64,000 nucleotides of DNA from Candidatus Heimdallarchaeota archaeon (lineage in GTDB: Archaea; Asgardarchaeota; Heimdallarchaeia; Hodarchaeales; Hodarchaeaceae). The position numbers were made by a program, and so were the translations under genes. Below, piece after piece: positions 1-64,000 of the stretch (position 1 is the first letter of the stretch; the number at the start of each line of letters is the position of its first letter). The notes under the pieces were generated by a model that worked only from the letters and a program-made list of their open reading frames with translations, made no database searches and was not told the origin of the DNA. Location: positions 3,927,140 through 3,991,139 of the forward strand of contig CP070695.1 in assembly GCA_020353515.1 (NCBI GenBank), written 5' to 3'.

Positions 1-413
1 TTTCGTTTTTGCAACATCCCTTTTCGTAAATAGATCTCAGTAACATCGACAAATTTGATGGTTTTTTGTTCCACGGTAAAGAACCCCTCAAAATACTCAA
101 TACGATTAGGAAAAATACGATACTCGATATGACCAAGTGCTGTTTTTTTATACCAAATGACTAGAATCAGAGGTAATATAAAAAAGGTTAACGCACCCAC
201 AGCAAACATCATCACTGCCGTGTTAATATCGGCATCATCACCAACGGTGATAATACCAGTCACCATAGGGGACAACATCATCACAATTATCCCCCCAATT
301 ATAGCCAGAAAGACAGCTCCAGGTATTGCCTTTAAAAATACAACTGATGTTAGGAATTTGGGTTTTAAGATTATTGGCGCTTCATCAGATATATCCCGAA
401 TTGATGATTTCAT
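1..413 (-). CDS. Membrane protein with bacterial-type PH (bPH_2-like) domain; runs off the window start
   Basis: Not in the ORF track. Manual translation from ATG at 413 gives MKSSIRDISDEAPIILKPKFL, two TM segments, then EYRIFPNRIEYFEGFFTVEQKTIKFVDVTEIYLRKGMLQKR, a bPH-like pattern. Confidence 0.7.
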   Translation of the reverse strand, partial: MKSSIRDISDEAPIILKPKFLTSVVFLKAIPGAVFLAIIGGIIVMMLSPMVTGIITVGDDADINTAVMMFAVGALTFFILPLILVIWYKKTALGHIEYRIFPNRIEYFEGFFTVEQKTIKFVDVTEIYLRKGMLQKR

Positions 414-814
414 GATACATACCTACATTGATTATCTTTGATAAAAATTTTCAGCCCACTTTTAAAAAGATATGGGATTCAAACACCCACAGAATTCTTT
501 ACTTCAGAAATGTGATTCAAATTTAAAATTATGTGGACATACGGAGGTTCGTGTGTAATACCAACGTATCTTCTTTTTGGAAGAGTAAATATAGTAGATA
601 GATTGAAAATTCACATTCTAGAAACTCTCCCAAATGTCTCTTAGAAATCGGATATATTTCAAGTCTGATGATTAGATGATAAAACAAATATAAAGAGAGT
701 CTGGAGATTCAAAAGTGTTAAATCCCGATGGTTTGACTATTAATTGAGAGATACACATAAACATCTTAAACATTGGTTTTTAATCTCTTTTTTCCTTTCT
801 TTTTTTTCCATATT

Positions 815-878
815 GTACGGGGCAAGTCCCCTTTAGGGGATGAAGGGTATGTATATAAAAATTTGACTTAACCAACGT
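815..878. repeat. Dispersed ~65-bp intergenic repeat, copy A (TCCCC-N4-GGGGA palindrome ... AACCAACGT)
   Basis: Aligns by eye to 14100-14164 with about 10 differences in 65 nt. Confidence 0.8.
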
Positions 879-989
879 TCTCTGACATCTTATTAATTAA
901 CTTTTAATTAGCAGGTGGATCAAGAAATACTGTGTGTTAACTGTAACTTTGAATGAAAAATAAATAATTGAATCAAAAGTGATAATAAA

Positions 990-1667
990 ATGAGTCAAAA
1001 GGTAATTAGCCGTTTTTCGGAATTTCTTCAAGAGATTGAAAACCAATGTAAAAATATCTCAACAAGGGCAGCAGGAGATTGGGAGAAAACAATTAAAGAA
1101 GGGATTTTAACTACTTTTCTAAGAGATACAATAACAGGTATCGAAGATCAATATTCTAAGTTCCTTCAGGATGAACAGCGGAAGAGTACACTCCTATCTA
1201 ATATCTATGAAATCGTAACAAGTCATTTAATTAAGTCTTTTTTTGAATCATTAGACAGGGAGAGGTTTTCAATTATCTTGGACACACCTCTTTCAGCTCA
1301 TTCTCCCTCATTGAAGAAGGGAAGAATGAGACCTGATATTTTAGTTAAAAGGGATGGTACGTTTGCAGGACTAATCGAACTCAAATATAAATTAAAAAGA
1401 ACAGGATATGTGTCAGAAAAAAAGAGACGATCAGAACTATTAGCTATTTTTCCTCGTTATATTGTCCTCCAATATTGGGATCAAGAAATAGAATTTGTTA
1501 AATCACTCATACGAGAAAAATGCGACTGGATTTATCTTGTTGACCCTCATAAGCAAATAGAACAGATTCAAAATTCTCAGAAATTCAATAATATCCAAAA
1601 ACAACAAGCAATTGATAGATTAAATACTCATAATGCAGTAGAATTAGCCTTGAACAATTTCATATAA
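990..1667 (+). CDS. PD-(D/E)xK nuclease-fold protein (restriction-endonuclease-like)
   Basis: Motif RPDILVK...GLIELKY. Confidence 0.6.
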   Translation: MSQKVISRFSEFLQEIENQCKNISTRAAGDWEKTIKEGILTTFLRDTITGIEDQYSKFLQDEQRKSTLLSNIYEIVTSHLIKSFFESLDRERFSIILDTPLSAHSPSLKKGRMRPDILVKRDGTFAGLIELKYKLKRTGYVSEKKRRSELLAIFPRYIVLQYWDQEIEFVKSLIREKCDWIYLVDPHKQIEQIQNSQKFNNIQKQQAIDRLNTHNAVELALNNFI

Positions 1668-1863
1668 GGGGATGTTCCATTTTTCTTCTTCTAGAATTAG
1701 AGCTAGCCAGCCTACTATATTAATGAGGCTATAAATATCTCCCTGCGGGCTTGGTTTCCCCTTTTCTCTGTCGGGATGACTTATTCGTAGTTTGTATTTT
1801 TATCGTTCTATCGATCCCTCTGAAGTTCTTCCTTTTGGAGGTAAAAAAAGAGAAAGGAGGGGA

Positions 1864-4419
1864 CTAGGTTTCTCGTTTTCTTTTTCTTACTATCAGTATC
1901 CCCAAAATCCAAACCAAGTAGAACACAGTCATTCCAGGTGTTGTCTCTGATGATGTAGTAGTTGGTGTGGTTGTGCTTGTTTCTATCTCATTGTGGATTG
2001 TAAATGTGCCGTTTGAGACATCCTCTGCCATTACTCCTTCAGAACATGTGGCAACTACCTTGATCAGATAACTGAGCCCATTTGGTACATCCGTTGTATC
2101 CCAAGAGTAACTGGTAGTAGTGAGTCCGCTAGCCAACTCTGTCCATGTCGCTCCTTCATCTGAAGAGTAAAATACGATGTATGTAATGGAATGATTTAAG
2201 TTGTCGTGAGATACGCTCCATTCAATGGTAGCTGTGCCAGTCAGCGTTTCTCCCCCATTAGGTGAAGAAATCGTAGGAAGAGAGAGACCATTGTGCACCA
2301 TGAAAGGACCATCCAACGTGGTTTCCACTATTAAACCCTCTGTGCAAGAAGCTTTGACCTTGATTAGATAATTTGTCCCATCAGTTACAGTGGTGGTATC
2401 CCATGTATCTGTAGTCGTTGTGATCCCTGATACAATCTGTACCCAGGTTGTAGCGTTATCAACAGAGTAATAGACACTATAGTTTACTTCGTGGAACCAA
2501 GTATCCACTACAGGGATCCAAGTAATCTCAGCTTGCCCTGTAAGAATAGTATCTTCGGTTGGAGAAGTTATACTCAAGGCAGATAGCCGATGTGGTGTGT
2601 TAATAACAAGGAATGTCTCAGTAGGTTCTGTTTTTGACACAAAACCAATGGAGTCAGTTGAATGAATTTTGAGAACGACATGAGTGTGATCTTCAATAGA
2701 TGTCGTGTCCCATGTAGAAGATGTAGTGCTTAAGCCTGACGCGAGTGTTGTCCAACTTCCTCCGTCATCAGACGAGTAAAAGGCCGTATAAGTTATTGGA
2801 TGGTCAAACGTGTCCACAGATGCAGTCCATTGGATAGGTACAAGTCCAGATAAGGTTAAATTATCAGTGGTTGGTGTTATAATGCTTGGTACAGACAGAT
2901 GGTTTGGATTCGTTTGCGGGGAAAGATCCTGATTTCTGGCATCTCCATCAATTGCATATGAGCCTGTTTCACTCCAATCACTCCAGTAGTTTTGGTCAAA
3001 CGTATTGCTTGAACCATTATCAATGGCTTGTTCTCCTTCTATGTTATTGTTTAGAAAATCGTTCTGGGTTATAGAATTCATGTATGTGTCTGACGTTATA
3101 GCTAGTCCATACTCCTCATTCTCATAACATACATTATGGGTTATAATTGATTGATTTGCTATGAAACCACATAGAATCCCTTGTTTGGTGTTCTCGGAAA
3201 TTTCATTCCCCTTAATGATTGTAGCGTTAGAACTCCAACCAACTGCTATTCCATTTCTGGTGTTGGTTTTTACCACATTTTCAGAAACATTAACATCTGC
3301 TCCCCAATAGACTAGAATCCCATTGTGATAATTATTGTAGACATTATTTTTGGATATATGTATGCGAGTTCCAATGCCTGTGATGCTACCCGATGCATAC
3401 TCATTTTCATGGGTCGGTTGACCAGGTCTAGATTTATAACTATTATTGTAGCAGATATTTTCAGTAACTTTCGCGTCAGTGTCATTACGTAAAAAAATTC
3501 CACTACTACTGCTGTTCCAGACCGTATTTCGGGTAATTTCAGTAAAGGTCGTAAACCTACACCAAATCCCCTGCCATGAACTATTCCAGATCGTATTGGA
3601 CACTAAGGTTGTATAACTTGAATTCTCAACCTTTATTCCACCACCAGTATTGAAGAATTTATTGTCAGAGATTAAATTCTCTGATGTATGATCAATGAGC
3701 ATTCCTGCATAAACAATATCAAAGATTGTATTATTAGTAAATGTATTCATATTGGAAGAATCTAATATTCCAATCCCATGATTACCAGAGGATATTGTGT
3801 TATTTATCAGTTTATTTAAGCTGGAAGCCCACATATTAATTTCAGTCCAACCTTGGTTATTAGTTACTGAATTGTTAATTAACCAATTCTTGTCAGAATA
3901 CTCAAGATTAATCCCAATTCCATTATTTTTGAGAGTATTATTTGTCATGATATTGCTACTAGATGCAATAAGATAAATACCGTTGTCTGTTGTATTAATG
4001 ACAATAGTCTTTTCTATTGTACCATTACCCACATTTTCTAAGCGGATTCCATTTGTTGCCGTTGTTAAACCATCAAGAAGACAATTAGTAATGCAGAAAT
4101 AGTAGGTCGTACCACTGATAGAAATCAAATTTCCACTTGAGGCTGTAATGTTGTAACCTTCTATCCGTATAGGATCATCAATCGTGCCATTACCGGGAAA
4201 TCCTGAATTGTTTAGCTGAAAATTCGAAGTAATGGTAATAGGTTCACTTTCAATATATGCTTGAGTACTAATAATCTTCAGGGTAGGTAGCCAATTTTCC
4301 CCCAGATTCATGTACCGCTCCTCTCTCATGGGTTGAAGTTCATATAGTCTTACTTGATCATTCATTCCCAGAAATAGAAGAGCAGTTATTGCTAGAATGA
4401 CTATTTTATGTTTGTTAAT
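1864..4419 (-). CDS. Cell-surface parallel beta-helix (NosD/CASH) protein with three Ig/FN3-like repeats and a C-terminal TM sorting anchor
   Basis: GI(x)L...N(x)I(x)NN repeats; three repeats of the type YSSDxGxTWxxLASGLxTTxxxWDTT; Thr-rich linker followed by TPG-TM-RKRKR. The ORF track starts at 4365, but the frame with a signal-peptide-like segment extends to ATT at 4419. Confidence 0.85.
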   Translation of the reverse strand: MNKHKIVILAITALLFLGMNDQVRLYELQPMREERYMNLGENWLPTLKIISTQAYIESEPITITSNFQLNNSGFPGNGTIDDPIRIEGYNITASSGNLISISGTTYYFCITNCLLDGLTTATNGIRLENVGNGTIEKTIVINTTDNGIYLIASSSNIMTNNTLKNNGIGINLEYSDKNWLINNSVTNNQGWTEINMWASSLNKLINNTISSGNHGIGILDSSNMNTFTNNTIFDIVYAGMLIDHTSENLISDNKFFNTGGGIKVENSSYTTLVSNTIWNSSWQGIWCRFTTFTEITRNTVWNSSSSGIFLRNDTDAKVTENICYNNSYKSRPGQPTHENEYASGSITGIGTRIHISKNNVYNNYHNGILVYWGADVNVSENVVKTNTRNGIAVGWSSNATIIKGNEISENTKQGILCGFIANQSIITHNVCYENEEYGLAITSDTYMNSITQNDFLNNNIEGEQAIDNGSSNTFDQNYWSDWSETGSYAIDGDARNQDLSPQTNPNHLSVPSIITPTTDNLTLSGLVPIQWTASVDTFDHPITYTAFYSSDDGGSWTTLASGLSTTSSTWDTTSIEDHTHVVLKIHSTDSIGFVSKTEPTETFLVINTPHRLSALSITSPTEDTILTGQAEITWIPVVDTWFHEVNYSVYYSVDNATTWVQIVSGITTTTDTWDTTTVTDGTNYLIKVKASCTEGLIVETTLDGPFMVHNGLSLPTISSPNGGETLTGTATIEWSVSHDNLNHSITYIVFYSSDEGATWTELASGLTTTSYSWDTTDVPNGLSYLIKVVATCSEGVMAEDVSNGTFTIHNEIETSTTTPTTTSSETTPGMTVFYLVWILGILIVRKRKRET

Positions 4420-4550
4420 TTTCTTTCACCTTCCAATAAGTGATCTATGTGGACTTCCAACCATATCTTCTTAAAATCAGAGAGTATTTTCCCTTTTGGA
4501 AAGTATTTTCTCTTCCTTCAGGGTTAGCTATGGGTGGTTTCCTTTCTACT

Positions 4551-6287
4551 TCAGATATAGAACGCGCCTTCTTTTTCTTGTAATCGTGTTATCGTCACTT
4601 TTAACGTCTCTTTCAGGGTATACAGCAAATTAAATCCCTTTTGAGTAATAGTATAGCTTCGATAGCGGCCATCTCGAAGGACTTGGGGAGACACATATGA
4701 TTCAATATACTGTAACTCTTTTAATTTCTTGATTTCTTTTGACAGAGTTGATGTGGGGATATTTAGGCTTTGGGCTAGCTTTGCAGGATTGGTATCGCTT
4801 GGATCCTGGTAAGCTATCTCAATTAATGTGGAAATTGTTCGCCATTTCATTCCTGATTGGAGATCCTCTTTAATATCAGAGGGAAAGAATTCGAGCAGGG
4901 TTGTTGGTTCCGCTGGTTCTAGGAGCGGGACAATCTCTGGCTGTGGCAGCATACTCGTTTGGAGATTTTCAATTCCTACCACGAGTTTGTTATAGATCGG
5001 TTTTATTATCTCAATCTGTTTTTCTATAGTAAATTCTGTAAAGGGTTCTTCTGGTTCAACCTCTGCTTTATTCAGTCTGGTGATGACAAGACCTATACTT
5101 ATAATTCCTCCTATCGCTATAATCACCACTCCAAGAAACAGTATAACCCAAGAATTATCTGGTACGTTCTGTGTTTTTTCAATTGCGTCCGAAGAGAACT
5201 CGGTTAGTGGGTAAGGATCAGTATTATTCGCATTTCCATCAATAAGATATGGATTATCGATTATCAAGTCGTTATTAGTGTCTGATATTGGCCATTCGTC
5301 CCAATAATTATAGGTAAAGGCGTTATTAGTTCCGTTGTCTAGTGCTTGAGTCTTTCCTCCATTATTCTGTACTAAATTATTGAATTGTATCACGTTGTTC
5401 CTCGATCCTATAGTCACCTGTATTCCATACCCCATATTTTCTGAGATATTATTCCAAGAAATCGTATTTCTCGTGGTGTATTCCAGCTGAATGCCATGGT
5501 TTTGGTTATTATAAATGGTATTATTTTTAATGATGTTGTGATGGGCCGATTTGAGGAGTTTTATCCCATGACCGTTGCTAAACAGCAGATTATTGTTTAT
5601 CTCCGTATTAGAGGAGTTATCCAAAAGAATGCTGCTTTGGGTGAATTCACCGTCCTGATGGTTGTAAATGGTGTTATTTTGAATTGTTATATTCCAACAA
5701 TTCTTTAGATGTACGCCATTTGCTTTGTTACTATGTATTGTATTCGCTGTAAGGGTGCATTTGGTGGTTTTCTGGAGGAACAACCCAAATTCAGTGTTTG
5801 AGCTAATACTATTGTTTTGAAAAATGGTTTCCGATGTGTTACTAACAAATAATCCATCCTTACACCTAGTAATCATGTTATTTTCAATTCTACCGTGTTG
5901 GACGTTTGAAAGAGTGATTCCTGCTGATGTTGTGGTCATACCATTAAGATAATTATCAGTAATAAGGAAAGCAACATCTGTATCTCTAATTATGATTAGA
6001 TCGTTTAATGATGAGGTGATATTGAATCCTTCAATCCGAAAAGGATCATCCTTACTTCCACTTCCGGCGAATCCATGGGATTCAAAAGCATCATTGGAAG
6101 TAATCGTAATAGGGTTGGTAGGCGTCAAACTCTGTATCTTTTGTTTTATTTGTGTTGATGAATCAAATCGAGTTACAGGAGATAGAAATCCCCTGATCTC
6201 CGCTTTAGCCTTGGTGTAGTGTCCCTCATTTGTACTTATCATAAGTGTGATAATAACTAAACTGATTATTAGCTTAGAATAGTTCAA
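4551..6287 (-). CDS. Signal peptide, beta-helix ectodomain, single TM and cytoplasmic winged-HTH regulator
   Basis: NosD-like repeats; TM WVILFLGVVIIAIGGIISIGLVI; C-terminal NPAKLAQSLNIPTSTLSKEIKKLKELQYIE...YTITQKG wHTH. Confidence 0.85.
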   Translation of the reverse strand: MNYSKLIISLVIITLMISTNEGHYTKAKAEIRGFLSPVTRFDSSTQIKQKIQSLTPTNPITITSNDAFESHGFAGSGSKDDPFRIEGFNITSSLNDLIIIRDTDVAFLITDNYLNGMTTTSAGITLSNVQHGRIENNMITRCKDGLFVSNTSETIFQNNSISSNTEFGLFLQKTTKCTLTANTIHSNKANGVHLKNCWNITIQNNTIYNHQDGEFTQSSILLDNSSNTEINNNLLFSNGHGIKLLKSAHHNIIKNNTIYNNQNHGIQLEYTTRNTISWNNISENMGYGIQVTIGSRNNVIQFNNLVQNNGGKTQALDNGTNNAFTYNYWDEWPISDTNNDLIIDNPYLIDGNANNTDPYPLTEFSSDAIEKTQNVPDNSWVILFLGVVIIAIGGIISIGLVITRLNKAEVEPEEPFTEFTIEKQIEIIKPIYNKLVVGIENLQTSMLPQPEIVPLLEPAEPTTLLEFFPSDIKEDLQSGMKWRTISTLIEIAYQDPSDTNPAKLAQSLNIPTSTLSKEIKKLKELQYIESYVSPQVLRDGRYRSYTITQKGFNLLYTLKETLKVTITRLQEKEGAFYI

Positions 6288-6348
6288 TTCTATCCAACAT
6301 TTACAAGTAATTTTTTTTATGAGGTTTCACTCTGTTGTGTAAGAAAGG

Positions 6349-6657
6349 TCATTGATCAGGGGTTTCCGGAAGCATCGGAGGAGGAATAAACCTCATACCT
6401 ATTAAGTAAATGATCATCCCAACGGTTCCAATAATTAGAAAGATGAAACTGGAAAATAATAGATTCAATACCTTATTAGTATTTGGATGAGCAGCTCCAA
6501 CAATAGTAAATAAGCCAATTATTCCAATAAAAATCACTAGAACTCCAATTAGGATGCTTAAAAGGCTTAAAAATCCTACCGTGATCATGATCTTTCCTTT
6601 AATACTGGTATGTTTCCACGCAGCTATCACCCAGAATCTTTCTGACATTTTTTTCAC
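6349..6657 (-). CDS. Small two-TM membrane protein
   Basis: Two hydrophobic helices in 102 aa. Confidence 0.6.
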   Translation of the reverse strand: MKKMSERFWVIAAWKHTSIKGKIMITVGFLSLLSILIGVLVIFIGIIGLFTIVGAAHPNTNKVLNLLFSSFIFLIIGTVGMIIYLIGMRFIPPPMLPETPDQ

Positions 6658-7224
6658 TCAAGTTACTCTATGTTATAAAAACGCATGCTCATTGTATACA
6701 CTAACAAGAAAGTTTTTTCTGTGACTTTGGATCTATTAAATAAGAGGAGTTTTAGGGATCAGGGTTAACTTTTTTCAAAAATAATAGGATTAATCTTTTG
6801 AGTCAATATGAACGATTAAATTATCACCACGGAGAAAACCTAAGGGATCAAAGCCAGCCTGATGGAAAATTAAGCCAATCTTGTCAAGGATACAGATCTG
6901 ACATACCCCAGTACTACATTTGGGGATATATCCAACGTTCACTGACTTTTCATAAATTATGACTTCACATTTGAAGTCATTTTTGAATATAACCAACGGT
7001 TAATGTCCAAATATCATGAAATTTTGATAAATTTAATTTTAAGTGTTGATGCAGAGCAAGACTGATTGTACCATTTCCGTCGAAATAATTTCTGTATTTC
7101 GAAAAAATAAACATCGCGAAATTATGCATTGATCTGTTTTACGCATCGAAATAGTGCCTGTTGTCAGATGTCTGAGATATTTAAATAAAACAACACAAGA
7201 ATAGTTGACTGGGGGCATACAACA

Positions 7225-7362
7225 ATGAAATTTAATAAAAAATCAAACTATGGTAAGGAAAAAAATTCAGATGAACAAGTTGAAACAGAAATTAAAGAAC
7301 TCTTACGTAATTTTTTTAATTTTTATAAAACGAAACAAGTAAGTAAGTTCCCTTCACACTAG
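7225..7362 (+). pseudogene. Short ORF or gene fragment (45 aa)
   Basis: MKFNKK...EQVETEIKELLRNFFNFY, preceded by a G-rich RBS-like stretch; ends abruptly. Confidence 0.3.
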
Positions 7363-7690
7363 GCCTTAGTTCGAACGACCCGATTTTAATAAATTATGAA
7401 TAATATTCGATTCGATTATTAAATCATGAGAAATTCCTTTATTTGCCCCTTCTCTTTATTCACTATTGTGAATTTTTCCCAAAATGAGAATTAGAAACTC
7501 ATTATTTTGTATTTATAATTTAAGTCAAAGGGTTAAAATAGATTTCTTTGACACCAAAAATGTGTTTTCAAAATGAGATTATAACTGGAAAGAACGATTT
7601 TTTTTGATAATCATATCAATTTAAGACTATGATTCAAGAAAATACCTTTCTAGTCTATTTAACTTCAATTGAACTCTAAATTAAATAGAG

Positions 7691-9109
7691 ATGTTTCTAA
7701 TGAAAATAGCAGTATTAAACGGAAGTCCGAAAGGAGAGCTGAGTTTTACTCTACAGTATGTCCAGTATATTAAACAATTCCATCCTGAACATGAATGGGT
7801 AATCTTAGATGTCGCAAAAAAGATTAAGAAGCTTGAAAGGAGAGATACAGAGTTCCAAGCGGTAATAGAGGAGATAAAATCAGCAGATGGAGTATTATGG
7901 AGTTTTGGGCTTTATGTATTATGTGTACCTTCGCAGTACATGAGATTTATCGAATTAATATCAGAGAAAAAGGTAAGAGATGCTTTTAAAGGCAAATATA
8001 CAGGCATAATTTCGAGTTCGATTCACTATTATGACCATACAGCCCATCAATACCTCAGGGCAGAATGTGAAGATCTAGAAATGAAATTTATTGATGGAAT
8101 ATCAGTTTACCTTAACGATTATCGACTAAAAGAGATAAGACATCTACTTCGGATCTTCATGGAAAATTTTCTGAATTCCATTGAAAATCAAGAGACAACT
8201 ACAAAATTATATTCACCATTACAATTTTCTGATTTCAACTATAAACCCTCTACGCCAAATCAGCGAATTGACAAAACAGACAAAAAAATTGTTGTGTTAA
8301 CTGACGAGTATAACCCAAGCAGTAATCTAGGAAAAATGATAAGTCGATTCAATGAATCATTTTCAAATGATATCGAAATTATTGACTTAAATACGATAGA
8401 AATAAAAGGAGGATGCTTGGGGTGTATGCGCTGTGGATATGACTATAACTGCGTTTATAAGGATGAGTTTAAAGATGTCTATAACAACCGAATAAAAACA
8501 GCGGATATAATTATTTTTGCAGGAACAATGAAAGGACGGTATTTATCAGCAAAATGGAAACAATTCTATGATCGATCGTTTTTTTGGAATCATACCCCCT
8601 CGTTAGCAGGAAAGCAAATAGGATATTTGATTTCTGGCCCATTAAGTCAAAATCAAAATTTAATAGAAATTCTTGAGGCATCAGCTACAACCCGTCAAGA
8701 TGCAAATTTTGCTGGGATGATTACGGATGAAATTGCTGATTCAAAAGTTTTAGACGAACAACTGTACAGTTTTGCTCGTCAGATTCTATATTTTTCAGAA
8801 CGAGATTATATCCGTCCACAGAATTTCTTAGGTGTGGGAGGACACAAAGTCTTCAGAGATGAAATCTGGGGCCCCATACGGATGATCTGGCAAGCAGATC
8901 ATAGATATTTTAGAAAACATGGCAAATACGACTTCCCTCAGACTAGATATTTCATTAGAATTGGAAATTTCTTCATACTTTTGTTGTGTAAAATTCCTCG
9001 TTTTAGAAAAAAGTTCTATAACAATTTAAAGTCCATGCCTGCAAACAGGATGAAAAATTCACTTGATAAAGCTGCATTAAAAGAGATTAGAGCAGCAAAA
9101 GCATCGTAA
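7691..9109 (+). CDS. Tandem flavodoxin-fold NAD(P)H-dependent FMN reductase / iron-sulfur flavoprotein
   Basis: N-terminal VLNGSPK; second domain with GCLGCMRC...C cluster. Confidence 0.85.
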   Translation: MFLMKIAVLNGSPKGELSFTLQYVQYIKQFHPEHEWVILDVAKKIKKLERRDTEFQAVIEEIKSADGVLWSFGLYVLCVPSQYMRFIELISEKKVRDAFKGKYTGIISSSIHYYDHTAHQYLRAECEDLEMKFIDGISVYLNDYRLKEIRHLLRIFMENFLNSIENQETTTKLYSPLQFSDFNYKPSTPNQRIDKTDKKIVVLTDEYNPSSNLGKMISRFNESFSNDIEIIDLNTIEIKGGCLGCMRCGYDYNCVYKDEFKDVYNNRIKTADIIIFAGTMKGRYLSAKWKQFYDRSFFWNHTPSLAGKQIGYLISGPLSQNQNLIEILEASATTRQDANFAGMITDEIADSKVLDEQLYSFARQILYFSERDYIRPQNFLGVGGHKVFRDEIWGPIRMIWQADHRYFRKHGKYDFPQTRYFIRIGNFFILLLCKIPRFRKKFYNNLKSMPANRMKNSLDKAALKEIRAAKAS

Positions 9110-9152
9110 TATCGTAGTTACTATATCAGGCGTTACTTGACGTAGCAGAGAG

Positions 9153-10013
9153 ATGATAAAGGTGATAAGACAAGATCCTGCAGAACAACTTGATCCTTCA
9201 TTTAATATCATTACTCCTATATTGATTGTAATTATCTTTCTTATCGCACTAATCTTGATGAGAAGAGCTAATCTGTCTAAGAATAAGGCAAATTTACTTT
9301 CTGTGGTTTCTTTTTTGGGTATTGGCTTAATATTAGGGGGAAGACCCAACCCTGTAAACGCCTTCAACCAAATATTCGCAAATCTGATCCCATCGACATC
9401 TATGTCATTTAGACTATTACTTTCCGCATTGGGTGTTTTTTCTCTTATACTAGCTTCGGTTATACTCTTTAGTAGGATATTTTGCGGTTATGCATGCCCT
9501 CTTGGATCTATGCAAGAGTTGGCCTCTAAGGTTAACTTTAAATCGAATTTAAAAGCACAAAAAAAAGTTAAATATAGCTTCGATCCTCCTGAGAGAAGTT
9601 TAAGAATCACCCGTTGGATTTACCTTGGTATTCTAGGATTAACCGCATTACTATTGGGATTCTCTGTTTCCCAGTTTCTAGATCCCTTCAATGGATTTCA
9701 GTTCATGGAGGAATTAGCCCTCTTTACAGTGATTTTCTTAATAATGATTTTAATAACGAGCTTCTTCATTTATCGGCCATGGTGTCGGATATTCTGCCCA
9801 TTTGGTACTATTTCTGGATTAATTTCTTTTAGTCAGTATAGATACGTACGTACGGATGAATGCACAGATTGTGGCTTATGTGAAAAAATCTGCCCCAGCC
9901 ATGCAGCAGATCGTGGTGATAAAAAAACCGAATGCTATTATTGCAATCGTTGTGTTGAAATTTGTCCTCAAGACGCTATTAAATATGCAAAAGCAACATC
10001 TACAAAAAATTAA
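9153..10013 (+). CDS. Membrane 4Fe-4S binding protein (NapH/MauN-like)
   Basis: FCGYACPLG, WCRIFCPFG, CTDCGLCEKICP and CYYCNRCVEICP motifs plus TM helices. Confidence 0.9.
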   Translation: MIKVIRQDPAEQLDPSFNIITPILIVIIFLIALILMRRANLSKNKANLLSVVSFLGIGLILGGRPNPVNAFNQIFANLIPSTSMSFRLLLSALGVFSLILASVILFSRIFCGYACPLGSMQELASKVNFKSNLKAQKKVKYSFDPPERSLRITRWIYLGILGLTALLLGFSVSQFLDPFNGFQFMEELALFTVIFLIMILITSFFIYRPWCRIFCPFGTISGLISFSQYRYVRTDECTDCGLCEKICPSHAADRGDKKTECYYCNRCVEICPQDAIKYAKATSTKN

Positions 10014-10052
10014 ATTTATTCACGAACCTAAGAAGGAGAAGAAAGTGATAAA

Positions 10053-10490
10053 ATGAGTTATTTTGGAGCAGCTCTTGGAACAGCAATTGGAATGATGATT
10101 AGTACAGTGATCTTCTCAAATGCCTGGAGAGTAAAATCATATCTACCAAAAGAGTATGATTTCACGCATGAGTGGGGGAAAAAATTTGTTAAAACTGACA
10201 AAAAGGCTTATACATATATGTTACGATCATTCATAGGCATAATCTTTCATCCAATTGTATTTGTATTTATTTGGGGCCGAGAAGGACTTCTAAGGATCAA
10301 TTTATTGAATAATGATATTATAAGTGCAGTAGTGCTCTTGCTAATCGAATCACTCACGTTTAGTTTTGCCATCTGGATGGATATTGTGAAAATAAGACCA
10401 GAGAATCTTAAGACAAGAATTATCCCATTGCAAATTGGAATACACCTGATGGTGGGGTTTTTAATGGGATATTTTTATACAATCTTTTGA
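10053..10490 (+). CDS. Hypothetical membrane protein
   Basis: About 4 hydrophobic segments; directly follows the Fe-S gene. Confidence 0.65.
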   Translation: MSYFGAALGTAIGMMISTVIFSNAWRVKSYLPKEYDFTHEWGKKFVKTDKKAYTYMLRSFIGIIFHPIVFVFIWGREGLLRINLLNNDIISAVVLLLIESLTFSFAIWMDIVKIRPENLKTRIIPLQIGIHLMVGFLMGYFYTIF

Positions 10491-10583
10491 AATTCGATTT
10501 ATTCAGGGTAAAAGCTAGATAGCAAGCATCAACAACTATAATTATATTGGAAAATTTAGAACCCTTTATGTGAACCCCAATCG

Positions 10584-10994
10584 ATGGAGACATCATACAT
10601 GAATGAATTACTAATATTACTAGGTCTTGTTGCTATTTTAATCTTTCTAATGTTGAGTATATATCAGATGTTGTTAGTTTTGAATGTAGATTTAGGAAAA
10701 CCTATTCCTGCTTATGGTGGAAGGTATGATGAACTTCCTAGAAATGTAAAAATGATGAGTCTTGTAGCAATCGGGATATTCATTATTGCTTCAATATTAA
10801 TACTAGTTCGTACAGGGTTCATTACTAATTTCCCCTTTCCTGATCTCGCTGCTATTGGGATATTGATTTTTGGATTATTCTTAGCTCTAAATACTTTAGG
10901 TAATGTAACATCAAAGAGTCAGAAAGAAAAAATGATTATGACTCCTCTTTCATTGATTGCATGCATCTGTTGCTTACTCGTTGCACTCCTCTAA
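10584..10994 (+). CDS. Hypothetical 4-TM membrane protein
   Basis: Hydrophobic segments with AYGG and NTLGNVTSKS motifs. Confidence 0.7.
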   Translation: METSYMNELLILLGLVAILIFLMLSIYQMLLVLNVDLGKPIPAYGGRYDELPRNVKMMSLVAIGIFIIASILILVRTGFITNFPFPDLAAIGILIFGLFLALNTLGNVTSKSQKEKMIMTPLSLIACICCLLVALL

Positions 10995-11040
10995 TAAGGG
11001 ATTTTAAAAGGTAAGCAAAGTAGAAAGAAAAGACTGGTGA

Positions 11041-11343
11041 GTTCCTAATGACTATGCAATACAAATATCGGGTTTTCTATTTCTCTCTATAATAATTATA
11101 CTTATTATCTGTGATATACTTGGTCATGGGCCAATTAGTGATCTGAAATCAGAAGCTAAACTACAAAGAATTAATGAAAATCCAAAAAAATTCGAAATCA
11201 GCTTCGTACTACTCCTTATAGAGCATGTTGTTATAATGAGTCTTGCTTTAATGTTAACTATTGCATTTAGTTCATTAAACATTATACTTGGAGTAATTTG
11301 GGTTATCTTTCGAATAGGAGAAAGCTCAATCCAACTAAATTAG
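11041..11343 (+). pseudogene. Truncated membrane protein fragment (DUF4386-like N-terminus)
   Basis: Open frame VPNDYAIQISGFLFLSIIIILI...LQRINENPKKF...FRIGE with no standard start at its 5' end and an early TAG. Confidence 0.4.
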
Positions 11344-11642
11344 TGAAATCTGACTTTGAAGTCCTAGGGAACAAAAAAGAGGGAAAAATTAGCAAAATTC
11401 TTTATCAAAAAATTGATAAATTTCGATATGTAAGGAATGCGGTTATTCATCCTAGAGACCCTTCGTTCCTTAATCTAGGTTTTAAATATACGAGTTACAC
11501 AGGAGAAGGAATTTCATCAAGAGGGGGCGGATTTGTAAGCCCTAATAGCAAACCAATGACGCCATTATCTCTAAAAGAAGGAGCAGAATTAGGTTTTCGT
11601 ATTTATTTTCATTTACGAGATGAATTAAAGATTGTTGAATAA
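11298..11642 (+). CDS. Hypothetical protein or fragment with a possible HEPN-like RNxxxH motif
   Basis: Contains VRNAVIHP; the start is uncertain. Confidence 0.35.
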   Translation: MGYLSNRRKLNPTKLVKSDFEVLGNKKEGKISKILYQKIDKFRYVRNAVIHPRDPSFLNLGFKYTSYTGEGISSRGGGFVSPNSKPMTPLSLKEGAELGFRIYFHLRDELKIVE

Positions 11643-11871
11643 ACCCCTTACAGAAGATTGAGGAAACATCAGAGTTCATCCCTTGCTTCTACTGTTAATT
11701 CTAATATTTTTGAATTAGTTATTATCTTGTCTATATTTTTCCTTGAAATGTACTTGCATTTTATTGTAAATATTTCCCTAAAATCAATCATATAGGAAAC
11801 AATCAGATTTGTTCTTGTTTAACAAAATTTATTAGGAGTAGCAAATCACATTGTTGTCAAGGTAATGAGAA

Positions 11872-13905
11872 GTGTTTTTGGGATGGAATAATCTTTCACA
11901 GATAGTAAGATGGTTGATTATCTCTCTCTTGGTCTTTAGTTACTTTCCTAGAGAATCTATGATGAAATTGAGCAAAATATCCCTAGACGATGATACTGTT
12001 TTAACCTCATTTGAGACTCCGAAGGCAACTAAATGGTCTTCTAGCTTTCGTCCTCACGGAGCATATGTTGATGAATTAAGATTCGTGATTTATAATTCTA
12101 CAGAAATTCCTCAAGCGATGTCAGCACTGCGGAATGGTGAACTCGACGCATACGATGAAAATGTTCAAATTGATTATTTAAGCACTCTTGTTAGGGATGA
12201 GAATATTGATGTGACATTTACAGATAGTATGAGATACCAAGCACTCATCCTGAATTGTGGGCGATTCCCTACGAATATTACCGCATTTCGTCGTGCCTTG
12301 GCTTTCGGTTTTAGTAAGTACATGGGTAGAGGATACATACCTGAATTCCCCCCTCCACTCCTGGATAGCTATATTCCGTGGGTGGCTACAGAATGGCAAG
12401 TCGAGAGTGAGAAAAACGACTACTTCTTTGAGACAGATTATGTCTCTGGCAACAGATCAATGGAAAATGCTGGTTTTATCGATTTAGACGGTGATGGTTG
12501 GCGGGAATACGATACAAACGACAATGGGGTTTGGGATCCAGGCGTTGACATTGATGATGATGACCCCAATTTCGTAGTGGATATTTATGCTATAGAGGGG
12601 TATTTCCCTGCTACGCGTGCGTGTCAAGAAATGCAGAGTAGCCTTACAAATATGGGTATTCACTCTAATGTCGTTGAAATGAACTTTCGAGCTATCATTG
12701 ACAAAATGAAAACAAATGATTATTGGATTACACATTGGATTGAAAATATTAGTGTTATCGAACCAGCAAAATCACTTTATGATAGGTTCAGAACCGGTGC
12801 TTCAAAGAATCAACTCTATTACCACTTTTGTAATGCTACAATTGATGCAATCCTTGACAATATGACTTCAGCTACTTCACTTGAAGATGTAAAGACATAT
12901 GCCCATCAGGCTGGTTTACTGTTGGTATTTGAACAGCCCCAACTTGCCATCGAAATTGTTAGGATTATCAATGCATATCGCTCTGATAAGTTTGAAGGTT
13001 TTTTCACAGCTAATAGTTTGGGTTCCACGTGTGGTGATAATTGGGCTGCAGCAACGAAAGTGCACTTAAAAGACTCTTTGGGAGGTCCTTTAGGTGGGAT
13101 GTTCAATTATTGCTTGTCAAGTAATATGGAAACTTGGAATCCCTATGTGCAAAATACAGTTTACGAAAATACTATCTTCCAATACATCTATGAACCATTG
13201 TGGAATTTCGACCCTAATACATGGGATCCAATTCCAGGACTCGCTTATGACTGGGATATCGAGCAGACAACCGCAAATGGAGACATCCTTGATGGTCAAA
13301 AGTTTACATTCCATCTATACGAGAATGAAACCTGGCATGATGGAGAACCTTTCACCGCAGCCGACGTCAACCACTCCATGCACATGTGGAGAGACAGCTC
13401 GAACCACGGTCCAAAAATGTGGGATATCTACAAAGTTGAGATCCCTGATGACTATACTATTGAATTTTATGTCAACAAGACAGGTTATTTCGAGTGGGCT
13501 GACACCACATCATTCTACATTACCCCCGAACATATCTGGAGAGATATAGAAAACGTCACAGCTTATTCTCCAACAATAACTGAAGTGATTGGTACTGGTC
13601 CCTACAAGCTGGATACTTGGGTGCCTGACGATTATATCAGCTTACTTCGACATGAAGACTGGCGTTGGGATATACGTGAAGTACTTAATTTTTCTCCTTC
13701 CACAGCTTATATTGATACAATAACCACTTCTCCAACTTATTCTGATTCAACTCCTACTACCAGTCTTACTCACTCTTCCATCTCCTCTGCTCACTCCGAT
13801 GTCCCTCTTGACATTCTACCTATCCTCCAGTTTTTTGAGCTAGGCACTATCTTGTTCTTCGTGGTTACCCTAGTGATCATTGTCCGAAGGCAACGAATGG
13901 GTTGA
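11872..13905 (+). CDS. ABC peptide/nickel solute-binding protein (family 5), circularly permuted, with C-terminal TM anchor
   Basis: FRRALAFG; YEPL...PGLAYDW...WHDGEPFTAADV; IGTGPYKL; Ser/Thr linker, TM and RRQR. Confidence 0.85.
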   Translation: MFLGWNNLSQIVRWLIISLLVFSYFPRESMMKLSKISLDDDTVLTSFETPKATKWSSSFRPHGAYVDELRFVIYNSTEIPQAMSALRNGELDAYDENVQIDYLSTLVRDENIDVTFTDSMRYQALILNCGRFPTNITAFRRALAFGFSKYMGRGYIPEFPPPLLDSYIPWVATEWQVESEKNDYFFETDYVSGNRSMENAGFIDLDGDGWREYDTNDNGVWDPGVDIDDDDPNFVVDIYAIEGYFPATRACQEMQSSLTNMGIHSNVVEMNFRAIIDKMKTNDYWITHWIENISVIEPAKSLYDRFRTGASKNQLYYHFCNATIDAILDNMTSATSLEDVKTYAHQAGLLLVFEQPQLAIEIVRIINAYRSDKFEGFFTANSLGSTCGDNWAAATKVHLKDSLGGPLGGMFNYCLSSNMETWNPYVQNTVYENTIFQYIYEPLWNFDPNTWDPIPGLAYDWDIEQTTANGDILDGQKFTFHLYENETWHDGEPFTAADVNHSMHMWRDSSNHGPKMWDIYKVEIPDDYTIEFYVNKTGYFEWADTTSFYITPEHIWRDIENVTAYSPTITEVIGTGPYKLDTWVPDDYISLLRHEDWRWDIREVLNFSPSTAYIDTITTSPTYSDSTPTTSLTHSSISSAHSDVPLDILPILQFFELGTILFFVVTLVIIVRRQRMG

Positions 13906-14099
13906 ATTCACTTTTGGGGAAAGACCTCCAATGAGTTTCTAGCGAAAAAATAAGTTTTTAGAAATCGGACTGTTTTCGCCTGTCCTCTTTGCTATATTAA
14001 CAAATTACCAAACAAATCTACCTTAGCCATGATTGATGGCCAAAAGAATCACTGGATATAGTTTTGATAAAACCAAGTTGGTATGAAAAAAGCTAAGAA

Positions 14100-14164
14100 G
14101 TACGGGGCAAATCCCCATTTGGGGATTAAGGGTATTTACATAAAAAACTAGTCTTAACCAACGT
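14100..14164. repeat. Dispersed ~65-bp intergenic repeat, copy B
   Basis: Near-identical to 815-878, same orientation. Confidence 0.8.
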
Positions 14165-14403
14165 ATCTTCAGAACTGTTCTTTAACTTTGATTTAACGAC
14201 AACATTTATGGCAACATATATAGCTTCATTCACATATCCAACGTTATACACAAAAATGACTTCAAAAATGAAGTTAAAGAAAGTTAATTGGCATAATTTG
14301 TTTGATGCTTTTGAAATCTACAAAAAATCATTGAAGACTTTTTAAGAGATCAATGTAAGTAACTCTTATTCCAAGAAATAGCGTCTATTGATGTGTATTA
14401 TGG

Positions 14404-15150
14404 ATGGATGACTATCTAAATATTTATTCTGAGCTTACTAATCCTACTCGAATCCAAATTCTAATGTGGATTGGTGAAGAACCTCAAGCTTTATCTGATA
14501 TTGCCACCCATTTTTCTATTTCTAAACCAGAAATATCTCGTCACCTTTCTAGAATGAAGAATGTTGGACTTGTCATGCAAGAAGCTTCAACCCGAAAATA
14601 TCACCCATCCGCGTTGGGAATAACCTACCTTCAACTTTTTTCTCCAATTGAATTTGTGCTGAAGCATTCCTTTTATTTCACAAACCATTACTTGGATCTT
14701 CCTCCACATCTTTTACGTAATATTGATGCTTTGATCAATGCTGAACTTATAGAGGACCTTGGAAATGTCTTAGCTAAAATTCAAGAGTTATTGGATGAAA
14801 CAAGAGATGAGGTTCAATTAATGCTGGATCAAAGGTTACCTGTGGTAGGTCTTAAAGATAAAGTCAGATACGGTAGTTATATCTTTCCTAGTACAATGTC
14901 TGAGGCTCAAGTTGAATCAGGTAAACAATACTTGAAAAGTATGTATGAAGATGTTGAAGTTCGCCAAGTAGCCTCTGTAACTCACATTCTTATGATAACT
15001 GATAAAAAAAAAGGATTCATATCGTTTCCGACTCTCGAAAATAAAGCTGATTGGGCTTCAATCTGGGTTGTAACTGATAAACAAGGATTGGAGTATTTAC
15101 AGGACATTTGGGACTATTTCATAAGTTTAGGGAAATTATATGAAATTTAG
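14404..15150 (+). CDS. ArsR-type winged-HTH transcriptional regulator
   Basis: LTNPTRIQIL...LSDIATHFSISKPEISRHLSRM. Confidence 0.85.
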   Translation: MDDYLNIYSELTNPTRIQILMWIGEEPQALSDIATHFSISKPEISRHLSRMKNVGLVMQEASTRKYHPSALGITYLQLFSPIEFVLKHSFYFTNHYLDLPPHLLRNIDALINAELIEDLGNVLAKIQELLDETRDEVQLMLDQRLPVVGLKDKVRYGSYIFPSTMSEAQVESGKQYLKSMYEDVEVRQVASVTHILMITDKKKGFISFPTLENKADWASIWVVTDKQGLEYLQDIWDYFISLGKLYEI

Positions 15151-15277
15151 TATACTCAATTCAGAATTTTTATGATCAGACTGAATTGTTTCTGTTCTGG
15201 CTAGAAGTTAATTCAGGTCTTAAAAATCAAGGATTTCAGTCAAAAAAGGTTTTTTAATAATTGTTTGTTATGTTCTC

Positions 15278-15526
15278 TTGATTCTTATGTCTGATGAACG
15301 ATATATGTTAATCAATCTTAATGGATCTAGTGAAGTCCAGGATCTTCAATTAGTTATTAACAACACAAACCAACAACTTCCAATCGAACTTAGTCTGAAA
15401 GTACTTCTTGGATCAACAGTTGAAATATCATTAATTGATGATTCCCTTCTTCTTATTAAAGGAGAAAATTGTGAGATTCGCATGGATATCACAAAAGCTG
15501 AACTATTGAGATTAAGATCAGAATGA
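15278..15526 (+). CDS. Small hypothetical protein
   Basis: 82-aa ORF with beta-rich composition, directly upstream of the next gene. Confidence 0.55.
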   Translation: MILMSDERYMLINLNGSSEVQDLQLVINNTNQQLPIELSLKVLLGSTVEISLIDDSLLLIKGENCEIRMDITKAELLRLRSE

Positions 15527-15549
15527 TGAATTTTGAATGAGGATTTACC

Positions 15550-16425
15550 ATGTTTGAAAATGAAACAAAACACGAGATATTTGAAAGATATGTAATTGGT
15601 TTAACTGCAATTGTGGTAGGTATTACGATTGCTATTATCTCTATTTTTGGCCCCCTTTTTCTCGACATTATTCAATATGCGAGCTCAGAATCCGCGATCA
15701 CTCAGGGAATGGGTCAAGATTTAGTCAATTTAGCTCTTATAACTCCAATATGCTTAATTGGTGGGGTTCTTTACCTTTTAAAACGAGACAGTGCGAAATA
15801 TTTCTTAATTCTCGTTCCCCTCTATTCCCTTTTTTATACAGGTCTTGCGTATGGTCTTTTTCCTGAATGGAGTCATCCCATCTATACAGGGAATAGTGAA
15901 CAATACTCAATATTATTTTACATTGTGATTATCGGAAGTTTGATACTTTTACTCTCTACATTATCGATGTTTTCTCCTGAAGATGCTCCAGAATTTAATA
16001 GAAGGAATCTAACCATTTATATTATGCTGATGACAATTTTCCTAATTCTCTTTGCCTTTATGTGGATTGGAGAATATTTAGAAGTGCTATCTACCGGGGA
16101 TACCTCTACTGGATCCTACTCGGAAGCACCAACTATTTTCTGGGTTATCAGGTATTTTGATCTTGGTATCACCGTTCCATTAGGATTTATTGGATTATAT
16201 CTTCTATATACTAGAACCACACAAGCTTATCCAATCATGTTACTATTCTTTGGTTTCTTTGTTACAATAAGCACCGCTGTTGTGGGAATGGCAATTGTAA
16301 TGCTCTTAAAAAGTAATCCTAATCTCCAACCTGGCGGATTAATTCTTTTCCCAATCTTATCCTTACTCGCCTGGGCTGGACTGTTCTATTTAATCAAAGA
16401 GAAGTTACCTTGGTTTACGAAATAA
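15550..16425 (+). CDS. Multi-pass membrane protein
   Basis: About 8 TM segments; GQDLVNL motif. Confidence 0.8.
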   Translation: MFENETKHEIFERYVIGLTAIVVGITIAIISIFGPLFLDIIQYASSESAITQGMGQDLVNLALITPICLIGGVLYLLKRDSAKYFLILVPLYSLFYTGLAYGLFPEWSHPIYTGNSEQYSILFYIVIIGSLILLLSTLSMFSPEDAPEFNRRNLTIYIMLMTIFLILFAFMWIGEYLEVLSTGDTSTGSYSEAPTIFWVIRYFDLGITVPLGFIGLYLLYTRTTQAYPIMLLFFGFFVTISTAVVGMAIVMLLKSNPNLQPGGLILFPILSLLAWAGLFYLIKEKLPWFTK

Positions 16426-16504
16426 TAACTTTCCTCTTTTTTTTTCCAAAAAATACAGGTGTGGTAAAAATAATGCAAAAAGAAGAATTAAAGAAGGGTA
16501 TGCT

Positions 16505-16765
16505 TTGGCTGGACGTATTATGTATGGAGGGATCGGGGAGTTCGGGGAGTCTGATATATTGTTTCTGAAAACAAACTCTACTGGACAACAAGAGTGGAAT
16601 GTTACACTTGGAGGGCACAATTCTGATGTTTGTAATTCAATAATTCAGACTGAAGACAATGGTTATGTGCTAGCAGAGAGTACTGATTCTTATGGCGCTG
16701 GTGGTTCCGATATGTGGTTAGTTAAGATTGACAAAAATGGGGATCCAGAGTGGACTCTTATATGA
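16505..16765 (+). pseudogene. Fragment of a beta-propeller repeat surface protein
   Basis: Two repeats of the type D(I/M)xxxKxxxxGxxEW and IIQTEDNGYVLA..TDSYGAGGSD, with no proper N- or C-terminus. Confidence 0.6.
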
Positions 16766-16951
16766 ATCTGACTCTGGAACAGCTTTATGTAACAGAGGTA
16801 TATTCCCTGTATCATTTTTTACTCATACATGTTGTTTACCATGTAAATCGAATTTATTATGTTGTAAACCTTTTTGGAACCATCAAGTCATTATCTCTGT
16901 ATCCTGTTTCTTCCGCTATACAGAAGTCTATAAAGCATTTTCAGGTCTGAC

Positions 16952-17965
16952 TTGATTGTGTCACGTCTCAAGTCATTATTTCGTAGGTTAAGAAAATCTG
17001 AACCATCACATTTGGAAGCCGAAGAGGACACACAAACAGCTCAAAAAGACGATGATCGTGTAACGAAGCCTATAAAATCTACTAGAGGGTGGAGACGAGG
17101 AATAGCGTTTTTCAAACTCTATTTTCCCCTTGGTATGTATCAACGCGGGTTAGAATGGAGCTTAGAGGCTTCTTCCTCTTCTGTATCTGATGAAAATAAG
17201 CCAAATAACAGTGATCTGAAGAATAAAGTGATTCAAATAAGAGAGAAATCCTTTCGTACTCGATTTGGATACTTTTGTTCTCGTACAATCCTTCAAAGTT
17301 TTGGATTAGCGATTGTTTTTACTGCTCCTATCTCTCTTCCGTGGATTTTCAACGTAGTCATTCCATTTTCGATTGATTTACTCCCATTCGGGTTATCTGA
17401 GATTATTCGTGAAATAATTCATAGAATTTTAGTATTATTGTCACCACTTGGAGTAATTGCCGATATCATCATGATTGCTTCCAATTTTTTTGCTACGTAC
17501 AATCCTATCCTTTTCTATGGGACAACACTCTGGATATTAAGCGAATTAGGATTTACTGACATCGAAGTCTTTGATGTACTCGAAAATTCGGAGAATATAG
17601 AAACAACTTCCATGATGGAGCTCTTAGGTCATCACTATCAATCCAAATTTGGCTTGATTCAAAGCGTTCTTGCACCCCTTCTGATCATAATAGCAGCATC
17701 TATATCCTTTTTTCTAGTCATTCGTTCAGCACGCAAGATTATTTTTGAAATTCAAACAGAAAAAGAACAAACGAAAAATATTGAAAAAACTAAGCGGACT
17801 CTAATTGGTTATTATCTTGATAAAGGATACTCTCAAACAATATATACAGAGAATCGTGTTTCCTCATCATCAAAGATGATTTGGTTAGCCCGAATCACGA
17901 AATATGGCCCGATAATTTCTGTTGTATTGCCTATTGCTCTCGCAATTGGATTTGTTCTAATATGA
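16952..17965 (+). CDS. Hypothetical membrane protein
   Basis: 337-aa ORF with several TM segments. Confidence 0.7.
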   Translation: MIVSRLKSLFRRLRKSEPSHLEAEEDTQTAQKDDDRVTKPIKSTRGWRRGIAFFKLYFPLGMYQRGLEWSLEASSSSVSDENKPNNSDLKNKVIQIREKSFRTRFGYFCSRTILQSFGLAIVFTAPISLPWIFNVVIPFSIDLLPFGLSEIIREIIHRILVLLSPLGVIADIIMIASNFFATYNPILFYGTTLWILSELGFTDIEVFDVLENSENIETTSMMELLGHHYQSKFGLIQSVLAPLLIIIAASISFFLVIRSARKIIFEIQTEKEQTKNIEKTKRTLIGYYLDKGYSQTIYTENRVSSSSKMIWLARITKYGPIISVVLPIALAIGFVLI

Positions 17966-18056
17966 CCATCATCGTCTATCGAAGAAGAAGAAAATAGCTT
18001 TCTGTGAATAGGTCTCTCCTTTTATTGACCAAAATAAAGAAAGAAAAGGAAGCAGG

Positions 18057-18161
18057 CTATTTATCTCGTCTTTTTCTTACTACTATTGATATACCCAGAA
18101 TCCAAACCAAGAAAAAAATGGTCATTTCTGGTGTTGTCTCAGATGAAGTAGTAGTTGTTTC
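18057..18161 (-). pseudogene. Orphan copy of a C-terminal sorting anchor (TTTSSETTPEMTIFFLVWILGISIVVRKRRDK)
   Basis: Nucleotide and protein similarity to the 3' end of the 1864-4419 gene; no intact upstream frame. Confidence 0.7.
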
Positions 18162-18485
18162 CCAGACTTGTCTAGTATAGATATAACAATATTATCAACA
18201 GAGATAAACGCAAAAACCATGATAAGTGACAAGAAAAACAGTAAAAAATACCCACAGCAACGTTTCCCCTAATAGTAGGAGCTTTTTGGGCTATATTTTC
18301 TGACAATTTATCCATCAGGTTTCTTAACAAACCCATTGCTTAAAACCTTTTATCAGAAGTCATATTCCATTGTTAGAGCATTTTACTCTCAGGGATAGTT
18401 CTATTGGTAATCCCTTTACTCCTTTTGGGTTGACTCTCAGAAAAATCAGTATATCATCCACCGACTGAATGATGAGGGATCCAAA

Positions 18486-19130
18486 TTAATGATAGCATTC
18501 TAGAATTTTATTATTCCATATTTCTTCCAGAATAAGAGCTAGCCAGCCTACTCTATTAATGAGGCTATTGATATCTTTCCATTCTACTTCCACTAGTAGT
18601 TCTAGCAGTTGATCTCCAGTTGTTTTTACCAGTTCTTCTATTAAGGAAATTCGTCTGTTCTCGATTTCTTCAATAAGTTTAAAGATCGAATCTTCTGAAG
18701 CTTTTTTGTTCTTAATCATTTGTTCTAGGACAAGTCCTGTTGCTCTTACAATCAAATCAGCTTTATCATGTTTCTCAAGATTGGGAAAATCGCCTTTGAA
18801 AAATAGTTTCGCTGTTCTCACATAGAGAGTTTGACTTTTTAATTGCCCTTTTTCATCCATTGAAACTCTTTTTCCACCAGGAACTACTAATTTCAATTTT
18901 TCTAGCGTATTTAAGTATCTGTAAAGTGTAATATCCGATTTCTGTTCTCCTTTTATTCTGTATGCAGCACTTATTTCATTTAATGTCATTGGTCCTTGTT
19001 GAAGAATTTTTATGACCTGAACTAGCTTTTCGTTAGTCCATACTTCTGTTTCTTTCCCACGGAGTACTTTAACAAATTGTTGTTTAACTGAAATTGCGTC
19101 TTGTGTTGTATCTGACATGATTAATACCAA
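18486..19130 (-). CDS. Winged-HTH transcriptional regulator
   Basis: GPMTLNEI...SDITLYRYLNTLEKLKLV...LYVRTAK. Confidence 0.8.
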   Translation of the reverse strand: MVLIMSDTTQDAISVKQQFVKVLRGKETEVWTNEKLVQVIKILQQGPMTLNEISAAYRIKGEQKSDITLYRYLNTLEKLKLVVPGGKRVSMDEKGQLKSQTLYVRTAKLFFKGDFPNLEKHDKADLIVRATGLVLEQMIKNKKASEDSIFKLIEEIENRRISLIEELVKTTGDQLLELLVEVEWKDINSLINRVGWLALILEEIWNNKILECYH

Positions 19131-19242
19131 TTTTCAATACTTTGGTAAATTTATTTTATTGGTCATTTCAAATTGTTGGTGAGTTTTTTTTCATTCTGAT
19201 GAAAAATAAATGTTATTACACCGATAATAAATACTTAGCACT

Positions 19243-19446
19243 TCAAAATGTAAATCTTCTTATCCTTCCTCTCTGACCCTCTAATTTCTTGTCAATTTTT
19301 CTCCTTATTTGTTTATGTAATTTATCTCTTGTTAAGGAAGCAATTTGTATATAACCAGCCAGGAGCGAAGAATGTAATTCTCGATCGAATCTGAACTTTT
19401 TACCAAGATTATAGCAATTGTAAGTTTTAACTTTCGTTTTGGTCAC
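19243..19446 (-). CDS. Small basic hypothetical protein
   Basis: 67-aa ORF in the intergenic gap. Confidence 0.35.
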   Translation of the reverse strand: MTKTKVKTYNCYNLGKKFRFDRELHSSLLAGYIQIASLTRDKLHKQIRRKIDKKLEGQRGRIRRFTF

Positions 19447-19569
19447 TTTATTTTTGAAAAATAGTGTTTATGAGAATTCCTAGTTCATAAATACAGCAAT
19501 TCATTGATAATCTTTTTTCATTGCCGTAACAATAGGCTATTAATAAAATGAAATTATAGTTTCACTTAT

Positions 19570-20949
19570 TTGAAAAGGGGGTTTTTCATGGAATTATTTC
19601 AACCAAAAGCCGATAGTCCTCAAAGAGTTAGATCTAAATTAGTATCTTCTTCGTTTATGCGCTTTTTAGGTGTTAATGAGCTTCCATGGCGTTCTCAGTG
19701 GTTAATTCAGAAATTTCTTCTTATTGCCAATTTACAGACGTCTTTATTTATTGTTTCTAGTACTTTCTATGTCTTGTTTGTCATTGATCGAATTGGGTTC
19801 AGTACTTTGGGCATGCTTCTTGCGATTAGTTTTATTACACAAGCGATTCTAGACTATCCAACTGGTGTTATTGGGGATTGGATTGGCCAACGTTGGAGTC
19901 TAGCTATTGCTTTTTGTGGCTATGGACTTTCTTATTCAGTTATTATCCATGCTACATCTGTTCCAGATTTTTTGTTGGTGTATCTCCTAAATGCTTTTGC
20001 TAGTTCTCAGCAATCTGGTGCTTTAGGGTCTTGGTTTGATAACAATTACAAGGTATCAGTGGGGAAAACAGATAGTGATCGAAAAACTTATCGAGAGCTG
20101 CTTGGGAAGCAAGCAATTGTTTCGAGGTTTGTCATAGCGGCCATGATAATTTTGGGTGGAGTCGTAGCAACAGCATTTTTTCGGGAGTTAGTATTTATTG
20201 TACAAGCATTTGGTATGTTTGGATTAGCTGTTTTATGTTTGATTCTTGTAAAAGATTATCCTGAGATTTCTAAGCCCGAATTATCTTTTAGAAAGTATTT
20301 CAATCTTTTGGGAGAAGGATTACGATTCAGTTTTGGTTCTAAACACATGTTTTTTTTTATTACTGGTGTAAGCATTGCTAGTCCTACTTTTTTAATTTGG
20401 GGTAATATGATTCTTTTTCCTATGTATTTTGGATATACTGGATCTGATGGGGGAGCTGCATTTGTTCGCTTTAGTTTTTATGTTCTAACTGCTTTCACTA
20501 TGCCAAGAGCTGGAAACTGGAGTAAAAATCTTCATACTCGTAAATGGCTCCCCCGTTTACGACTGATTCATACAGTTGTTTTTTATGTCAGTTTTATATT
20601 GATTTTTACCATTTTTCCCTTTGCAAATTCTTTGAACTTATTAGCAATTGTATTAGTAGGATTTATTTTCCTTCTTACCGAATGGTTATTAGCTTCTGAA
20701 CTTTTTCTAAGACAACGATTACTTGTTGACGTGGTTCCTGATACTAACCGAAATTCTGTCTATAGTTTACTCCCAACGTTGAATCTTTTAGTTTCAGCTC
20801 CATTTATATTCATATCTGGTACTATTATTGAATTAATAGGTGTCCCATTAACTTTAATTGGTTGTATGTTATTGGGTGTTATCTCTTCTGGCTTCCTCTT
20901 TCTTTCTCTTCGCTCTTTACCCACAGGTGTTTTAAAAGAAGAAGACTAA
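19570..20949 (+). CDS. MFS transporter
   Basis: About 12 TM segments; DYPTGVIGDWIGQR motif A. Confidence 0.9.
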   Translation: MKRGFFMELFQPKADSPQRVRSKLVSSSFMRFLGVNELPWRSQWLIQKFLLIANLQTSLFIVSSTFYVLFVIDRIGFSTLGMLLAISFITQAILDYPTGVIGDWIGQRWSLAIAFCGYGLSYSVIIHATSVPDFLLVYLLNAFASSQQSGALGSWFDNNYKVSVGKTDSDRKTYRELLGKQAIVSRFVIAAMIILGGVVATAFFRELVFIVQAFGMFGLAVLCLILVKDYPEISKPELSFRKYFNLLGEGLRFSFGSKHMFFFITGVSIASPTFLIWGNMILFPMYFGYTGSDGGAAFVRFSFYVLTAFTMPRAGNWSKNLHTRKWLPRLRLIHTVVFYVSFILIFTIFPFANSLNLLAIVLVGFIFLLTEWLLASELFLRQRLLVDVVPDTNRNSVYSLLPTLNLLVSAPFIFISGTIIELIGVPLTLIGCMLLGVISSGFLFLSLRSLPTGVLKEED

Positions 20950-21069
20950 GGCGCCTAACCATTCACAGTAGCCAACCCCGTTTTTTTCTGATCAATTGGT
21001 AGTAGTATGAACCTTTCTTATCTTCGACCGAATTGAATTCTAAATTGGTTAATGGAAAATGTTTTTCTC

Positions 21070-21423
21070 CTAGTCGTTTTTGGGTTTCCCTGATATCTTT
21101 GTTTCAATTTGATCTAGCTCCTCTTTACAGGTGTTATGAATCTCTTTCCCTTTAGCTAGACTTTGAGGTGCGTAATCTTTAAAGTGATCCTCTTCAAACC
21201 CATATCCAGCCAAATGTCTTTCCTGGGTTAATTGGATTAACCACTCAGCGAATTTCTAGCCAGATTTTTGGTATAATATAAGACATTTACTATACTTTCG
21301 TACACCTCCCCTTTTAAGTTTGTTGAATATTGAATTGTAAGATGTAATAATTCAATTCGAATTTGTGTGAAATCAGCTTTAAATTCGATAGCTTTTAGTT
21401 TTGAAATTGTTTCTTTTTTCCGT
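21070..21423 (-). pseudogene. Degraded gene, possibly HEPN-like
   Basis: Frames KETISKLKAIEF... and KCLILYQKSG*KFAEWLIQLTQERHLAGYG... are separated by a frameshift and an in-frame TAG. Confidence 0.35.
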
Positions 21424-21560
21424 TAAATTTAGTCTAAATGAAGATCCTCCTTTTTTTTTGCCTTAACTTTTACAGTTGAATTAAAGAAAAGTAATTTAAT
21501 TTAATAAAATAAAAATCCGTCGTGAATCAATAATAAGAAGAAGAGTCGGTTGGAAAATCG

Positions 21561-22112
21561 TTGAATGAACATGAGGGGATCTCCATGAATTATAAAATAG
21601 TCCTAGCGGGAGATGAAGGGGTTGGGAAGACTTCTTTAATCAATCGTTTTGTACATGGATACTTCAAAGGTGATTACAAAGCAACAATTGGAGTTAATAT
21701 TTATACTAAACAACTTCTTATTGATTCTTCTGAAGTGAATTTACAGATCTGGGATGTGGCAGGTCAAACCTCGTTTCGTCAATTTCGCCAAAGATTTTTC
21801 AGTGGTACCCGAGGAGCATTCTTAGTGTTCGACTTAACAGTGTCTAAAAGTCTTGACAATCTTCATGTATCCTGGATAGAGGATCTCCAAAACATTGCAG
21901 GGGAAATTCCGTTAGTTTTAATCGGAAACAAATCAGATCTAAGAGAATCAGTTACTGTTTCCTATCAGGAGGTGAATGATTTTTTATATCTTCATTCTAA
22001 TATTGGAGACCATTTCATCACTTCGGCTCTGACTGGTGAAAATGTGGAGAATGCCTTTCATAAATTGACAACATTAATGAATGTGATGATAGATAGTAAA
22101 TCAAAGGACTAA
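21561..22112 (+). CDS. Rab-like small GTPase
   Basis: G1 GDEGVGKTS, G2 ATIGV, G3 WDVAGQ, G4 NKSD, G5 SAL; no CaaX tail. Confidence 0.92.
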   Translation: MNEHEGISMNYKIVLAGDEGVGKTSLINRFVHGYFKGDYKATIGVNIYTKQLLIDSSEVNLQIWDVAGQTSFRQFRQRFFSGTRGAFLVFDLTVSKSLDNLHVSWIEDLQNIAGEIPLVLIGNKSDLRESVTVSYQEVNDFLYLHSNIGDHFITSALTGENVENAFHKLTTLMNVMIDSKSKD

Positions 22113-22218
22113 GAATTTTTGGGGTTAATATTACTCCTACGTCTATCCTTGCCCTATTATTACACGAATACTTTGGTACTATTTTTCTAAGAATTCCTTT
22201 TTTAATTTGAGCTATACT

Positions 22219-22662
22219 TCAAATAGCCTTCAAATTGAATAGAATTCGCATTAGATAATCCTCAAATTGATTGATCTCTTTCTCGGAAAAATTTTTGTAA
22301 TATATATCTTTCATATCTAATGATACTTGGTAATAGATGTCTTGAAGTTGTTTATTCTTCTCAGTTAGGTAAACCAGCTTTTTTCGGCGGTCTCCTTCTG
22401 AGTCAACTCGTTTTAGGTGACCAATCTCTTCTAATCGATCAAGCATAGGTGTTAAGGTCGATTTACTCAATGATGTTGCTTTTGCGAGTTCAATAATCGG
22501 TAGGCCATCTTTTTTCCATAATGCAAAAAGGATGCGCCCTTGTGCGGGATTAATATCACTGATCTGATATTTTTTAAGCTTTTTAGCAAATATCCGTTGA
22601 CCTAGTTGATGGATTTGAGCAATAAGAAACCCCCCTGCTTTTAAATCTTGCATCGTTTTCAC
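22219..22662 (-). CDS. MarR-family regulator
   Basis: ELAKATSLSKSTLTPMLDRLE...DRRKKLVYLTEK. Confidence 0.92.
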   Translation of the reverse strand: MKTMQDLKAGGFLIAQIHQLGQRIFAKKLKKYQISDINPAQGRILFALWKKDGLPIIELAKATSLSKSTLTPMLDRLEEIGHLKRVDSEGDRRKKLVYLTEKNKQLQDIYYQVSLDMKDIYYKNFSEKEINQFEDYLMRILFNLKAI

Positions 22663-23123
22663 ATCAGTTGTAATACATGTTTCTGAAGCTTATAATAGAT
22701 CTCTATGAACCGTGGTTTCAATTTTAGAATTGTATAGTCTTCATCTTCAACGCCTTTGGGGTAGTATTTCTTCCACCAATCAAGATATAATTCTCTCTTA
22801 ATTGCCATATCCTCAACAATTTCTATATTTCCGCTTAACATTACACCACGAAAATCCTCGGGATCGTGATAATAGAGAGACACCGCAGAATGTGATCTAA
22901 TATGAGTTACCTTCGAAGAAGAAGTATTGGTTGAAATATAGACTAAAAAGTCATCATTATGATCCTCAAATACTCGAGTTAGCTCTGGAAAAGTTTTTGG
23001 GTCGCGTAAATTAAATACCGCACGAGTGTATGGGAACTCATCAGAGCCAATCGTTGTTAAGCATACTGTTTTCATGGAATTTATTACTTTAAGACAGAAG
23101 TCTCTCATTTCTTGTTCTTTCAT
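22659..23123 (-). CDS. Pyridoxamine 5'-phosphate oxidase-like / general stress protein 26 family
   Basis: TNTSSSKV; YYPKGVEDEDYTILK; 4-bp overlap with the MarR gene. Confidence 0.85.
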   Translation of the reverse strand: MKEQEMRDFCLKVINSMKTVCLTTIGSDEFPYTRAVFNLRDPKTFPELTRVFEDHNDDFLVYISTNTSSSKVTHIRSHSAVSLYYHDPEDFRGVMLSGNIEIVEDMAIKRELYLDWWKKYYPKGVEDEDYTILKLKPRFIEIYYKLQKHVLQLM

Positions 23124-23248
23124 GTTTTTCCACCTAATAAACCAAACAAATCAGATTAGTCCTATATGAGATAGTTTTATATAGGACTATTTTTACTTTT
23201 CCATAATTATCTAAAATGATTTTTTAATCTTTAAAAGAGCTGATTTGC

Positions 23249-23752
23249 ATGAGTTCAACTAAAATTCTTTCATTAATGCTTGATGAGCTTCATAAACGCT
23301 TTTTAGCAGTTACTACCGACTTATCGGAGGACGATTTTACTTTTAAGACCGATAAGAATTCTCCAGCGATTGGATGGACAATTGGGCACTTGACTGGGGG
23401 TCAACATGTGTACCTTCGATTAATCTTTCTAGGGGAACCACCCTCACAGATACAAGAATATGAATCCTTTAACACAGGAACCGACAGTCTTTATACGAAT
23501 GTACCTTCTTTTAAGAAAATAGTTGCCTTTTATGAGTCGGAATTCGAAGAATTAAAGAAATTCATTGAAACTTTAACGGAAAACGATTTGAATTCTCCTA
23601 CTCCTCATCGAGAAAAGGTCCCACCCTTTTTTCAGGATACTCCTCTTCGTGAAATCCTAGTGAGCTATATAGCTCATGCATTCACACATCTTGGCCAAAT
23701 AATTGAGATCCGACGAATGTTAGGTAAAGATATTTCAAAAATCAATGAATGA
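23249..23752 (+). CDS. DinB-family protein
   Basis: IGWTIGHL...HAFTHLGQI. Confidence 0.85.
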   Translation: MSSTKILSLMLDELHKRFLAVTTDLSEDDFTFKTDKNSPAIGWTIGHLTGGQHVYLRLIFLGEPPSQIQEYESFNTGTDSLYTNVPSFKKIVAFYESEFEELKKFIETLTENDLNSPTPHREKVPPFFQDTPLREILVSYIAHAFTHLGQIIEIRRMLGKDISKINE

Positions 23753-23779
23753 GTGTATAATTCTTCTAAAGTATAAGCA

Positions 23780-24493
23780 TTATTGTTTTTCTTCTACTGC
23801 TCTTTTTTGGTATTTCTCTGCTTTTTTCTTGCACACTTCTGCTCTTTCTGGATCATTCAAATTTCCATATACTTGAACAAGAAGTCCATTTACTTGAGCT
23901 ATTCCCGCATAATTTTCAATAGATAAACATATCCCTTCTGCTTCTTCTAATACGGTTAACGCCTGAGTATAAAGTGATTTTCCATTTAGAATATGCCCTC
24001 TGACGATAAGGGCCCAACCTAACGTCTGTTGAATGTCCTTATCGTTTGGATATCTCTCTGCTAGCTCATATACCAGTTTGAACTGTGATTCAGCTGCAGG
24101 AAGGTCACCAGAATTTAGCAATCGTGTCCCATAAGCTAGGGAGCATCTAGCGAGTTGAACATCATTCCCCGATCTTTGAGCAACCTCAAATGCTTCTCTA
24201 GCCCGATCCACAGCATTAGTATTGTCACCTAATTCAACAAGGGTATTATCAATTCTCATAAGACAATATGAAAGGATACGATCTCGCTCTTGAGCAAGAT
24301 CTGATTGTAGGTTTAACAGAGAAAGAAGGAAATCTCTCACCTCCTTGTATAGTTGAAGTTCTTCCTCGTGGTTCGAATCCTTTACAGCTTGCCACAACGC
24401 AGATTCTATCTTATCTTCTGCGCGCCTCAATTTGCCTAGAATTTCTTCTTTAGTTTGAGTATCCTTCATCTTTTGACCAATTATTTGGCTCAA
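23780..24493 (-). CDS. TPR-like helical repeat protein
   Basis: Repeated TPR-like A..L..G...A patterns. Confidence 0.7.
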   Translation of the reverse strand: MSQIIGQKMKDTQTKEEILGKLRRAEDKIESALWQAVKDSNHEEELQLYKEVRDFLLSLLNLQSDLAQERDRILSYCLMRIDNTLVELGDNTNAVDRAREAFEVAQRSGNDVQLARCSLAYGTRLLNSGDLPAAESQFKLVYELAERYPNDKDIQQTLGWALIVRGHILNGKSLYTQALTVLEEAEGICLSIENYAGIAQVNGLLVQVYGNLNDPERAEVCKKKAEKYQKRAVEEKQ

Positions 24494-24539
24494 AAGAATA
24501 ATGAGTATATAATATTATCTATGATTCAGAGGTTTATTA

Positions 24540-25124
24540 TTGACAAAGAGATTATTAGATCTTCCTACAAAGATTAAGACTAAGAGATTAATTCTTAGGA
24601 GATACAAAGAAGGTGATGGGGCGGCGTTATTTAACTTACTCGAATCTCATGACAATCGTAACTATTTGAGAGATCATATTGATGAAGCAACTGATATTAA
24701 AACCGAAGAAGAAGCTGAAATAAGAATTAGGCAATTAGCTGCTGATTGGATAACGCAAAAGAAATTTATCATGGGCATCTGGAATAAGAATACTGGATTA
24801 TACATTGGTCAAATCTGGATAAGTCCAAATAAGTGGGAAGTGCCTTCATTTGAGCTGGGTTGGTTTTTAGACCGGACTCATCAGGGGCAGGGTTTTGCAG
24901 GTGAAGCAGTTAATGCAGCGCTTCAATTTCTTTTCGATCACCTTCAGGCTCATAAAGTCATTGTATTAACTCGAGATGATAATGTAAAGAGTTTCAAACT
25001 AGCAGAAAGATGTGGATTTGTGAAAGAAGGCCATCTTAGGAATCACAATATTAAAGATGGGCAAAGATTTGGTTTATTTTATTACAGTATACTGAAATCT
25101 GAATATCAAGACCAAAAAAAGTGA
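24540..25124 (+). CDS. GNAT acetyltransferase (RimJ/RimL family)
   Basis: TKRLILR; HQGQGFAGEA; NVKSFKLAERCGFVKEG. Confidence 0.92.
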   Translation: MTKRLLDLPTKIKTKRLILRRYKEGDGAALFNLLESHDNRNYLRDHIDEATDIKTEEEAEIRIRQLAADWITQKKFIMGIWNKNTGLYIGQIWISPNKWEVPSFELGWFLDRTHQGQGFAGEAVNAALQFLFDHLQAHKVIVLTRDDNVKSFKLAERCGFVKEGHLRNHNIKDGQRFGLFYYSILKSEYQDQKK

Positions 25125-25330
25125 TATGGAAAAAAGGTTCGTCCTTTGGTCAAAACCAGTCACCATCATGAGAAATTAGTTCTATAAATCCATAAGCTTT
25201 AAGAAAGGACTAGTGATAAATTTAGATTTGAACTTCACTCTAAACCAAAAATCGAAGACTATAGAAATTTAAAACTAGTGACCCGATATAAGACAGCTAT
25301 CAAATTTTATTACTAAAGGAAGTAAGAAAT

Positions 25331-26776
25331 GTGGCAAACGTAATACCAGATCCAGTTTTGGCAACTGCACCAGGTGTTGCTGCTGGACTCCTTGCAGCCT
25401 TTAATTGGTGGCAAATGCGTCGAGGCGCAGTTATAAAACTAGGAAAACCTGTTAATTATGCCATAGAAAAGGATGAAGAAAAAGATGGGGTTGTCAAATA
25501 TTATTTTCCCGTTCTAATGCACAATACAGGTAAGAAAGCTGGAATGATTACAGAAATTGTGATAACATTCAAATCTAAAAGCACAGAAAAGATAATCGAT
25601 ATTAATAGACGTGTAGAAATGAGTCAAGAAGAGGGAGAGGAAGAAGTGACTTCTTCAATCTTGGGTATAGAACCAATTTTCCCCTTCTTTGTCTCAGCGG
25701 ACGAAGGTGCTGTAGTAATATTTGAGTGCTTAGATTCCGATCACGATGTTATACCAATTGATGAAGTGTTAACCTGTAGAATTCTAATTAAATACGATAA
25801 TAAGAAGAAAACAGACATAGAATTTCCATTTCGACTGTTACCCGAGGATATTTCCTTGTTATTACGGGGTACTATGAAATGGCTTAAACCAACGGTTCAG
25901 GATGTTCATCTACCTGGTATTACGGACAGAGACCGATTATTAGCACTCCTTGAGGAGTTAGATCTTGATAACCAATTTGAAACTATTCTTGATAGTGAAG
26001 GGACGCATTTTGATAGAACTGTACAATATGGGGGTACAAAAATAACTCGTCTCGATTTATCTGAGTTAAAAATTCCATCCCTACCTGAAAGTATTGGAGA
26101 TTTTGAGATACTTTAGTACCTTGATCTAGGGAATAATCTTTTACAGTCTCTTCCAAGGAGTATTGGAAATTTAAAGAATTTAATCGAATTAGATCTCCGT
26201 AATAACAAGAGGTTTGAATCCCTCCCCGATTCTATCAGTCAATTGACTAAGTTAAAAACTCTTAATGTTTCTCGATGTAATCTTGCAGCCCTTCCAGATA
26301 ATATTGGAAATCTGAGCTCCCTTACCTGGTTAAAAGTTTCTGGTAATCACCTCACGTCTCTTCCTGATAGCCTAGGTGATTTAACCAATCTTAAGAGATT
26401 AGATATTGAGGATAATCAACTAGAAGCCCTTCCTGGAAGTATTGGTTCCTTACAAAAGCTAAGAAAGCTAACAGTATATAAAAATAGACTGAAATCTGTC
26501 CCTATGGGGATTCTAAAGATCAAGAAATTTACACAACTGGAATTTAAGGAAAATGAGATAACCGCGTTACCAGCTAATCTCATCGAAGATGGAGGGCATG
26601 TAACAGGGCTATTCTTCGAGAATAACCAGATCTACTCTTTACCTGAAGGATTAGAAAAACTTGATCGGCTAACAACTCTCAGCTTACGAAATAATCCCTT
26701 AGCATTACAAACTGAGTCTGTTCATGCCTCTCTTCAAGCATTGAAAGATAGAGGATGCAATGTTTTCTTAGATTAA
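25331..26776 (+). pseudogene. N-terminally anchored leucine-rich repeat protein interrupted by one in-frame TAG at 26114-26116
   Basis: ORFs 25331-26116 and 26243-26776 share a frame, and the gap translates as regular LRR: FEIL*YLDLGNNLLQSLPRSIGNLKNLIELDLRNN. Confidence 0.85.
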
Positions 26777-26931
26777 TAATTTTTGAAATTTATCCCTTTA
26801 TTAAATACCAACCTTTGCTAAAATAGTTCCTGATTAACTATTAGGAGTTCTCAGTATGCTTGATATAAACCAAACTCAAAATCCTTCATATCTTGATGAT
26901 TAGCAAAATATTCAATTCTCAGTGATTCGAA

Positions 26932-28245
26932 ATGGAACCAGAGATAACTCTAATTCTAGAAATCGGTTTAATTCTCACTTTTGGGGTCTTGGGTTCTAAT
27001 GGACTTAAAAAACTTAAATTTCCTGAAATTCTGGGTTTTATTCTTGTAGGCATTATAGCTGGGCTTATACTCCGACCATTCGGCTTATTTCAAGATCATT
27101 ACGTAAGTATAACGAATGTTATTGTTGCTGTTGCCCTTGGTTTTATTGGTTTTCATTTAGGATCGGAAATTGATTGGAATACATTGAAAACGATGTCTTC
27201 CAAAGTTATCGTCATCATAGTTATTGAAGCATTTTTCACGTTCTTTTTTGTTGCATTTCTTGTCTTTTTGATTACTCAGGAGCTCTATCTTGCTCTTCTA
27301 TTTGGAGCTTTATCTTCTGCAACAGCTCCAGCAGGAACCGCAGCAGTATTTTGGGAATATGATTGTAAAGGCCCACTCACGTCTACTACTATGATAATTC
27401 TCGCCCTTGATGATATTTTTGCTATCGTTCTCACCGATTTTGCAATTGATTATGCATCAATCCATTTAAAGGGCGGTAAACTTGATTTATTCAGCTTATT
27501 TGTTCCTATGATCGTTGATATAGGTTTCTCTATTGCTCTTGGATTAATAGCAGGGATATTATTTTCGTTCATACTGAACCGTGAGGAGGAACATGGTGAA
27601 TATGTCAATCTTATCATTGGAGCTGTACTTGTATGCATTGGAATTTCAGGATTCTTGGGTATTTCATATATCCTCCCTACAATGGTTTTTGGGATCACAA
27701 TTGCCAGTCTTTGTAAGAAACCAGAAATAGATCCACAGAAGAAAGCTTGGATCTCTGAAATTTTTGGTCCCTCAACTGAAGGGGTTATAAGTATTATTGA
27801 TAAAGAGCTGCTTGAGGCCAGTGAAGATGAAACCCATCAAATTTTTCATGAAGTATACCGAATCGCGTCTCCATTGGTGGCTTTATTTTTCGTCTTAATT
27901 GGTTTAAATCTTGATATCTCATCGTTGGTGCAAATAGGTCTCCTAGGTTTCCTCTATCTTATCGGTCGGACTGTAGCGAAATCAGTTGGAGCGTTTATAG
28001 GTACCAGTATCGTTAAAGCTGAACCTACGGTTCGGAAATACTTAGGACCATGCCTTTATTCGCAAGCAGGCGTGGCACTTGGATTAGCTGTTCTCATTTC
28101 CGATAAACTTGCATCTTTTGGAGTACCTGAGATGGGATTTTTGATTCTTAACACAATCACTGCAACAACTATTGTATTTCAAATTTTTGGCCCTCTTGCA
28201 ATAAAATGGGCCGTTCAAAGATCAGGAGAAGCTCGATCCTGCTAA
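26932..28245 (+). CDS. Cation:proton antiporter (CPA family)
   Basis: SATAPAGT...LALDD; SQAGVALGLA. Confidence 0.9.
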   Translation: MEPEITLILEIGLILTFGVLGSNGLKKLKFPEILGFILVGIIAGLILRPFGLFQDHYVSITNVIVAVALGFIGFHLGSEIDWNTLKTMSSKVIVIIVIEAFFTFFFVAFLVFLITQELYLALLFGALSSATAPAGTAAVFWEYDCKGPLTSTTMIILALDDIFAIVLTDFAIDYASIHLKGGKLDLFSLFVPMIVDIGFSIALGLIAGILFSFILNREEEHGEYVNLIIGAVLVCIGISGFLGISYILPTMVFGITIASLCKKPEIDPQKKAWISEIFGPSTEGVISIIDKELLEASEDETHQIFHEVYRIASPLVALFFVLIGLNLDISSLVQIGLLGFLYLIGRTVAKSVGAFIGTSIVKAEPTVRKYLGPCLYSQAGVALGLAVLISDKLASFGVPEMGFLILNTITATTIVFQIFGPLAIKWAVQRSGEARSC

Positions 28246-28453
28246 TTTTCTAGGAAATTGATCTCAGAAAATAAGGTGTAACGATAAATAAGTTTTTAGT
28301 AATTAATTGAATCGTAAACCAATACTTCTAGAGAGCCATATAAGGGTTTAACGGCAATCCTCCCTCATTTTTCACCACTATCATTTCCATAGTTGCATTC
28401 AAGTCATACTTTTTATATTTTTTAGATTTAATTTGAGATATTGATGGTATATA

Positions 28454-29422
28454 GTGAAAACTGAGGAAAGAAGTATGGATGAAGAAAACTATCAGCGGAT
28501 TCGTCAAAAATTACAGGAAAGCTTTGAAAAGCAAGAATACGAGCAGGGATTGATAATTGCGAAAGAGATTAAAGAGAAATTTCCTGATCATGCTAGTGCT
28601 GCTTACTTTAATTTAGCCTTTTTTCAAGCACAACTCAATTTAATCGATGATACAGTTGACACGTTAAAAGAGGGATATAGAAAAGGGCTTTGGTGGGACG
28701 AATCAGCAATACGTATGTTTCCGAATTTTGATCAGTTGATTCAGCATGACGAATTCAATGAAGTTGTAAATAATTATTTTAAACGTTATAAAAAGATTCG
28801 AGAAGCTACTTCTTTTGAATGGGAGGTCTGTACTCCTGAAAATTTCGATTCAAGCCAAAAATATCCCGCCTTATTTGCACTTCATCAAGGTGCAGGGAAT
28901 ATTGAAGTGGCAAAACAAAACTGGAAATCAGCTTTAGAACATGATTTATTCTTAGCTTTACCTCAATCATCTCAAATTGTCGAACCAAACAGATTTACCT
29001 GGTTGGATATAGAAAGTGGGTTAAAAGAACTCAATGAAATGTATTCACAAATTCTCACTAAATATCAAATTGACCTAACCAAAGTTTTTCTGTCTGGTTT
29101 TTCGATTGGAGGAACTTTAGCCTTAGAGGCGACTTTTTCTCAACCCCAGTTCTCTGTAAAAGGATGTATTGTTGTGAATCCTACGTTTATTTCCCCTTAT
29201 TCTATTCCAAGGAATTTCGAGAGAGCCAAAAAGGACGGTGTCAAGTGTTGTATATTAGTAGGGACAAAAGATCCAAGTTATGAACAGATAAAAGAATTTA
29301 TAAGTCTTCTTAATCAAGAAAATGTTGAGAATCAGGTTTATGAAATTCCTGAGTTAGCACATGCTTTTCCCGATAATTTTAACGAAATTCTGGCTGAAAT
29401 GACAGACTTTATGAGAGCTTGA
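28454..29422 (+). CDS. TPR-like domain fused to an alpha/beta hydrolase (esterase-like)
   Basis: GFSIGG nucleophile motif, GTKD and LAHAFP. Confidence 0.8.
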   Translation: MKTEERSMDEENYQRIRQKLQESFEKQEYEQGLIIAKEIKEKFPDHASAAYFNLAFFQAQLNLIDDTVDTLKEGYRKGLWWDESAIRMFPNFDQLIQHDEFNEVVNNYFKRYKKIREATSFEWEVCTPENFDSSQKYPALFALHQGAGNIEVAKQNWKSALEHDLFLALPQSSQIVEPNRFTWLDIESGLKELNEMYSQILTKYQIDLTKVFLSGFSIGGTLALEATFSQPQFSVKGCIVVNPTFISPYSIPRNFERAKKDGVKCCILVGTKDPSYEQIKEFISLLNQENVENQVYEIPELAHAFPDNFNEILAEMTDFMRA

Positions 29423-29459
29423 TTTGATAATGATTATAGAATTGTCCTTGTAATCAGCC

Positions 29460-30470
29460 TTAATTTTCATTTATCAGCCATTCTTTTGGGAATAAACCGA
29501 AACGATGGTTGATCAATGCAATTTTATATGTCAAAGTAGGTGATGACTCTTTTTTCTGACCAAAATCATATGAGTTATAAGCTCTCCAAATGGATTCTGG
29601 TATAAAACCTCCTTCTTCCCTTTGTTTTCTATTCACAATAGCTAACATCTCTTGAAAAGCTTGTGTTTTTCGTGCATCTTCATATAAACTTAACACATCA
29701 AGAACATGTATGATATTATAGTAAATATTCGGATATTTCAACTTCTTGAAATCTGTTCCGATTCCAAATAAGTAGATCTTTCTTTGTTTCCTATTTTCCC
29801 AGAAATCTAATTGGGCTTGAAGTGCATTTTCACACACCTTCCTCACCCTTTGTGTATTATGAAATGCTAATGCTTTCAATGCTAGTAAATTACCATAAGG
29901 GCAATGGTCGTCTTTCCTTCCAGGACCACGGAATTTAGGTATTGAACTGAAACATCCAAACCCATTCTCGCGAGCTAAATTAATTAGATGATTAACAGCC
30001 TTTTTAATCCGTTCATCAGTCTTGTATCCCATATAACTAAGAAAGTAGATTAGAATTGGAATATCACATGTCATCCAATCCCATGATGGTTCACCACTCC
30101 CTCTGAATCGCTTTGGTACCAATATGTTTGTTAACAATGCTCCCTCTGATGACTGATGATTAAGGATTTGTTCACAGATTTGTGAAATTCCTGGATCTTC
30201 TCGGTTAAGACCAAATTCAACGAGAATCTCAAGATGGTGAATGGGATGTTTAGCATCATTATGTCGCTTTAAAGGTATATTTTCCCATTTTTTGCTACTT
30301 TCAATGCAATTCTTGATGAATAAGTCCTTTAACATGATTTTCTTATGTTTTAAAAGCTCATCTTCGTCAATATTGTTAGTTAACAGGTTTTTATGTAAAT
30401 TATAACGCACCCACGGCTGCGAGGCGTTTAATAAAGAAGGGAATGGATTATATTTCAGCATGAAGATCAT
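29460..30470 (-). CDS. Prenyltransferase/terpene-cyclase-like alpha-alpha toroid protein
   Basis: HQSSEG, RENGFGC and KQREEGGF repeats. Confidence 0.6.
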   Translation of the reverse strand: MIFMLKYNPFPSLLNASQPWVRYNLHKNLLTNNIDEDELLKHKKIMLKDLFIKNCIESSKKWENIPLKRHNDAKHPIHHLEILVEFGLNREDPGISQICEQILNHQSSEGALLTNILVPKRFRGSGEPSWDWMTCDIPILIYFLSYMGYKTDERIKKAVNHLINLARENGFGCFSSIPKFRGPGRKDDHCPYGNLLALKALAFHNTQRVRKVCENALQAQLDFWENRKQRKIYLFGIGTDFKKLKYPNIYYNIIHVLDVLSLYEDARKTQAFQEMLAIVNRKQREEGGFIPESIWRAYNSYDFGQKKESSPTLTYKIALINHRFGLFPKEWLINEN

Positions 30471-30565
30471 TAACCCGAAAGTCTAAGAATGGAAATAAGA
30501 TTTGACTTATCAATCCCAGGAAATTATTATCGTTTAAGATTATACGACTTGCATAATGATCGACA

Positions 30566-31359
30566 ATGAAGACTGAAATCTCTCTAAGTGATTACCTATC
30601 GCAAGATGAAGTAGAAAAGATCGCAAATTTTATACTAGCATATGAACAGGATGGTGGGGATTCAGTTTTTCAAAATATACTCCTGCTACTCGAGAAGATA
30701 CGTATTATGCCGTAAAAGGCCTAAATCTGATTAATTATCGGTATCAGGGAGAGAAAATAATAAAATATATCAAAAATCTTCTTCCAAAGCAAATTATTAG
30801 CTATAAATATTTCTTTCAACTACTTTATTTGGTTCTTACTTATGATCTTAAGTCTCAAAGAAATCTCATGGCAACTCTGATAAAACGATCCGAATCTCAA
30901 TATCACAACATATCGGATCTTTATTATTACGTATTATCCATGAATGCACTTAACCTTCGCTTGCCCCAACGAATCTATGAAATTATTGCTGACTATTGTA
31001 TTGAATCCCTTAAAGATTTACCAAACACTGTTAAATATCTTCTCCTCTTATCGGCTCTTAATATTTCATATGATAAGGATTTTTATCTCTCTTATCTAAA
31101 CCGTTGTCAATCTGGGGATGGAGGTTATGGTTTTTTACCTGGTTCAACCTCCTTCCTTGAGAATGTCTGTTATGCATTAAGAGCGTATCAGAATCTACAG
31201 TTCCCTCCAAAGCATACAGATAAAATTTTTGCATTCATTCAGCGGTGTCAAGGCCGAAGAGGAGGTTTGGGGAGAAAAGATATAACTCTCCCCACGATTA
31301 AGTCTACCTCTCATGCCCTTGAAAGTTTGTCAATTCTCCGAACTTTCGAAGTTAAATGA
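30566..31359 (+). pseudogene. Prenyltransferase/squalene-oxidase repeat protein with a frameshift in the G-run at 30656-30659
   Basis: Frame 1 MKTEIS...YEQDGG joins GFSFSKYTPATREDTYYAV in another frame, which continues into ORF 30829-31359 with CQSGDGGYG and CQGRRGGLG repeats. Confidence 0.7.
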
Positions 31360-31375
31360 AATGAGCTTTATGTGT

Positions 31376-32152
31376 TTAAATATAATAACCTGGTCCTTGA
31401 TCTTTCGCTTCGTCTTCTCCTTGTTCGAGTACTTCTCGTGCAAGGCTTGTTATCCGTTCATTTTTAGCTTGTGCTTCTTCTATCGTCAAATCTAGATCCT
31501 TGAGTTCGATTTTTAAGGGGTAGAGTTTGGTTAATTTAGTTAAAAGGGCTTTACTTGCTTTGGGGTCTGTTCCAGCCAGAGTGAGTTTTCCTAGTAAGCC
31601 AAAGCTTTTCATATTTCGTTCGGCTGCTAGTGCTGAGAGGACTCCTACTGCTCCCGTTACTTCTCCTCCCTTTAAGAGGGTGACATCATGTTCTTCCAAC
31701 CAGTCGAGAGTGGGCTTATCGTACCCGAATCCTGCGACTTCGGGGCCCTCTTCGTGGACACGTAATCCTCCTAGGCAGATCAATGTATCTGCTTTTAGGT
31801 CAATTACATAATCGAGTACGCTATTTAAGACTTGGATGATTCCGATATCATGAGGTTGAGCATCTCCCGTCAGAATTAGCAAATTAGGTGTTGTTTCTGT
31901 AATCGCGTAGATTTCCATTCGTGCTAATCGTCCCATACTGGTTTTACTATCGATCTGAACGACTGGAGGAAAGAATGAGCTATAAATTCGGGCAATTTCT
32001 TGTGCATTAAAATGTTTGATTAAAAAATTAGCTGCAATTTTTCCTATTAGGCCCATTCCTGGTAATCCTTGAATAACCACTGCAGATGGCTTGACCTTAA
32101 CGTCTGATACCTTATGTAAATATGTAAACGAATTTCCATTTGGTTGGCGCAA
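31376..32152 (-). CDS. Proteasome assembly chaperone PAC2-family protein
   Basis: GLPGMGLIGKIAA; TGDAQP; DPKASK; C-terminal YYI (HbYX-like). Confidence 0.9.
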   Translation of the reverse strand: MRQPNGNSFTYLHKVSDVKVKPSAVVIQGLPGMGLIGKIAANFLIKHFNAQEIARIYSSFFPPVVQIDSKTSMGRLARMEIYAITETTPNLLILTGDAQPHDIGIIQVLNSVLDYVIDLKADTLICLGGLRVHEEGPEVAGFGYDKPTLDWLEEHDVTLLKGGEVTGAVGVLSALAAERNMKSFGLLGKLTLAGTDPKASKALLTKLTKLYPLKIELKDLDLTIEEAQAKNERITSLAREVLEQGEDEAKDQGPGYYI

Positions 32153-32223
32153 TAATGTCTCCTCGATTAACCATCATGGTCATTAATTTTATTGACTAGC
32201 TTTCTCTTAAAAAGAGCGATTCT

Positions 32224-34254
32224 TCACTGATTTGCAATTTCTGAGGTTGGATTCACCCAGGTTTCTTGTATTTTCTTTGCTTCCACTAGCCAACTAGCTA
32301 TTCGTGCATGTTCTACTCGTTCTTGAATCGTTGCTTTCCGTTGTATCAATTCATTCCATTTATCGAGTTCTGCCTGTACTGTTTCTTGTTCCGCTTTGAT
32401 TTGGGCAAGAAGATTGACTAGATTCTTATCTGACGCAATTTTTTTGGCATCACTTAGCAGTTGACTTGCTCCTTCAACATCCCCTCGAACTAAGGCTAGT
32501 TTTGTTTGTAAAAGGAGTGCCATTATGGTCATCGAGGAGGATTCTTGGTTTTGAGAGATTTTGTGAAGTTTTTCTCCGAGATGACTTACTTCTTGGAAAA
32601 GATCCTCTGCGGTATCAGAGTATTTTGTCTCCAGAATGAGTAATTCACACAGGTTTAACATTGATAAGACGGTGATGTTATGGTCTATGATTTCATCTTC
32701 GATAATTGTTTGAAAAATCTGTTGGGCTTGGAATTTCTTTACCATCCGCTTACTCATCTTCAACACAATAGCTTCTGAAAACTGGATACGTAAATGTACA
32801 AATTTATTTTTACTTGTCTCTTTTAGTTCTTGCATTTGTTTCAGATAATCTTCTGCTAACTCTAGAGATTGTAGATCTTGAGCCACTAATATCAGAAAAA
32901 ACAGAACATATGACATCCATAAGCCTATATTTGCTCCTACAATTGTTTCTTTAACGAGAGCTAATCCTGCTTCTAGAGCTTTTATTGCTTGATCATATTT
33001 CCCTTGAAGTTTATAGACACGACCTAACTGCACAGAACACTGTCCAATTCCGATTTTTAGATCTATTTTAGTGAAAATAGTCTCGCTTTGTTTAATCTTA
33101 TTCAAGGCTAGTTCAGGTTCCCCTTGGAGGATGTATGTCATTGCAAATCTTAGGAACGTCCATGCAACGCCTGGATCACTGCCCATCTCCTTGTATATTG
33201 ATAAGGACTGCTGATAATAATCTAAACCAATGTTAAGTTCCCCCTTCCAGATTGAATAAAGATCTCCCAGAGATGATAGTACAAATCCTTCTCCAGATTT
33301 GTTACCCAACTCTTTATTAAGTCTCAAGCTCTGGTCAAAATGTTTTTCAGCCGTAGATAACTCCCCTTTATGAGCATAAAGCCACCCAATGTTATTATGA
33401 TTAATTATCATCCCATTCCTGTCCCCAATTTCTTCAGATATTGCTAAAGCTCTTTCTAAATAATTTAGTGTCAAATCATAATTTTCTTTTTCACGATATA
33501 CGATAGAGATGTTATTATATAAACCTCCTATCCACATTTTGTTATCGAGCCCTTGATATAGTGCCAAACTTTTCTCAAGAAAAGGAAGTGCTTTATCGTA
33601 ATTATCCATGGAAACATAATAACAACCCAATCGATTAAGTGAGTGAGCAATTGCAGTTTGGTTTTCTAGCTGTTCACTAATTGTTAAACTTCGATTAAAA
33701 AGATCTAGGGCAAGTGCGTTCTTCCCTGTGAAATTTAGATGGAGAAAACCTATTTCAGTTAATGACTCTACAATGTCATGTTTATATGGAAGTGCTTGTC
33801 TTATTACTAAACTTCTCTCCAACAGCTCTAATGCCTTGTTGATATTTCCATTAACATGATTAAGACCTCCCTGTAGAAACGTAAACAATCCCTGACATTC
33901 TTGGATATCAGCTTGAGATTCTTTTATTCCCGAAAATATCTCTTCTGCTTCTCGGAGGACGTCAGTTTGTTCAGGAATGTTTCGAAGGGTAAAATGAATC
34001 GATCCCAACATCAAGTTCGCCCTCAATACTTGGATGACATCTCCTTTTGAACGAATTTCTTCAAGAACTCCTTCTGCTACTGTTAATGCTTCTTTCAGTT
34101 CACCTTTTCGTTCCAAAACACGACTTTTAAGAATCAATCCCTCTAATCTCTCTTCTCCTTCTAAGTTGTCTATCGCTTCAAGTGCTTGAGGGTATTTCCC
34201 TAAGTCAATGAGTTGCTTAATTTCAGATATTTCCATAAGTGATACTCCAGCCAA
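32224..34254 (-). CDS. Multi-TPR protein
   Basis: Many LNxLG/ALxxxExSL TPR repeats. Confidence 0.9.
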   Translation of the reverse strand: MAGVSLMEISEIKQLIDLGKYPQALEAIDNLEGEERLEGLILKSRVLERKGELKEALTVAEGVLEEIRSKGDVIQVLRANLMLGSIHFTLRNIPEQTDVLREAEEIFSGIKESQADIQECQGLFTFLQGGLNHVNGNINKALELLERSLVIRQALPYKHDIVESLTEIGFLHLNFTGKNALALDLFNRSLTISEQLENQTAIAHSLNRLGCYYVSMDNYDKALPFLEKSLALYQGLDNKMWIGGLYNNISIVYREKENYDLTLNYLERALAISEEIGDRNGMIINHNNIGWLYAHKGELSTAEKHFDQSLRLNKELGNKSGEGFVLSSLGDLYSIWKGELNIGLDYYQQSLSIYKEMGSDPGVAWTFLRFAMTYILQGEPELALNKIKQSETIFTKIDLKIGIGQCSVQLGRVYKLQGKYDQAIKALEAGLALVKETIVGANIGLWMSYVLFFLILVAQDLQSLELAEDYLKQMQELKETSKNKFVHLRIQFSEAIVLKMSKRMVKKFQAQQIFQTIIEDEIIDHNITVLSMLNLCELLILETKYSDTAEDLFQEVSHLGEKLHKISQNQESSSMTIMALLLQTKLALVRGDVEGASQLLSDAKKIASDKNLVNLLAQIKAEQETVQAELDKWNELIQRKATIQERVEHARIASWLVEAKKIQETWVNPTSEIANQ

Positions 34255-34327
34255 TACACAGGTTTTTCATGTCTTTTCGTACCTTACTATGAAAAGCTTT
34301 CGAAAGGATGTTAAGATAATCTCTTTT

Positions 34328-35290
34328 TCAATAATCCAGCGGTGGGCCATCTCGTATCCCTTGGGGGGTGATATGAAACACTGCTTCTCTTTCTGCTAGT
34401 TCTGGAGAATCAAAAATTCTAGCAATCCGTATTGTCCCCCGGGATTTCCGTAATAGTATTCTATGGGTTGGTCTGTGCCCCCACGCAAATCCTAGTGCTG
34501 GTTCTAGGCTTCCTGATCCTGAAAAAATGCTATCTGGGTTACTTAGGATTTGATTCGTTGTCATAATTGCTAATTCGTATGACTCGGCTAAGCGTTGCAG
34601 TGTCTCTGCATGGGCCATTAACATTTGTTGTCTTCTAGGTAAATTATCTTTTCCTGGGAACTCAGCACGAAAGTGTGATGCCATTGAATCAACAACAATT
34701 AATCGTATTTCGTTTGTCTGAATTAACCTATCTGCTTTTTGAACAATCTGTATCTGATGGTCTGCATTATAGGCTCTAGTTACAAAGATATTTTCTAGAA
34801 ACTCTTTCGGTTCATCCGTATAAGAATAGCTCATCTCTGCAACACGAGTAGGTGCGAATGTGTTTTCGGTATCAATGAATAGAGCTTTCCCATTTAATCC
34901 CCCTTCTTCTAAAGGTTGTTGGACATTGATGCATAACTGAAATGCTAATTGTGTTTTTCCTGTAGAGAATGCTCCGCTAAATTCGGTAATTGCACCAACT
35001 GCGATTCCACCTCCGAGAATCTCGTCTAATTGTTGGGATGAGGTAGTAATTCGTGGTTTCGTCATTCTTTTCTCGAGGAGTTCCGCTGCTGTTATTGGTT
35101 CGGACATTCCAATGAGTTTTCGTGCCTGGTGTACTGCTCTTTCAGCAGAGCTTTTATTTATCTCACAACGGCGTACCACTTCGTCTGGTGGGGTTGTAGC
35201 TAGTGCCATAAGTGTTGGAAATTCTTCTTCTATACGTTGCTTTATTTCTTTGGCAATTTTTAAGGAAGAGAAGTCATTTTTCTTTGCCAT
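34328..35290 (-). CDS. radA: RadA/Rad51-family recombinase (divergent copy)
   Basis: GAFSTGKTQ, FIDTENTF, VVDS, ARIFDSP and an N-terminal HhH-like domain. Confidence 0.85.
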   Translation of the reverse strand: MAKKNDFSSLKIAKEIKQRIEEEFPTLMALATTPPDEVVRRCEINKSSAERAVHQARKLIGMSEPITAAELLEKRMTKPRITTSSQQLDEILGGGIAVGAITEFSGAFSTGKTQLAFQLCINVQQPLEEGGLNGKALFIDTENTFAPTRVAEMSYSYTDEPKEFLENIFVTRAYNADHQIQIVQKADRLIQTNEIRLIVVDSMASHFRAEFPGKDNLPRRQQMLMAHAETLQRLAESYELAIMTTNQILSNPDSIFSGSGSLEPALGFAWGHRPTHRILLRKSRGTIRIARIFDSPELAEREAVFHITPQGIRDGPPLDY

Positions 35291-35403
35291 GATTATCCCT
35301 TTTAGGGGTATTCCATTTTTCGCGCCGTTATCCCAACATCTGCTACAGGGGTTTGATAGGATTCACTTTTTAACATTTTTTGTTTTTTCGAGAAAAAGGG
35401 GTT

Positions 35404-36309
35404 TCACTGGTGAATCTTCATAAGAATATAATCAATAATATTTTTTGCCACATTAATTTTCGGTTGAGCTTGTTCGAATGCCCTCCATCCTGGACAAGCA
35501 TTTACTTCAAGTAGGTAGAGGCCCTTTTCTGTTGGAAATAAATCAATTCCTGCCACCTCGATTCCTATGCGTTCTACAATTCGTAATACTAATTCCTGTT
35601 CTTCCGAGTTTAATTCATGGGCAACACAAGTAGCTCCTTGGGCATAGTTTGTACGCCACTCACCTTTCGGTGCTATTCGACGCATAGCTCCTAATATGGT
35701 TTCTCCAACAACTAAGACTCGGATATCTTCAATCAACTCTTTATTATCATCTGAAACCCCTTGGAGGTATTCTTGTACCATTATTGGTGAATTATAGCGT
35801 AGGAATAATGCTTCAATTATCTCTTGAGCTACTCTTCTGCTTGGAACAAGTATTGTTCCTAATCCCTGAGTAGCATTAGGAATTTTAATCACAACGGGGA
35901 ACTTAAAGTTTTCCATCAGTTTTTCAAACAGATATGAGTTACTAATTAATACAGTCTTGGGAAGTTGAACGCCTGGAATGTTGGATAATTCCTGATAACA
36001 CCGGAACTTATCTCGAGCAATGAATAGTGCCTTAGTAGAAATGGTTGTGGGGATCCCCATTAATTCAAACTGTTTGAGACATAATAATCCAATTTCTGTC
36101 TGAGTTCTGCCAATTCTCGGGATAACACCATCTAAACTTTTTAATGATTGGTTAGCAAATAATGCATCTATAACTGAATTATTGACCAATGGGAAAACAA
36201 AACGAGTTGATAAAAAGACACCACGGGTGTTATTCCGACGACCTATTTCATTCAGGAGTTGGGCTGTTGGAAAAAATTCTCTATTTTTACTTAATACACC
36301 CAAATACAT
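35404..36309 (-). CDS. RimK-family ATP-grasp ligase
   Basis: ARDKF, FPVVIK, DIRVLVVG, WRTNYAQG and LEVNACPG. Confidence 0.9.
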   Translation of the reverse strand: MYLGVLSKNREFFPTAQLLNEIGRRNNTRGVFLSTRFVFPLVNNSVIDALFANQSLKSLDGVIPRIGRTQTEIGLLCLKQFELMGIPTTISTKALFIARDKFRCYQELSNIPGVQLPKTVLISNSYLFEKLMENFKFPVVIKIPNATQGLGTILVPSRRVAQEIIEALFLRYNSPIMVQEYLQGVSDDNKELIEDIRVLVVGETILGAMRRIAPKGEWRTNYAQGATCVAHELNSEEQELVLRIVERIGIEVAGIDLFPTEKGLYLLEVNACPGWRAFEQAQPKINVAKNIIDYILMKIHQ

Positions 36310-36442
36310 GGAGCTCTCTCTATCATGATCTTTGATGGCCTAATATATTTTTCATTCAGATACTATACTAAAAATTTTGTGTAGGCTGTTACTGAACAAA
36401 ATCATTTCCTAGGAGATACTTCTTTCAATATTAAAGCAAAAA

Positions 36443-36550
36443 TAGCCCCGCCCAGATTCGAACTGGGGTCGGAGGATTTCACCACGTGTTCCTGTTTATG
36501 TGGGAACTCGTTCCAGGGCCCTCCATGATGGACCGCTACACTACGGGGCT
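36443..36550 (-). tRNA. tRNA-Gln(CTG) with a 35-nt intron at 37/38 (36478-36512)
   Basis: Acceptor stem AGCCCCG/CGGGGCT-A; T arm CCCAG-TTCGAAT-CTGGG; anticodon stem GAGGG/TCCTC; intron hairpin ACGAGTTCC/GGAACACGT with a relaxed BHB. Confidence 0.93.
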
Positions 36551-36554
36551 AGTG

Positions 36555-36758
36555 TTAGCGAGTAGGGCTGGAGAATGTAAGAATATTATCAATCAATTCC
36601 ACATGAGTTATCAGCATTCGTCTGCAACAATACCGAGTTAATCCGAAAGAATCGAGAAGCTCATTTGATTCTTTACCTTCTTTTAGGCCTTCAACATACT
36701 CATCATATAGATGAGCTATAACCTTTCCACAGGTATAACACCGTATAGGAATCATCAT
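36555..36758 (-). CDS. rpoN: RNA polymerase subunit N (Rpo10)
   Basis: MMIPIRCYTCGK...RYCCRRMLITHV. Confidence 0.98.
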   Translation of the reverse strand: MMIPIRCYTCGKVIAHLYDEYVEGLKEGKESNELLDSFGLTRYCCRRMLITHVELIDNILTFSSPTR

Positions 36759-36776
36759 TGGCTACATTCACCTCTG

Positions 36777-37436
36777 TTAGTATCCAGCATCACTAGCTGG
36801 TGTTGGCCGACGCCCTCGTGGAGCTCTAAAATACTCCACTCGTAATTGGGCATCTCTTTCTGGAGTTAACTCACCTTTTTCTTTCAACACTTCTTTTGTG
36901 AGGAGCCAAAAGATCATTGCGAGCGAGTTTCGACCCTTATTATTGCAAGGGATCGCTAAGTCGATATATTTAGTTACATTGTCTGTGTCTACTAGCGATA
37001 TGACAGGAATTCCCACTCGTGCTGCTTCTTTCAATGCTTGTCGGTCAAAATGAGGATCTGAAATCAATACAGTACTTGGTTCAAGATAATGATATCGTCC
37101 TTTTATATTGGGATTAGTAAATATTCCAGGGATAAAGCGACCAGTTATCGGAACTGCTCCTGTCACTTTACAGAACATCTCTACAGGAAATATTCCATAT
37201 GCTCGGACACTACACACCACTACCTGGTTTATATTCTGTCGGGCAAGAAATTTAGCAGCTGTACGGATTCGTTCATCTGTTTTATGGACGTCTAAGACAT
37301 AAAGGCCATCGCTTCTTGTCCTATAAATTGCCCACTCCATACTCTTCATCCCAGAAGAGGTTCCAATGTGAACGCCCGCCTTTAAATAATCCTCTAGGGG
37401 TGCAAGGAGCTCCCCTTCTGTCTCTAAAAGTGACAT
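36777..37436 (-). CDS. rps2: 30S ribosomal protein S2 (uS2)
   Basis: YLKAGVHIGT, GRFIPGIFTNP and AIPCNNKG. Confidence 0.98.
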   Translation of the reverse strand: MSLLETEGELLAPLEDYLKAGVHIGTSSGMKSMEWAIYRTRSDGLYVLDVHKTDERIRTAAKFLARQNINQVVVCSVRAYGIFPVEMFCKVTGAVPITGRFIPGIFTNPNIKGRYHYLEPSTVLISDPHFDRQALKEAARVGIPVISLVDTDNVTKYIDLAIPCNNKGRNSLAMIFWLLTKEVLKEKGELTPERDAQLRVEYFRAPRGRRPTPASDAGY

Positions 37437-37546
37437 TTGATGTAAATTCCTCTAAATAATCATCTTTTCCTGCTTTAAGAGCCAATGAGGGTTCTTAAAA
37501 CTAAGGTTAAGAAGCTTTGGAGTATTTTTCAAGAATAAACTGGCCA

Positions 37547-38314
37547 TTAATCATAGATAAATAGAATTGTTTTTTGGTCGGAATCAGCCCAAGAAGCTCG
37601 TTTCGATTCTACCATCATTTTCATGATCATACGAATATCTGGGGGGGGTAATGATGACCAAGATTGTTTCATTTTAACAATATCGAACATTGTAACCATA
37701 TCATAGCCATTTTGAAAAGCATACTCAAATAATTCATCAGTGTGAGACTTCAGAGTTTTCCAGTATATTCGGAGTCGTGTTTTTTCGTCATCCCACCATG
37801 CTGCCTTCTCAATTTCAATGAGGTATTCAGAAATCAAAACTAATTGTGGAAGTGTTAATTTCTTCTTTAGTAGAGGGTTTTTAAATGGATAAACAAGCGC
37901 TACTTCTTGGAGATCAAGAACATGAAAATTTAGTACTCGTGCAAAATCCAGCATAAATTCTCCCCACGTGGTTAACCATTGTTGTTTCAACTGGGGATCG
38001 TCAGGCACCATCCAACGCCATGGTTTTCCCACCCATGAAGGAAGAACCGGTTTTACTCGAGGATCAACAGTCCCGGGTTGAAGGTGTGCGGGTTTAACAG
38101 GCGTTGGTTTAACAGCAACCTGAGGAGTCTGAACTTTTGGTACAGCTGTGTGCTGAGAAATAGAGGATTGTGAAACATTAGCGCGGATCTGCACGAAATC
38201 TGGAGAGAGAGGCTTGTTTTGTTCTTTCGTAACCTCATCTAAGACTGATCCAAGTATATCAGCTGATTCTGTCTTTTTCTTCTCTTTTTCTCTTTTTCGT
38301 TGCATTTCAGCCAT
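37547..38314 (-). CDS. vps25: ESCRT-II subunit Vps25 with an N-terminal low-complexity extension
   Basis: QWLTTWGEFMLDF...PFKNPLLKKKL...IYWKT tandem winged-helix pattern; ESCRT context. Confidence 0.85.
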   Translation of the reverse strand: MAEMQRKREKEKKKTESADILGSVLDEVTKEQNKPLSPDFVQIRANVSQSSISQHTAVPKVQTPQVAVKPTPVKPAHLQPGTVDPRVKPVLPSWVGKPWRWMVPDDPQLKQQWLTTWGEFMLDFARVLNFHVLDLQEVALVYPFKNPLLKKKLTLPQLVLISEYLIEIEKAAWWDDEKTRLRIYWKTLKSHTDELFEYAFQNGYDMVTMFDIVKMKQSWSSLPPPDIRMIMKMMVESKRASWADSDQKTILFIYD

Positions 38315-38355
38315 GAAATTTCAACTTACCATGTCCCACAGCCTACTCGGAATAA

Positions 38356-39504
38356 TTATCCTCCAAATCGGTCCTTCCACTCTTCATAGCGTGTGAGTTC
38401 TTTAGGTGACACAGAAGGTTTGATACTTTCCATACCAACCAGAAAATCTTTGATACCAGGAGCCCGAGGTTGAATACTAGCATCTTTCAAAGCTCCTTCT
38501 GCGTCAAGTTCGCGAATAGGGTGCATCAAAGCTTCTCGACAAAGAAGAGCTATATCTGCAGCGGTGTATCCAGCAGTGTACTTCGCTAACTCTTCAAAAC
38601 TGACATCAGAAGCCAACTCTACACCACGAGTGTGGATCTGAAACATTTTCTCTCTAGCTTCAATTGTTGGCAAAGTAACATAAACTCGTCTCTCAAACCG
38701 TCGCCGCATTGCTGCATCAATGTCCCATGGGGTATTGGTTGCTCCAACTGTAACCAACAGTTCTTCTCCTGTACCAAATCCCTCAACTGCCTGCAAAAGC
38801 TGAGTTTTAACCCGACGCATTGCTTCTCCCTCGGAACTACCACCCCTTGCCCCTGCTAATGAGTCTATTTCGTCAAAAAATATAATTGAAGGAGATTCTT
38901 CAACAGCGCGATCATATAACTCCTTTACTAATTTCTCTGACTCTCCAAGCCACTTACTAATCAGATTCGCAGCGCTTACTGAAAAAAAAGTAGAATCAAC
39001 TTCTGATGCAACTGCTTTACAAAGGTACGTTTTTCCACAGCCTGGGGGTCCATACATCAAGATTCCTTTCCACGGTTTACGAGCACCCTTAAACAGATCT
39101 GGTCGAGACATTGGAAGAATGATCGCTTCTCGTAACGCACGCTTTGCACCTTCCATTCCAGCGACATCTTCCCATTTTACATTGGGTTTTTCTCGAACAA
39201 TAACACTCGAGATTGCCCCTGAAATTTCTTCATCCTCTTCTGGTGATACTGCGGCTGAGGAACTCTTTTTGACATCAGAAGACTCTATAATCCCGCGAAT
39301 TTCTTTCACACGTAAAATATATTCCATTGCTTTTTGGTAGTAAAGATTTTTCATATTAGGGTCGTCTGTGAAATTAATCAGCTTCTGTAATTGTTCAGCA
39401 GCACTCACATAATAACGAACAGCTTGTTGCGCCTGCCCACCTTGATCAAGCTTGTAGGCCATTGCTGCATTTTTTTTAGCAGCATCAAATAACGGGGAGC
39501 TCAT
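38356..39504 (-). CDS. vps4: Vps4 AAA ATPase (MIT plus AAA)
   Basis: N-terminal MIT; EKPNVKWEDVAG, GPPGCGKT, SKWLGESEKLVK, FDEID and RRRFERR. Confidence 0.96.
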   Translation of the reverse strand: MSSPLFDAAKKNAAMAYKLDQGGQAQQAVRYYVSAAEQLQKLINFTDDPNMKNLYYQKAMEYILRVKEIRGIIESSDVKKSSSAAVSPEEDEEISGAISSVIVREKPNVKWEDVAGMEGAKRALREAIILPMSRPDLFKGARKPWKGILMYGPPGCGKTYLCKAVASEVDSTFFSVSAANLISKWLGESEKLVKELYDRAVEESPSIIFFDEIDSLAGARGGSSEGEAMRRVKTQLLQAVEGFGTGEELLVTVGATNTPWDIDAAMRRRFERRVYVTLPTIEAREKMFQIHTRGVELASDVSFEELAKYTAGYTAADIALLCREALMHPIRELDAEGALKDASIQPRAPGIKDFLVGMESIKPSVSPKELTRYEEWKDRFGG

Positions 39505-39563
39505 GTTCTCATCTCTAAAAAGTACCTTTATTTGACAGGAATGGAAAATTTAGGGGAATTTGT

Positions 39564-40181
39564 TTACCCCTTCTTAATTTTCTCTAATTCTTTCTGTAAC
39601 TCTTGGGATCGAATGTCGGGACTTGGAAGTCCAAAATCTGCCGCAGCTGCTTTTGAAGCACTTAATTCCCCTATTATCTTATCCACCATTTCATCCTCCT
39701 CAACATCGGACGTCATCATTTCAAAACCTTCATCCATGGCTTCTGTAGCCATATCCACCCTCTCAGTCTCAATTTCCATTTGTTGAAGGACACCTTCGAG
39801 CTGAGGGATCTTAAGTTGTCTATTCATGGTGTGCAGGGTCTTTACAAGTCCTTTGAGGTCTTGACCAATTGCCTGTGTGGCTGCAGCTTGCTCTAACTTG
39901 AATTTAATGCCTTTCACTCGACTAGCCATTTGTTGGCATCCCCGAGCCATGGTTCGATTTTTAGCTACATCTTTAGCTAATAAACGTGCCGTTGTCATAT
40001 CACCAGCTTCAATAGATCGTTCAACTTCCTTAAGCATTCGTTTCTCTTCTTTGATGAGTTTATTTCGCTGTCGGTTCATCCGTTTCTCGACCATACGGAG
40101 GCGAACAATCCATCTACGAGTAGATCTAACATCGCTACCTCCACCGCCTTTTAACCAATTTCCGAATTTGTCGAAGACCAT
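39564..40181 (-). CDS. ESCRT-III subunit, Vps2/24/46-like
   Basis: GDMTTARLLAKDVAKNR; MNRQLKIPQLEGVLQQ; C-terminal MIM1-like LQKELEKIK. Confidence 0.9.
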   Translation of the reverse strand: MVFDKFGNWLKGGGGSDVRSTRRWIVRLRMVEKRMNRQRNKLIKEEKRMLKEVERSIEAGDMTTARLLAKDVAKNRTMARGCQQMASRVKGIKFKLEQAAATQAIGQDLKGLVKTLHTMNRQLKIPQLEGVLQQMEIETERVDMATEAMDEGFEMMTSDVEEDEMVDKIIGELSASKAAAADFGLPSPDIRSQELQKELEKIKKG

Positions 40182-40182
40182 C

Positions 40183-40854
40183 TTAAGACCTCAATCCTTC
40201 TTCAATCTGACGCCGCATTTCGTCGAGCTTCTTTTTATCAGCTTCACGTTTTTCAGTAACTGGTGCTTCTGATACAGGGGTGACTGGAGTGGGTGTTTCC
40301 GTTGCTGGTAAAGAACTTGTTGTCAATTCCGCTTCTAATTCGGCCATTTGTTGAGCAATTCTATCATCAGCTTCTACATCCATCCCGATTTCAGTGATCG
40401 AAGTATCAGTTAATGCTTCTTCCATGCCTGAAACCATTTCGATGGAATCTTCCAATGACATCATTACTTCTTCTGTTCTTTCAGGGGAAGCTGCATCAAT
40501 ATTGGCTTCAATAGCCGTTTGAGCTGAAGCTAAAGTTTCAGTTAGAGTAACATTATCTGCCGATACGTCTAGAGTATCAATCGTACGTTGTAGATTTGCA
40601 ATTTTATTATGAGTATTTGATACTTGGGTTAAGTAGAGTTCACGACGTTTTAGTGCTTGTTGAGCTCCCATTTTATTTCCAGATTTCATCAAAGTTCGAG
40701 CAAGTTCATATTGTTCATCAGCTTGCCGTTGATAATTACGAATTTTAACTTCCATTTGGTTGATGGTACGTTTGAGTTTAGCTTTCGTTTCAGTACTACC
40801 AGAGGGCTTTTTACCTGTTAGGAAACCTTTAAATCGTTTCACGGGGTAATTCAT
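40183..40854 (-). CDS. ESCRT-III subunit, Vps20/32/60 (Snf7)-like
   Basis: GNKMGAQQALKRRELY; acidic C-terminal half with a Pro-rich linker. Confidence 0.9.
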   Translation of the reverse strand: MNYPVKRFKGFLTGKKPSGSTETKAKLKRTINQMEVKIRNYQRQADEQYELARTLMKSGNKMGAQQALKRRELYLTQVSNTHNKIANLQRTIDTLDVSADNVTLTETLASAQTAIEANIDAASPERTEEVMMSLEDSIEMVSGMEEALTDTSITEIGMDVEADDRIAQQMAELEAELTTSSLPATETPTPVTPVSEAPVTEKREADKKKLDEMRRQIEEGLRS

Positions 40855-41056
40855 CTCACTAAGTTCTTAATACTTAATTATAGTTCTTCTTAATTATAAT
40901 TATAATTCTTTTTAGTTATAAACTTTCAGATGGTATTACTTAAAACTTTCCCATATGTACCCCTTAAAGACTGCAGATGTCTTGAATAAGCTGTTTATAC
41001 AATGAAATAAACTTAGATTTTTTCGAGATCAAGTTAAAGAAGAATGTGACTGTAAC

Positions 41057-41785
41057 TCAGATCCCAGGAAAGGATAATACTATTCCGTCTAATGTTTCTG
41101 TCTTAATAGCTATTTTTTGTTTGGTTAATTGCGTGAGTGCTTGATTGACACGTTCTAATGTCCATGAAGTCTCTCGAACCAAATCAGTTAAACCAATTTC
41201 CCCCCGAAAACGAGCTGCTAGTTCTAAGATGATTTGATGATCTTGATTAAGGTTTGGATCAACAAAAATAATGACTTTCATCCCAGATAATTGACGGATT
41301 TCATGAATCATTCCATTTTTTACTAGCAGATTTAGTGCTTTTGTGATATCACCAAAGGGGGCTGTGATTCCTTGACTTTCATCGCTTAATTTTAAAGCCA
41401 ATTCCGAGACACTTAAGAGACCACCTGTTTGATTACGTAGCTGTTTTCCGATCTCAAGGATTCTTAACGCTAAGAAATTATGATATTCATCCTTTCCTTT
41501 CAATCGTTGCTTCAACCCAGGTTGTTTCCCTACCTCATAGATCCCAATCGCACGAGGAAGTCCCAATTCTTCCCGTAGTGCCATTAATTGTCGTGCTAAT
41601 TCAGGATTTTTCTTAAGATCTGTCTGATATCGTTTTTCTAATTTCTGTAAATCCCTGTGCAGCTCTTGTACTTTTGAGCTCATCTCAGCTAAGGATTTCA
41701 GTGCTAGTTCTGCACCTTTACGTTTCATTTCCGCTTCCTTAGTGAGTTTTTCTTCGATTCTACGTAATCCCATTCTTGTAATCAT
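41057..41785 (-). CDS. ESCRT-II subunit Vps22/36-like (EAP30)
   Basis: LALRILEIG..LRNQTGGLLSVSEL; LNQDHQIILELA; WTLERVNQAL. Confidence 0.9.
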   Translation of the reverse strand: MITRMGLRRIEEKLTKEAEMKRKGAELALKSLAEMSSKVQELHRDLQKLEKRYQTDLKKNPELARQLMALREELGLPRAIGIYEVGKQPGLKQRLKGKDEYHNFLALRILEIGKQLRNQTGGLLSVSELALKLSDESQGITAPFGDITKALNLLVKNGMIHEIRQLSGMKVIIFVDPNLNQDHQIILELAARFRGEIGLTDLVRETSWTLERVNQALTQLTKQKIAIKTETLDGIVLSFPGI

Positions 41786-42064
41786 CCCATCTATGTTTTC
41801 AAGTGGATCTTACACGATTTCATTTATAATTCTTTATAATCCGAACCCAAAAAATCATGTTTAGGATATTGTATTCTTGAATATCCGATTAACATTATAT
41901 GGTTTCACCGCTAACAACAATAAAATGGTTATTCACTTAGCTACTGTTTAAGTTCAGTTTTTTTATGTAGATATTTGATTATTCCATCTTTTAAAGACTG
42001 AGGCATATCATGTCCAGAGTTCGTATGCTTATAAACTTAATTTTACAGTTTTTACTTACTGGGA

Positions 42065-43408
42065 TTGTACATAACGCTAGAGATGACTTCACGGATGACA
42101 AGTCTTTATTGTTCATTTTGTGGCACAATGACTCATGAGTTGGATTCCCAGAAGTGTTCTGATTGTGGTGCGGCATTTTGTCCCCAATGTGCTTCTCAAT
42201 TAAGAAACACTGGTTCACAAATTAAATGTCCCTGTGGTTCAATTAATATCAAGGGTAGGTCCTCTGGACAAAACTCGAAAAGTGAAACTTTAGAACAAAT
42301 TTTTGATTTAAAGCGATCCCTAAAGCAAGTTGCTTACCGTCCAGTCCTTGTACTCAAACGAACTGGTCATCTCGAATCAAGATTACGATCTTTTCGGAAA
42401 CAATTTCTAATTCCAGGAAATCAAATTGACAAGATTTTTCTTGAAACTAAAAAAATTGAAAATTTTACATTATCGGAATTTCAGGAATATTCAGCTAAAT
42501 TAAATCGATTATATCGGAATTTAATGGGATTAAATTCTTCCTTTACTGACCATCGGAACTTTTCCTTGCAACTGACTCTTTTTCAGAAACAAATTAGAAG
42601 CTTTGATCAGACTGTACAAGACAAACTCCTACCAATTTATGATTTGATTGAACAAATGGAAAATAAATGTGATCAGTTTGAAGAAATGGCGCGACATCTT
42701 GGACGATGTTTTGATGCCTTTGTTTTCGTCCCTGGGGAATTAGTTATTGGTTATTTTGCTAATATAGAGTTACAGAATAGTCGGATCAGAAAGACTACCA
42801 TTGATATTGTGATTACCACAGACAGAATTGTGCTACTCAAATGGAAGAGATTCAATCTAAGAGGTCAAAGAACAAAAAAATTTGATGAATTTCCTCCAGA
42901 AGATCTAATTGATGTTCAAAAAACGAAAATAGGCTTCTTTAAGCGTGATAAACTACAAATCACAACCATTCAACATGATTATGAGTTACGTACTGACGGA
43001 GATACCCTAATGCGGATTTTTGATGGCCTACAACTTAGTTATTACGGTAGGCCTAGTGAAATTTACGTCCATGAGCCCTTTCGTGATTGGTCCTCAGAAA
43101 TTTATCAAGAAAAAATCCTTTCAGGACTCAATTTTCATAATAACAATAATGGATCTCCTGAACATTCTTCCAACCAAAATAAGGAACCTGACTTTGTAAC
43201 TGGTGTACTAGATGATCGTCTTCGTGACCTCCGTCTACGTAAGCTAGCGAATGAAAAAGCGTTACAAGAACTAAAAGAAGGACGGAAAAAAGTATCTAGT
43301 CGAGATTACTTCGATTTGATAAAGCAATTTGAATTAGAGCTAGCTAAAATTAATGAAGCAATTACTGAACTTCTTGTTAGAACTGGAAAAACAAATCTCT
43401 TAGGATGA
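42065..43408 (+). CDS. FYVE-like Zn finger, coiled coil, PH/GLUE-like domain and steadiness-box-like C-terminal helices
   Basis: CxxC-x11-CxxC-x4-CxxC-x12-CxC; PGELVI...IVITTDRIVLL...IGFFKRDKLQI; ALQELKEGRKKVSSRDYFDLIK. Confidence 0.6.
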   Translation: MYITLEMTSRMTSLYCSFCGTMTHELDSQKCSDCGAAFCPQCASQLRNTGSQIKCPCGSINIKGRSSGQNSKSETLEQIFDLKRSLKQVAYRPVLVLKRTGHLESRLRSFRKQFLIPGNQIDKIFLETKKIENFTLSEFQEYSAKLNRLYRNLMGLNSSFTDHRNFSLQLTLFQKQIRSFDQTVQDKLLPIYDLIEQMENKCDQFEEMARHLGRCFDAFVFVPGELVIGYFANIELQNSRIRKTTIDIVITTDRIVLLKWKRFNLRGQRTKKFDEFPPEDLIDVQKTKIGFFKRDKLQITTIQHDYELRTDGDTLMRIFDGLQLSYYGRPSEIYVHEPFRDWSSEIYQEKILSGLNFHNNNNGSPEHSSNQNKEPDFVTGVLDDRLRDLRLRKLANEKALQELKEGRKKVSSRDYFDLIKQFELELAKINEAITELLVRTGKTNLLG

Positions 43409-43433
43409 AAGAACTAATCCTACTGAAAATATT

Positions 43434-44063
43434 TTAGAGATTGCTCAACTCTCGTCGAAAATCTGAAAGCCATCTTGAAGTTTGTAACTCTAATTTTTGT
43501 AATTCATCTCTTTGTAAGAGTTGGCCTGGTTTTTGTGTATCCATCCACTTAATCCACTGATCGATGTCTTGAGTCACCCAGTGATTAGGACCATAAACAC
43601 GAGATGATGTTAGAATGGATATAAGCTCATCTAAATACGGGAGAATTCGATCAACTGTAGCAATAGCTTCTAAACGAAGAAGATCAAGTAATTCAATCGC
43701 ATTGGCCACGAATTCGGCAGCTATACGAGGTAACTTCTTAATTTGAGTATAATCAATCCGGTTGTGAGGTGTGTCATCAGTCCCCTCGGTTATACGAAGT
43801 TTCTCCAAACCATAAGGGAATTGTTGGTCGAGCTTCTCAGATCGAATAAAGTCGTCTAAATCAAAATGAGATTCTGCTAACTTTGCTCTAATTGAAACAA
43901 TCGTTGATAAAAGATTTTTATGCTGTTTATGGAAAATATTAGGATCTAATTCACCTTGCTCATAAGATCGTGAAAGGAGATCTAGGGTTCCAATACTTGC
44001 ATATAGCCGTCCTTCTAATTCCCAACGTTTCTCTAAATTAGGAGGAAATGTCATGGGTCTCAT
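43434..44063 (-). CDS. vps28: ESCRT-I subunit Vps28
   Basis: LYASIGTLDLLSRSY; AEFVANAIELLDLLRLE...DRILPYLDEL. Confidence 0.9.
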   Translation of the reverse strand: MRPMTFPPNLEKRWELEGRLYASIGTLDLLSRSYEQGELDPNIFHKQHKNLLSTIVSIRAKLAESHFDLDDFIRSEKLDQQFPYGLEKLRITEGTDDTPHNRIDYTQIKKLPRIAAEFVANAIELLDLLRLEAIATVDRILPYLDELISILTSSRVYGPNHWVTQDIDQWIKWMDTQKPGQLLQRDELQKLELQTSRWLSDFRRELSNL

Positions 44064-44064
44064 C

Positions 44065-44823
44065 CTATCTTAAGTATTCTTCCTGTTTTTTAAGCATGTA
44101 CAATTCTTTTGTATATTTTTTGTACAATCGAGAGTATTCAAAAATTGATATTTCCCCTGCTGCGTAACGGTCTTCTAATGACGCGAGGAGATCAGAAATA
44201 GCAATACGTTCTGTTTCAAGATCATCTCGTTTTGATAGACTTGCTTGATCTAGACTCCGTGATGGTTGTGCCTGAACTACTTGTTGTGCACGAAATCGTG
44301 CTAATTCTTCATCTTTTTTCTGAATTTGTTGAGTTAGTGATTCTACTTCTGTTCGTAAAACTGTAGTTTCAGCAGAAGTTGTCTGAGGTTCAACGACAGG
44401 AGGCGTTTCAGTTAGCCTAGCAACTGTTTCTCGAGCTGATTTAGCCACTTCTCCTCGCGGAGTAGGAGGCACTCTTGACATCAAATTCTTTAATGCTATA
44501 ACAACCTGATAAAGATGGAATTCTGCACGCCAATTGTCTAAGATTCGTAATTGCACAAAGGAATCTTCATCAATGTTTGGGTGATCCATGTAACCAACTG
44601 CTGTTACAACAGGTGGAACATTTGGAAAGTATTCTGGTAAAAAGATTTCAAAAGTAAACATATTCCTTCCCCGACTTGTTGTATAGGTCAATGTTCCTTG
44701 CCATCGTGCCAAGGAATCCCCTACAGGATTAAAACCAGAGGCAGCAGAATTGGAATAAACCAGTTGGGCCTCTCTAGCTAAGATAAAATCTCTATCCATG
44801 TTCATTTTAGCTCCTTTTTTCAA
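44065..44823 (-). CDS. vps23: ESCRT-I subunit Vps23/TSG101 (UEV, Pro-rich region, coiled coil, steadiness box)
   Basis: UEV FPNVPP...HPNIDEDSFVQL with Gln where E2 enzymes have the catalytic Cys; steadiness box AISDLLASLEDRYAAGEISIFEY. Confidence 0.9.
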   Translation of the reverse strand: MKKGAKMNMDRDFILAREAQLVYSNSAASGFNPVGDSLARWQGTLTYTTSRGRNMFTFEIFLPEYFPNVPPVVTAVGYMDHPNIDEDSFVQLRILDNWRAEFHLYQVVIALKNLMSRVPPTPRGEVAKSARETVARLTETPPVVEPQTTSAETTVLRTEVESLTQQIQKKDEELARFRAQQVVQAQPSRSLDQASLSKRDDLETERIAISDLLASLEDRYAAGEISIFEYSRLYKKYTKELYMLKKQEEYLR

Positions 44824-45132
44824 ATTTAAGTTGAAATATTAATCGTGAGGTTTTTAATTTAAGTAAATGGTTTCTTTAGTTTGTGTACATCTGTACAAGA
44901 TCTCTTAAAAAAGCCTCACAATAAGGAACATTTAAAAGCTGTTGGTTCGTCTGAATATTGATTTTCTCCTATATGATCACTGTAATCACTGTAATATTCT
45001 ATTTTCTGTTCCTTAAGAAGATCACGACCCAAATATTAATGATTATCACTTTGAAAACTTAAGACTTCGCTTTAATCAATAATTTATATTCTTAAATTAA
45101 GTACTTTAAGAAAATAAACATTTAGGAAGTGC

Positions 45133-46350
45133 TTACTTTCCTCTAGGTGGTTGTACAGAAGCTAGGAAATCAATAATTGCTTCACCTAGTAGTTCAAACG
45201 CCTTTTCTATATTTTCACCTGTTTTAGCACTACTTTGAAGAAAGTAAATTTTGAATCCGCGATATCTCTCTGAAATCTGCGATAATCGAGAAACAAACGC
45301 ATGAGCTTTTGATTCAGACACACATGGCATTCCTACTGAACATAAATCTGTTTTATTTCCTAAAACAATTAAAGGGACAGGACCTCTACCATTGTTACGC
45401 CATAGCTCATTCATCCATTTTACGATATTTTGGAAACTTTCAGGACGAGTCATGTCGAAAACGACCAGTGCACCTACCGCGGACATGTAATAAATTTTTC
45501 TGACATTATGAAAGCGTGGTTGTCCAGCCAAATCCCAAATCAAATATTTGATCTGTTTTCCTCCAGCATATACGATGTCAGATGTCTTGGCTGCTAGATC
45601 AGCACCTATAGTCATTTGATAGTCGACTTTGAATCCTTCACCAAGGTATTGTCGTCGAATAGATGTCTTTCCTACAGCGCCATCCCCGATCAAGATAACT
45701 TTTAAGGTGTGATGTTCTTGAATAAGGGTTGCTTTGGCTGATGCAATTGCACGATCGATTTCAGTCCGTAATTCTGTGTTCTTCTGGATATTTCTTTCTG
45801 TATGCCTTTTTATAGCCTTTCCAATTTGAATTGCTAGTGTACTGACTTTATCTCGAGGAATATGTTTTGAAGTGACAATAGAAACAATAAATATCTCTTC
45901 AACTACAAAAAAATGGATTGTTTGAGATTCAAGAGTTAAAACTTCTACCAATTCACCCAATTTATACTGAGTATAATTTTTTATCACGTTCGACATAAAA
46001 TTTCGTGATTCTTGGTAGTCGATCTTAGTTAATAATGGATAGTCAAATATCGGAGTACCACTGTACATGAAACACGAAATCAAGTAGATATCTTCCGTTT
46101 TTCTTGCTTCTAACCCAAATTGCCTAAAATCTTCCAAATGATCCTTCTCTGTCTTTTCAGCTTCCGAATATGCTTCATCTAAGATACTTAGGTAATCTTT
46201 ACGTCCAGACATGGCATCTTCGAGATTGACACGAACCTTGAGATAAAATTCTTCCATTTCATCAGCCCTTGCCTCATCAAGAACTTTATCCTCAAGGGAT
46301 TTACTCCTAACTTCCTTTTTATCCCTGTTTATGGGATTATTATTGTCCAT
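45133..46350 (-). CDS. Longin-like domain fused to a Rab-like GTPase
   Basis: Longin-like IYLISCFMYSGTPIF...; GDGAVGKTS, TIGAD, WDLAGQ, NKTD and SAK. Confidence 0.85.
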   Translation of the reverse strand: MDNNNPINRDKKEVRSKSLEDKVLDEARADEMEEFYLKVRVNLEDAMSGRKDYLSILDEAYSEAEKTEKDHLEDFRQFGLEARKTEDIYLISCFMYSGTPIFDYPLLTKIDYQESRNFMSNVIKNYTQYKLGELVEVLTLESQTIHFFVVEEIFIVSIVTSKHIPRDKVSTLAIQIGKAIKRHTERNIQKNTELRTEIDRAIASAKATLIQEHHTLKVILIGDGAVGKTSIRRQYLGEGFKVDYQMTIGADLAAKTSDIVYAGGKQIKYLIWDLAGQPRFHNVRKIYYMSAVGALVVFDMTRPESFQNIVKWMNELWRNNGRGPVPLIVLGNKTDLCSVGMPCVSESKAHAFVSRLSQISERYRGFKIYFLQSSAKTGENIEKAFELLGEAIIDFLASVQPPRGK

Positions 46351-46555
46351 ATGAAGGAATAACTCCGATATTCGTTCAACAAGGGATTAGTATGTTTTTT
46401 TTTGACAATTATCTTAAAGACACACAATCATCTTAAAGGCTTTATCTTTTAGTCTATAATTATGATGTTATAATTTATCTCAACATATTGAAGAAAACTA
46501 AAACTTTATGAAGAAAAGTAATTTTATTACCCTCTCTCTAATCTAGAAAACGGAA

Positions 46556-47560
46556 ATGGAAGGAAAAAAGATGGGTGAACTTCTAGGTTCTTTAGATGAT
46601 CAAATCATTATTTTTTTACAAACTTTCAGTCCATTACTCGATCCTATATTTGGATTAATCACTTTTTTTGGAGATAAACTGTTCGTTATAGGAATTTTAA
46701 TCATAATTTTTTACTGTATTGATAAAAAGGTTGCTTTCCGTGCTGCCATTTTAGTAATATTTACTGCATTTGTTACATACTCATTAAAGGGAATATTTGC
46801 TCTTGAACGACCTTATCTTGAATATGAGAGATTGAATAAATCAGGAATAAAAGGAACTAAAGACATTTTAGGACAATTACCAACAGATTATACTTTTCCA
46901 AGTGGACATTCTTCAAATGCTGGATCCTTTTGGACATTTTTAGCCTCACGATGGCGTCATCTTGGTTTTGGGATTGTAGCGGTTGTTATGATAATAATGA
47001 TTCCCCTTTCCCGCAGCTATTTAGGTGTCCATTGGCCAACGGACATAATTGTTGGTGTCTTGTTGGGAATTTTGATCTCGTTACTCTTTATTTATTTGTT
47101 ACCTAGAATTGAACAAATTACTGCGAAATCTTCTACTTTAATTTTATTCTTGGTTGCTATAATAGCTCCAATATTAGCAGTTGTTATGTCATATGTATTT
47201 ATAGTCTTATCAGGTCACGATTTTGGACTTGCTGACACTACTACCTATGGAGGTTTATTTACAGGGTTATCATTGGGTTATATGTTTGAGGAACGATTCA
47301 TCAATCTAAAAGTAAAAGAATTTCGAAGGAATAAAAAGGTACTTATTTATCGAGGCATATTAGGGCTCAGTATTATCTTAGGTTTATATTTCAGTATGAG
47401 TGCAATATTTGAAGTACTGTTTAAAGGATTTCCACTTGAATATATTGCACGATTCTGCAGATATGCGATTCTAGCCTTTGCAGGGATCTTTTGTCTTCCA
47501 TGGCTATTTGTCGTTATTGAACGAAGACTTTCATTGGAACCTGGAGCTCCTACGGAATAG
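46556..47560 (+). CDS. PAP2-family membrane phosphatase
   Basis: KGIFALERP, PSGH and SRSYLGVHWPTD. Confidence 0.93.
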   Translation: MEGKKMGELLGSLDDQIIIFLQTFSPLLDPIFGLITFFGDKLFVIGILIIIFYCIDKKVAFRAAILVIFTAFVTYSLKGIFALERPYLEYERLNKSGIKGTKDILGQLPTDYTFPSGHSSNAGSFWTFLASRWRHLGFGIVAVVMIIMIPLSRSYLGVHWPTDIIVGVLLGILISLLFIYLLPRIEQITAKSSTLILFLVAIIAPILAVVMSYVFIVLSGHDFGLADTTTYGGLFTGLSLGYMFEERFINLKVKEFRRNKKVLIYRGILGLSIILGLYFSMSAIFEVLFKGFPLEYIARFCRYAILAFAGIFCLPWLFVVIERRLSLEPGAPTE

Positions 47561-47665
47561 CGTGTTGATTTAAGTCCCAAAAGAAAACAGTTAAGAATAT
47601 CCGTACAAAAAGTAATTTAAGCGTAATGAAATACGAAGATTTTATTATCCATTGAGAGGAAACGT

Positions 47666-48412
47666 ATGTCCGAGTCCGAATCTCTTCTTTGTCCCAATTG
47701 CAGTGAAAGAAGTCCAGGAGGCTATATTCTCTGCCCATACTGTGGCTTTGATTTAACAAAGATTGTACGTGAGAGAGAGCGGGTTCGGGTTACTTTTAGG
47801 GAAAAATTTTCAAGAATCTTCCGGAGCCTTGTTGATCCCAGAGAAAGTAAACGACTTTTTAATGAGATTGGAGTCAATCCAGATCGTTTAGGAGCCATTC
47901 TCGTTCTTTATTTTCTTTCAGTGGGCTATGGCTTAAGAGTCTCCGCATTATTCGCCAAAGGCGCGAATCCCTCTTGGCATGGGTGGGATTTCATGTTTTT
48001 CTTCATTGCACCTTGGTTCGTTGCAATTGGTTTTATTATTTTAGCTATATTTGGCTGGTTTATCTGTAGTTTAATCATCTGGTTGATTGCAAAAACCCTT
48101 GGGGGCAAAGCTAGCTTTCGTGACACTCAAGGAATTGTTGGGTACTCACTCGGACCTCTTATTCCTGCTTCTGTTATCATAAATGTCATAATTACTTTTA
48201 TAGGACCTGGATTAGGAACAATCACTACAACAACCTACACAAATTATACAATATTTGAATTATTATATATCCCCTTTCTGGTGCTTACGGCCTATCATTG
48301 TGGAAATGGAATACGAACAGCCCACTTACTTAACGAGTATTATTCTTATGGTATTGCAGGTGGCCTTACTCTTGTTTATACTTTACTTTTCCTAATACCA
48401 AATATTTTATAA
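47666..48412 (+). CDS. Zinc ribbon fused to a Yip1-domain membrane protein
   Basis: CPNC...CPYC; LVDPRE..F; KTLGGKASF...VGYS; 5 TM segments. Confidence 0.8.
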   Translation: MSESESLLCPNCSERSPGGYILCPYCGFDLTKIVRERERVRVTFREKFSRIFRSLVDPRESKRLFNEIGVNPDRLGAILVLYFLSVGYGLRVSALFAKGANPSWHGWDFMFFFIAPWFVAIGFIILAIFGWFICSLIIWLIAKTLGGKASFRDTQGIVGYSLGPLIPASVIINVIITFIGPGLGTITTTTYTNYTIFELLYIPFLVLTAYHCGNGIRTAHLLNEYYSYGIAGGLTLVYTLLFLIPNIL

Positions 48413-48505
48413 TTTCAAAAACAGAGTAGTTCATTCATTGGGCAGTAGAGATCAGCGTAAGCCATTTAAAGAGTAAAAAGGAATTTCTCTATAATAGACC
48501 AAATG

Positions 48506-49513
48506 CTAGTCCAAATTAATCACGAATTTCAACGGAGCTGATAACGTGGGGTCAACGATTCGGAAAATCGCTCCTGATTCGAGGATATCCCCTACCTTCT
48601 CTTCAGAAAGAGTTATTTTCTGAGTCTGATGAAGTAGTGCCATTTCTGAGCTTAGATTGAAAGAGTATCGAAGTTGAGTCATAAAGTCACTAATTTGTTG
48701 GTCGGTTGGAGAACGAATAGGAATTGCTTGAAGTTGATAACGAGGTGAACATACAATACAGTCTTCACGACGTTCAAGAGGAACAGGAGTGAATATTCCT
48801 GCCTCCCCATCCCAAAACAGATAGTTTTCTAATGGAGGTAATTCGAGAAGGATTTTAAGGGCTTCCTGAGCCATAAGACCGCCAATAACAAAAGATACAC
48901 TAGACACGTAAGGAATATATTCATCATTATCTTCATCTGATTGATTTTCTTTTCTCATGTCTCCAAAGGGAGTACAGGCTTTTTGAAGTTTCTCTTCAGG
49001 AATCAATGACTGACATTCCAAACAAGGGGTTTTTTGAGGAATGACTACTTGAAGATTCCCAAGAAAACTAAACATTCCTCCAGAAATTAATGGAATATTA
49101 GCCCCCACGGTAAAAGAGTTCACCCAACGTCGTGTTTGAAATGTGTCCAAACCATCAAGGATGACATTTGAAGCTTCGAGGACGTGTCGTGGAGCTTTTT
49201 CAATAGGCATGAATAATTCGATAACATTTACTTCAGAGTTGAGTTCTTGAATAATTTGCGCACTGACTTTAACTTTCGGTTTTCCTATATCCCCCGCCCG
49301 ATAAAATAATTGTCTATTTAAATTACTTAATTCGATAGTGTCCATATCGATTAGTATGAGTGTTCCTACTCCTGCCATAGCTAATGATGCAGCAGCAACA
49401 CTACCCAGCGCTCCGAGCCCAACTAGAGACACGGTACTTTGTTTTATTTTTTCCTGATTCCAATGTTTGATCAGAAGCTGTCGATTATACCGTTCACTCA
49501 TGAGGTTTCCCAA
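48506..49513 (-). CDS. Ubiquitin-activating E1-like enzyme (ThiF/MoeB plus a C-terminal domain)
   Basis: RYNRQ, GLGALG, SNLNRQ, PCLEC, candidate catalytic ACT and CIVC. Confidence 0.92.
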   Translation of the reverse strand: MGNLMSERYNRQLLIKHWNQEKIKQSTVSLVGLGALGSVAAASLAMAGVGTLILIDMDTIELSNLNRQLFYRAGDIGKPKVKVSAQIIQELNSEVNVIELFMPIEKAPRHVLEASNVILDGLDTFQTRRWVNSFTVGANIPLISGGMFSFLGNLQVVIPQKTPCLECQSLIPEEKLQKACTPFGDMRKENQSDEDNDEYIPYVSSVSFVIGGLMAQEALKILLELPPLENYLFWDGEAGIFTPVPLERREDCIVCSPRYQLQAIPIRSPTDQQISDFMTQLRYSFNLSSEMALLHQTQKITLSEEKVGDILESGAIFRIVDPTLSAPLKFVINLD

Positions 49514-49595
49514 CCTCCACTTCAGCTTAAGGATTTAAAAGTACTTCACTGGATTTGTGGAGCAAGTTGCGAAACACTGTTCTGGGGACAGAGTA

Positions 49596-49841
49596 TTAGT
49601 TTGGAAAACCACCGGTAGTTCGTGTGATCATGTACAACTTATCCATGTCTTCTATTCCCGCAGACTTGAGAGTCTCGCTCTCATCTAGTTGTTTACCTTG
49701 GAAGACAAGAATAACTGAACGAGCAGGGATTCGCTTTTCTTGAGCTACTCGTTCTTTAATAGCGGCCACAGAATCGGTTTTTTCGCATGGTAGAGTGATT
49801 TCTCCACCCCCAATGGCTTGAACAACATTAATCTGCATCAT
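49596..49841 (-). CDS. Ubiquitin precursor (diglycine followed by an FPN extension)
   Basis: MQINV...IKERVAQEKRIP...LVFQGKQLD..TL...TRTTGG-FPN. Start placed at ATG 49841 rather than TTG 49880. Confidence 0.93.
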   Translation of the reverse strand: MMQINVVQAIGGGEITLPCEKTDSVAAIKERVAQEKRIPARSVILVFQGKQLDESETLKSAGIEDMDKLYMITRTTGGFPN

Positions 49842-49931
49842 GAATTCCTTCGTTACTTTGTCTAAGTAGACTATTTCCAACCTTTAAAATATATTGAATG
49901 TGGAACCTGAATGTGTATTCTGTCCCTTTGG

Positions 49932-50723
49932 TTAGTCATTATCTGAATCCAGAAACGTGATTCCGTGATTATTAATCTCAAATCGCAAAGTCTTTGTAGT
50001 GTGATTAGTCCCCCTCATTTTACTGATCCGTAGTATCCGAATTGTCTCCCCACGAACAGAAAGCATATCTAAGTTGATTATAGAATCGGCAATATATTCT
50101 TCCCCAAAAAGCGAATGATCCATACTCCCTGCCAATTCGGATATTGCGACAGTAGTCACATTTAGTGCAGCAATATTCGCGAGGAAGCCCGTTGTAAGCT
50201 TTCTGAGAAAACCAGAATCATTACCATAATCATAAAATTGAAACGCGGCTAAAGGGTCGATTACAATCCTTTCTATCTTTTTTTCCTCTACAACTTGACT
50301 AATATGGTAGAATATTTTATGAAGGAAGGTGGGGAGAGAGGTCTCATCATATGGAACTCCTTCCGCCTCAATCATCAGTTCCGATTCTTCTGCATATGTC
50401 AAACTGTCTGGATCCCACAGTTCCCACCCTGATGGAGTGAAATCGAGCATAGTAATCTTCTGAGGTTCTGCAAAAAAACTAGGATCAAAGAATGAAAAAC
50501 CACTCGCATCCCTACGAATGGCCCAAGGTGGTTCTTGCATTGCAACCAATAATCCGTTTTCATTACGACGTGCTCCTTCAAACAAAAAATGTAAGCCAAA
50601 AATAGTCTTCCCTGCTCCAGCAGGACCAATCACTAAATTTGTTGTGCCCCGAATAAACCCACCTGATGTTAACGCATCTAAATAAGGAATACCTGAAGTT
50701 ACTCGAATTTTTTGCTCAAACAT
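49932..50723 (-). CDS. KaiC/RAD55-like RecA-superfamily ATPase (single domain)
   Basis: SGIPYLD..GG; GPAGAGKT; RIVIDP; ISKMRGTNH. Confidence 0.9.
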   Translation of the reverse strand: MFEQKIRVTSGIPYLDALTSGGFIRGTTNLVIGPAGAGKTIFGLHFLFEGARRNENGLLVAMQEPPWAIRRDASGFSFFDPSFFAEPQKITMLDFTPSGWELWDPDSLTYAEESELMIEAEGVPYDETSLPTFLHKIFYHISQVVEEKKIERIVIDPLAAFQFYDYGNDSGFLRKLTTGFLANIAALNVTTVAISELAGSMDHSLFGEEYIADSIINLDMLSVRGETIRILRISKMRGTNHTTKTLRFEINNHGITFLDSDND

Positions 50724-50726
50724 TTT

Positions 50727-51368
50727 TCATACTTGCCGTTGTTTGATCACGACTTTTCGGTTCCGTCTTACTTTGTTAATTAGGTACTTAAATGCTTGTT
50801 CAACATTCTCTCCACTCCGAACTCCTCCTGGGTCAGCAGCAACCGTGCCAAAAATGTGATAAGAGTAATTTTTCATTATTTTATCAAAAATATTTGTTTT
50901 TAAGAATTTAGGTGAAAGGGCATTGGGCAAATCTTGCTTATTTGCAATAACAACAATTGGGATATTGTCAGAAATCAACTCTAGTGCATCTTCTAACCAT
51001 TGTTCATCATATTTGAAATTTCGTTGTGAACTATCCACAACGAAAATTAATCCGTCTGCGGTGCGCACAAAACGCTCGTGATAACGCATGTCTAAGAATT
51101 TTCGTTGCCCACCCACATCGATTAATCCTATCACCGACTTCTCGACGACAATATGAGATATTCCAAAAGCTATTGTTGGTTTAATACTTCGAGGAGGAGG
51201 GTAACCATGTTCTAGGTAAAACGCAATTGAAGATTTCCCTACACCACTGGTACCTAATAAGACGACGGTGTAAAGACCTTTTGAACCGCTTTGCATTCCA
51301 AGATAGATCCTTGTGTGATTTCTATTACATAGAGATTTTGAGAAATGCAGTTTCTGTATATTAATCAC
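50727..51368 (-). CDS. Arf/Sar-like small GTPase
   Basis: GTSGVGKSS, PTI, DVGGQ, FVVDS and ANKQDL. Confidence 0.88.
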   Translation of the reverse strand: MINIQKLHFSKSLCNRNHTRIYLGMQSGSKGLYTVVLLGTSGVGKSSIAFYLEHGYPPPRSIKPTIAFGISHIVVEKSVIGLIDVGGQRKFLDMRYHERFVRTADGLIFVVDSSQRNFKYDEQWLEDALELISDNIPIVVIANKQDLPNALSPKFLKTNIFDKIMKNYSYHIFGTVAADPGGVRSGENVEQAFKYLINKVRRNRKVVIKQRQV

Positions 51369-51529
51369 GAAAAATACGGTATCGATTGATAATTTTAGAT
51401 TTTGACGTTTATAACATCTTCGGAATGCATAGATATCAAATCCAGTGATTTTTGTCCAGGGGTCACGAATTTTTTTTAATTAGATTGTATATATAATACC
51501 AAAAGATAATAGGATTCATGTGATAAATA

Positions 51530-51934
51530 ATGCCTTTAAAACCTCGAGAAATCGAGATTGAAACCCTCAAAACCCCTAAAGGTGACGTTGTGACAGTAAA
51601 AGGTCTTGAGACCACTATTAATACAGTATATTCAGAGATGGCTTTATTAGACAAACATCTCGATCAAATAAACGAGTCTCAGAAACAAATCAACCAAGCT
51701 CTCAATGCCATAAACACCCAATTAGCTGAATACAATAAAAAGATTCTAGATTTGGGTGAAACCTTCTCTGACCTGATTGTTTACTTGTCTAAAATCGAAT
51801 CACAACAAGAACAGCGGCGAAAATTGTCAAAAAAACAAATGATTACTGAAAAAGCGGATCTAGTAGCATTAAAAGAGGAGTTATCAATCATCCTAGAGCA
51901 GTTAAAAGGTCGTGTGACCGAAAATGAACCCTAA
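51530..51934 (+). CDS. Coiled-coil protein
   Basis: Long heptad pattern; overlaps the RING gene by 11 bp. Confidence 0.75.
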   Translation: MPLKPREIEIETLKTPKGDVVTVKGLETTINTVYSEMALLDKHLDQINESQKQINQALNAINTQLAEYNKKILDLGETFSDLIVYLSKIESQQEQRRKLSKKQMITEKADLVALKEELSIILEQLKGRVTENEP

Positions 51935-52253
51935 GATTTTTACAAAATTTCGTCTTCGGTCAACTCCTGTTGAGAAAGGTTCTGGTAACAACAAAATTCC
52001 TTTATCTAGATTAATAACTCCTTCAGATCCCATTACTTCTTCGTTACTCAAATTAAAGAAGAAAACCATTGGAGAATGGAATCCTTTTGAGTTAATTAAA
52101 TGTGTAATTTGTTGGAAACCCATCGATATTTATGGAAAAGATGCGCATACTTATATGGAATGTCCTCATTGCCATCAAAAAGCGCATCAAGATCATATGC
52201 TCCGTTGGCTTGCTAAACATCATACATGTCCATATTGCCGTGGGAAGATGTAA
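51924..52253 (+). CDS. RING-finger protein (putative E3 ligase)
   Basis: CVIC...CPHC....H..H...W....CPYC. Confidence 0.85.
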   Translation: MNPKIFTKFRLRSTPVEKGSGNNKIPLSRLITPSDPITSSLLKLKKKTIGEWNPFELIKCVICWKPIDIYGKDAHTYMECPHCHQKAHQDHMLRWLAKHHTCPYCRGKM

Positions 52254-52257
52254 TTTC

Positions 52258-52704
52258 TTGAGTCTAGAAATTTTACCCAAGGTTCTTCAACAATTAACTT
52301 CAAAGATTGAAGCCCTTGTTGATTTATATTATCCTGATCGGTCCCAAACACTACCTGTGAGAATTAATAAACGAAAACAGAACATCATTGTTACATGGAA
52401 CATTTATCCTTCAGAGAGACATCAACTCGATGAATTATTTCCTATTCTTTCAAATACAATTGAAGAGAACCTGAAAGGTATTAATGGAGAAATAATCCAT
52501 TGTTCTCTTATAAATGGTGAAATTCGCGACAGGGGAATCCAGGAATTTCAAATTCACATGGGAAAAACTTGGGAGATTTATTTATATGATCCTGAGACTT
52601 ATATTGATGTACGACTTCTCCAAGAATCGCGAATAACCCAGCCTCTTGACAAATGGCTTTCTATTGATATCGATATTGTTACAGAATCTGCTTGGTTTGA
52701 TTAA
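52258..52704 (+). CDS. Hypothetical protein
   Basis: Likely TTG start 4 nt after the RING stop; the longer ORF-track start overlaps the RING gene. Confidence 0.6.
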   Translation: MSLEILPKVLQQLTSKIEALVDLYYPDRSQTLPVRINKRKQNIIVTWNIYPSERHQLDELFPILSNTIEENLKGINGEIIHCSLINGEIRDRGIQEFQIHMGKTWEIYLYDPETYIDVRLLQESRITQPLDKWLSIDIDIVTESAWFD

Positions 52705-52715
52705 TTGGTTTCTAA

Positions 52716-53663
52716 TTACAGAATACTCCAACGTTTGGTATGTGTCTCGTAATGCACCTTTCCTTCTTTTTCTAATTCTTTAAGAAAAGCAGTAACAGTT
52801 GTTTCAGCAACTCCCAATTCCTTGAATGGAGTTTCCCAGGAAAAACCAAGAATACGCTGATATTCTTCTGCGACATAGAAAGCTTTGGCCTCACCTGCAC
52901 TAACTACAAGATCATAGATAGTATCCTTAGTATGTTTATGCTCAAAAGTGAGGTTTTGTATATAAAGTTCCACGGGTCTGGGAACAGGACTCTGATGAGC
53001 AGGACAAATGACTTCGGTTTTAAGCTTACCAACCAGCTCTAACAGTTTCATTCGTTTCTCTGAACTTCCTGTACCATCAATGTAGAATGCAGCGCCTTGA
53101 TCGGGGTATATATTTCCCTCGTCCCCAATAAATGTGCATCCACCTCTATAAGCTTGAATTAAGATAGAATCGACAGAATGTCCCCCAGAATTTTGCAGTA
53201 TAAGCTCCTCACCACCTAGATCAATTGTTTCACTTTTTTCAAAGGGATGAATGAATTCTTCTTTAATTTTCCCAATTTTTGAGAATAACGAGGATTTCAT
53301 GGCCAAACTGAATTTGGAGGGAAAAGGAAATTGCTTTTCTAAGATATACTTCTTCCCCTCCTTTAAGGCATCCACTCCTGATTCATGAAGCCAGACTTGT
53401 GGCTTGATTTTTTTCATTGAATCTATTCCTGCCCAATGGTCTGGATGCGTATGTGTTAGAATGAGATATCTGATTTCCGAGGGATCACGATCAGCCTTCT
53501 TCACAAAAGAAATAATCTCTTTTCCAATTGAACGCGATGGAAGGTCAATAATTGCAATCTTTTCATCGCCCAAAACAAGGTAACTAGCATATTCTTCACC
53601 TTGTTTTCCGATATCATCTACCACCCGATAAATTCCTGAAGCCCACTCAACAAAATTAACCAT
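52716..53663 (-). CDS. Metallo-beta-lactamase-fold hydrolase
   Basis: THTHPDH, GGHS, GDE and CPAH. Confidence 0.92.
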   Translation of the reverse strand: MVNFVEWASGIYRVVDDIGKQGEEYASYLVLGDEKIAIIDLPSRSIGKEIISFVKKADRDPSEIRYLILTHTHPDHWAGIDSMKKIKPQVWLHESGVDALKEGKKYILEKQFPFPSKFSLAMKSSLFSKIGKIKEEFIHPFEKSETIDLGGEELILQNSGGHSVDSILIQAYRGGCTFIGDEGNIYPDQGAAFYIDGTGSSEKRMKLLELVGKLKTEVICPAHQSPVPRPVELYIQNLTFEHKHTKDTIYDLVVSAGEAKAFYVAEEYQRILGFSWETPFKELGVAETTVTAFLKELEKEGKVHYETHTKRWSIL

Positions 53664-53880
53664 TTGTTTACACCACTTTTCATGAAGTTGCGTATTTTAC
53701 TCTCTTTCTAATCTTCGAATATTTAATGGTTTTCGGTGGAGGAGGACATTTTTCGTTCTTAAGTATCAAATGAGAAATACAAGGATAATTTTTAAAAGCG
53801 TAACAAAAAAAAAAGCTTCTAATAATTACCTCGTGTTAAGTGTTCAAAGCAAAGTTGGTTGAAGAAGAGTTGAACTAATC

Positions 53881-54897
53881 TTGAACATCGATCAATTAAT
53901 TGACCATAATTTTATACCAGTTATCGATCCCACAGCCAAGGATTCTCCAGCCGAGAAAGGGGCAAATGCTTTTCTTGCCGAGTATGGCGGGATAGTAGAA
54001 GAAGTAGCTTTGGTATGTAAAAAAGAAGATGGATTGGTGACATATCGATCTGGCGCTGCGCCCAGTGATCGCAACTATGAGAATTTCTTCACAGATTTTA
54101 CCGAACTAGCAAATGATCTAGGTCTTAGAACCCATGCTATTGCTTATGCTTTTGGAGATTCCTATCTTGGAATGGATCCAAATTATTCTATTGGTCGTTC
54201 TGATGGAACTATCATCCATGATTATGTCGATCCCTCTATGGAAGGTTACTGGAAACACCTCAATTTCATTTCGCGGGAGGTAGCTACAAAGCCTATAAAG
54301 TCGTTAATCCTCCAAGAATTTCTTTTCCCAAGGCAGGAATACTCATTTGCGCGTAGAAGTGTTAGGAAGTTCGCTGAAATCTCAGGAGTGAGTCTAGACG
54401 TAACTTATCTTGACATACAAAAAGATCCAGCAATTCAAAGGATGTTTGAAGATTGGCGAGCAGAGCTTATTACTACAGCATTTCGAGAAGCAACTGAGAT
54501 GGCTAAAGGAGAAACCCCAGATCTTGACGTTGGAATGATTGTTCCTGTTGACCCAGAAACCGAGTGGAACGAGGGATATATCCGTCATTTCGGAATTAAT
54601 ATCGACCAGATTATTGAAATCAGTGGCTACATTATTTATCATCTCATGCCATATTCGCCAATGTACCCTGAACCTGACACTCCAGGGTGGGATATTCTAC
54701 TGCAATCGATCCGGAGTTCTGCTTTGTATGAAGAAAGTGGATATAAGAAAGCGTTATTCATTTGGGGTCTTGAAAACGAAGAGGATGTTGCTTGGTTAGA
54801 CGCTTTGAAGGAGGAAGTCCGAGCTGACCATGTTTTTGGACGGTTAGAACACCCCCCAAAGTACACAGTCAAACGAGAAATTCATCGTGGTGTTTAA
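53881..54897 (+). CDS. Glycoside-hydrolase-like TIM-barrel protein
   Basis: Pattern resembles GH10-like/DUF4015 proteins (LANDLGLRTHA; YVDPS..YW); catalytic residues look degenerate. Confidence 0.5.
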   Translation: MNIDQLIDHNFIPVIDPTAKDSPAEKGANAFLAEYGGIVEEVALVCKKEDGLVTYRSGAAPSDRNYENFFTDFTELANDLGLRTHAIAYAFGDSYLGMDPNYSIGRSDGTIIHDYVDPSMEGYWKHLNFISREVATKPIKSLILQEFLFPRQEYSFARRSVRKFAEISGVSLDVTYLDIQKDPAIQRMFEDWRAELITTAFREATEMAKGETPDLDVGMIVPVDPETEWNEGYIRHFGINIDQIIEISGYIIYHLMPYSPMYPEPDTPGWDILLQSIRSSALYEESGYKKALFIWGLENEEDVAWLDALKEEVRADHVFGRLEHPPKYTVKREIHRGV

Positions 54898-54916
54898 GGG
54901 CTTTTTGGAAACCAGA

Positions 54917-55372
54917 TTAATATTTTTGATTCCAGTGAGCGTATTTTTTCACATAATCCACAGCTTGGATTCTGAAGGCCTCGCGATCCCGTTTCCATTG
55001 ACGGGAGGCTGTAGCATTCAAAGGATCATCTGGATTAGGGCTGTTTAAGAGAAATCTGATTGTTTCCACGATTTGAACAAGGCTGTAAGCTGGACTCCAC
55101 TCCTTACCCAAAATACCAACACAGACCTTTTCCTTAAAAATGTTCACATGCCAAATAGGGGTTTTAAAACGAACTTTAGGTGGTTCAAAGGGATATTTTC
55201 GGGGAATATTGATTTCAATGAAGAAAACACCTCCTTCATACAGCCCTGAACCTAATATTTCCCCTCGCCAGTGAGTGAGGTTATTGCTAACCGTCCGAAA
55301 AGTCGGCTGTTCCCGAGCAAGTTCTTGAGCTTCAATTGCTAACCTATCTAACCATTCATCCTCTGTAAGCAT
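54917..55372 (-). CDS. Ubiquitin-conjugating enzyme E2
   Basis: YEGGVF, YPFEPPKVRF.TPIWHVNI...VCVGIL..WSPA and PNPDDPLN. Confidence 0.95.
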   Translation of the reverse strand: MLTEDEWLDRLAIEAQELAREQPTFRTVSNNLTHWRGEILGSGLYEGGVFFIEINIPRKYPFEPPKVRFKTPIWHVNIFKEKVCVGILGKEWSPAYSLVQIVETIRFLLNSPNPDDPLNATASRQWKRDREAFRIQAVDYVKKYAHWNQKY

Positions 55373-55653
55373 AATTCGATCCGGCTTTTTTTCGAAAATA
55401 ATCTTGTTCTCATAAGATTTCCAAGGAGTTCAATAAAGCATCACTAATGAAAGTGATTTTCTAGGGATCTTATGTAAATTGGTAGGTTTAATGGGCTAAA
55501 TATGATATATGGATAATATAATAAAATTTTTTATATTCCGTTTAAACCTGTAACGAAAATATAACAACTACTTTAAAATGTGCCAATTTCTTGTTTAAAG
55601 CCTAAGAGATAAATATATTCAGATTCTATCGAGAAAAAAGAGGATAAAAGAGA

Positions 55654-55947
55654 ATGTCCGAAGCCTATTTAGATGTATTTGAGCGCTTTGTGAAACTTCA
55701 AGAATTTATGACTGCGGATGATAAAAAATTTCGCAAAGATCCACGTAAAACGGCACGAATAGCATCACTACTAGCGATGGCAAGTTTATACTCCAAATAT
55801 CCACTTGACAAACAGTATGCTGTGTATAAAGCAATGATCCAAACAATGAGGGAGAAAATGCCTAATTTTAAAGCATTAGGGGAGTCAGTGGACGATATTG
55901 CAGCAACATTAATTCTTGCGTCAGAAATAAACAAAACTGTAAAATAA
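55654..55947 (+). CDS. Small helical hypothetical protein with an internal repeat
   Basis: Repeated IASLLAMAS / IAATLILAS helices. Confidence 0.65.
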   Translation: MSEAYLDVFERFVKLQEFMTADDKKFRKDPRKTARIASLLAMASLYSKYPLDKQYAVYKAMIQTMREKMPNFKALGESVDDIAATLILASEINKTVK

Positions 55948-56182
55948 AGAATTCTTCTAACTAACTCTCAAACACCCACCTCAGTTTAAGGCCAAAGATT
56001 TCGACAGAGTTCACTGTAAATCTGAAGATGATCTCATTTCTTTTCGTTTCTTTTATCAAAAAGGATTTGTTCCAGAGAAATTTATCAAAAAAGTAGTAAT
56101 AAACTTGTCGCTACCTAAAACTAGAAAGTCAATATCTTGTAAGAGAAAAAGAAATTACCAAATAAAGGATTAAAGTGGTTCA

Positions 56183-56317
56183 TTTGTCAAAAGAAGGCGC
56201 GTGAGGGGGGAGGGAGGGAGTCCCAACGTCTAGAAAAAAAGTTTTTTCGGTTCGTCGGAACTCCAAAGTATTCAAAATTTATTTGCGTTGCTGCACTCCT
56301 CTCATTGTTCAGCTACT
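56183..56317 (-). ncRNA. Candidate structured RNA / micro-ORF element, copy 1
   Basis: Inverted homolog of 62933-63071; 12-bp covarying stem; 8-codon ORF at 56305-56279. Confidence 0.6.
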
Positions 56318-56339
56318 GTACGTACGATTTTTTATGATC

Positions 56340-56355
56340 TTTATATATGTTTTTC
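56340..56355 (-). promoter_or_regulatory. BRE/TATA-like promoter for element copy 1
   Basis: Minus strand reads GAAAAACATATATAAA, ending about 23 nt upstream of the start of the conserved element. Confidence 0.45.
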
Positions 56356-56788
56356 TACGTTATTTCGTAATTACGTATCAGTTACTCTTACATCCTTCCT
56401 ATTTATAAGGCGTATATAAGGAGAAAAATCCTGTTGGTCCTCTTATTGAGTTTTTTTTGTCAGCTAGATTCTTCTTTGATTGATTTATTTTTAAAAACTA
56501 TAGTGTATTTTTGAAGATAAATTCACTCGGTTCATTTTCTTCTCTATTCTAGGGGGATTCTACTTTGTTATTATCGAAAGGCATTTATATGGTCGGAGAG
56601 CGGAGTGATTTGAGGCGATAAACAATGTGGGATTGCCAAATGGCTTACTCAAAGTAAAGCTTCTAGTTTTTCTCCACCCTCCCGCTGCAGTTTTCGTCAT
56701 TTATCTCAAACTTTGGAACTTTCTGGTTTTTCCTCATTTAATGGATTATACTTTTATAGATTTTCTAATGTCTCTCAAATTATAGGAT

Positions 56789-58885
56789 GTGTCACAAATG
56801 GAAGATCTTAGGAACAAGAAATATGTGATATGCCCAGCATGGCCTTACGTTAATGCAGTCCCTCATCTTGGAACCGTTCTCCATCTATTAGGGGCAGATA
56901 TTTTTCTTCGCTATTTAGAACTCCGAGGAGCTGATGCAATCTCGGCGACTGGTTCTGATTGTCATGGTACCCCGATTGAAGTAGCTGCTATTGAAAAAGG
57001 TGTCTCTCCCCAGAAACTCGTTGATAAAAATCATGAACGAATTGTTGATCTGCTTAAAAAGTGGAATATTAATTTGAACTATTCTAAGACTGCAAATTCC
57101 TTTCATTACAAATGGGTTCAAGATTTCTATAGACGTTGTTATGAGAATGGGTATATTTTTGCTAAAGAAGTCCAACAATTGTATTGTGAACATGATAAAC
57201 GATTCCTCCCTGACCGTTTCGTTGAAGGCACCTGTCCTCATTGTGGAGTAATTGGTGCTAGAGGGGATCAGTGTGATGCACCTGCATGTGGCAAACCTCT
57301 AAGTCCAGTCGAGTTAATCGATCCTTATTGCCGGATTTGTAAGAATCCACCAATCAATAAAAGCACGACTCAATGGTATTTTGATTTTAGTGCTTTTCAG
57401 GAAGAACTCACTCGGTACATTCGTCAGAATAAACAACTACCTGAAAATGCCCTGAAGTTTTCTATCAATATATTAGAAGATGGATTACAAGCTCGTACAT
57501 TAACACGGGATTTAGCATGGGGTATTCCTGCTGATAAGGCGATTCCAGAAGCTAAAGGGAAATCGATTTACGTGTGGCTTGAAGCGGTTTTAGGCTATGT
57601 CTCTGCTTCTGCAGAATTAGGTGAAAGAAAACACAATGATCCTGACTTTTGGAAAACATTCTGGCTGGATCAAGATACGAGAACTGTGTTCTTTATTGGT
57701 AAAGACAACATTTTTTTCCACACATTATTATTCCCTGGGCTCCTTTTAGGAACAAAAGAAAGCTATGGAAAACCTTTTGTCCTTCCATATAATGTAAGTA
57801 CAACAGAATTTCTAACCTTTGAGGGAAAAAAGTTTAGTAAATCAAAGGGAATCGGGATTTGGATTGATGATGCCACTACTCTTCTTCCTACAGATTATTG
57901 GCGTTATTATCTAGCGGCAACTCGACCTGAGACTAAAGATACTTCTTTTACATGGGAAGAATTCGAGCAGCGAGTTAATATCGATCTCAATGATGTTTTG
58001 GGAAATTATATTCATCGTGTCTTTGTCTTACTTCATAAGTACTGTGAGGGAAAAATTCCAGAGTGTCACCGTCTTGATGAGACTGATCGAGGGTTTGTAA
58101 CCGCCATAAATGAAATTCCTGAGATAGTCGCAGATTTTTTTGACCAATTTGAATTTAAGAAGGCGGTCGCTTCAATCATTGATTTTGCACGCACAGCTAA
58201 TACTTATCTTAGTACGAAGGAGCCATGGAAAATAGTGGAAACCGATTTTACCGCTGTTGAAACAACCTTATATCTCTGTACTCAGTCTCTTCTTACTCTG
58301 AGTGTTATTTTATCACCTATTTTACCTGAAACTAGTGAGAAAATCTGGAATACTCTTGATCAAGAGGGAAATGTAGCGGACCAGGAATTCGAAGAAGCAG
58401 GAAAACTAAAACTCCAACCTGGTGGAATTGTCAAAGAATCCACCCCTTTGTTTTCAAAAATAGATATTGAAGAACTTCAGACACAACTTAAAGAATTAAG
58501 AACGAAAGGTCAAATTGATTCTACAGAGGAAACAACATTGTCAGAAGAGAAACCAAGCTCTATTCCTTTTGAGGACTTTCAGAAATTGGATATTCGGATC
58601 GGAACCATTTTAACAGCTGAAAAGATTCCCAAAACAGAGAAATTATTGAAACTTAAGGTTGATTTGGGCTCAGAAATTGGCCAGCGTCAATTAGTTGCGG
58701 GTCTAGCCACTCATAGAAACGTAGATGACTTGATTGGCCAACGATTAACCGTTGTTGTGAACTTAGAACCCGCTACCATTCGTGGTGTTCGTTCCGAGGG
58801 AATGTTGTTAGCTGCTGTTGAAGGGGACAAACTGGGATTAATTATTCCTGATAAAGATGTATCTAATGGTACTCAGATAAGCTGA
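56789..58885 (+). CDS. metG: Methionyl-tRNA synthetase with C-terminal tRNA-binding (Trbp111-like) domain
   Basis: PYVNAVPHLG, Zn knuckles, GKDNIFFH, KFSKS and SEGMLLAA. Confidence 0.97.
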   Translation: MSQMEDLRNKKYVICPAWPYVNAVPHLGTVLHLLGADIFLRYLELRGADAISATGSDCHGTPIEVAAIEKGVSPQKLVDKNHERIVDLLKKWNINLNYSKTANSFHYKWVQDFYRRCYENGYIFAKEVQQLYCEHDKRFLPDRFVEGTCPHCGVIGARGDQCDAPACGKPLSPVELIDPYCRICKNPPINKSTTQWYFDFSAFQEELTRYIRQNKQLPENALKFSINILEDGLQARTLTRDLAWGIPADKAIPEAKGKSIYVWLEAVLGYVSASAELGERKHNDPDFWKTFWLDQDTRTVFFIGKDNIFFHTLLFPGLLLGTKESYGKPFVLPYNVSTTEFLTFEGKKFSKSKGIGIWIDDATTLLPTDYWRYYLAATRPETKDTSFTWEEFEQRVNIDLNDVLGNYIHRVFVLLHKYCEGKIPECHRLDETDRGFVTAINEIPEIVADFFDQFEFKKAVASIIDFARTANTYLSTKEPWKIVETDFTAVETTLYLCTQSLLTLSVILSPILPETSEKIWNTLDQEGNVADQEFEEAGKLKLQPGGIVKESTPLFSKIDIEELQTQLKELRTKGQIDSTEETTLSEEKPSSIPFEDFQKLDIRIGTILTAEKIPKTEKLLKLKVDLGSEIGQRQLVAGLATHRNVDDLIGQRLTVVVNLEPATIRGVRSEGMLLAAVEGDKLGLIIPDKDVSNGTQIS

Positions 58886-58912
58886 GTTGTTTAATCTCCA
58901 AAGATAAGCCCT

Positions 58913-61900
58913 TTAACTCAAAAATAACATTCTCCCCTTTCCACTTATTTCTACAATCTTGCTTTTCCCTTTTTTATGTTCATGCAGATAACCTGTAAGT
59001 ATTAACTGTTTTATCCGCTTTCTTACAGTTGGCCGGCTGATCTTTAACCCCTCACCAATCCCAGAATATGATGGTTTCAATCCGAGATTATTCTGTTGAT
59101 AGACGAATCTCAGAATTTCTAAATATTCTTCAGCGATTTTAGCCATAAAACGAGGCTCTATTTGGTGTGTTTCTTTTTCTAAGATAAGTAATTCCCGTTC
59201 TGATATAGTGGCGCTATCTATAGACAAAATAACGACTAAATTTCTTAGATAGGTTATTTCTTTTAATTTATAGACAAATTGAATCGCGTTTTCGAGACCT
59301 TCTTTTAAAAAAAGGTATTCTAGACGATCAATCAGGATCACACTTTTGCTAGGTGTGTTCTTTATAAGATTTATAAGTCTATTATATCCTTTCTCTTCTG
59401 TTAGCCAAAAAAAATCGTACTCTCCTTCCATATATGCTCTAAAGTCTTTATTTGGAGTTCTGGAGGCAACAAATCCTTTGTACCCAATAGTAGTAAGCTC
59501 GGAAAACACTGTTTTTGATACTGTTGGAACTTCTTCTGTGATGAGATAAACATTACCATCTTGAATTTTATATTTTAGGAATTCTTTCTTTAATTCTTCT
59601 TCGCGTTGTTTAATTGCAGTTATGTCTTCTACCATCAGTAGGAAATTCAGTGGATTACCTTTATCGTCTTTCAAAAGGGATAATGCTACCCGAACCCAAA
59701 GAATATCTTCATTTTTCTTGAGATATCTTTTCTCTGTTTGAAATGAAGAAATTTCATTATTTAGTAATTTTTTAATATGTTCTTCATCTCGTTCACGATG
59801 TTCTTCATGAGTTATATCAAGAATAGTCCTTTGAGTCAGCTCATTTCCTTGGTATCCTAACATTTCCTTAAAAACGTCATTTACTTCAGTAAAACTGAAA
59901 TTTAGATCCGTTAAAGCTATCCCAAGTGGCGAATTTTCAAAAACTGACCGAAATTTTTCTTCACTCTCCCGAAGTGCCTCTTCAGTTCTTTTATAATCAG
60001 TAATATCAGACCAAAAGCCTACAATCTCGAGAGGTTTCCCTTTTTCGTCTTTAACAAGATTTGCTTCATCAAGCATCCAACGATAGGATCCCTTCTTATG
60101 TTGAAATCTATAAGTATTACTATAATTCCCTTCCTCCAGAATATCTTTAAATGTGGTAGAAACTTGTTCTTTTTCATCAGGGTGTAATTTCTGTTCCCAA
60201 AACTCTGGAGTATCAATGAAGCTCTTAGCCTGATATCCTAGGATATCCTTGATGTTCTCACTCATAAAAGTGGTTGAAAAATGACCACCAGGAGTACACG
60301 AGTAGATCACTGCTGGACATGACTTAAGTAGATATTCGAGTCTGAATTTCGTACTTCTCAGCTCATCCTCTACGATTTTTCGTTTGGTTATATCTGTGGA
60401 GATCAAACCTAATCCTTCTTCAGTCTTGAAGGCTTTTACTGAAACGATTCTTTCACCTGTAAGTGGATGACGAAAAATACGATCTGAGAGATATGGTTTT
60501 CCTGTTCTAAGGACTTCTTCATATTTTCCAAGATGTTGTTTATCAAATTCTTCTATATTTTTCCCAATAATATCCTCTTTTTTAGTTCCTACAGGAAGCA
60601 TTCCTAAACCTGTCTTATTTATATCAATTAAATTGAATTCAGAATCCCAAATAGTAAAAGAATCGGTCGCTGCATCCATAAATCTTCTTAATCTTTCCTC
60701 ACTCTTACGAAGCGCGTTTTCCATATTTTTTCGATCAGTTATATCGGCTGCTACTATCCCTAAGCCGTCTCCTACTTTAAACGCTTTCACAGATAGAGTC
60801 ATATCTCCATAATTTTGAGGTGGAGCCACTCTCTCCGCGATATAGGGAATTCCTGTTTTTAGAACTTCTTTATAACGGAGAATATCTTCATGGTTGGTAT
60901 GAAACTCAGTTATATTCCTCCCTAAAACCTCTGTTTTCTCAATCCCAAGTAAAAAAGTCTTCAATCCAGTTTTATTTATATCTATTAGATTTAGATCAGA
61001 ATCAAAAAGAGAAAATGAGTCTGTTGCTCCATCCATAAAACTACGCAGCCTTTCCTCACTATTAAATAGAGCTTTTTGTGCGTTAATCCGATCTGTGATG
61101 TCTTCTACGCTGCCTTCGTAATATTGCATTTTTCCATGTTTATCCTTTATTGATCGTGCATTCTCTCGAAAATGAATAACAGATCCATCAGGTCGTTCAA
61201 GATGGAATTCTAATCCCATTACCTCTCCTTTTTCTTCAATTTCCCTTAAAAATCGATCTCTCGGATACTTCCTAATAATCGCTAGATGATTGGAATCAAT
61301 CTCGATTAACTCGTCGAAGGAAGATAATCCAACTAGATTAAGGAATGCAGGATTTGCTGCGAGAAATTTGTGATCAGGTGTGCTGCGATAAAGACCAATG
61401 GGGATGTTTTCAAACAAAGTTCGATATTTTTCTTCACTTTCTTGTACTGCTTTTTTCATCCGCTTTTGATCAGTAATGTTTCTTATACCAAAGACAATTT
61501 TTAGATTATTCTCATGCTCAATGGCTTTTCCTGAGGCTGTGACCCAAATATAATGACCCTTATTATGTTTTATTCGATATTCAAATTCAAATCTCTGTTT
61601 TCCAGACAGACATTCCGTCAGAATTCTAAAAGCATTTTCTATATCATTAGGGTGAATAAAATCATAACTATTTTTCCCGATCAATTCTCTAGGTTTATAC
61701 CCAAAAAGATCAAAAATCTGTGGACTGACAAAGATGAATTTTCCCTCTTCGTCAACTTCTGCTACAACATCTGTAAGATTACTTATTAACTCACGATAAT
61801 TCTTCTCACTTTCTCGTAATTGTTCTTCAATGTGTGTACGTTCAGTAATGTCACGAATAATCGTAATGACTTGCACGACTGATTCATCATGCAAAATTGG

Positions 61901-62578
61901 GATTTTACGAGTTTCTGTGAAAAATTTCTTACCATTAATCGTAGTAGCTTCTTCAGTGACTAGAGTTTGGCCTGAGGAAAATACAGTGTGGTACTCATTT
62001 AGAACGAGATCGGATAAGAAAGGGAATGCCTCACGAATGGTTTTCCCCACTAAAGGTGTTTCAAAATTGAGTTCTTTGAGCCACTCAGAAAAAGCTGGGT
62101 TTGCTAAGATTATTACGAAATCTCGGTCAATGACGTGAAGTGGATCTCCTAGAGATTCAATAATGGTACGATATTGCTGTTCTGATGATCGTAGTAATTC
62201 TTCAGATTGCTTACGTTCTGTTATATCTCTTGCAATCCCTAAATATCCAGTGATTTGCCCATTAATGACTTGGGGGGTAGATTTTGCCTCTAAAGTTATA
62301 ATATCCCCTGACTTGCCAAAAATTCGAGCTTCATAAGGTGGGACTGTTTCTCCATCGATAGTCGCCTCGAAGCCATTAACTACCACCGACGTATCTTCAG
62401 GATGAACAATCTCGAGAAAATGTTTTCCAATCCATTCCTCCCGAGACCATCCTGTGACTTTTTCAAATTCTTTAGTAACTGACGTAATCATGCCATCAGA
62501 AGACAGAGAAAAGATAATATCACGAATATTATCTAAAATAAACTGACTTTGCTCCTCAATAAGGGATAGAGTATCCAA
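58913..62578 (-). CDS. One-component regulator with eight PAS domains, a DUF835-like domain and a wHTH
   Basis: Eight PAS/PAC units ending in DIT-type motifs; VILIDRLEYL (DUF835-like); C-terminal ISRPTVRKRIKQL HTH; no H-box or HATPase domain. Confidence 0.88.
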   Translation of the reverse strand: MDTLSLIEEQSQFILDNIRDIIFSLSSDGMITSVTKEFEKVTGWSREEWIGKHFLEIVHPEDTSVVVNGFEATIDGETVPPYEARIFGKSGDIITLEAKSTPQVINGQITGYLGIARDITERKQSEELLRSSEQQYRTIIESLGDPLHVIDRDFVIILANPAFSEWLKELNFETPLVGKTIREAFPFLSDLVLNEYHTVFSSGQTLVTEEATTINGKKFFTETRKIPILHDESVVQVITIIRDITERTHIEEQLRESEKNYRELISNLTDVVAEVDEEGKFIFVSPQIFDLFGYKPRELIGKNSYDFIHPNDIENAFRILTECLSGKQRFEFEYRIKHNKGHYIWVTASGKAIEHENNLKIVFGIRNITDQKRMKKAVQESEEKYRTLFENIPIGLYRSTPDHKFLAANPAFLNLVGLSSFDELIEIDSNHLAIIRKYPRDRFLREIEEKGEVMGLEFHLERPDGSVIHFRENARSIKDKHGKMQYYEGSVEDITDRINAQKALFNSEERLRSFMDGATDSFSLFDSDLNLIDINKTGLKTFLLGIEKTEVLGRNITEFHTNHEDILRYKEVLKTGIPYIAERVAPPQNYGDMTLSVKAFKVGDGLGIVAADITDRKNMENALRKSEERLRRFMDAATDSFTIWDSEFNLIDINKTGLGMLPVGTKKEDIIGKNIEEFDKQHLGKYEEVLRTGKPYLSDRIFRHPLTGERIVSVKAFKTEEGLGLISTDITKRKIVEDELRSTKFRLEYLLKSCPAVIYSCTPGGHFSTTFMSENIKDILGYQAKSFIDTPEFWEQKLHPDEKEQVSTTFKDILEEGNYSNTYRFQHKKGSYRWMLDEANLVKDEKGKPLEIVGFWSDITDYKRTEEALRESEEKFRSVFENSPLGIALTDLNFSFTEVNDVFKEMLGYQGNELTQRTILDITHEEHRERDEEHIKKLLNNEISSFQTEKRYLKKNEDILWVRVALSLLKDDKGNPLNFLLMVEDITAIKQREEELKKEFLKYKIQDGNVYLITEEVPTVSKTVFSELTTIGYKGFVASRTPNKDFRAYMEGEYDFFWLTEEKGYNRLINLIKNTPSKSVILIDRLEYLFLKEGLENAIQFVYKLKEITYLRNLVVILSIDSATISERELLILEKETHQIEPRFMAKIAEEYLEILRFVYQQNNLGLKPSYSGIGEGLKISRPTVRKRIKQLILTGYLHEHKKGKSKIVEISGKGRMLFLS

Positions 62579-62932
62579 AAAACCCTCATCTCCATAATTA
62601 AATTGATTAAAAGATTCGGGAATAGTAAAGCTATACTAGGTTTTAAAGTCTGTTAACAGATGAGGAGTGTTTTCTAAACCGACAAGAAAAAGAGGAGATT
62701 TTAGAATCAAACAATATATTCGCAAGGATGGTAAGAATCTCTCATTAAACCCCAATCTCAAGGAAAAAAATAGAAACATTATACGATCCATCCTTTTAAA
62801 ACCTCAACTAAAAAGCCAATACTCGCCAATTACGTTTCCATGTTTTGCCGCGAAAATTGCCTAAAGTTTATATGTATGAAAATGAATATCTTGGATGGAT
62901 GGAAAAGTGGGTGAAGTAGGAAAAGAATAATT

Positions 62933-63071
62933 AGTAGCTGAATGATGAAACGAGTGCAGCCACGCAATTAAAAACACCCCGAAAGCCATGGTGTTCCAAC
63001 GAACCGAAAAAACTTTTTTTCTAAACGTTGGGACACCCTCCCTCCCCCCTCACACCTCTTATTTTGGCAAA
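62933..63071 (+). ncRNA. Candidate structured RNA / micro-ORF element, copy 2
   Basis: Inverted homolog of 56183-56317; stem 62990-63001/63026-63037; ORF at 62945-62971. Confidence 0.6.
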
Positions 63072-63329
63072 CTGACTTAATAAACTGCCCAATTTTGTCC
63101 TTAACTTTCTATATCTCCCTTATCATTTAATCATCTTTTCACGAGTTCTCTCTCTCCTAGAGCTTGTGATGTTAAGAAAGAATCTACTCGTTCCCTACCT
63201 TTGTAAAACTTTTTTAATCCCATTTCTTGTCATTATGTAATTCTTTGAATTAAGCGACGATTTGTCGCAGGAAGGGTTTTTCACCCCTTTTTCCTGCATT
63301 TGTATGATTAAATTCAGAAGTTGATTAGA

Positions 63330-64000
63330 ATGGCAAAATGGGATCTTACTATTTATGAATCTTCGGATAAAAAAGAAATCCGTAATCGTTTTCGGCTTAC
63401 TAAGAAAACCATGACCGCGGCTGGTCAACATGGTAAGGCGATTATTTTAGAAGACGAAAAGAAGAAGGAATGGCTTCTCAAGACCTTTGCGAATATTATT
63501 GATTTTGAACTGAAAGAGATTCAAGATTTAGAGGTTGATCTAAAAGAATCTCCTGAGGATAGTCGTGGTCGGATGCATTTATGGCGTACCTTTAATGAAT
63601 TGACTGCTTCTCGCCTTGGCCGCTGTTTACACTTAAATGTCCCTGAGGCTATCATTGTATGTTCTCAACAGGTTGCTGATCATCCTCTCACCCAGACTAC
63701 AACGTTACCTCTTGGTGATGTAATCATACTGGATGAGGATGAAGAAGGGGAGACTGCTGAAGAATACTATCAACTTTCTGGGCGAGAACCGTATACATTA
63801 GAGACCTCCTCCAAATTTGAAAAGATATTATCAGAGAAAGGGGGTCGTGGGGATCCTACGTCTGTCCTCGCAATTCTTCTCGAAAAAATCCCCGACACTA
63901 TCAATCTTGACGAATTTTTGGACTCCTATGACGATGTGGATGAAGCCTTTCAAATTGTTCAGCAAATTGATGATGGATACACTCTTCTCCCCTTTGATGT
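63330..64000 (+). CDS. HipA-like / PI3-PI4-kinase-like protein; runs off the window end
   Basis: Not in the ORF track; open from ATG 63330 to the end. Contains GQHGKA...EWLLK...NELTASRLGRCLHLNVPEA and ends at LLPFD. Confidence 0.6.
   Translation, partial: MAKWDLTIYESSDKKEIRNRFRLTKKTMTAAGQHGKAIILEDEKKKEWLLKTFANIIDFELKEIQDLEVDLKESPEDSRGRMHLWRTFNELTASRLGRCLHLNVPEAIIVCSQQVADHPLTQTTTLPLGDVIILDEDEEGETAEEYYQLSGREPYTLETSSKFEKILSEKGGRGDPTSVLAILLEKIPDTINLDEFLDSYDDVDEAFQIVQQIDDGYTLLPFD

Follow-up and report, generated by a model that had tools for sequence, protein, structure and literature searches.

How do ESCRT-I and ESCRT-II of Hodarchaeales find the membrane, and how are they connected to each other? 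It bears on a locus in which one open reading frame is placed exactly between the ESCRT-II and the ESCRT-I genes; among known archaea, this lineage currently counts as one of those nearest to eukaryotes. Asgard archaea are described as having neither Vps37 nor Vps36, with ESCRT-I linked to ESCRT-II by an 'undetermined factor' (Hatano et al., 2022; PMC9192718). The protein analyzed here is the obvious candidate for that factor.

Asgard proteins termed Znr_CC_PH_SB, which consist of zinc ribbons, a coiled coil, a PH domain, and a steadiness box, have been predicted to belong to ESCRT-I and to associate with the membrane through the PH domain (Makarova et al., 2024, mBio; PMC10936438). An earlier reading of the DNA made from the letters alone (the sequence-only reading) had called the gene unassigned and proposed it as a third ESCRT-I subunit. 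As the family is already in the literature, the gene is not unassigned in that sense, and since both architecture and role were published in 2024, the proposal largely re-derives a published prediction. Its overall interpretation is partly supported; the PH fold, the steadiness-box tail, and the ESCRT linkage hold and the FYVE assignment does not.

Gene and locus

The window (the whole 64,000-nucleotide stretch of DNA analyzed) contains the open reading frame and the neighbors listed in Table 1. Homologue alignments make ATG 42083 (441 aa) or ATG 42095 (437 aa) a likelier start than that of the longest frame. Residues are counted here from ATG 42083; the 437 aa form is the version present in the protein collection. 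Pfam confirms Vps22, Vps28, and Vps23 as the neighbors, and the placement between a divergent Vps22 and a convergent Vps28 is as previously read. A Rab-like GTPase gene, assigned by Pfam, is found 1.7 kb from the open reading frame, and the locus also encodes a ubiquitin (49596-49880).

Table 1. Positions in the window of the open reading frame, its predicted parts, and neighboring ESCRT genes
Feature	Position	Strand	Residues	Details and basis
Vps22 (EAP30) gene	41057..41785	-		Divergent neighbor; PF04157, 2.4e-15; synteny
Whole open reading frame	42065..43408	+		Longest frame, TTG start; stop 43406-43408
Eight-cysteine zinc finger	42110..42241	+	10-53	CxxC-11-CxxC-4-CxxC-12-CxC; conserved cysteines, isolated-domain fold
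Three long helices (coiled-coil or helical-bundle region)	42263..42706	+	61-102, 112-147, 157-208	pLDDT mostly 85-96
PH-fold domain	42707..43060	+	209-326	TTDRI strand motif, conserved and characteristic of PH domains of the GRAM/GLUE type
P-F-R-D-W-S-S-E motif and short helix	43076..43129	+	332-349	Conserved
C-terminal helical hairpin, putative diverged steadiness box	43193..43384	+	371-399, 406-434	AlphaFold; profile chain
Vps28 gene	43434..44063	-		Convergent neighbor; PF03997, 2.4e-13; synteny
Vps23-like gene (E2-variant/UEV domain, coiled coil, steadiness box)	44065..44823	-		UQ_con 1.1e-12, UEV 0.005; tail alignment

The window protein gives no significant Pfam match, and an atlas look-up returns only Asgard hypothetical-protein clusters, with scores below 0.9 that serve as leads only. 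Public runs containing the stretch are from sediment-metagenome DNA, with no RNA run among those listed. The open reading frame is conserved far beyond chance; there are 54 homologues, with identities of 47-100%, and the gene is found in 20 of the 21 genomes of the genus.

Related loci of the Hodarchaeales type all show the gene adjoining Vps28 (18/18), and it also adjoins Vps22 wherever the Vps22 flank is on the contig; in two of the 18, some 1.5-2.6 kb of additional DNA separates Vps22 from the gene. Among distant relatives, ESCRT-III, Vps4, Vps25, or Vps22 genes adjoin it at no fewer than 10 of 20 loci. Outside Hodarchaeales, most lineages have the gene at the ESCRT-III/ESCRT-II side of the locus and not by Vps23/Vps28. 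Thus the linkage to ESCRT loci, which the earlier interpretation needed, is present for orthologues and for distant relatives.

Zinc finger, helices, and PH domain

The AlphaFold model of the whole protein has a mean pLDDT of 79 and places the zinc finger at residues 1-57. Cysteines C10, C13, C25, C28, C33, C36, C49, and C51 are invariant or nearly so in 21 homologues. The finger is a generic cross-brace, similar to RING, ZZ, or B-box, without FYVE motifs. When modeled in isolation it is most like RING, ZZ, U-box, and ribosomal zinc ribbons, a weak likeness with Z values of 5 or less, and a profile search of PDB sequences yields weak matches to B-box, C1, RING, and FYVE. Of the eight-cysteine FYVE-like finger proposed from sequence, the eight conserved cysteines thus stand, but its identity as FYVE does not, with the motifs missing and RING, ZZ, and U-box resembled instead, though weakly.

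Against the family profile, the three long helices fall on the coiled-coil segment. Residues 221-321 are modeled as a seven-strand sandwich followed by a C-terminal helix. The top structural match is the PH-GRAM domain of MTMR2 (Z = 13.0, rmsd 2.8, 110 residues). The EAP45 GLUE domain has Z = 11.0 (rmsd 3.1, 97 residues), tied with many other PH domains, which range over Z 10.5-13. From the model the middle domain is clearly a PH fold of the GRAM/GLUE/bacterial-PH kind, and the PH/GLUE-like segment predicted earlier is borne out as such.

Pfam searches of 26 PH segments from the family give bPH_3 in 17, Vps36_ESCRT-II in 11, and GRAM in 10. The best family match to PF11605 (Vps36_ESCRT-II/GLUE) is 1.2e-5 but bPH_3 scores better, and Pfam gives no PF11605 match in the window protein itself. 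In the PDB profile search the yeast Vps36 GLUE domain appears at E = 0.86. The PH domain carries the conserved basic residues R236, K237, R248, K287, and R288; no lipid-binding or ubiquitin-binding residues are assignable in the protein. Within the conserved motif that follows the PH domain, W336 is retained even in distant relatives.

C-terminal hairpin

The hairpin is preceded by a linker, residues 353-373, of low confidence (pLDDT below 50). Compared directly by hhalign, the Hodarchaeales tail and the tail of the neighboring Vps23 give E = 0.16 in the expected register, and 0.09; neither is significant. With intermediates added the comparison improves to 2.8e-4. The chain runs in two steps, i.e. 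the Hodarchaeales tail plus intermediates against family tails (P = 6.3e-8) and family tails against the Vps23 steadiness box (P = 2.5e-8), while helical controls give 0.05 or worse. Tails of the relatives match the steadiness-box part of the Hodarchaeales Vps23 profile with E-values down to 2.7e-8, the N-terminal hairpin of Vps28 at about 1e-6, and Pfam Vps23_core at 5.3e-6, which is at the gathering score.

With the tail as query, profile searches of PDB sequences return no ESCRT-I chain. As the Vps23 tail, used as a positive control, also returns none, this search is uninformative. Judged by profile comparison, the Hodarchaeales tail appears to be a diverged steadiness box, recognized via intermediates only. 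The parallel with the Vps23 steadiness box that had been drawn from the sequence is therefore upheld along this route and not by direct comparison.

Membership in the Znr_CC_PH_SB family

A profile of 19 non-Hodarchaeales relatives matches the window protein with E = 5.9e-30 (model positions 40-487 against residues 6-432). The alignment covers the zinc finger, the helices, the PH domain, and the tail. In the other direction, the Hodarchaeales profile picks up proteins of some 500 aa from many Asgard families, and these relatives show B-box and double zinc ribbon Pfam matches at the N-terminus. The window protein has the cysteine-rich N-terminus, the long helical region followed by a PH domain, the full-length homology, and the ESCRT linkage of Znr_CC_PH_SB, and its C-terminal steadiness-box hairpin is reached through intermediates. 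By profile and architecture the gene product is assigned as a Hodarchaeales member of Znr_CC_PH_SB (asCOG cog.011556 type).

One Asgard genus displays a different arrangement. A module of three zinc fingers, coiled coil, and PH domain (family profile E = 7e-72, residues 6-371) is fused to an EAP30 core (PF04157, 1.8e-11), which replaces the steadiness box and gives a Vps36-like architecture. The fusion gene adjoins ESCRT-III, and a separate Vps22 is nearby. Pfam shows no EAP30 core in the window protein; the fusion occurs only in these relatives from one other genus.

Predicted role and alternative readings

The best explanation is probably that the gene encodes the Hodarchaeales orthologue of Znr_CC_PH_SB, trimmed and with a diverged steadiness box, acting as an ESCRT adaptor. 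The C-terminal hairpin would dock into the steadiness-box hairpin bundle that holds the early ESCRT subunits Vps23 and Vps28 together. The GRAM/GLUE-like PH domain and the zinc finger may contact membrane, cargo, or ubiquitin, and the long helices could serve as a spacer or oligomerization stalk. Such a protein would be an archaeal adaptor for jobs divided in eukaryotes between Vps37 and the Vps36 GLUE domain. The fold of each part, the homology to the family, the homology of the family tails to the Vps23 and Vps28 hairpins, and the ESCRT gene linkage are found in the models and sequences themselves; what the protein binds, be it other subunits, lipid, or ubiquitin, and with which stoichiometry, is what we infer.

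A role as third ESCRT-I subunit, as proposed for the family (PMC10936438), is plausible. Against it, Odinarchaeal ESCRT-I was shown to be complete as a Vps23 dimer plus Vps28 with no third protein (PMC9192718), and the location of most non-Hodarchaeales genes away from Vps23/Vps28 and the linker, in place of a stalk helix, ahead of the hairpin also count against the ESCRT-I explanation. Complex prediction with the tail (residues 335-441), Vps23 (145-252), and Vps28 (1-120) gives 0.34, 0.00, and 0.00 in three runs and is evidence neither way. A search for Mod_r (PF07200) at E up to 1 gives no match in the protein or anywhere in the genome, and Vps23_core and Mod_r searches of the organism's own genome yield noise only. 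The earlier remark on the lack of a visible Vps37 gene is borne out at this level, which is a weak test here because Pfam Vps23_core also misses the tail of this genome's own Vps23.

An ESCRT-0-like FYVE protein, reading PI3P through the zinc finger, would account for the similar cysteine spacing, for the weak profile matches to the FYVE domains of EEA1, SAKURA, Vps27, and Hrs (E = 0.05-9), and for sub-threshold Pfam FYVE matches in some relatives (0.013-0.16). However, B-box, C1, and RING score equally or better, the window protein itself has no Pfam FYVE match, and the fold matches listed for the finger, closest to the RING, ZZ, and U-box types given above, contain no FYVE domain except the FYVE-related melanophilin domain (Z = 3.4). 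None of the 21 homologues carries a WxxD, R(R/K)HHCR, or RVC motif; the sequence around the second cysteine pair is S-Q-K-C-S-D-C-G, without the basic motif. This very improbable reading is rejected because the signature motifs are missing. A DH-PH-like guanine-nucleotide exchange factor for the neighboring Rab-like GTPase has similarly little likelihood. Foldseek on the whole model does place DH-PH RhoGEF fragments first (E about 1e-5) and the GTPase gene is close by, but the TM-scores are just 0.17-0.39 with rmsd values of 16-23 A, and on this poor superposition the reading is rejected. Alignments across the helices and the PH domain have an rmsd of 8-17 A, thus the score stems from the PH domain. 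In addition, there are three helices only against a larger DH bundle, RhoGEF Pfam signal is absent, and DH domains act on Rho, not Rab.

A docking site on ESCRT-II is the closer rival. The protein may be a Vps36-like ESCRT-II arm with its tail on a Vps22 dimer or a Vps22/Vps25 core, and not a third ESCRT-I subunit; we consider this possible but somewhat unlikely. The PH (GLUE-like) and zinc-finger modules, which are in cis in eukaryotic Vps36, would be supplied in trans, and the protein would bridge membrane, ubiquitin, and ESCRT-I. The divergent pairing with Vps22 in the window, the genes of distant lineages that abut ESCRT-III, Vps25, or Vps22 and not Vps23/Vps28, the EAP30 fusion, and the Vps36_ESCRT-II matches in 11 of 26 family members all agree with it. 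Asgard Vps22 is stated to carry a steadiness box (Makarova et al., PMC10936438), and a Loki steadiness-box protein interacts with Vps22 in yeast two-hybrid (Hatano et al., PMC9192718). Yet a steadiness box sought at the N-termini of the Hodarchaeales Vps22 and Vps25 scores no better than helical controls (for Vps22 P = 0.006-0.04 against 0.018 for the control). In sequence, the family tail comes nearest to the hairpins of Vps23 and Vps28, the PH domain fits bPH_3 better than GLUE, and the fusion is limited to one genus and three protein clusters and could be a late, unrelated event. Gene order and the natural fusion hint at ESCRT-II docking at least as well as at ESCRT-I docking.

In an evolutionary extension, which we regard as doubtful, Znr_CC_PH_SB would correspond in archaea to the N-terminal GLUE arm of Vps36 and might be ancestral to it. 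Asgard ESCRT-II would then consist of a Vps22 dimer that gains its membrane and ubiquitin reader in trans by steadiness-box docking, and eukaryotic Vps36 would have arisen by fusion of the PH/zinc module to a Vps22 paralogue. The zinc finger-coiled coil-PH-EAP30 protein found beside a separate Vps22 in one Asgard genus is such an arrangement today.

To return to the Znr_CC_PH_SB adaptor, since the idea is already published as a prediction, the remaining value is in its test and not in its discovery. Vps22, the zinc finger/PH/steadiness-box gene, Vps28, and Vps23 form a compact four-gene set for reconstitution.

Comparison with known systems

The Hodarchaeales protein shares with Znr_CC_PH_SB (cog.011556) the module order, the Asgard-only distribution, the ESCRT gene linkage, and the predicted role. 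It is shorter (437-441 aa against about 500-650), has one eight-cysteine module where typical members have three zinc ribbons, and has a putative steadiness box too diverged to be picked up by Pfam or by direct profile comparison. Its gene is found between Vps22 and Vps28, not by ESCRT-III. Also on record is a protein from the Heimdall group, about 435 aa long, that combines a zinc module with a PH domain and whose gene adjoins an ESCRT-III gene; its annotation there lists no steadiness box and does not mark it as part of ESCRT, whereas the Hodarchaeales tail is tied to the steadiness box via intermediates. The Hodarchaeales profile picks up a relative of this type, 469 aa in length.

With eukaryotic Vps37 (Mod_r) the protein has in common a C-terminal hairpin related to the Vps23 steadiness box, and it could in principle fill the third headpiece position. 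It differs in showing no Mod_r sequence signal and in adding PH and zinc modules, which Vps37 lacks. In Vps37 and Vps23 a stalk helix runs into the hairpin; in the AlphaFold model a disordered, low-confidence linker precedes it and the long helices are N-terminal of the PH domain.

Compared with the FYVE domains of Vps27/Hrs and FREE1, the finger is alike in being an eight-cysteine, two-zinc finger of similar spacing, but lacks every FYVE signature motif and has RING, ZZ, and U-box domains as structural neighbors. Compared with Vps36, the chain is without EAP30 winged-helix domains and carries a steadiness-box tail, and the zinc module is N-terminal, not inserted in the PH domain. Likeness to eukaryotic Vps36/EAP45 is seen in the PH fold, similar to GLUE, in the family-level Vps36_ESCRT-II matches, and in the ESCRT context. 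As in yeast Vps36, zinc fingers are tied to a PH domain.

Organization of the ESCRT locus

The target gene is situated in a ubiquitin-ESCRT neighborhood of textbook Asgard type, which also carries genes for a Rab-like GTPase, a Yip1-like membrane protein, an E1-like enzyme and a ubiquitin-like protein. In its longest form the reading frame opens with TTG; homologue alignment places the likely start at ATG 42083 (441 aa, used for residue numbers) or ATG 42095 (437 aa). The gene adjoins Vps28 in 18 of 18 loci examined, and also Vps22 wherever the contig includes that flank; the observation made in the sequence-only reading is confirmed. Vps22 is only about 300 bp away in the window, whereas in two Hodarchaeales-type relatives there is extra DNA between Vps22 and the orthologue (~2.6 kb, L003:5364-8000; ~1.5 kb, L008:802-2341). 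The orthologue in a genome of the same genus (L035, G061:C137:662-1984) displays a single in-frame TGA, which may mark a pseudogene, reflect recoding or come from a sequencing error.

The Vps23-like protein matches Pfam UQ_con (1.1e-12) better than UEV (0.005). The HPN motif is present and the catalytic-Cys position of E2 enzymes appears to be without Cys, as would fit an E2 variant that binds ubiquitin. Its tail shows no match at all to Pfam Vps23_core. The Rab-like GTPase gene is kept beside Vps23 in all 17 related loci reaching that far; its Ras family domain (residues 217-392) follows an N-terminal extension of ~200 residues without a Pfam match.

Genes of the locus (window positions), segments of the target protein (residues, AlphaFold2 model) and two genes of the distant locus L062
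Feature	Position	Strand
Vps25	37547-38314	
Vps4	38356-39504	
Two Snf7-family ESCRT-III genes	39564-40854	
EAP30/Vps22	41057-41785	
Target gene	42065-43408	+
Vps28	43434-44063	
Vps23-like, E2-variant domain and helical tail	44065-44823	-
Rab-like GTPase	45133-46350	-
Small zinc finger	1-57	
Three long helices	61-102, 112-147, 157-208	
Seven-stranded sandwich and capping helix	221-321	
Short conserved helix	339-349	
Linker, low confidence	353-373	
Helical hairpin	371-399, 406-434	
Two genes of L062	L062:1787-3196; L062:9002-10408	+; -

Domain architecture

There are 54 close homologues (47-100% identity), mostly from Hodarchaeales-type metagenome bins and all annotated as hypothetical protein. 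Conservation is complete or nearly complete for eight Cys, the TTDRI and D-W-S-S-E motifs and much of the tail. The model, built on 21 homologues, has a mean pLDDT of 79. Just C-terminal of the PH domain are a P-F-R-D-W-S-S-E motif and short helix (residues 332-349; 43076-43129); the motif is nearly invariant in Hodarchaeales and its Trp is retained in distant relatives.

As modelled, residues 209-326 belong firmly to the PH superfold, and the middle segment proposed as PH-like is borne out. In an exhaustive structural comparison the top match is the MTMR2 PH-GRAM domain (Z 13.0, rmsd 2.8 A over 110 residues), with dozens of other PH domains at Z 10.5-12.4 and EAP45 GLUE at Z 11.0 (rmsd 3.1 A over 97 residues). 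Structure by itself cannot settle the PH subtype. Among 26 family PH segments, Pfam gives bPH_3 for 17 (best 4.9e-7), Vps36_ESCRT-II for 11 (1.2e-5) and GRAM for 10 (6.3e-5); the window protein's own segment is too diverged to match any of the three. With the whole model, Foldseek ranks DH-PH RhoGEF fragments first (TM-scores 0.17-0.39, rmsd ~20 A), a ranking that mirrors the order of helices then PH domain and not a Dbl-homology domain.

The zinc finger, previously read as FYVE-like, does not bear out that identity. It contains none of the FYVE signature motifs, and its Cys spacing (CxxC-11-CxxC-4-CxxC-12-CxC) is compatible with any cross-braced two-zinc finger. Against PDB sequences the family profile gives marginal matches only, with B-box, C1 and RING equal to FYVE (E 0.01-9). 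Modelled in isolation (pLDDT 72.5), the finger has no significant structural neighbor; a ribosomal zinc ribbon (Z 5.0) and the TRAF3 RING (Z 4.7; Foldseek TM 0.58, E 0.1) come closest, along with ZZ and U-box domains.

Distant relatives and the steadiness box

Among 1.84 billion representative proteins, a search by profile gave only 19 matches, including 437-565 aa proteins of other Heimdall-group genomes, e.g. LC_3, with module order unchanged. With the same alignment, 86 of 400 Asgard genomes searched in six frames gave matches, including 20 of the 21 of the genus; some weaker matches span the zinc finger only, and typical relatives outside the genus are open frames of ~500 aa. In at least 10 of 20 distant loci fetched from these matches, the relative directly adjoins ESCRT-III, Vps4, Vps25 or Vps22 genes; with the 18 Hodarchaeales-type loci, this supports linkage of orthologues and distant relatives to ESCRT loci. 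In the distant relatives, Pfam places a B-box and double zinc ribbon at the N-terminus, and the PH domain matches bPH_3, GRAM or Vps36_ESCRT-II. A profile made from distant relatives alone aligns to window protein residues 6-432 (E 5.9e-30), the tail helix for helix. L062, a Heimdallarchaeia-type locus, encodes a 470-aa Vps28-containing protein that looks like the published UEV-Vps23-Vps28 fusion, and a 469-aa relative, 1.2 kb from ESCRT-III, whose tail looks even less steadiness-box-like.

The last ~50 residues of distant relatives match the steadiness-box part of the Hodarchaeales Vps23 profile (positions 196-244/247, E down to 2.7e-8), and also the N-terminal hairpin of Vps28 (~1e-6). Pfam Vps23_core matches at the same site in L050 (5.3e-6, 26.8 bits, equal to the gathering score) and in six others (2e-4 to 0.1). 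Direct hhalign comparison of the Hodarchaeales tail with that of the neighboring Vps23 recovers the register of the sequence-only reading but only at E 0.16, which is not significant. Family tails are matched by the Hodarchaeales tails at P 4.4e-5, or 6.3e-8 (probability 95%) with intermediate sequences added; family tails in turn match the Vps23 steadiness box at 2.5e-8 (95%) and the Vps28 hairpin at 9.4e-6. Hodarchaeales tails with intermediates match Vps23 at 2.8e-4, and controls with the Snf7 hairpin and with the coiled coil of the same protein are all 0.05 or worse. On these sequence comparisons the tail is read as a steadiness box, through intermediates. The combined interpretation is supported in part: PH domain and steadiness box have support, FYVE does not.

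Possible docking to ESCRT-I or ESCRT-II

A 601-aa Asgard protein (L065:8901-10703 (+), equal to G298:C138:83400-85202) carries three zinc ribbons, coiled coil and PH domain, followed by an EAP30 winged-helix core replacing the steadiness box. The family profile covers residues 6-371 (E 7e-72) and PF04157 residues 460-585 (1.8e-11). The fusion also occurs in L073 (G299) and L074 (G297, where the contig end cuts the gene); at full length it was found only in a single Asgard genus with small genomes (three genomes; three of 5.8 billion protein clusters). Its gene adjoins ESCRT-III, with a separate Vps22-Vps28-Vps23 block nearby.

A Vps36-like role with docking on ESCRT-II is a serious rival to a Vps37-like one on three counts: this fusion, the tendency of family genes to lie towards ESCRT-III/ESCRT-II within the locus, and the divergent pairing with Vps22 in the window. 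Against it, the nearest sequence relatives of the tail are the Vps23 and Vps28 hairpins, and a steadiness box looked for at the N-terminus of Hodarchaeales Vps22 was not confirmed. A third ESCRT-I subunit, a predicted role already proposed in print, is plausible.

Relation to known systems

Znr_CC_PH_SB (asCOG cog.011556) is an Asgard-specific family with the same architecture, probably ancestral in Asgard archaea; its steadiness box is taken to mark it as a likely component of ESCRT-I, and its PH domain is expected to be membrane-associated by analogy with Vps36 (Makarova et al., mBio 2024, PMC10936438). The earlier hypothesis is therefore essentially this published prediction, and the gene adds a diverged new member to an Asgard ESCRT family that is already known. 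The published Heimdall-group zinc and PH entry beside ESCRT-III differs in having no steadiness box and no ESCRT-component flag. Added here is that Hodarchaeales proteins, as judged by profile alignment, are full-length members even though their zinc module is trimmed and their steadiness box cryptic. Added also are the Vps28/Vps22 position kept in all 18 loci, the removal of the FYVE reading and the docking-site observation from the EAP30 fusion. The value lies in a compact set of Hodarchaeales genes suited to the biochemical testing that the field still needs.

Odinarchaeal ESCRT-I consists of a Vps23 dimer and Vps28, and the ESCRT-I/ESCRT-II bridge is probably an undetermined factor; Asgard archaea are described as without Vps37 and without full-length Vps36 (Hatano et al., 2022, PMC9192718). 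In contrast to the statement that they have no Vps36-like architecture, the Asgard Zn-CC-PH-EAP30 fusion protein shares the domain logic of eukaryotic Vps36.

What the first reader, a model, noticed from the sequence alone, without database searches (positions are those of the whole stretch)
56183..63071. Two inverted copies of a ~135-nt element with a covarying hairpin: candidate new RNA family
Seen: 56183-56317(-) and 62933-63071(+) are homologous. Each has AGTAGCTGAA...GAGTGCAGC, a variable spacer, a 12-bp stem and a CCCTCCCTCCCCCCTCAC tail. The stem is GGAGTTCCGACG/CGTTGGGACTCC in copy 1 and GGTGTTCCAACG/CGTTGGGACACC in copy 2: one fully compensatory A-U to U-A change and one G-U to A-U change. 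The wobble pairs work only on this strand, which suggests selection on an RNA structure. The stem encloses a near-identical AACCGAAAAAAC-T7-CTA loop that can pair further, and copy 1 has a TATA-like box just upstream. I do not recognise it as tRNA, SRP, RNase P, C/D box RNA or a known riboswitch.
Basis: partly seen in the sequence, partly recalled or inferred. Interest (0 to 1): 0.8.

Follow-up and report, generated by a model that had tools for sequence, protein, structure and literature searches.

The report
Hairpin-plus-C-tail small RNA family
The two inverted repeats are genes for an undescribed small non-coding RNA, found in nearly every genome searched of the Heimdall class of Asgard archaea; it consists of a hairpin kept by compensating mutations and an invariant C-rich single-stranded tail, and its function is still unknown.

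Summary
Copy 1 (56189-56317, minus) and copy 2 (about 62895-63065, plus) are homologous. The same genome has a third full copy and a decayed fourth.

A covariance model of the core finds the element in 67 of 83 genomes of the class (17 of 18 genera) and in one other family of the phylum. Most genomes have one copy; the window's genus (Hodarchaeum-like) has 1-8.

The conserved core is a 12-bp stem topped by an A-run/U-run helix, followed by an invariant tail, CCUCCCUCCC(C/U). Covariation is very strong, and G:U pairs outnumber A:C pairs by about 3.4 to 1, which fixes the transcribed strand.

Outside the genus, a TATA-like box sits 26-31 nt upstream of the hairpin, and a T-run usually follows the tail. 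Neighbouring genes differ between families, and the downstream gene is usually convergent. These features indicate a stand-alone gene rather than a leader sequence, a mobile element or a small ORF.

The AGUAGCUGAA...GAGUGCAGC part is a genus-specific extra 5' hairpin with a K-turn-like loop.

Rfam gives no match even at E<=10. Expression could not be tested.

The most likely mechanism, which is inferred only, is that the exposed tail resembles the anti-Shine-Dalgarno sequence and pairs with G-rich sites or binds a protein.

The parts
56340..56347 (-). Copy 1: TATA-like box (TATATAAA), centred about 26 nt upstream of the predicted 5' end
   Evidence: Read from the sequence. Copy-1-type orthologues L029 and L053 have a TATA-like box at the same distance, in the -80 to -90 peak before the 3' hairpin. 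The upstream gene metG is divergent, so the RNA needs its own promoter.
56189..56317 (-). Copy 1: predicted small RNA, about 129 nt, from AGUAGC to the T-run
   Evidence: R1 145.7 bits, R2 89.2 bits. The ends are inferred from the TATA position and the T-run; they were not measured.
56287..56316 (-). Copy 1: genus-specific 5' hairpin with a K-turn-like loop (stem GUAGCUGAAC/GUGCAGCAAC; loop AAU-GA-GAG-GA)
   Evidence: Consensus fold. In 15 genus members, 5 of 9 pairs show compensatory changes and both GA dinucleotides are invariant.
56217..56264 (-). Copy 1: core hairpin, with a 12-bp lower stem, an AACC/CUAGA internal loop and a 6-bp A-run/U-run upper stem
56201..56218 (-). Copy 1: invariant C-rich tail CCCUCCCUCCCCCCUCAC (the first two C close the stem)
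   Evidence: Identical in all three copies. The core CCUCCCUCCC is invariant or nearly so across the class.
56189..56195 (-). Copy 1: T-rich run (TTCTTTT), the likely terminator
   Evidence: 55 of 78 family members have T4 or longer within 30 nt after the tail, median start 8 nt.
62867..62873 (+). Copy 2: TATA-like box (TTTATAT), preceded by two TTGCC motifs (62845-62864)
   Evidence: The stretch between it and AGUAGC (GGGUGAAGUAGGAAAAG) is conserved in copy 3 and in orthologues L028 and L052, so it is probably transcribed.
62895..63065 (+). Copy 2: predicted small RNA, about 170 nt (5' end inferred; the homologous core starts at 62933)
   Evidence: R1 150.9 bits, R2 90.1 bits.
62934..62963 (+). 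Copy 2: 5' hairpin with a K-turn-like loop (GAU-GA-AAC-GA)
62990..63037 (+). Copy 2: core hairpin
63036..63053 (+). Copy 2: invariant C-rich tail
63062..63065 (+). Copy 2: T4 run, the likely terminator

Best explanation
Each copy is a stand-alone gene for a small non-coding RNA of a previously undescribed family that is conserved across the Heimdallarchaeia.

The functional core is a stable hairpin, whose sequence is free to vary but whose pairing is kept, followed directly by an invariant single-stranded pyrimidine tail, CCUCCCUCCC(C/U). Transcription starts from the gene's own TATA promoter and ends at a T-run a few bases after the tail. In the window's genus the gene has multiplied to 1-8 copies per genome, and the RNA has gained 5' extensions. 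In these copies the extension is a hairpin with a K-turn-like loop that may recruit L7Ae.

Proposed mechanism (inferred, not shown): the hairpin is a stabilising scaffold that presents the tail. The tail contains the anti-Shine-Dalgarno core CCUCC of 16S rRNA, and it pairs in trans with G-rich, Shine-Dalgarno-like stretches of other RNAs to block ribosome binding or alter RNA stability.

My confidence that this is a real, independently transcribed structured RNA gene family is about 0.9. My confidence in the pairing mechanism is about 0.4; the figure given for this explanation as a whole is the latter.
For: Homology and structure:
- Three copies in the genome.
- The core model finds 67 of 83 class genomes, 17 of 18 genera, and 2 of 2 genomes of one further family.
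- On a structure-blind MAFFT alignment of 46 members, 88% of cells pair. 131 cells have changes on both sides, against 40.7 +/- 7.1 in shuffles (0 of 500 reached it) and 24-47 when the partners are slid. 11 of 12 lower-stem pairs show compensatory changes.
- In 31 members from other families, 12 of 12 pairs covary and 96% of cells pair (this alignment was fitted to the model).

Strand:
- G:U against A:C cells are 97:28 and 31:9.

Independent gene:
- In 31 members from other families, a sharp peak of TATA-like matches lies 26-31 nt before the hairpin (36 matches in that bin; no other bin has more than 10).
- T4 or longer follows the tail in 55 of 78 members.
- Flanking genes differ between families: metG, E2, BpsA, Vps36-like, PNP, DEAD helicase.
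- The downstream gene is usually convergent.
- In 9 of 12 Hodarchaeales metG loci the RNA is divergent from metG.

Exposed tail:
- The mean unpaired probability of CUCCCUCC is 0.97 in the short forms and 0.64 in the genus forms.

Link to the anti-Shine-Dalgarno sequence:
- 16S rRNA of the class ends in GGAUCACCUCCU.
- The genome uses Shine-Dalgarno sites: G is enriched at -12 to -8, and GGAG, GAGG and GGTG are 2.5-3 times background.

Known analogues that mask ribosome-binding sites:
- M. mazei sRNA41 and sRNA154 (PMC5867862).
- The C-rich-motif sRNA RsaE (PMC6158497).
Against:
- No target was found. The full complement GGGAGGGAGG is no commoner in class genomes than its reversed control once the RNA genes themselves are subtracted.
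- The best G-rich sites next to start codons in this genome are almost all inside longer ORFs.
- GGGAGG is not enriched upstream of starts.
- Pairing with ordinary 5-nt Shine-Dalgarno cores would not need 11-14 invariant bases, which fits a single conserved partner better.
- 58 of 78 members carry a T5-7 run inside the hairpin. From my own knowledge this should tend to terminate archaeal transcription before the tail is made. This is unexplained.
Confidence: 0.4

Rival explanations
1. The RNA is a protein-binding or decoy RNA. The invariant (CCCU)n tail is a platform for a conserved single-strand-RNA-binding protein. One candidate is a KH-domain factor such as the Dim2/Pno1-like protein, which normally holds the CCUCC 3' end of 16S rRNA. 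On this reading the RNA is a housekeeping RNP, or a mimic of the 16S 3' end (hairpin h45 plus anti-SD tail) that titrates ribosome-biogenesis or initiation factors.
For: - 11-14 invariant bases across a class, mostly a single copy per genome, and no RNA target found. These fit one conserved partner better than many mRNA targets.
- The layout of a hairpin followed by a CCUCC-containing single strand parallels the 16S 3' end.
- The genome encodes the usual small KH proteins, with frames of 180 and 193 aa.
- That archaeal Dim2 binds the 16S 3'-end fragment is from my own knowledge (Jia et al. 2010, J Mol Biol); I did not check it here.
Against: - No partner protein is identified. There is no conserved neighbouring gene.
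- No unusual multi-KH (PCBP-like) protein was found.
- The hairpin is not h45-like in sequence.
Confidence: 0.25
2. The element acts in cis, as a 3'-UTR or terminator element of the upstream gene, or as a two-way terminator between convergent genes, rather than as its own gene.
For: - In families f3 and f4 it lies 48-123 nt after a same-strand gene and 10-52 nt from a convergent gene in most loci.
- It contains T-runs readable on both strands.
Against: - The TATA-like box sits at a fixed 26-31 nt distance.
- In the window's genus the upstream gene (metG) is divergent.
- Neighbouring genes are unrelated between families.
- An invariant tail downstream of the hairpin has no role in a terminator.
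Confidence: 0.07
3. The RNA is a guide or chaperone RNA for rRNA processing or modification, with the tail pairing to a conserved G-rich rRNA or pre-rRNA segment and L7Ae bound at the K-turn-like loop.
For: - The invariant tail suggests an invariant RNA partner.
- The genus copies carry a K-turn-like 5' hairpin.
Against: - No contiguous complement was found in eight 16S loci or three 23S loci of the class. The best duplexes were interrupted, at -13 to -19 kcal/mol.
- There is no C/D or H/ACA box arrangement.
- The K-turn-like hairpin is absent outside some subfamilies of the genus.
Confidence: 0.05
4. It is a DNA-level or mobile element: an IS or MITE end, a replication-origin box with a G-string, or a G-quadruplex on the opposite strand.
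For: - The window has two inverted copies.
- The opposite strand reads GGGGGGAGGGAGGG.
- Several copies occur in some genomes.
Against: - No transposase or reverse-transcriptase gene is nearby.
- The positions are syntenic within the genus.
- Most genomes have a single copy.
- A freely covarying stem with a G:U bias of 3.4 to 1 indicates an RNA of one strand.
- Viral contigs that carry the 16-mer do not have the element.
Confidence: 0.03
5. It encodes a small protein, either the 8-codon micro-ORF in the 5' hairpin or an ORF that starts at the AUG just before the main stem.
For:
- Many members have AUGG directly before the stem.
Against: - The micro-ORF ATG is ACG in 2 and TTG in 1 of 15 orthologues, and its stop is not kept in copy 3.
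- The base before UGG is A, U or C.
- Loop lengths differ by non-multiples of 3.
- No frame is open across the hairpin in more than 34 of 78 members.
Confidence: 0.01

Closest known systems
Methanosarcina mazei intergenic sRNAs sRNA41 and sRNA154 (anti-RBS sRNAs; reviewed in PMC5867862)
   Same: They are archaeal, independently transcribed, structured small RNAs. Exposed pyrimidine-rich 'anti-ribosome-binding-site' sequences are proposed to mask the ribosome-binding sites of target mRNAs.
   Different: There is no sequence or structural homology, and no Rfam hit. In this family the C-rich element is a 3' tail after a single hairpin rather than a loop. It is invariant over a whole class, and no target is known.
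C-rich (UCCC-motif) sRNAs of Firmicutes: RsaE/RoxS (PMC6158497). LhrC and the streptococcal csRNAs are added from my own knowledge.
   Same: They are short RNAs, often in several paralogous copies. Unpaired C-rich motifs pair with G-rich Shine-Dalgarno regions.
   Different: They are bacterial and unrelated in sequence. Their motifs sit in loops or linkers, and their targets have been validated experimentally, which is not the case here.
3' end of 16S rRNA (helix 45 plus the anti-Shine-Dalgarno tail GGAUCACCUCCU)
   Same: Both have a hairpin followed directly by a single-stranded CCUCC-containing tail.
   Different: The hairpin sequence is not h45, which is universally conserved, whereas this stem varies freely. 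The tail is longer, (CCCU)2-3. The RNA has its own promoter and is unlinked to rRNA genes.
K-turn and K-loop motifs bound by L7Ae (PMC3884654)
   Same: The 5' hairpin of the genus copies has a canonical covarying stem, a 3-nt bulge (RAU) and two invariant GA dinucleotides placed to form tandem G.A pairs.
   Different: In a K-loop the C helix is replaced by the loop (PMC3884654). Here the C helix is kept, and the NC helix is cut down to the two G.A pairs capped by 3 nt. L7Ae contacts the NC-helix groove, so binding is uncertain.

Membership tests
Any Rfam 15 family | Covariance-model match at the gathering score, or at least a weak match | tested here: not met
   There were 0 matches in the whole window at gathering score and 0 matches in 55900-63400 at E<=10.
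Box C/D sRNA | C box (RUGAUGA) near the 5' end and D box (CUGA) near the 3' end, internal D'/C' boxes, and 10-12-nt guides upstream of D and D' | tested here: not met
   CUGA and (in copy 2 only) UGAUGA lie 2 nt apart within one hairpin. There is no D box at the 3' end, and UGAUGA is CAAUGA in copies 1 and 3.
Box H/ACA sRNA | A hairpin with a pseudouridylation pocket, a K-turn or K-loop in the upper stem, and ACA 14-16 nt 3' of the pocket | tested here: not met
   The K-turn-like loop is in a separate 5' hairpin. The main hairpin is followed by the C-rich tail and has no conserved ACA.
K-turn / K-loop (L7Ae site) | Tandem sheared G.A pairs next to a 3-nt bulge | tested here: met
   This holds at the sequence level only. 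G18, A19, G23 and A24 are invariant in 15 of 15 members, with a 3-nt bulge of consensus RAU.
K-turn / K-loop (L7Ae site) | An NC helix continuing beyond the G.A pairs (K-turn), or the C helix replaced by a terminal loop (K-loop) | tested here: not met
   The C helix is present and covaries. The NC side is only a 3-nt cap. The definition is taken from PMC3884654.
K-turn / K-loop (L7Ae site) | Binding of L7Ae | not testable with these tools
   No RNA-protein predictor or binding data were available.
Trans-acting anti-RBS / C-rich-motif sRNA | Independent transcription unit | tested here: inconclusive
   A promoter-like box lies at a fixed distance, a T-run follows, the upstream gene is divergent and the downstream gene convergent. 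There are no RNA reads.
Trans-acting anti-RBS / C-rich-motif sRNA | C-rich motif exposed in the folded RNA | tested here: met
   The predicted unpaired probability is 0.97 (short forms) and 0.64 (genus forms).
Trans-acting anti-RBS / C-rich-motif sRNA | Complementarity to the ribosome-binding sites of identifiable target mRNAs | tested here: inconclusive
   The tail contains CCUCC, the complement of the GGAGG core used in this genome. No extended or conserved target site was found.
IS / MITE terminal repeat | A transposase nearby or many dispersed copies, terminal inverted repeats bounding a unit, and target-site duplications | tested here: not met
   The genes between and around the copies are metG, a PAS sensor and an E2 enzyme. 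Copy number is 1-8 per genome, at syntenic sites.
Small-protein gene | A conserved start, stop and reading frame | tested here: not met
   see the small-protein rival explanation.

The most novel reading that the evidence does not exclude
The RNA is a housekeeping RNP component specific to Heimdallarchaeia, the archaea closest to eukaryotes. Its invariant (CCCU)n tail mimics the 3' end of 16S rRNA and is held by a conserved factor, for example a Dim2/Pno1-like KH protein or an initiation factor. On this reading the RNA would globally tune small-subunit maturation or Shine-Dalgarno-dependent initiation. That would be a kind of archaeal riboregulator not described so far. The T-run inside the hairpin would then act as a built-in attenuator that decides whether the tail is made at all.
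Probability: 0.15. Interest if true: 0.8.

Novelty: new variant of a known kind. Interest (0 to 1): 0.62.

Why it matters
Very few non-coding RNAs are known in Asgard archaea, and I found none described for Heimdallarchaeia in Rfam 15 or in the paper library searched. This is a simple RNA of about 60 nt in its minimal form. It is present in nearly every genome of the class that was searched, and its 11-14-nt element has not changed while everything around it has, which indicates a conserved and probably central partner.

With Hodarchaeales now in culture (bioRxiv 10.1101/2025.02.26.640444), it can be tested directly by Northern blot, dRNA-seq, pull-down and interactome methods. It could show how translation or ribosome biogenesis is regulated in the closest archaeal relatives of eukaryotes.

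The covariance models built here would also let the RNA be annotated across Asgard genomes.

Tried and rejected
- **Rfam.** Searched at gathering score and at E<=10: nothing.
- **rRNA targets.** Duplex scans of the tail against eight 16S and three 23S loci of the class found no contiguous complement. The window's own genome holds no 16S gene because it is a MAG of about 110 contigs joined by N runs.
- **mRNA targets.** Three approaches gave nothing.
  - Sites like GGGAGGGAGG in the genome showed no pattern.
  - The count of that 10-mer over 83 genomes is no higher than its reversed control after subtracting the RNA genes.
  - The best G-rich sites before start codons are almost all internal to longer ORFs.
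- **Telomerase-like template idea.** There are no (AGGG)n arrays in the genome: CCCTCCCTCC occurs only 3 and 4 times on the two strands, including the RNA genes themselves.
- **Virus or mobile-element link.** 47 IMG/VR contigs carry the 16-mer. Their model scores are weak, most are G+C-rich, and the best one lacks the element's long hairpin.
- **Conserved partner gene.** The neighbours differ between families. A KH-domain scan found only four KH_1 hits, in frames of 180-633 aa, which looks to me like the ordinary archaeal set.
- **Literature.** Searches for the tail sequence and for Heimdall or Hodarchaeales small RNAs found nothing relevant.
- **Micro-ORF and AUG-started ORF readings.** Rejected.

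Full report
**What is there.** Copy 1 runs on the minus strand from about 56317 to the T-run at 56192-56189. The homologous part of copy 2 runs on the plus strand from 62933 to the T-run at 63062-63065. A BLAST of copy 2 against the window's own genome finds three places:
- copy 2 itself;
- copy 1 (81% identity, E 1e-30);
- a third copy at G000:C1:273801-273923, minus strand (82%, E 4.5e-27).

A covariance model adds a decayed fourth copy at 1526214-1526333, whose tail is interrupted. The 18-nt tail CCCTCCCTCCCCCCTCAC is identical in the three intact copies. The genome is 36% G+C, and the 14-mer CCCTCCCTCCCCCC occurs nowhere else in it. The third copy supplies further compensatory swaps in the 12-bp stem and in the 5' hairpin.

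**Anatomy in the window.** Each copy has four parts.
1. A 5' hairpin, G(U/C)AGCUGAAY ... GUGCAGCMRC, enclosing a 10-nt loop RAU-GA-NNN-GA.
2. A variable spacer that ends in GAAWRCNNU.
3. The main hairpin. It has a 12-bp lower stem, a small internal loop, and a 6-bp upper stem of A on the 5' side and U on the 3' side.
4. The C-rich tail, whose first two C close the stem, followed by a T-run.

**Distribution.** A model of the whole element (R1) found it in 19 of 21 other genomes of the genus, with several copies in many of them. In two of these genomes the same inverted pair lies about 6.3 kb apart.

The alignment of those hits showed that only the spacer end, the main hairpin and the tail are shared by all. 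The 5' part falls into at least six unrelated types.

A second model of that core (R2, built from 46 sequences) finds it in 67 of 83 genomes of the class, that is 17 of 18 genera, and mostly once per genome. In a sample of 151 genomes of the phylum, clear matches outside the class occur only in one family (2 of 2 genomes, E about 1e-8). The other hits outside the class are weak (E about 5e-4); the two examined in detail (L130, L131) are not convincing.

Relatives of the adjacent metG gene are named Hodarchaeota, Hodarchaeum and Heimdallarchaeota MAGs. The lineage is therefore Hodarchaeales within Heimdallarchaeia, as earlier notes of this scan also said.

**Structure is under selection, on this strand.** I counted pairs first on a MAFFT alignment made without reference to structure.
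- 88% of cells form pairs.
- 131 cells carry changes on both sides. Column shuffles give 40.7 +/- 7.1 (0 of 500 reach the observed value). Sliding the 3' partners by 1-3 columns gives 24-47.
- 11 of 12 lower-stem pairs have compensatory changes.

In 31 members from other families, aligned to the model, all 12 lower-stem pairs covary and 96% of cells pair.

Wobble G:U cells outnumber A:C cells 97:28 and 31:9. A:C cells would be the wobbles of the opposite strand, so the selected molecule is the RNA that carries the C-rich tail.

**It is its own gene.** In the 31 members outside the genus, TATA-like hexamers pile up 26-31 nt before the first base of the hairpin: 36 matches fall in that 5-nt bin, and no other bin has more than 10. 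This places the start of the RNA at or just before the hairpin. The minimal RNA is thus a hairpin plus tail of about 55-75 nt.

In the genus the box lies about 80-90 or about 145 nt before the main hairpin. For copy 1 it is TATATAAA at 56347-56340, about 26 nt before AGUAGC.

Other evidence points the same way.
- A run of four or more T follows the tail in 55 of 78 members.
- Flanking genes are unrelated between families: metG, a PAS/DUF835 sensor and an E2 enzyme in the window; BpsA-like, Vps36-like, PNP and a DEAD helicase elsewhere.
- The downstream gene is usually convergent.
- In 9 of 12 Hodarchaeales metG loci the RNA is divergent from metG.

These facts rule out a dedicated 5' leader and argue against a 3'-UTR element or a mobile element. 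No reading frame is kept across the element. The micro-ORF seen in copies 1 and 2 loses its ATG or its stop in orthologues.

**The 5' hairpin.** In 15 genus members the stem is kept, with 5 of 9 pairs showing compensatory change. The two GA dinucleotides of the loop are invariant.

The layout is a canonical stem, a 3-nt bulge, GA, 3 nt, GA, and back into the stem. That is the sequence signature of a K-turn.

It is not a textbook K-turn or K-loop. In a K-loop the canonical helix is replaced by the loop (PMC3884654). Here the canonical helix is kept and the non-canonical helix is reduced to the two G.A pairs. L7Ae binding is a lead, not a finding. The hairpin is absent from most of the family, so it is an accessory.

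**What it may do.** Calculated folds leave the tail single-stranded: the mean unpaired probability is 0.97 in the short forms and 0.64 in the longer genus forms.

The tail contains CCUCC, the core of the anti-Shine-Dalgarno sequence. 16S rRNA of the class ends in GGAUCACCUCCU, and this genome uses Shine-Dalgarno sites.

By analogy with archaeal sRNA41 and sRNA154 (PMC5867862) and with bacterial C-rich-motif sRNAs such as RsaE (PMC6158497), the most economical reading is a trans-acting RNA whose tail pairs with G-rich sites.

I could not support this with a target.
- There is no contiguous complement in 16S or 23S rRNA.
- There is no excess of the perfect complement in 83 genomes.
- No convincing ribosome-binding site with extended complementarity was found.

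Invariance over 11-14 bases, together with a single copy in most genomes, fits one conserved partner better than many mRNAs. A protein-binding or 16S-3'-end-mimic role is therefore a serious rival.

One feature remains unexplained. 58 of 78 members have a T5-7 run inside the hairpin. From general knowledge of archaeal termination, this should tend to stop transcription before the tail is made.

**Limits.** All RNA ends given here are inferred. The covariation counts are not phylogeny-corrected, although the slid-partner control keeps the relatedness of the sequences. Family and genus labels are the tool's anonymous codes.

**Verdict.** This is a real, strongly supported and apparently undescribed small RNA family, conserved across a class of Asgard archaea. 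Its mechanism is open.

Noticed in passing
G000:C1:1526214-1526339 (+), outside the window: A decayed fourth copy of the RNA gene. Remnants of the 5' hairpin are present (AGAGGAGTGCAGCA), but the tail is interrupted (CCCCTCCCTTTAACCCCCT). It is probably a pseudogene.
   Followed up: partly
window 55654-55947 (+): A 97-aa ORF with no Pfam match, convergent with copy 1. A 96-100-aa ORF holds the same position in at least 10 other genomes of the genus, so it is probably a real lineage-specific small protein gene.
   Followed up: partly
window 63321-64000 (+), continuing to about 64457 in L022: A 378-aa ORF with no Pfam match lies 260 nt downstream of copy 2 on the same strand. The same arrangement is seen in two relatives (L028, L052). 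Read-through from the RNA gene cannot be excluded.
   Followed up: no
window 62845-62864 and 56372-56378; loci L054-L057, L095-L103, L105-L110: Short motifs recur just upstream of the TATA boxes of family members. TTGCC/TTGCAA repeats occur at copy 2, in genus subfamily D and in family f4. TTACGAA occurs at copy-1-type genes and in family f3. They may be a shared transcription-factor site.
   Followed up: no
main hairpin of 58 of 78 family members, e.g. window 56240-56234 and 63014-63020: A T5-7 run lies inside the hairpin, paired with an A-run. It is expected to be a termination signal for archaeal RNA polymerase in the middle of the RNA. It might act as an attenuator.
   Followed up: partly
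window 56279-56305 (-) and 62945-62971 (+): The 8-codon micro-ORF noted earlier (e1-5541774) is not conserved. Its ATG is part of the K-turn-like loop and is ACG or TTG in 3 of 15 orthologues. The stop is missing in copy 3.
   Followed up: yes
L136 2975-3010 and L139 (16S loci of two genomes of another family in the class): Directly after the 16S 3' end there is a G/C hairpin followed by CUCCCU (GGGGGGCC-UCA-GGCCCCUCCCU). It looks superficially like the hairpin-plus-C-tail layout and is probably a processing stem.
   Followed up: no
whole genome G000: The 'single contig' is about 110 contigs joined by runs of 100 N. No 16S rRNA gene is present. The window is the first 64 kb of an 82-kb contig.
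   Followed up: yes
window 54917-55372 (-) and 58913-62578 (-): A ubiquitin-conjugating E2 enzyme gene, and a 1221-aa protein with about eight PAS domains plus DUF835, flank or lie between the RNA genes.
   Followed up: no
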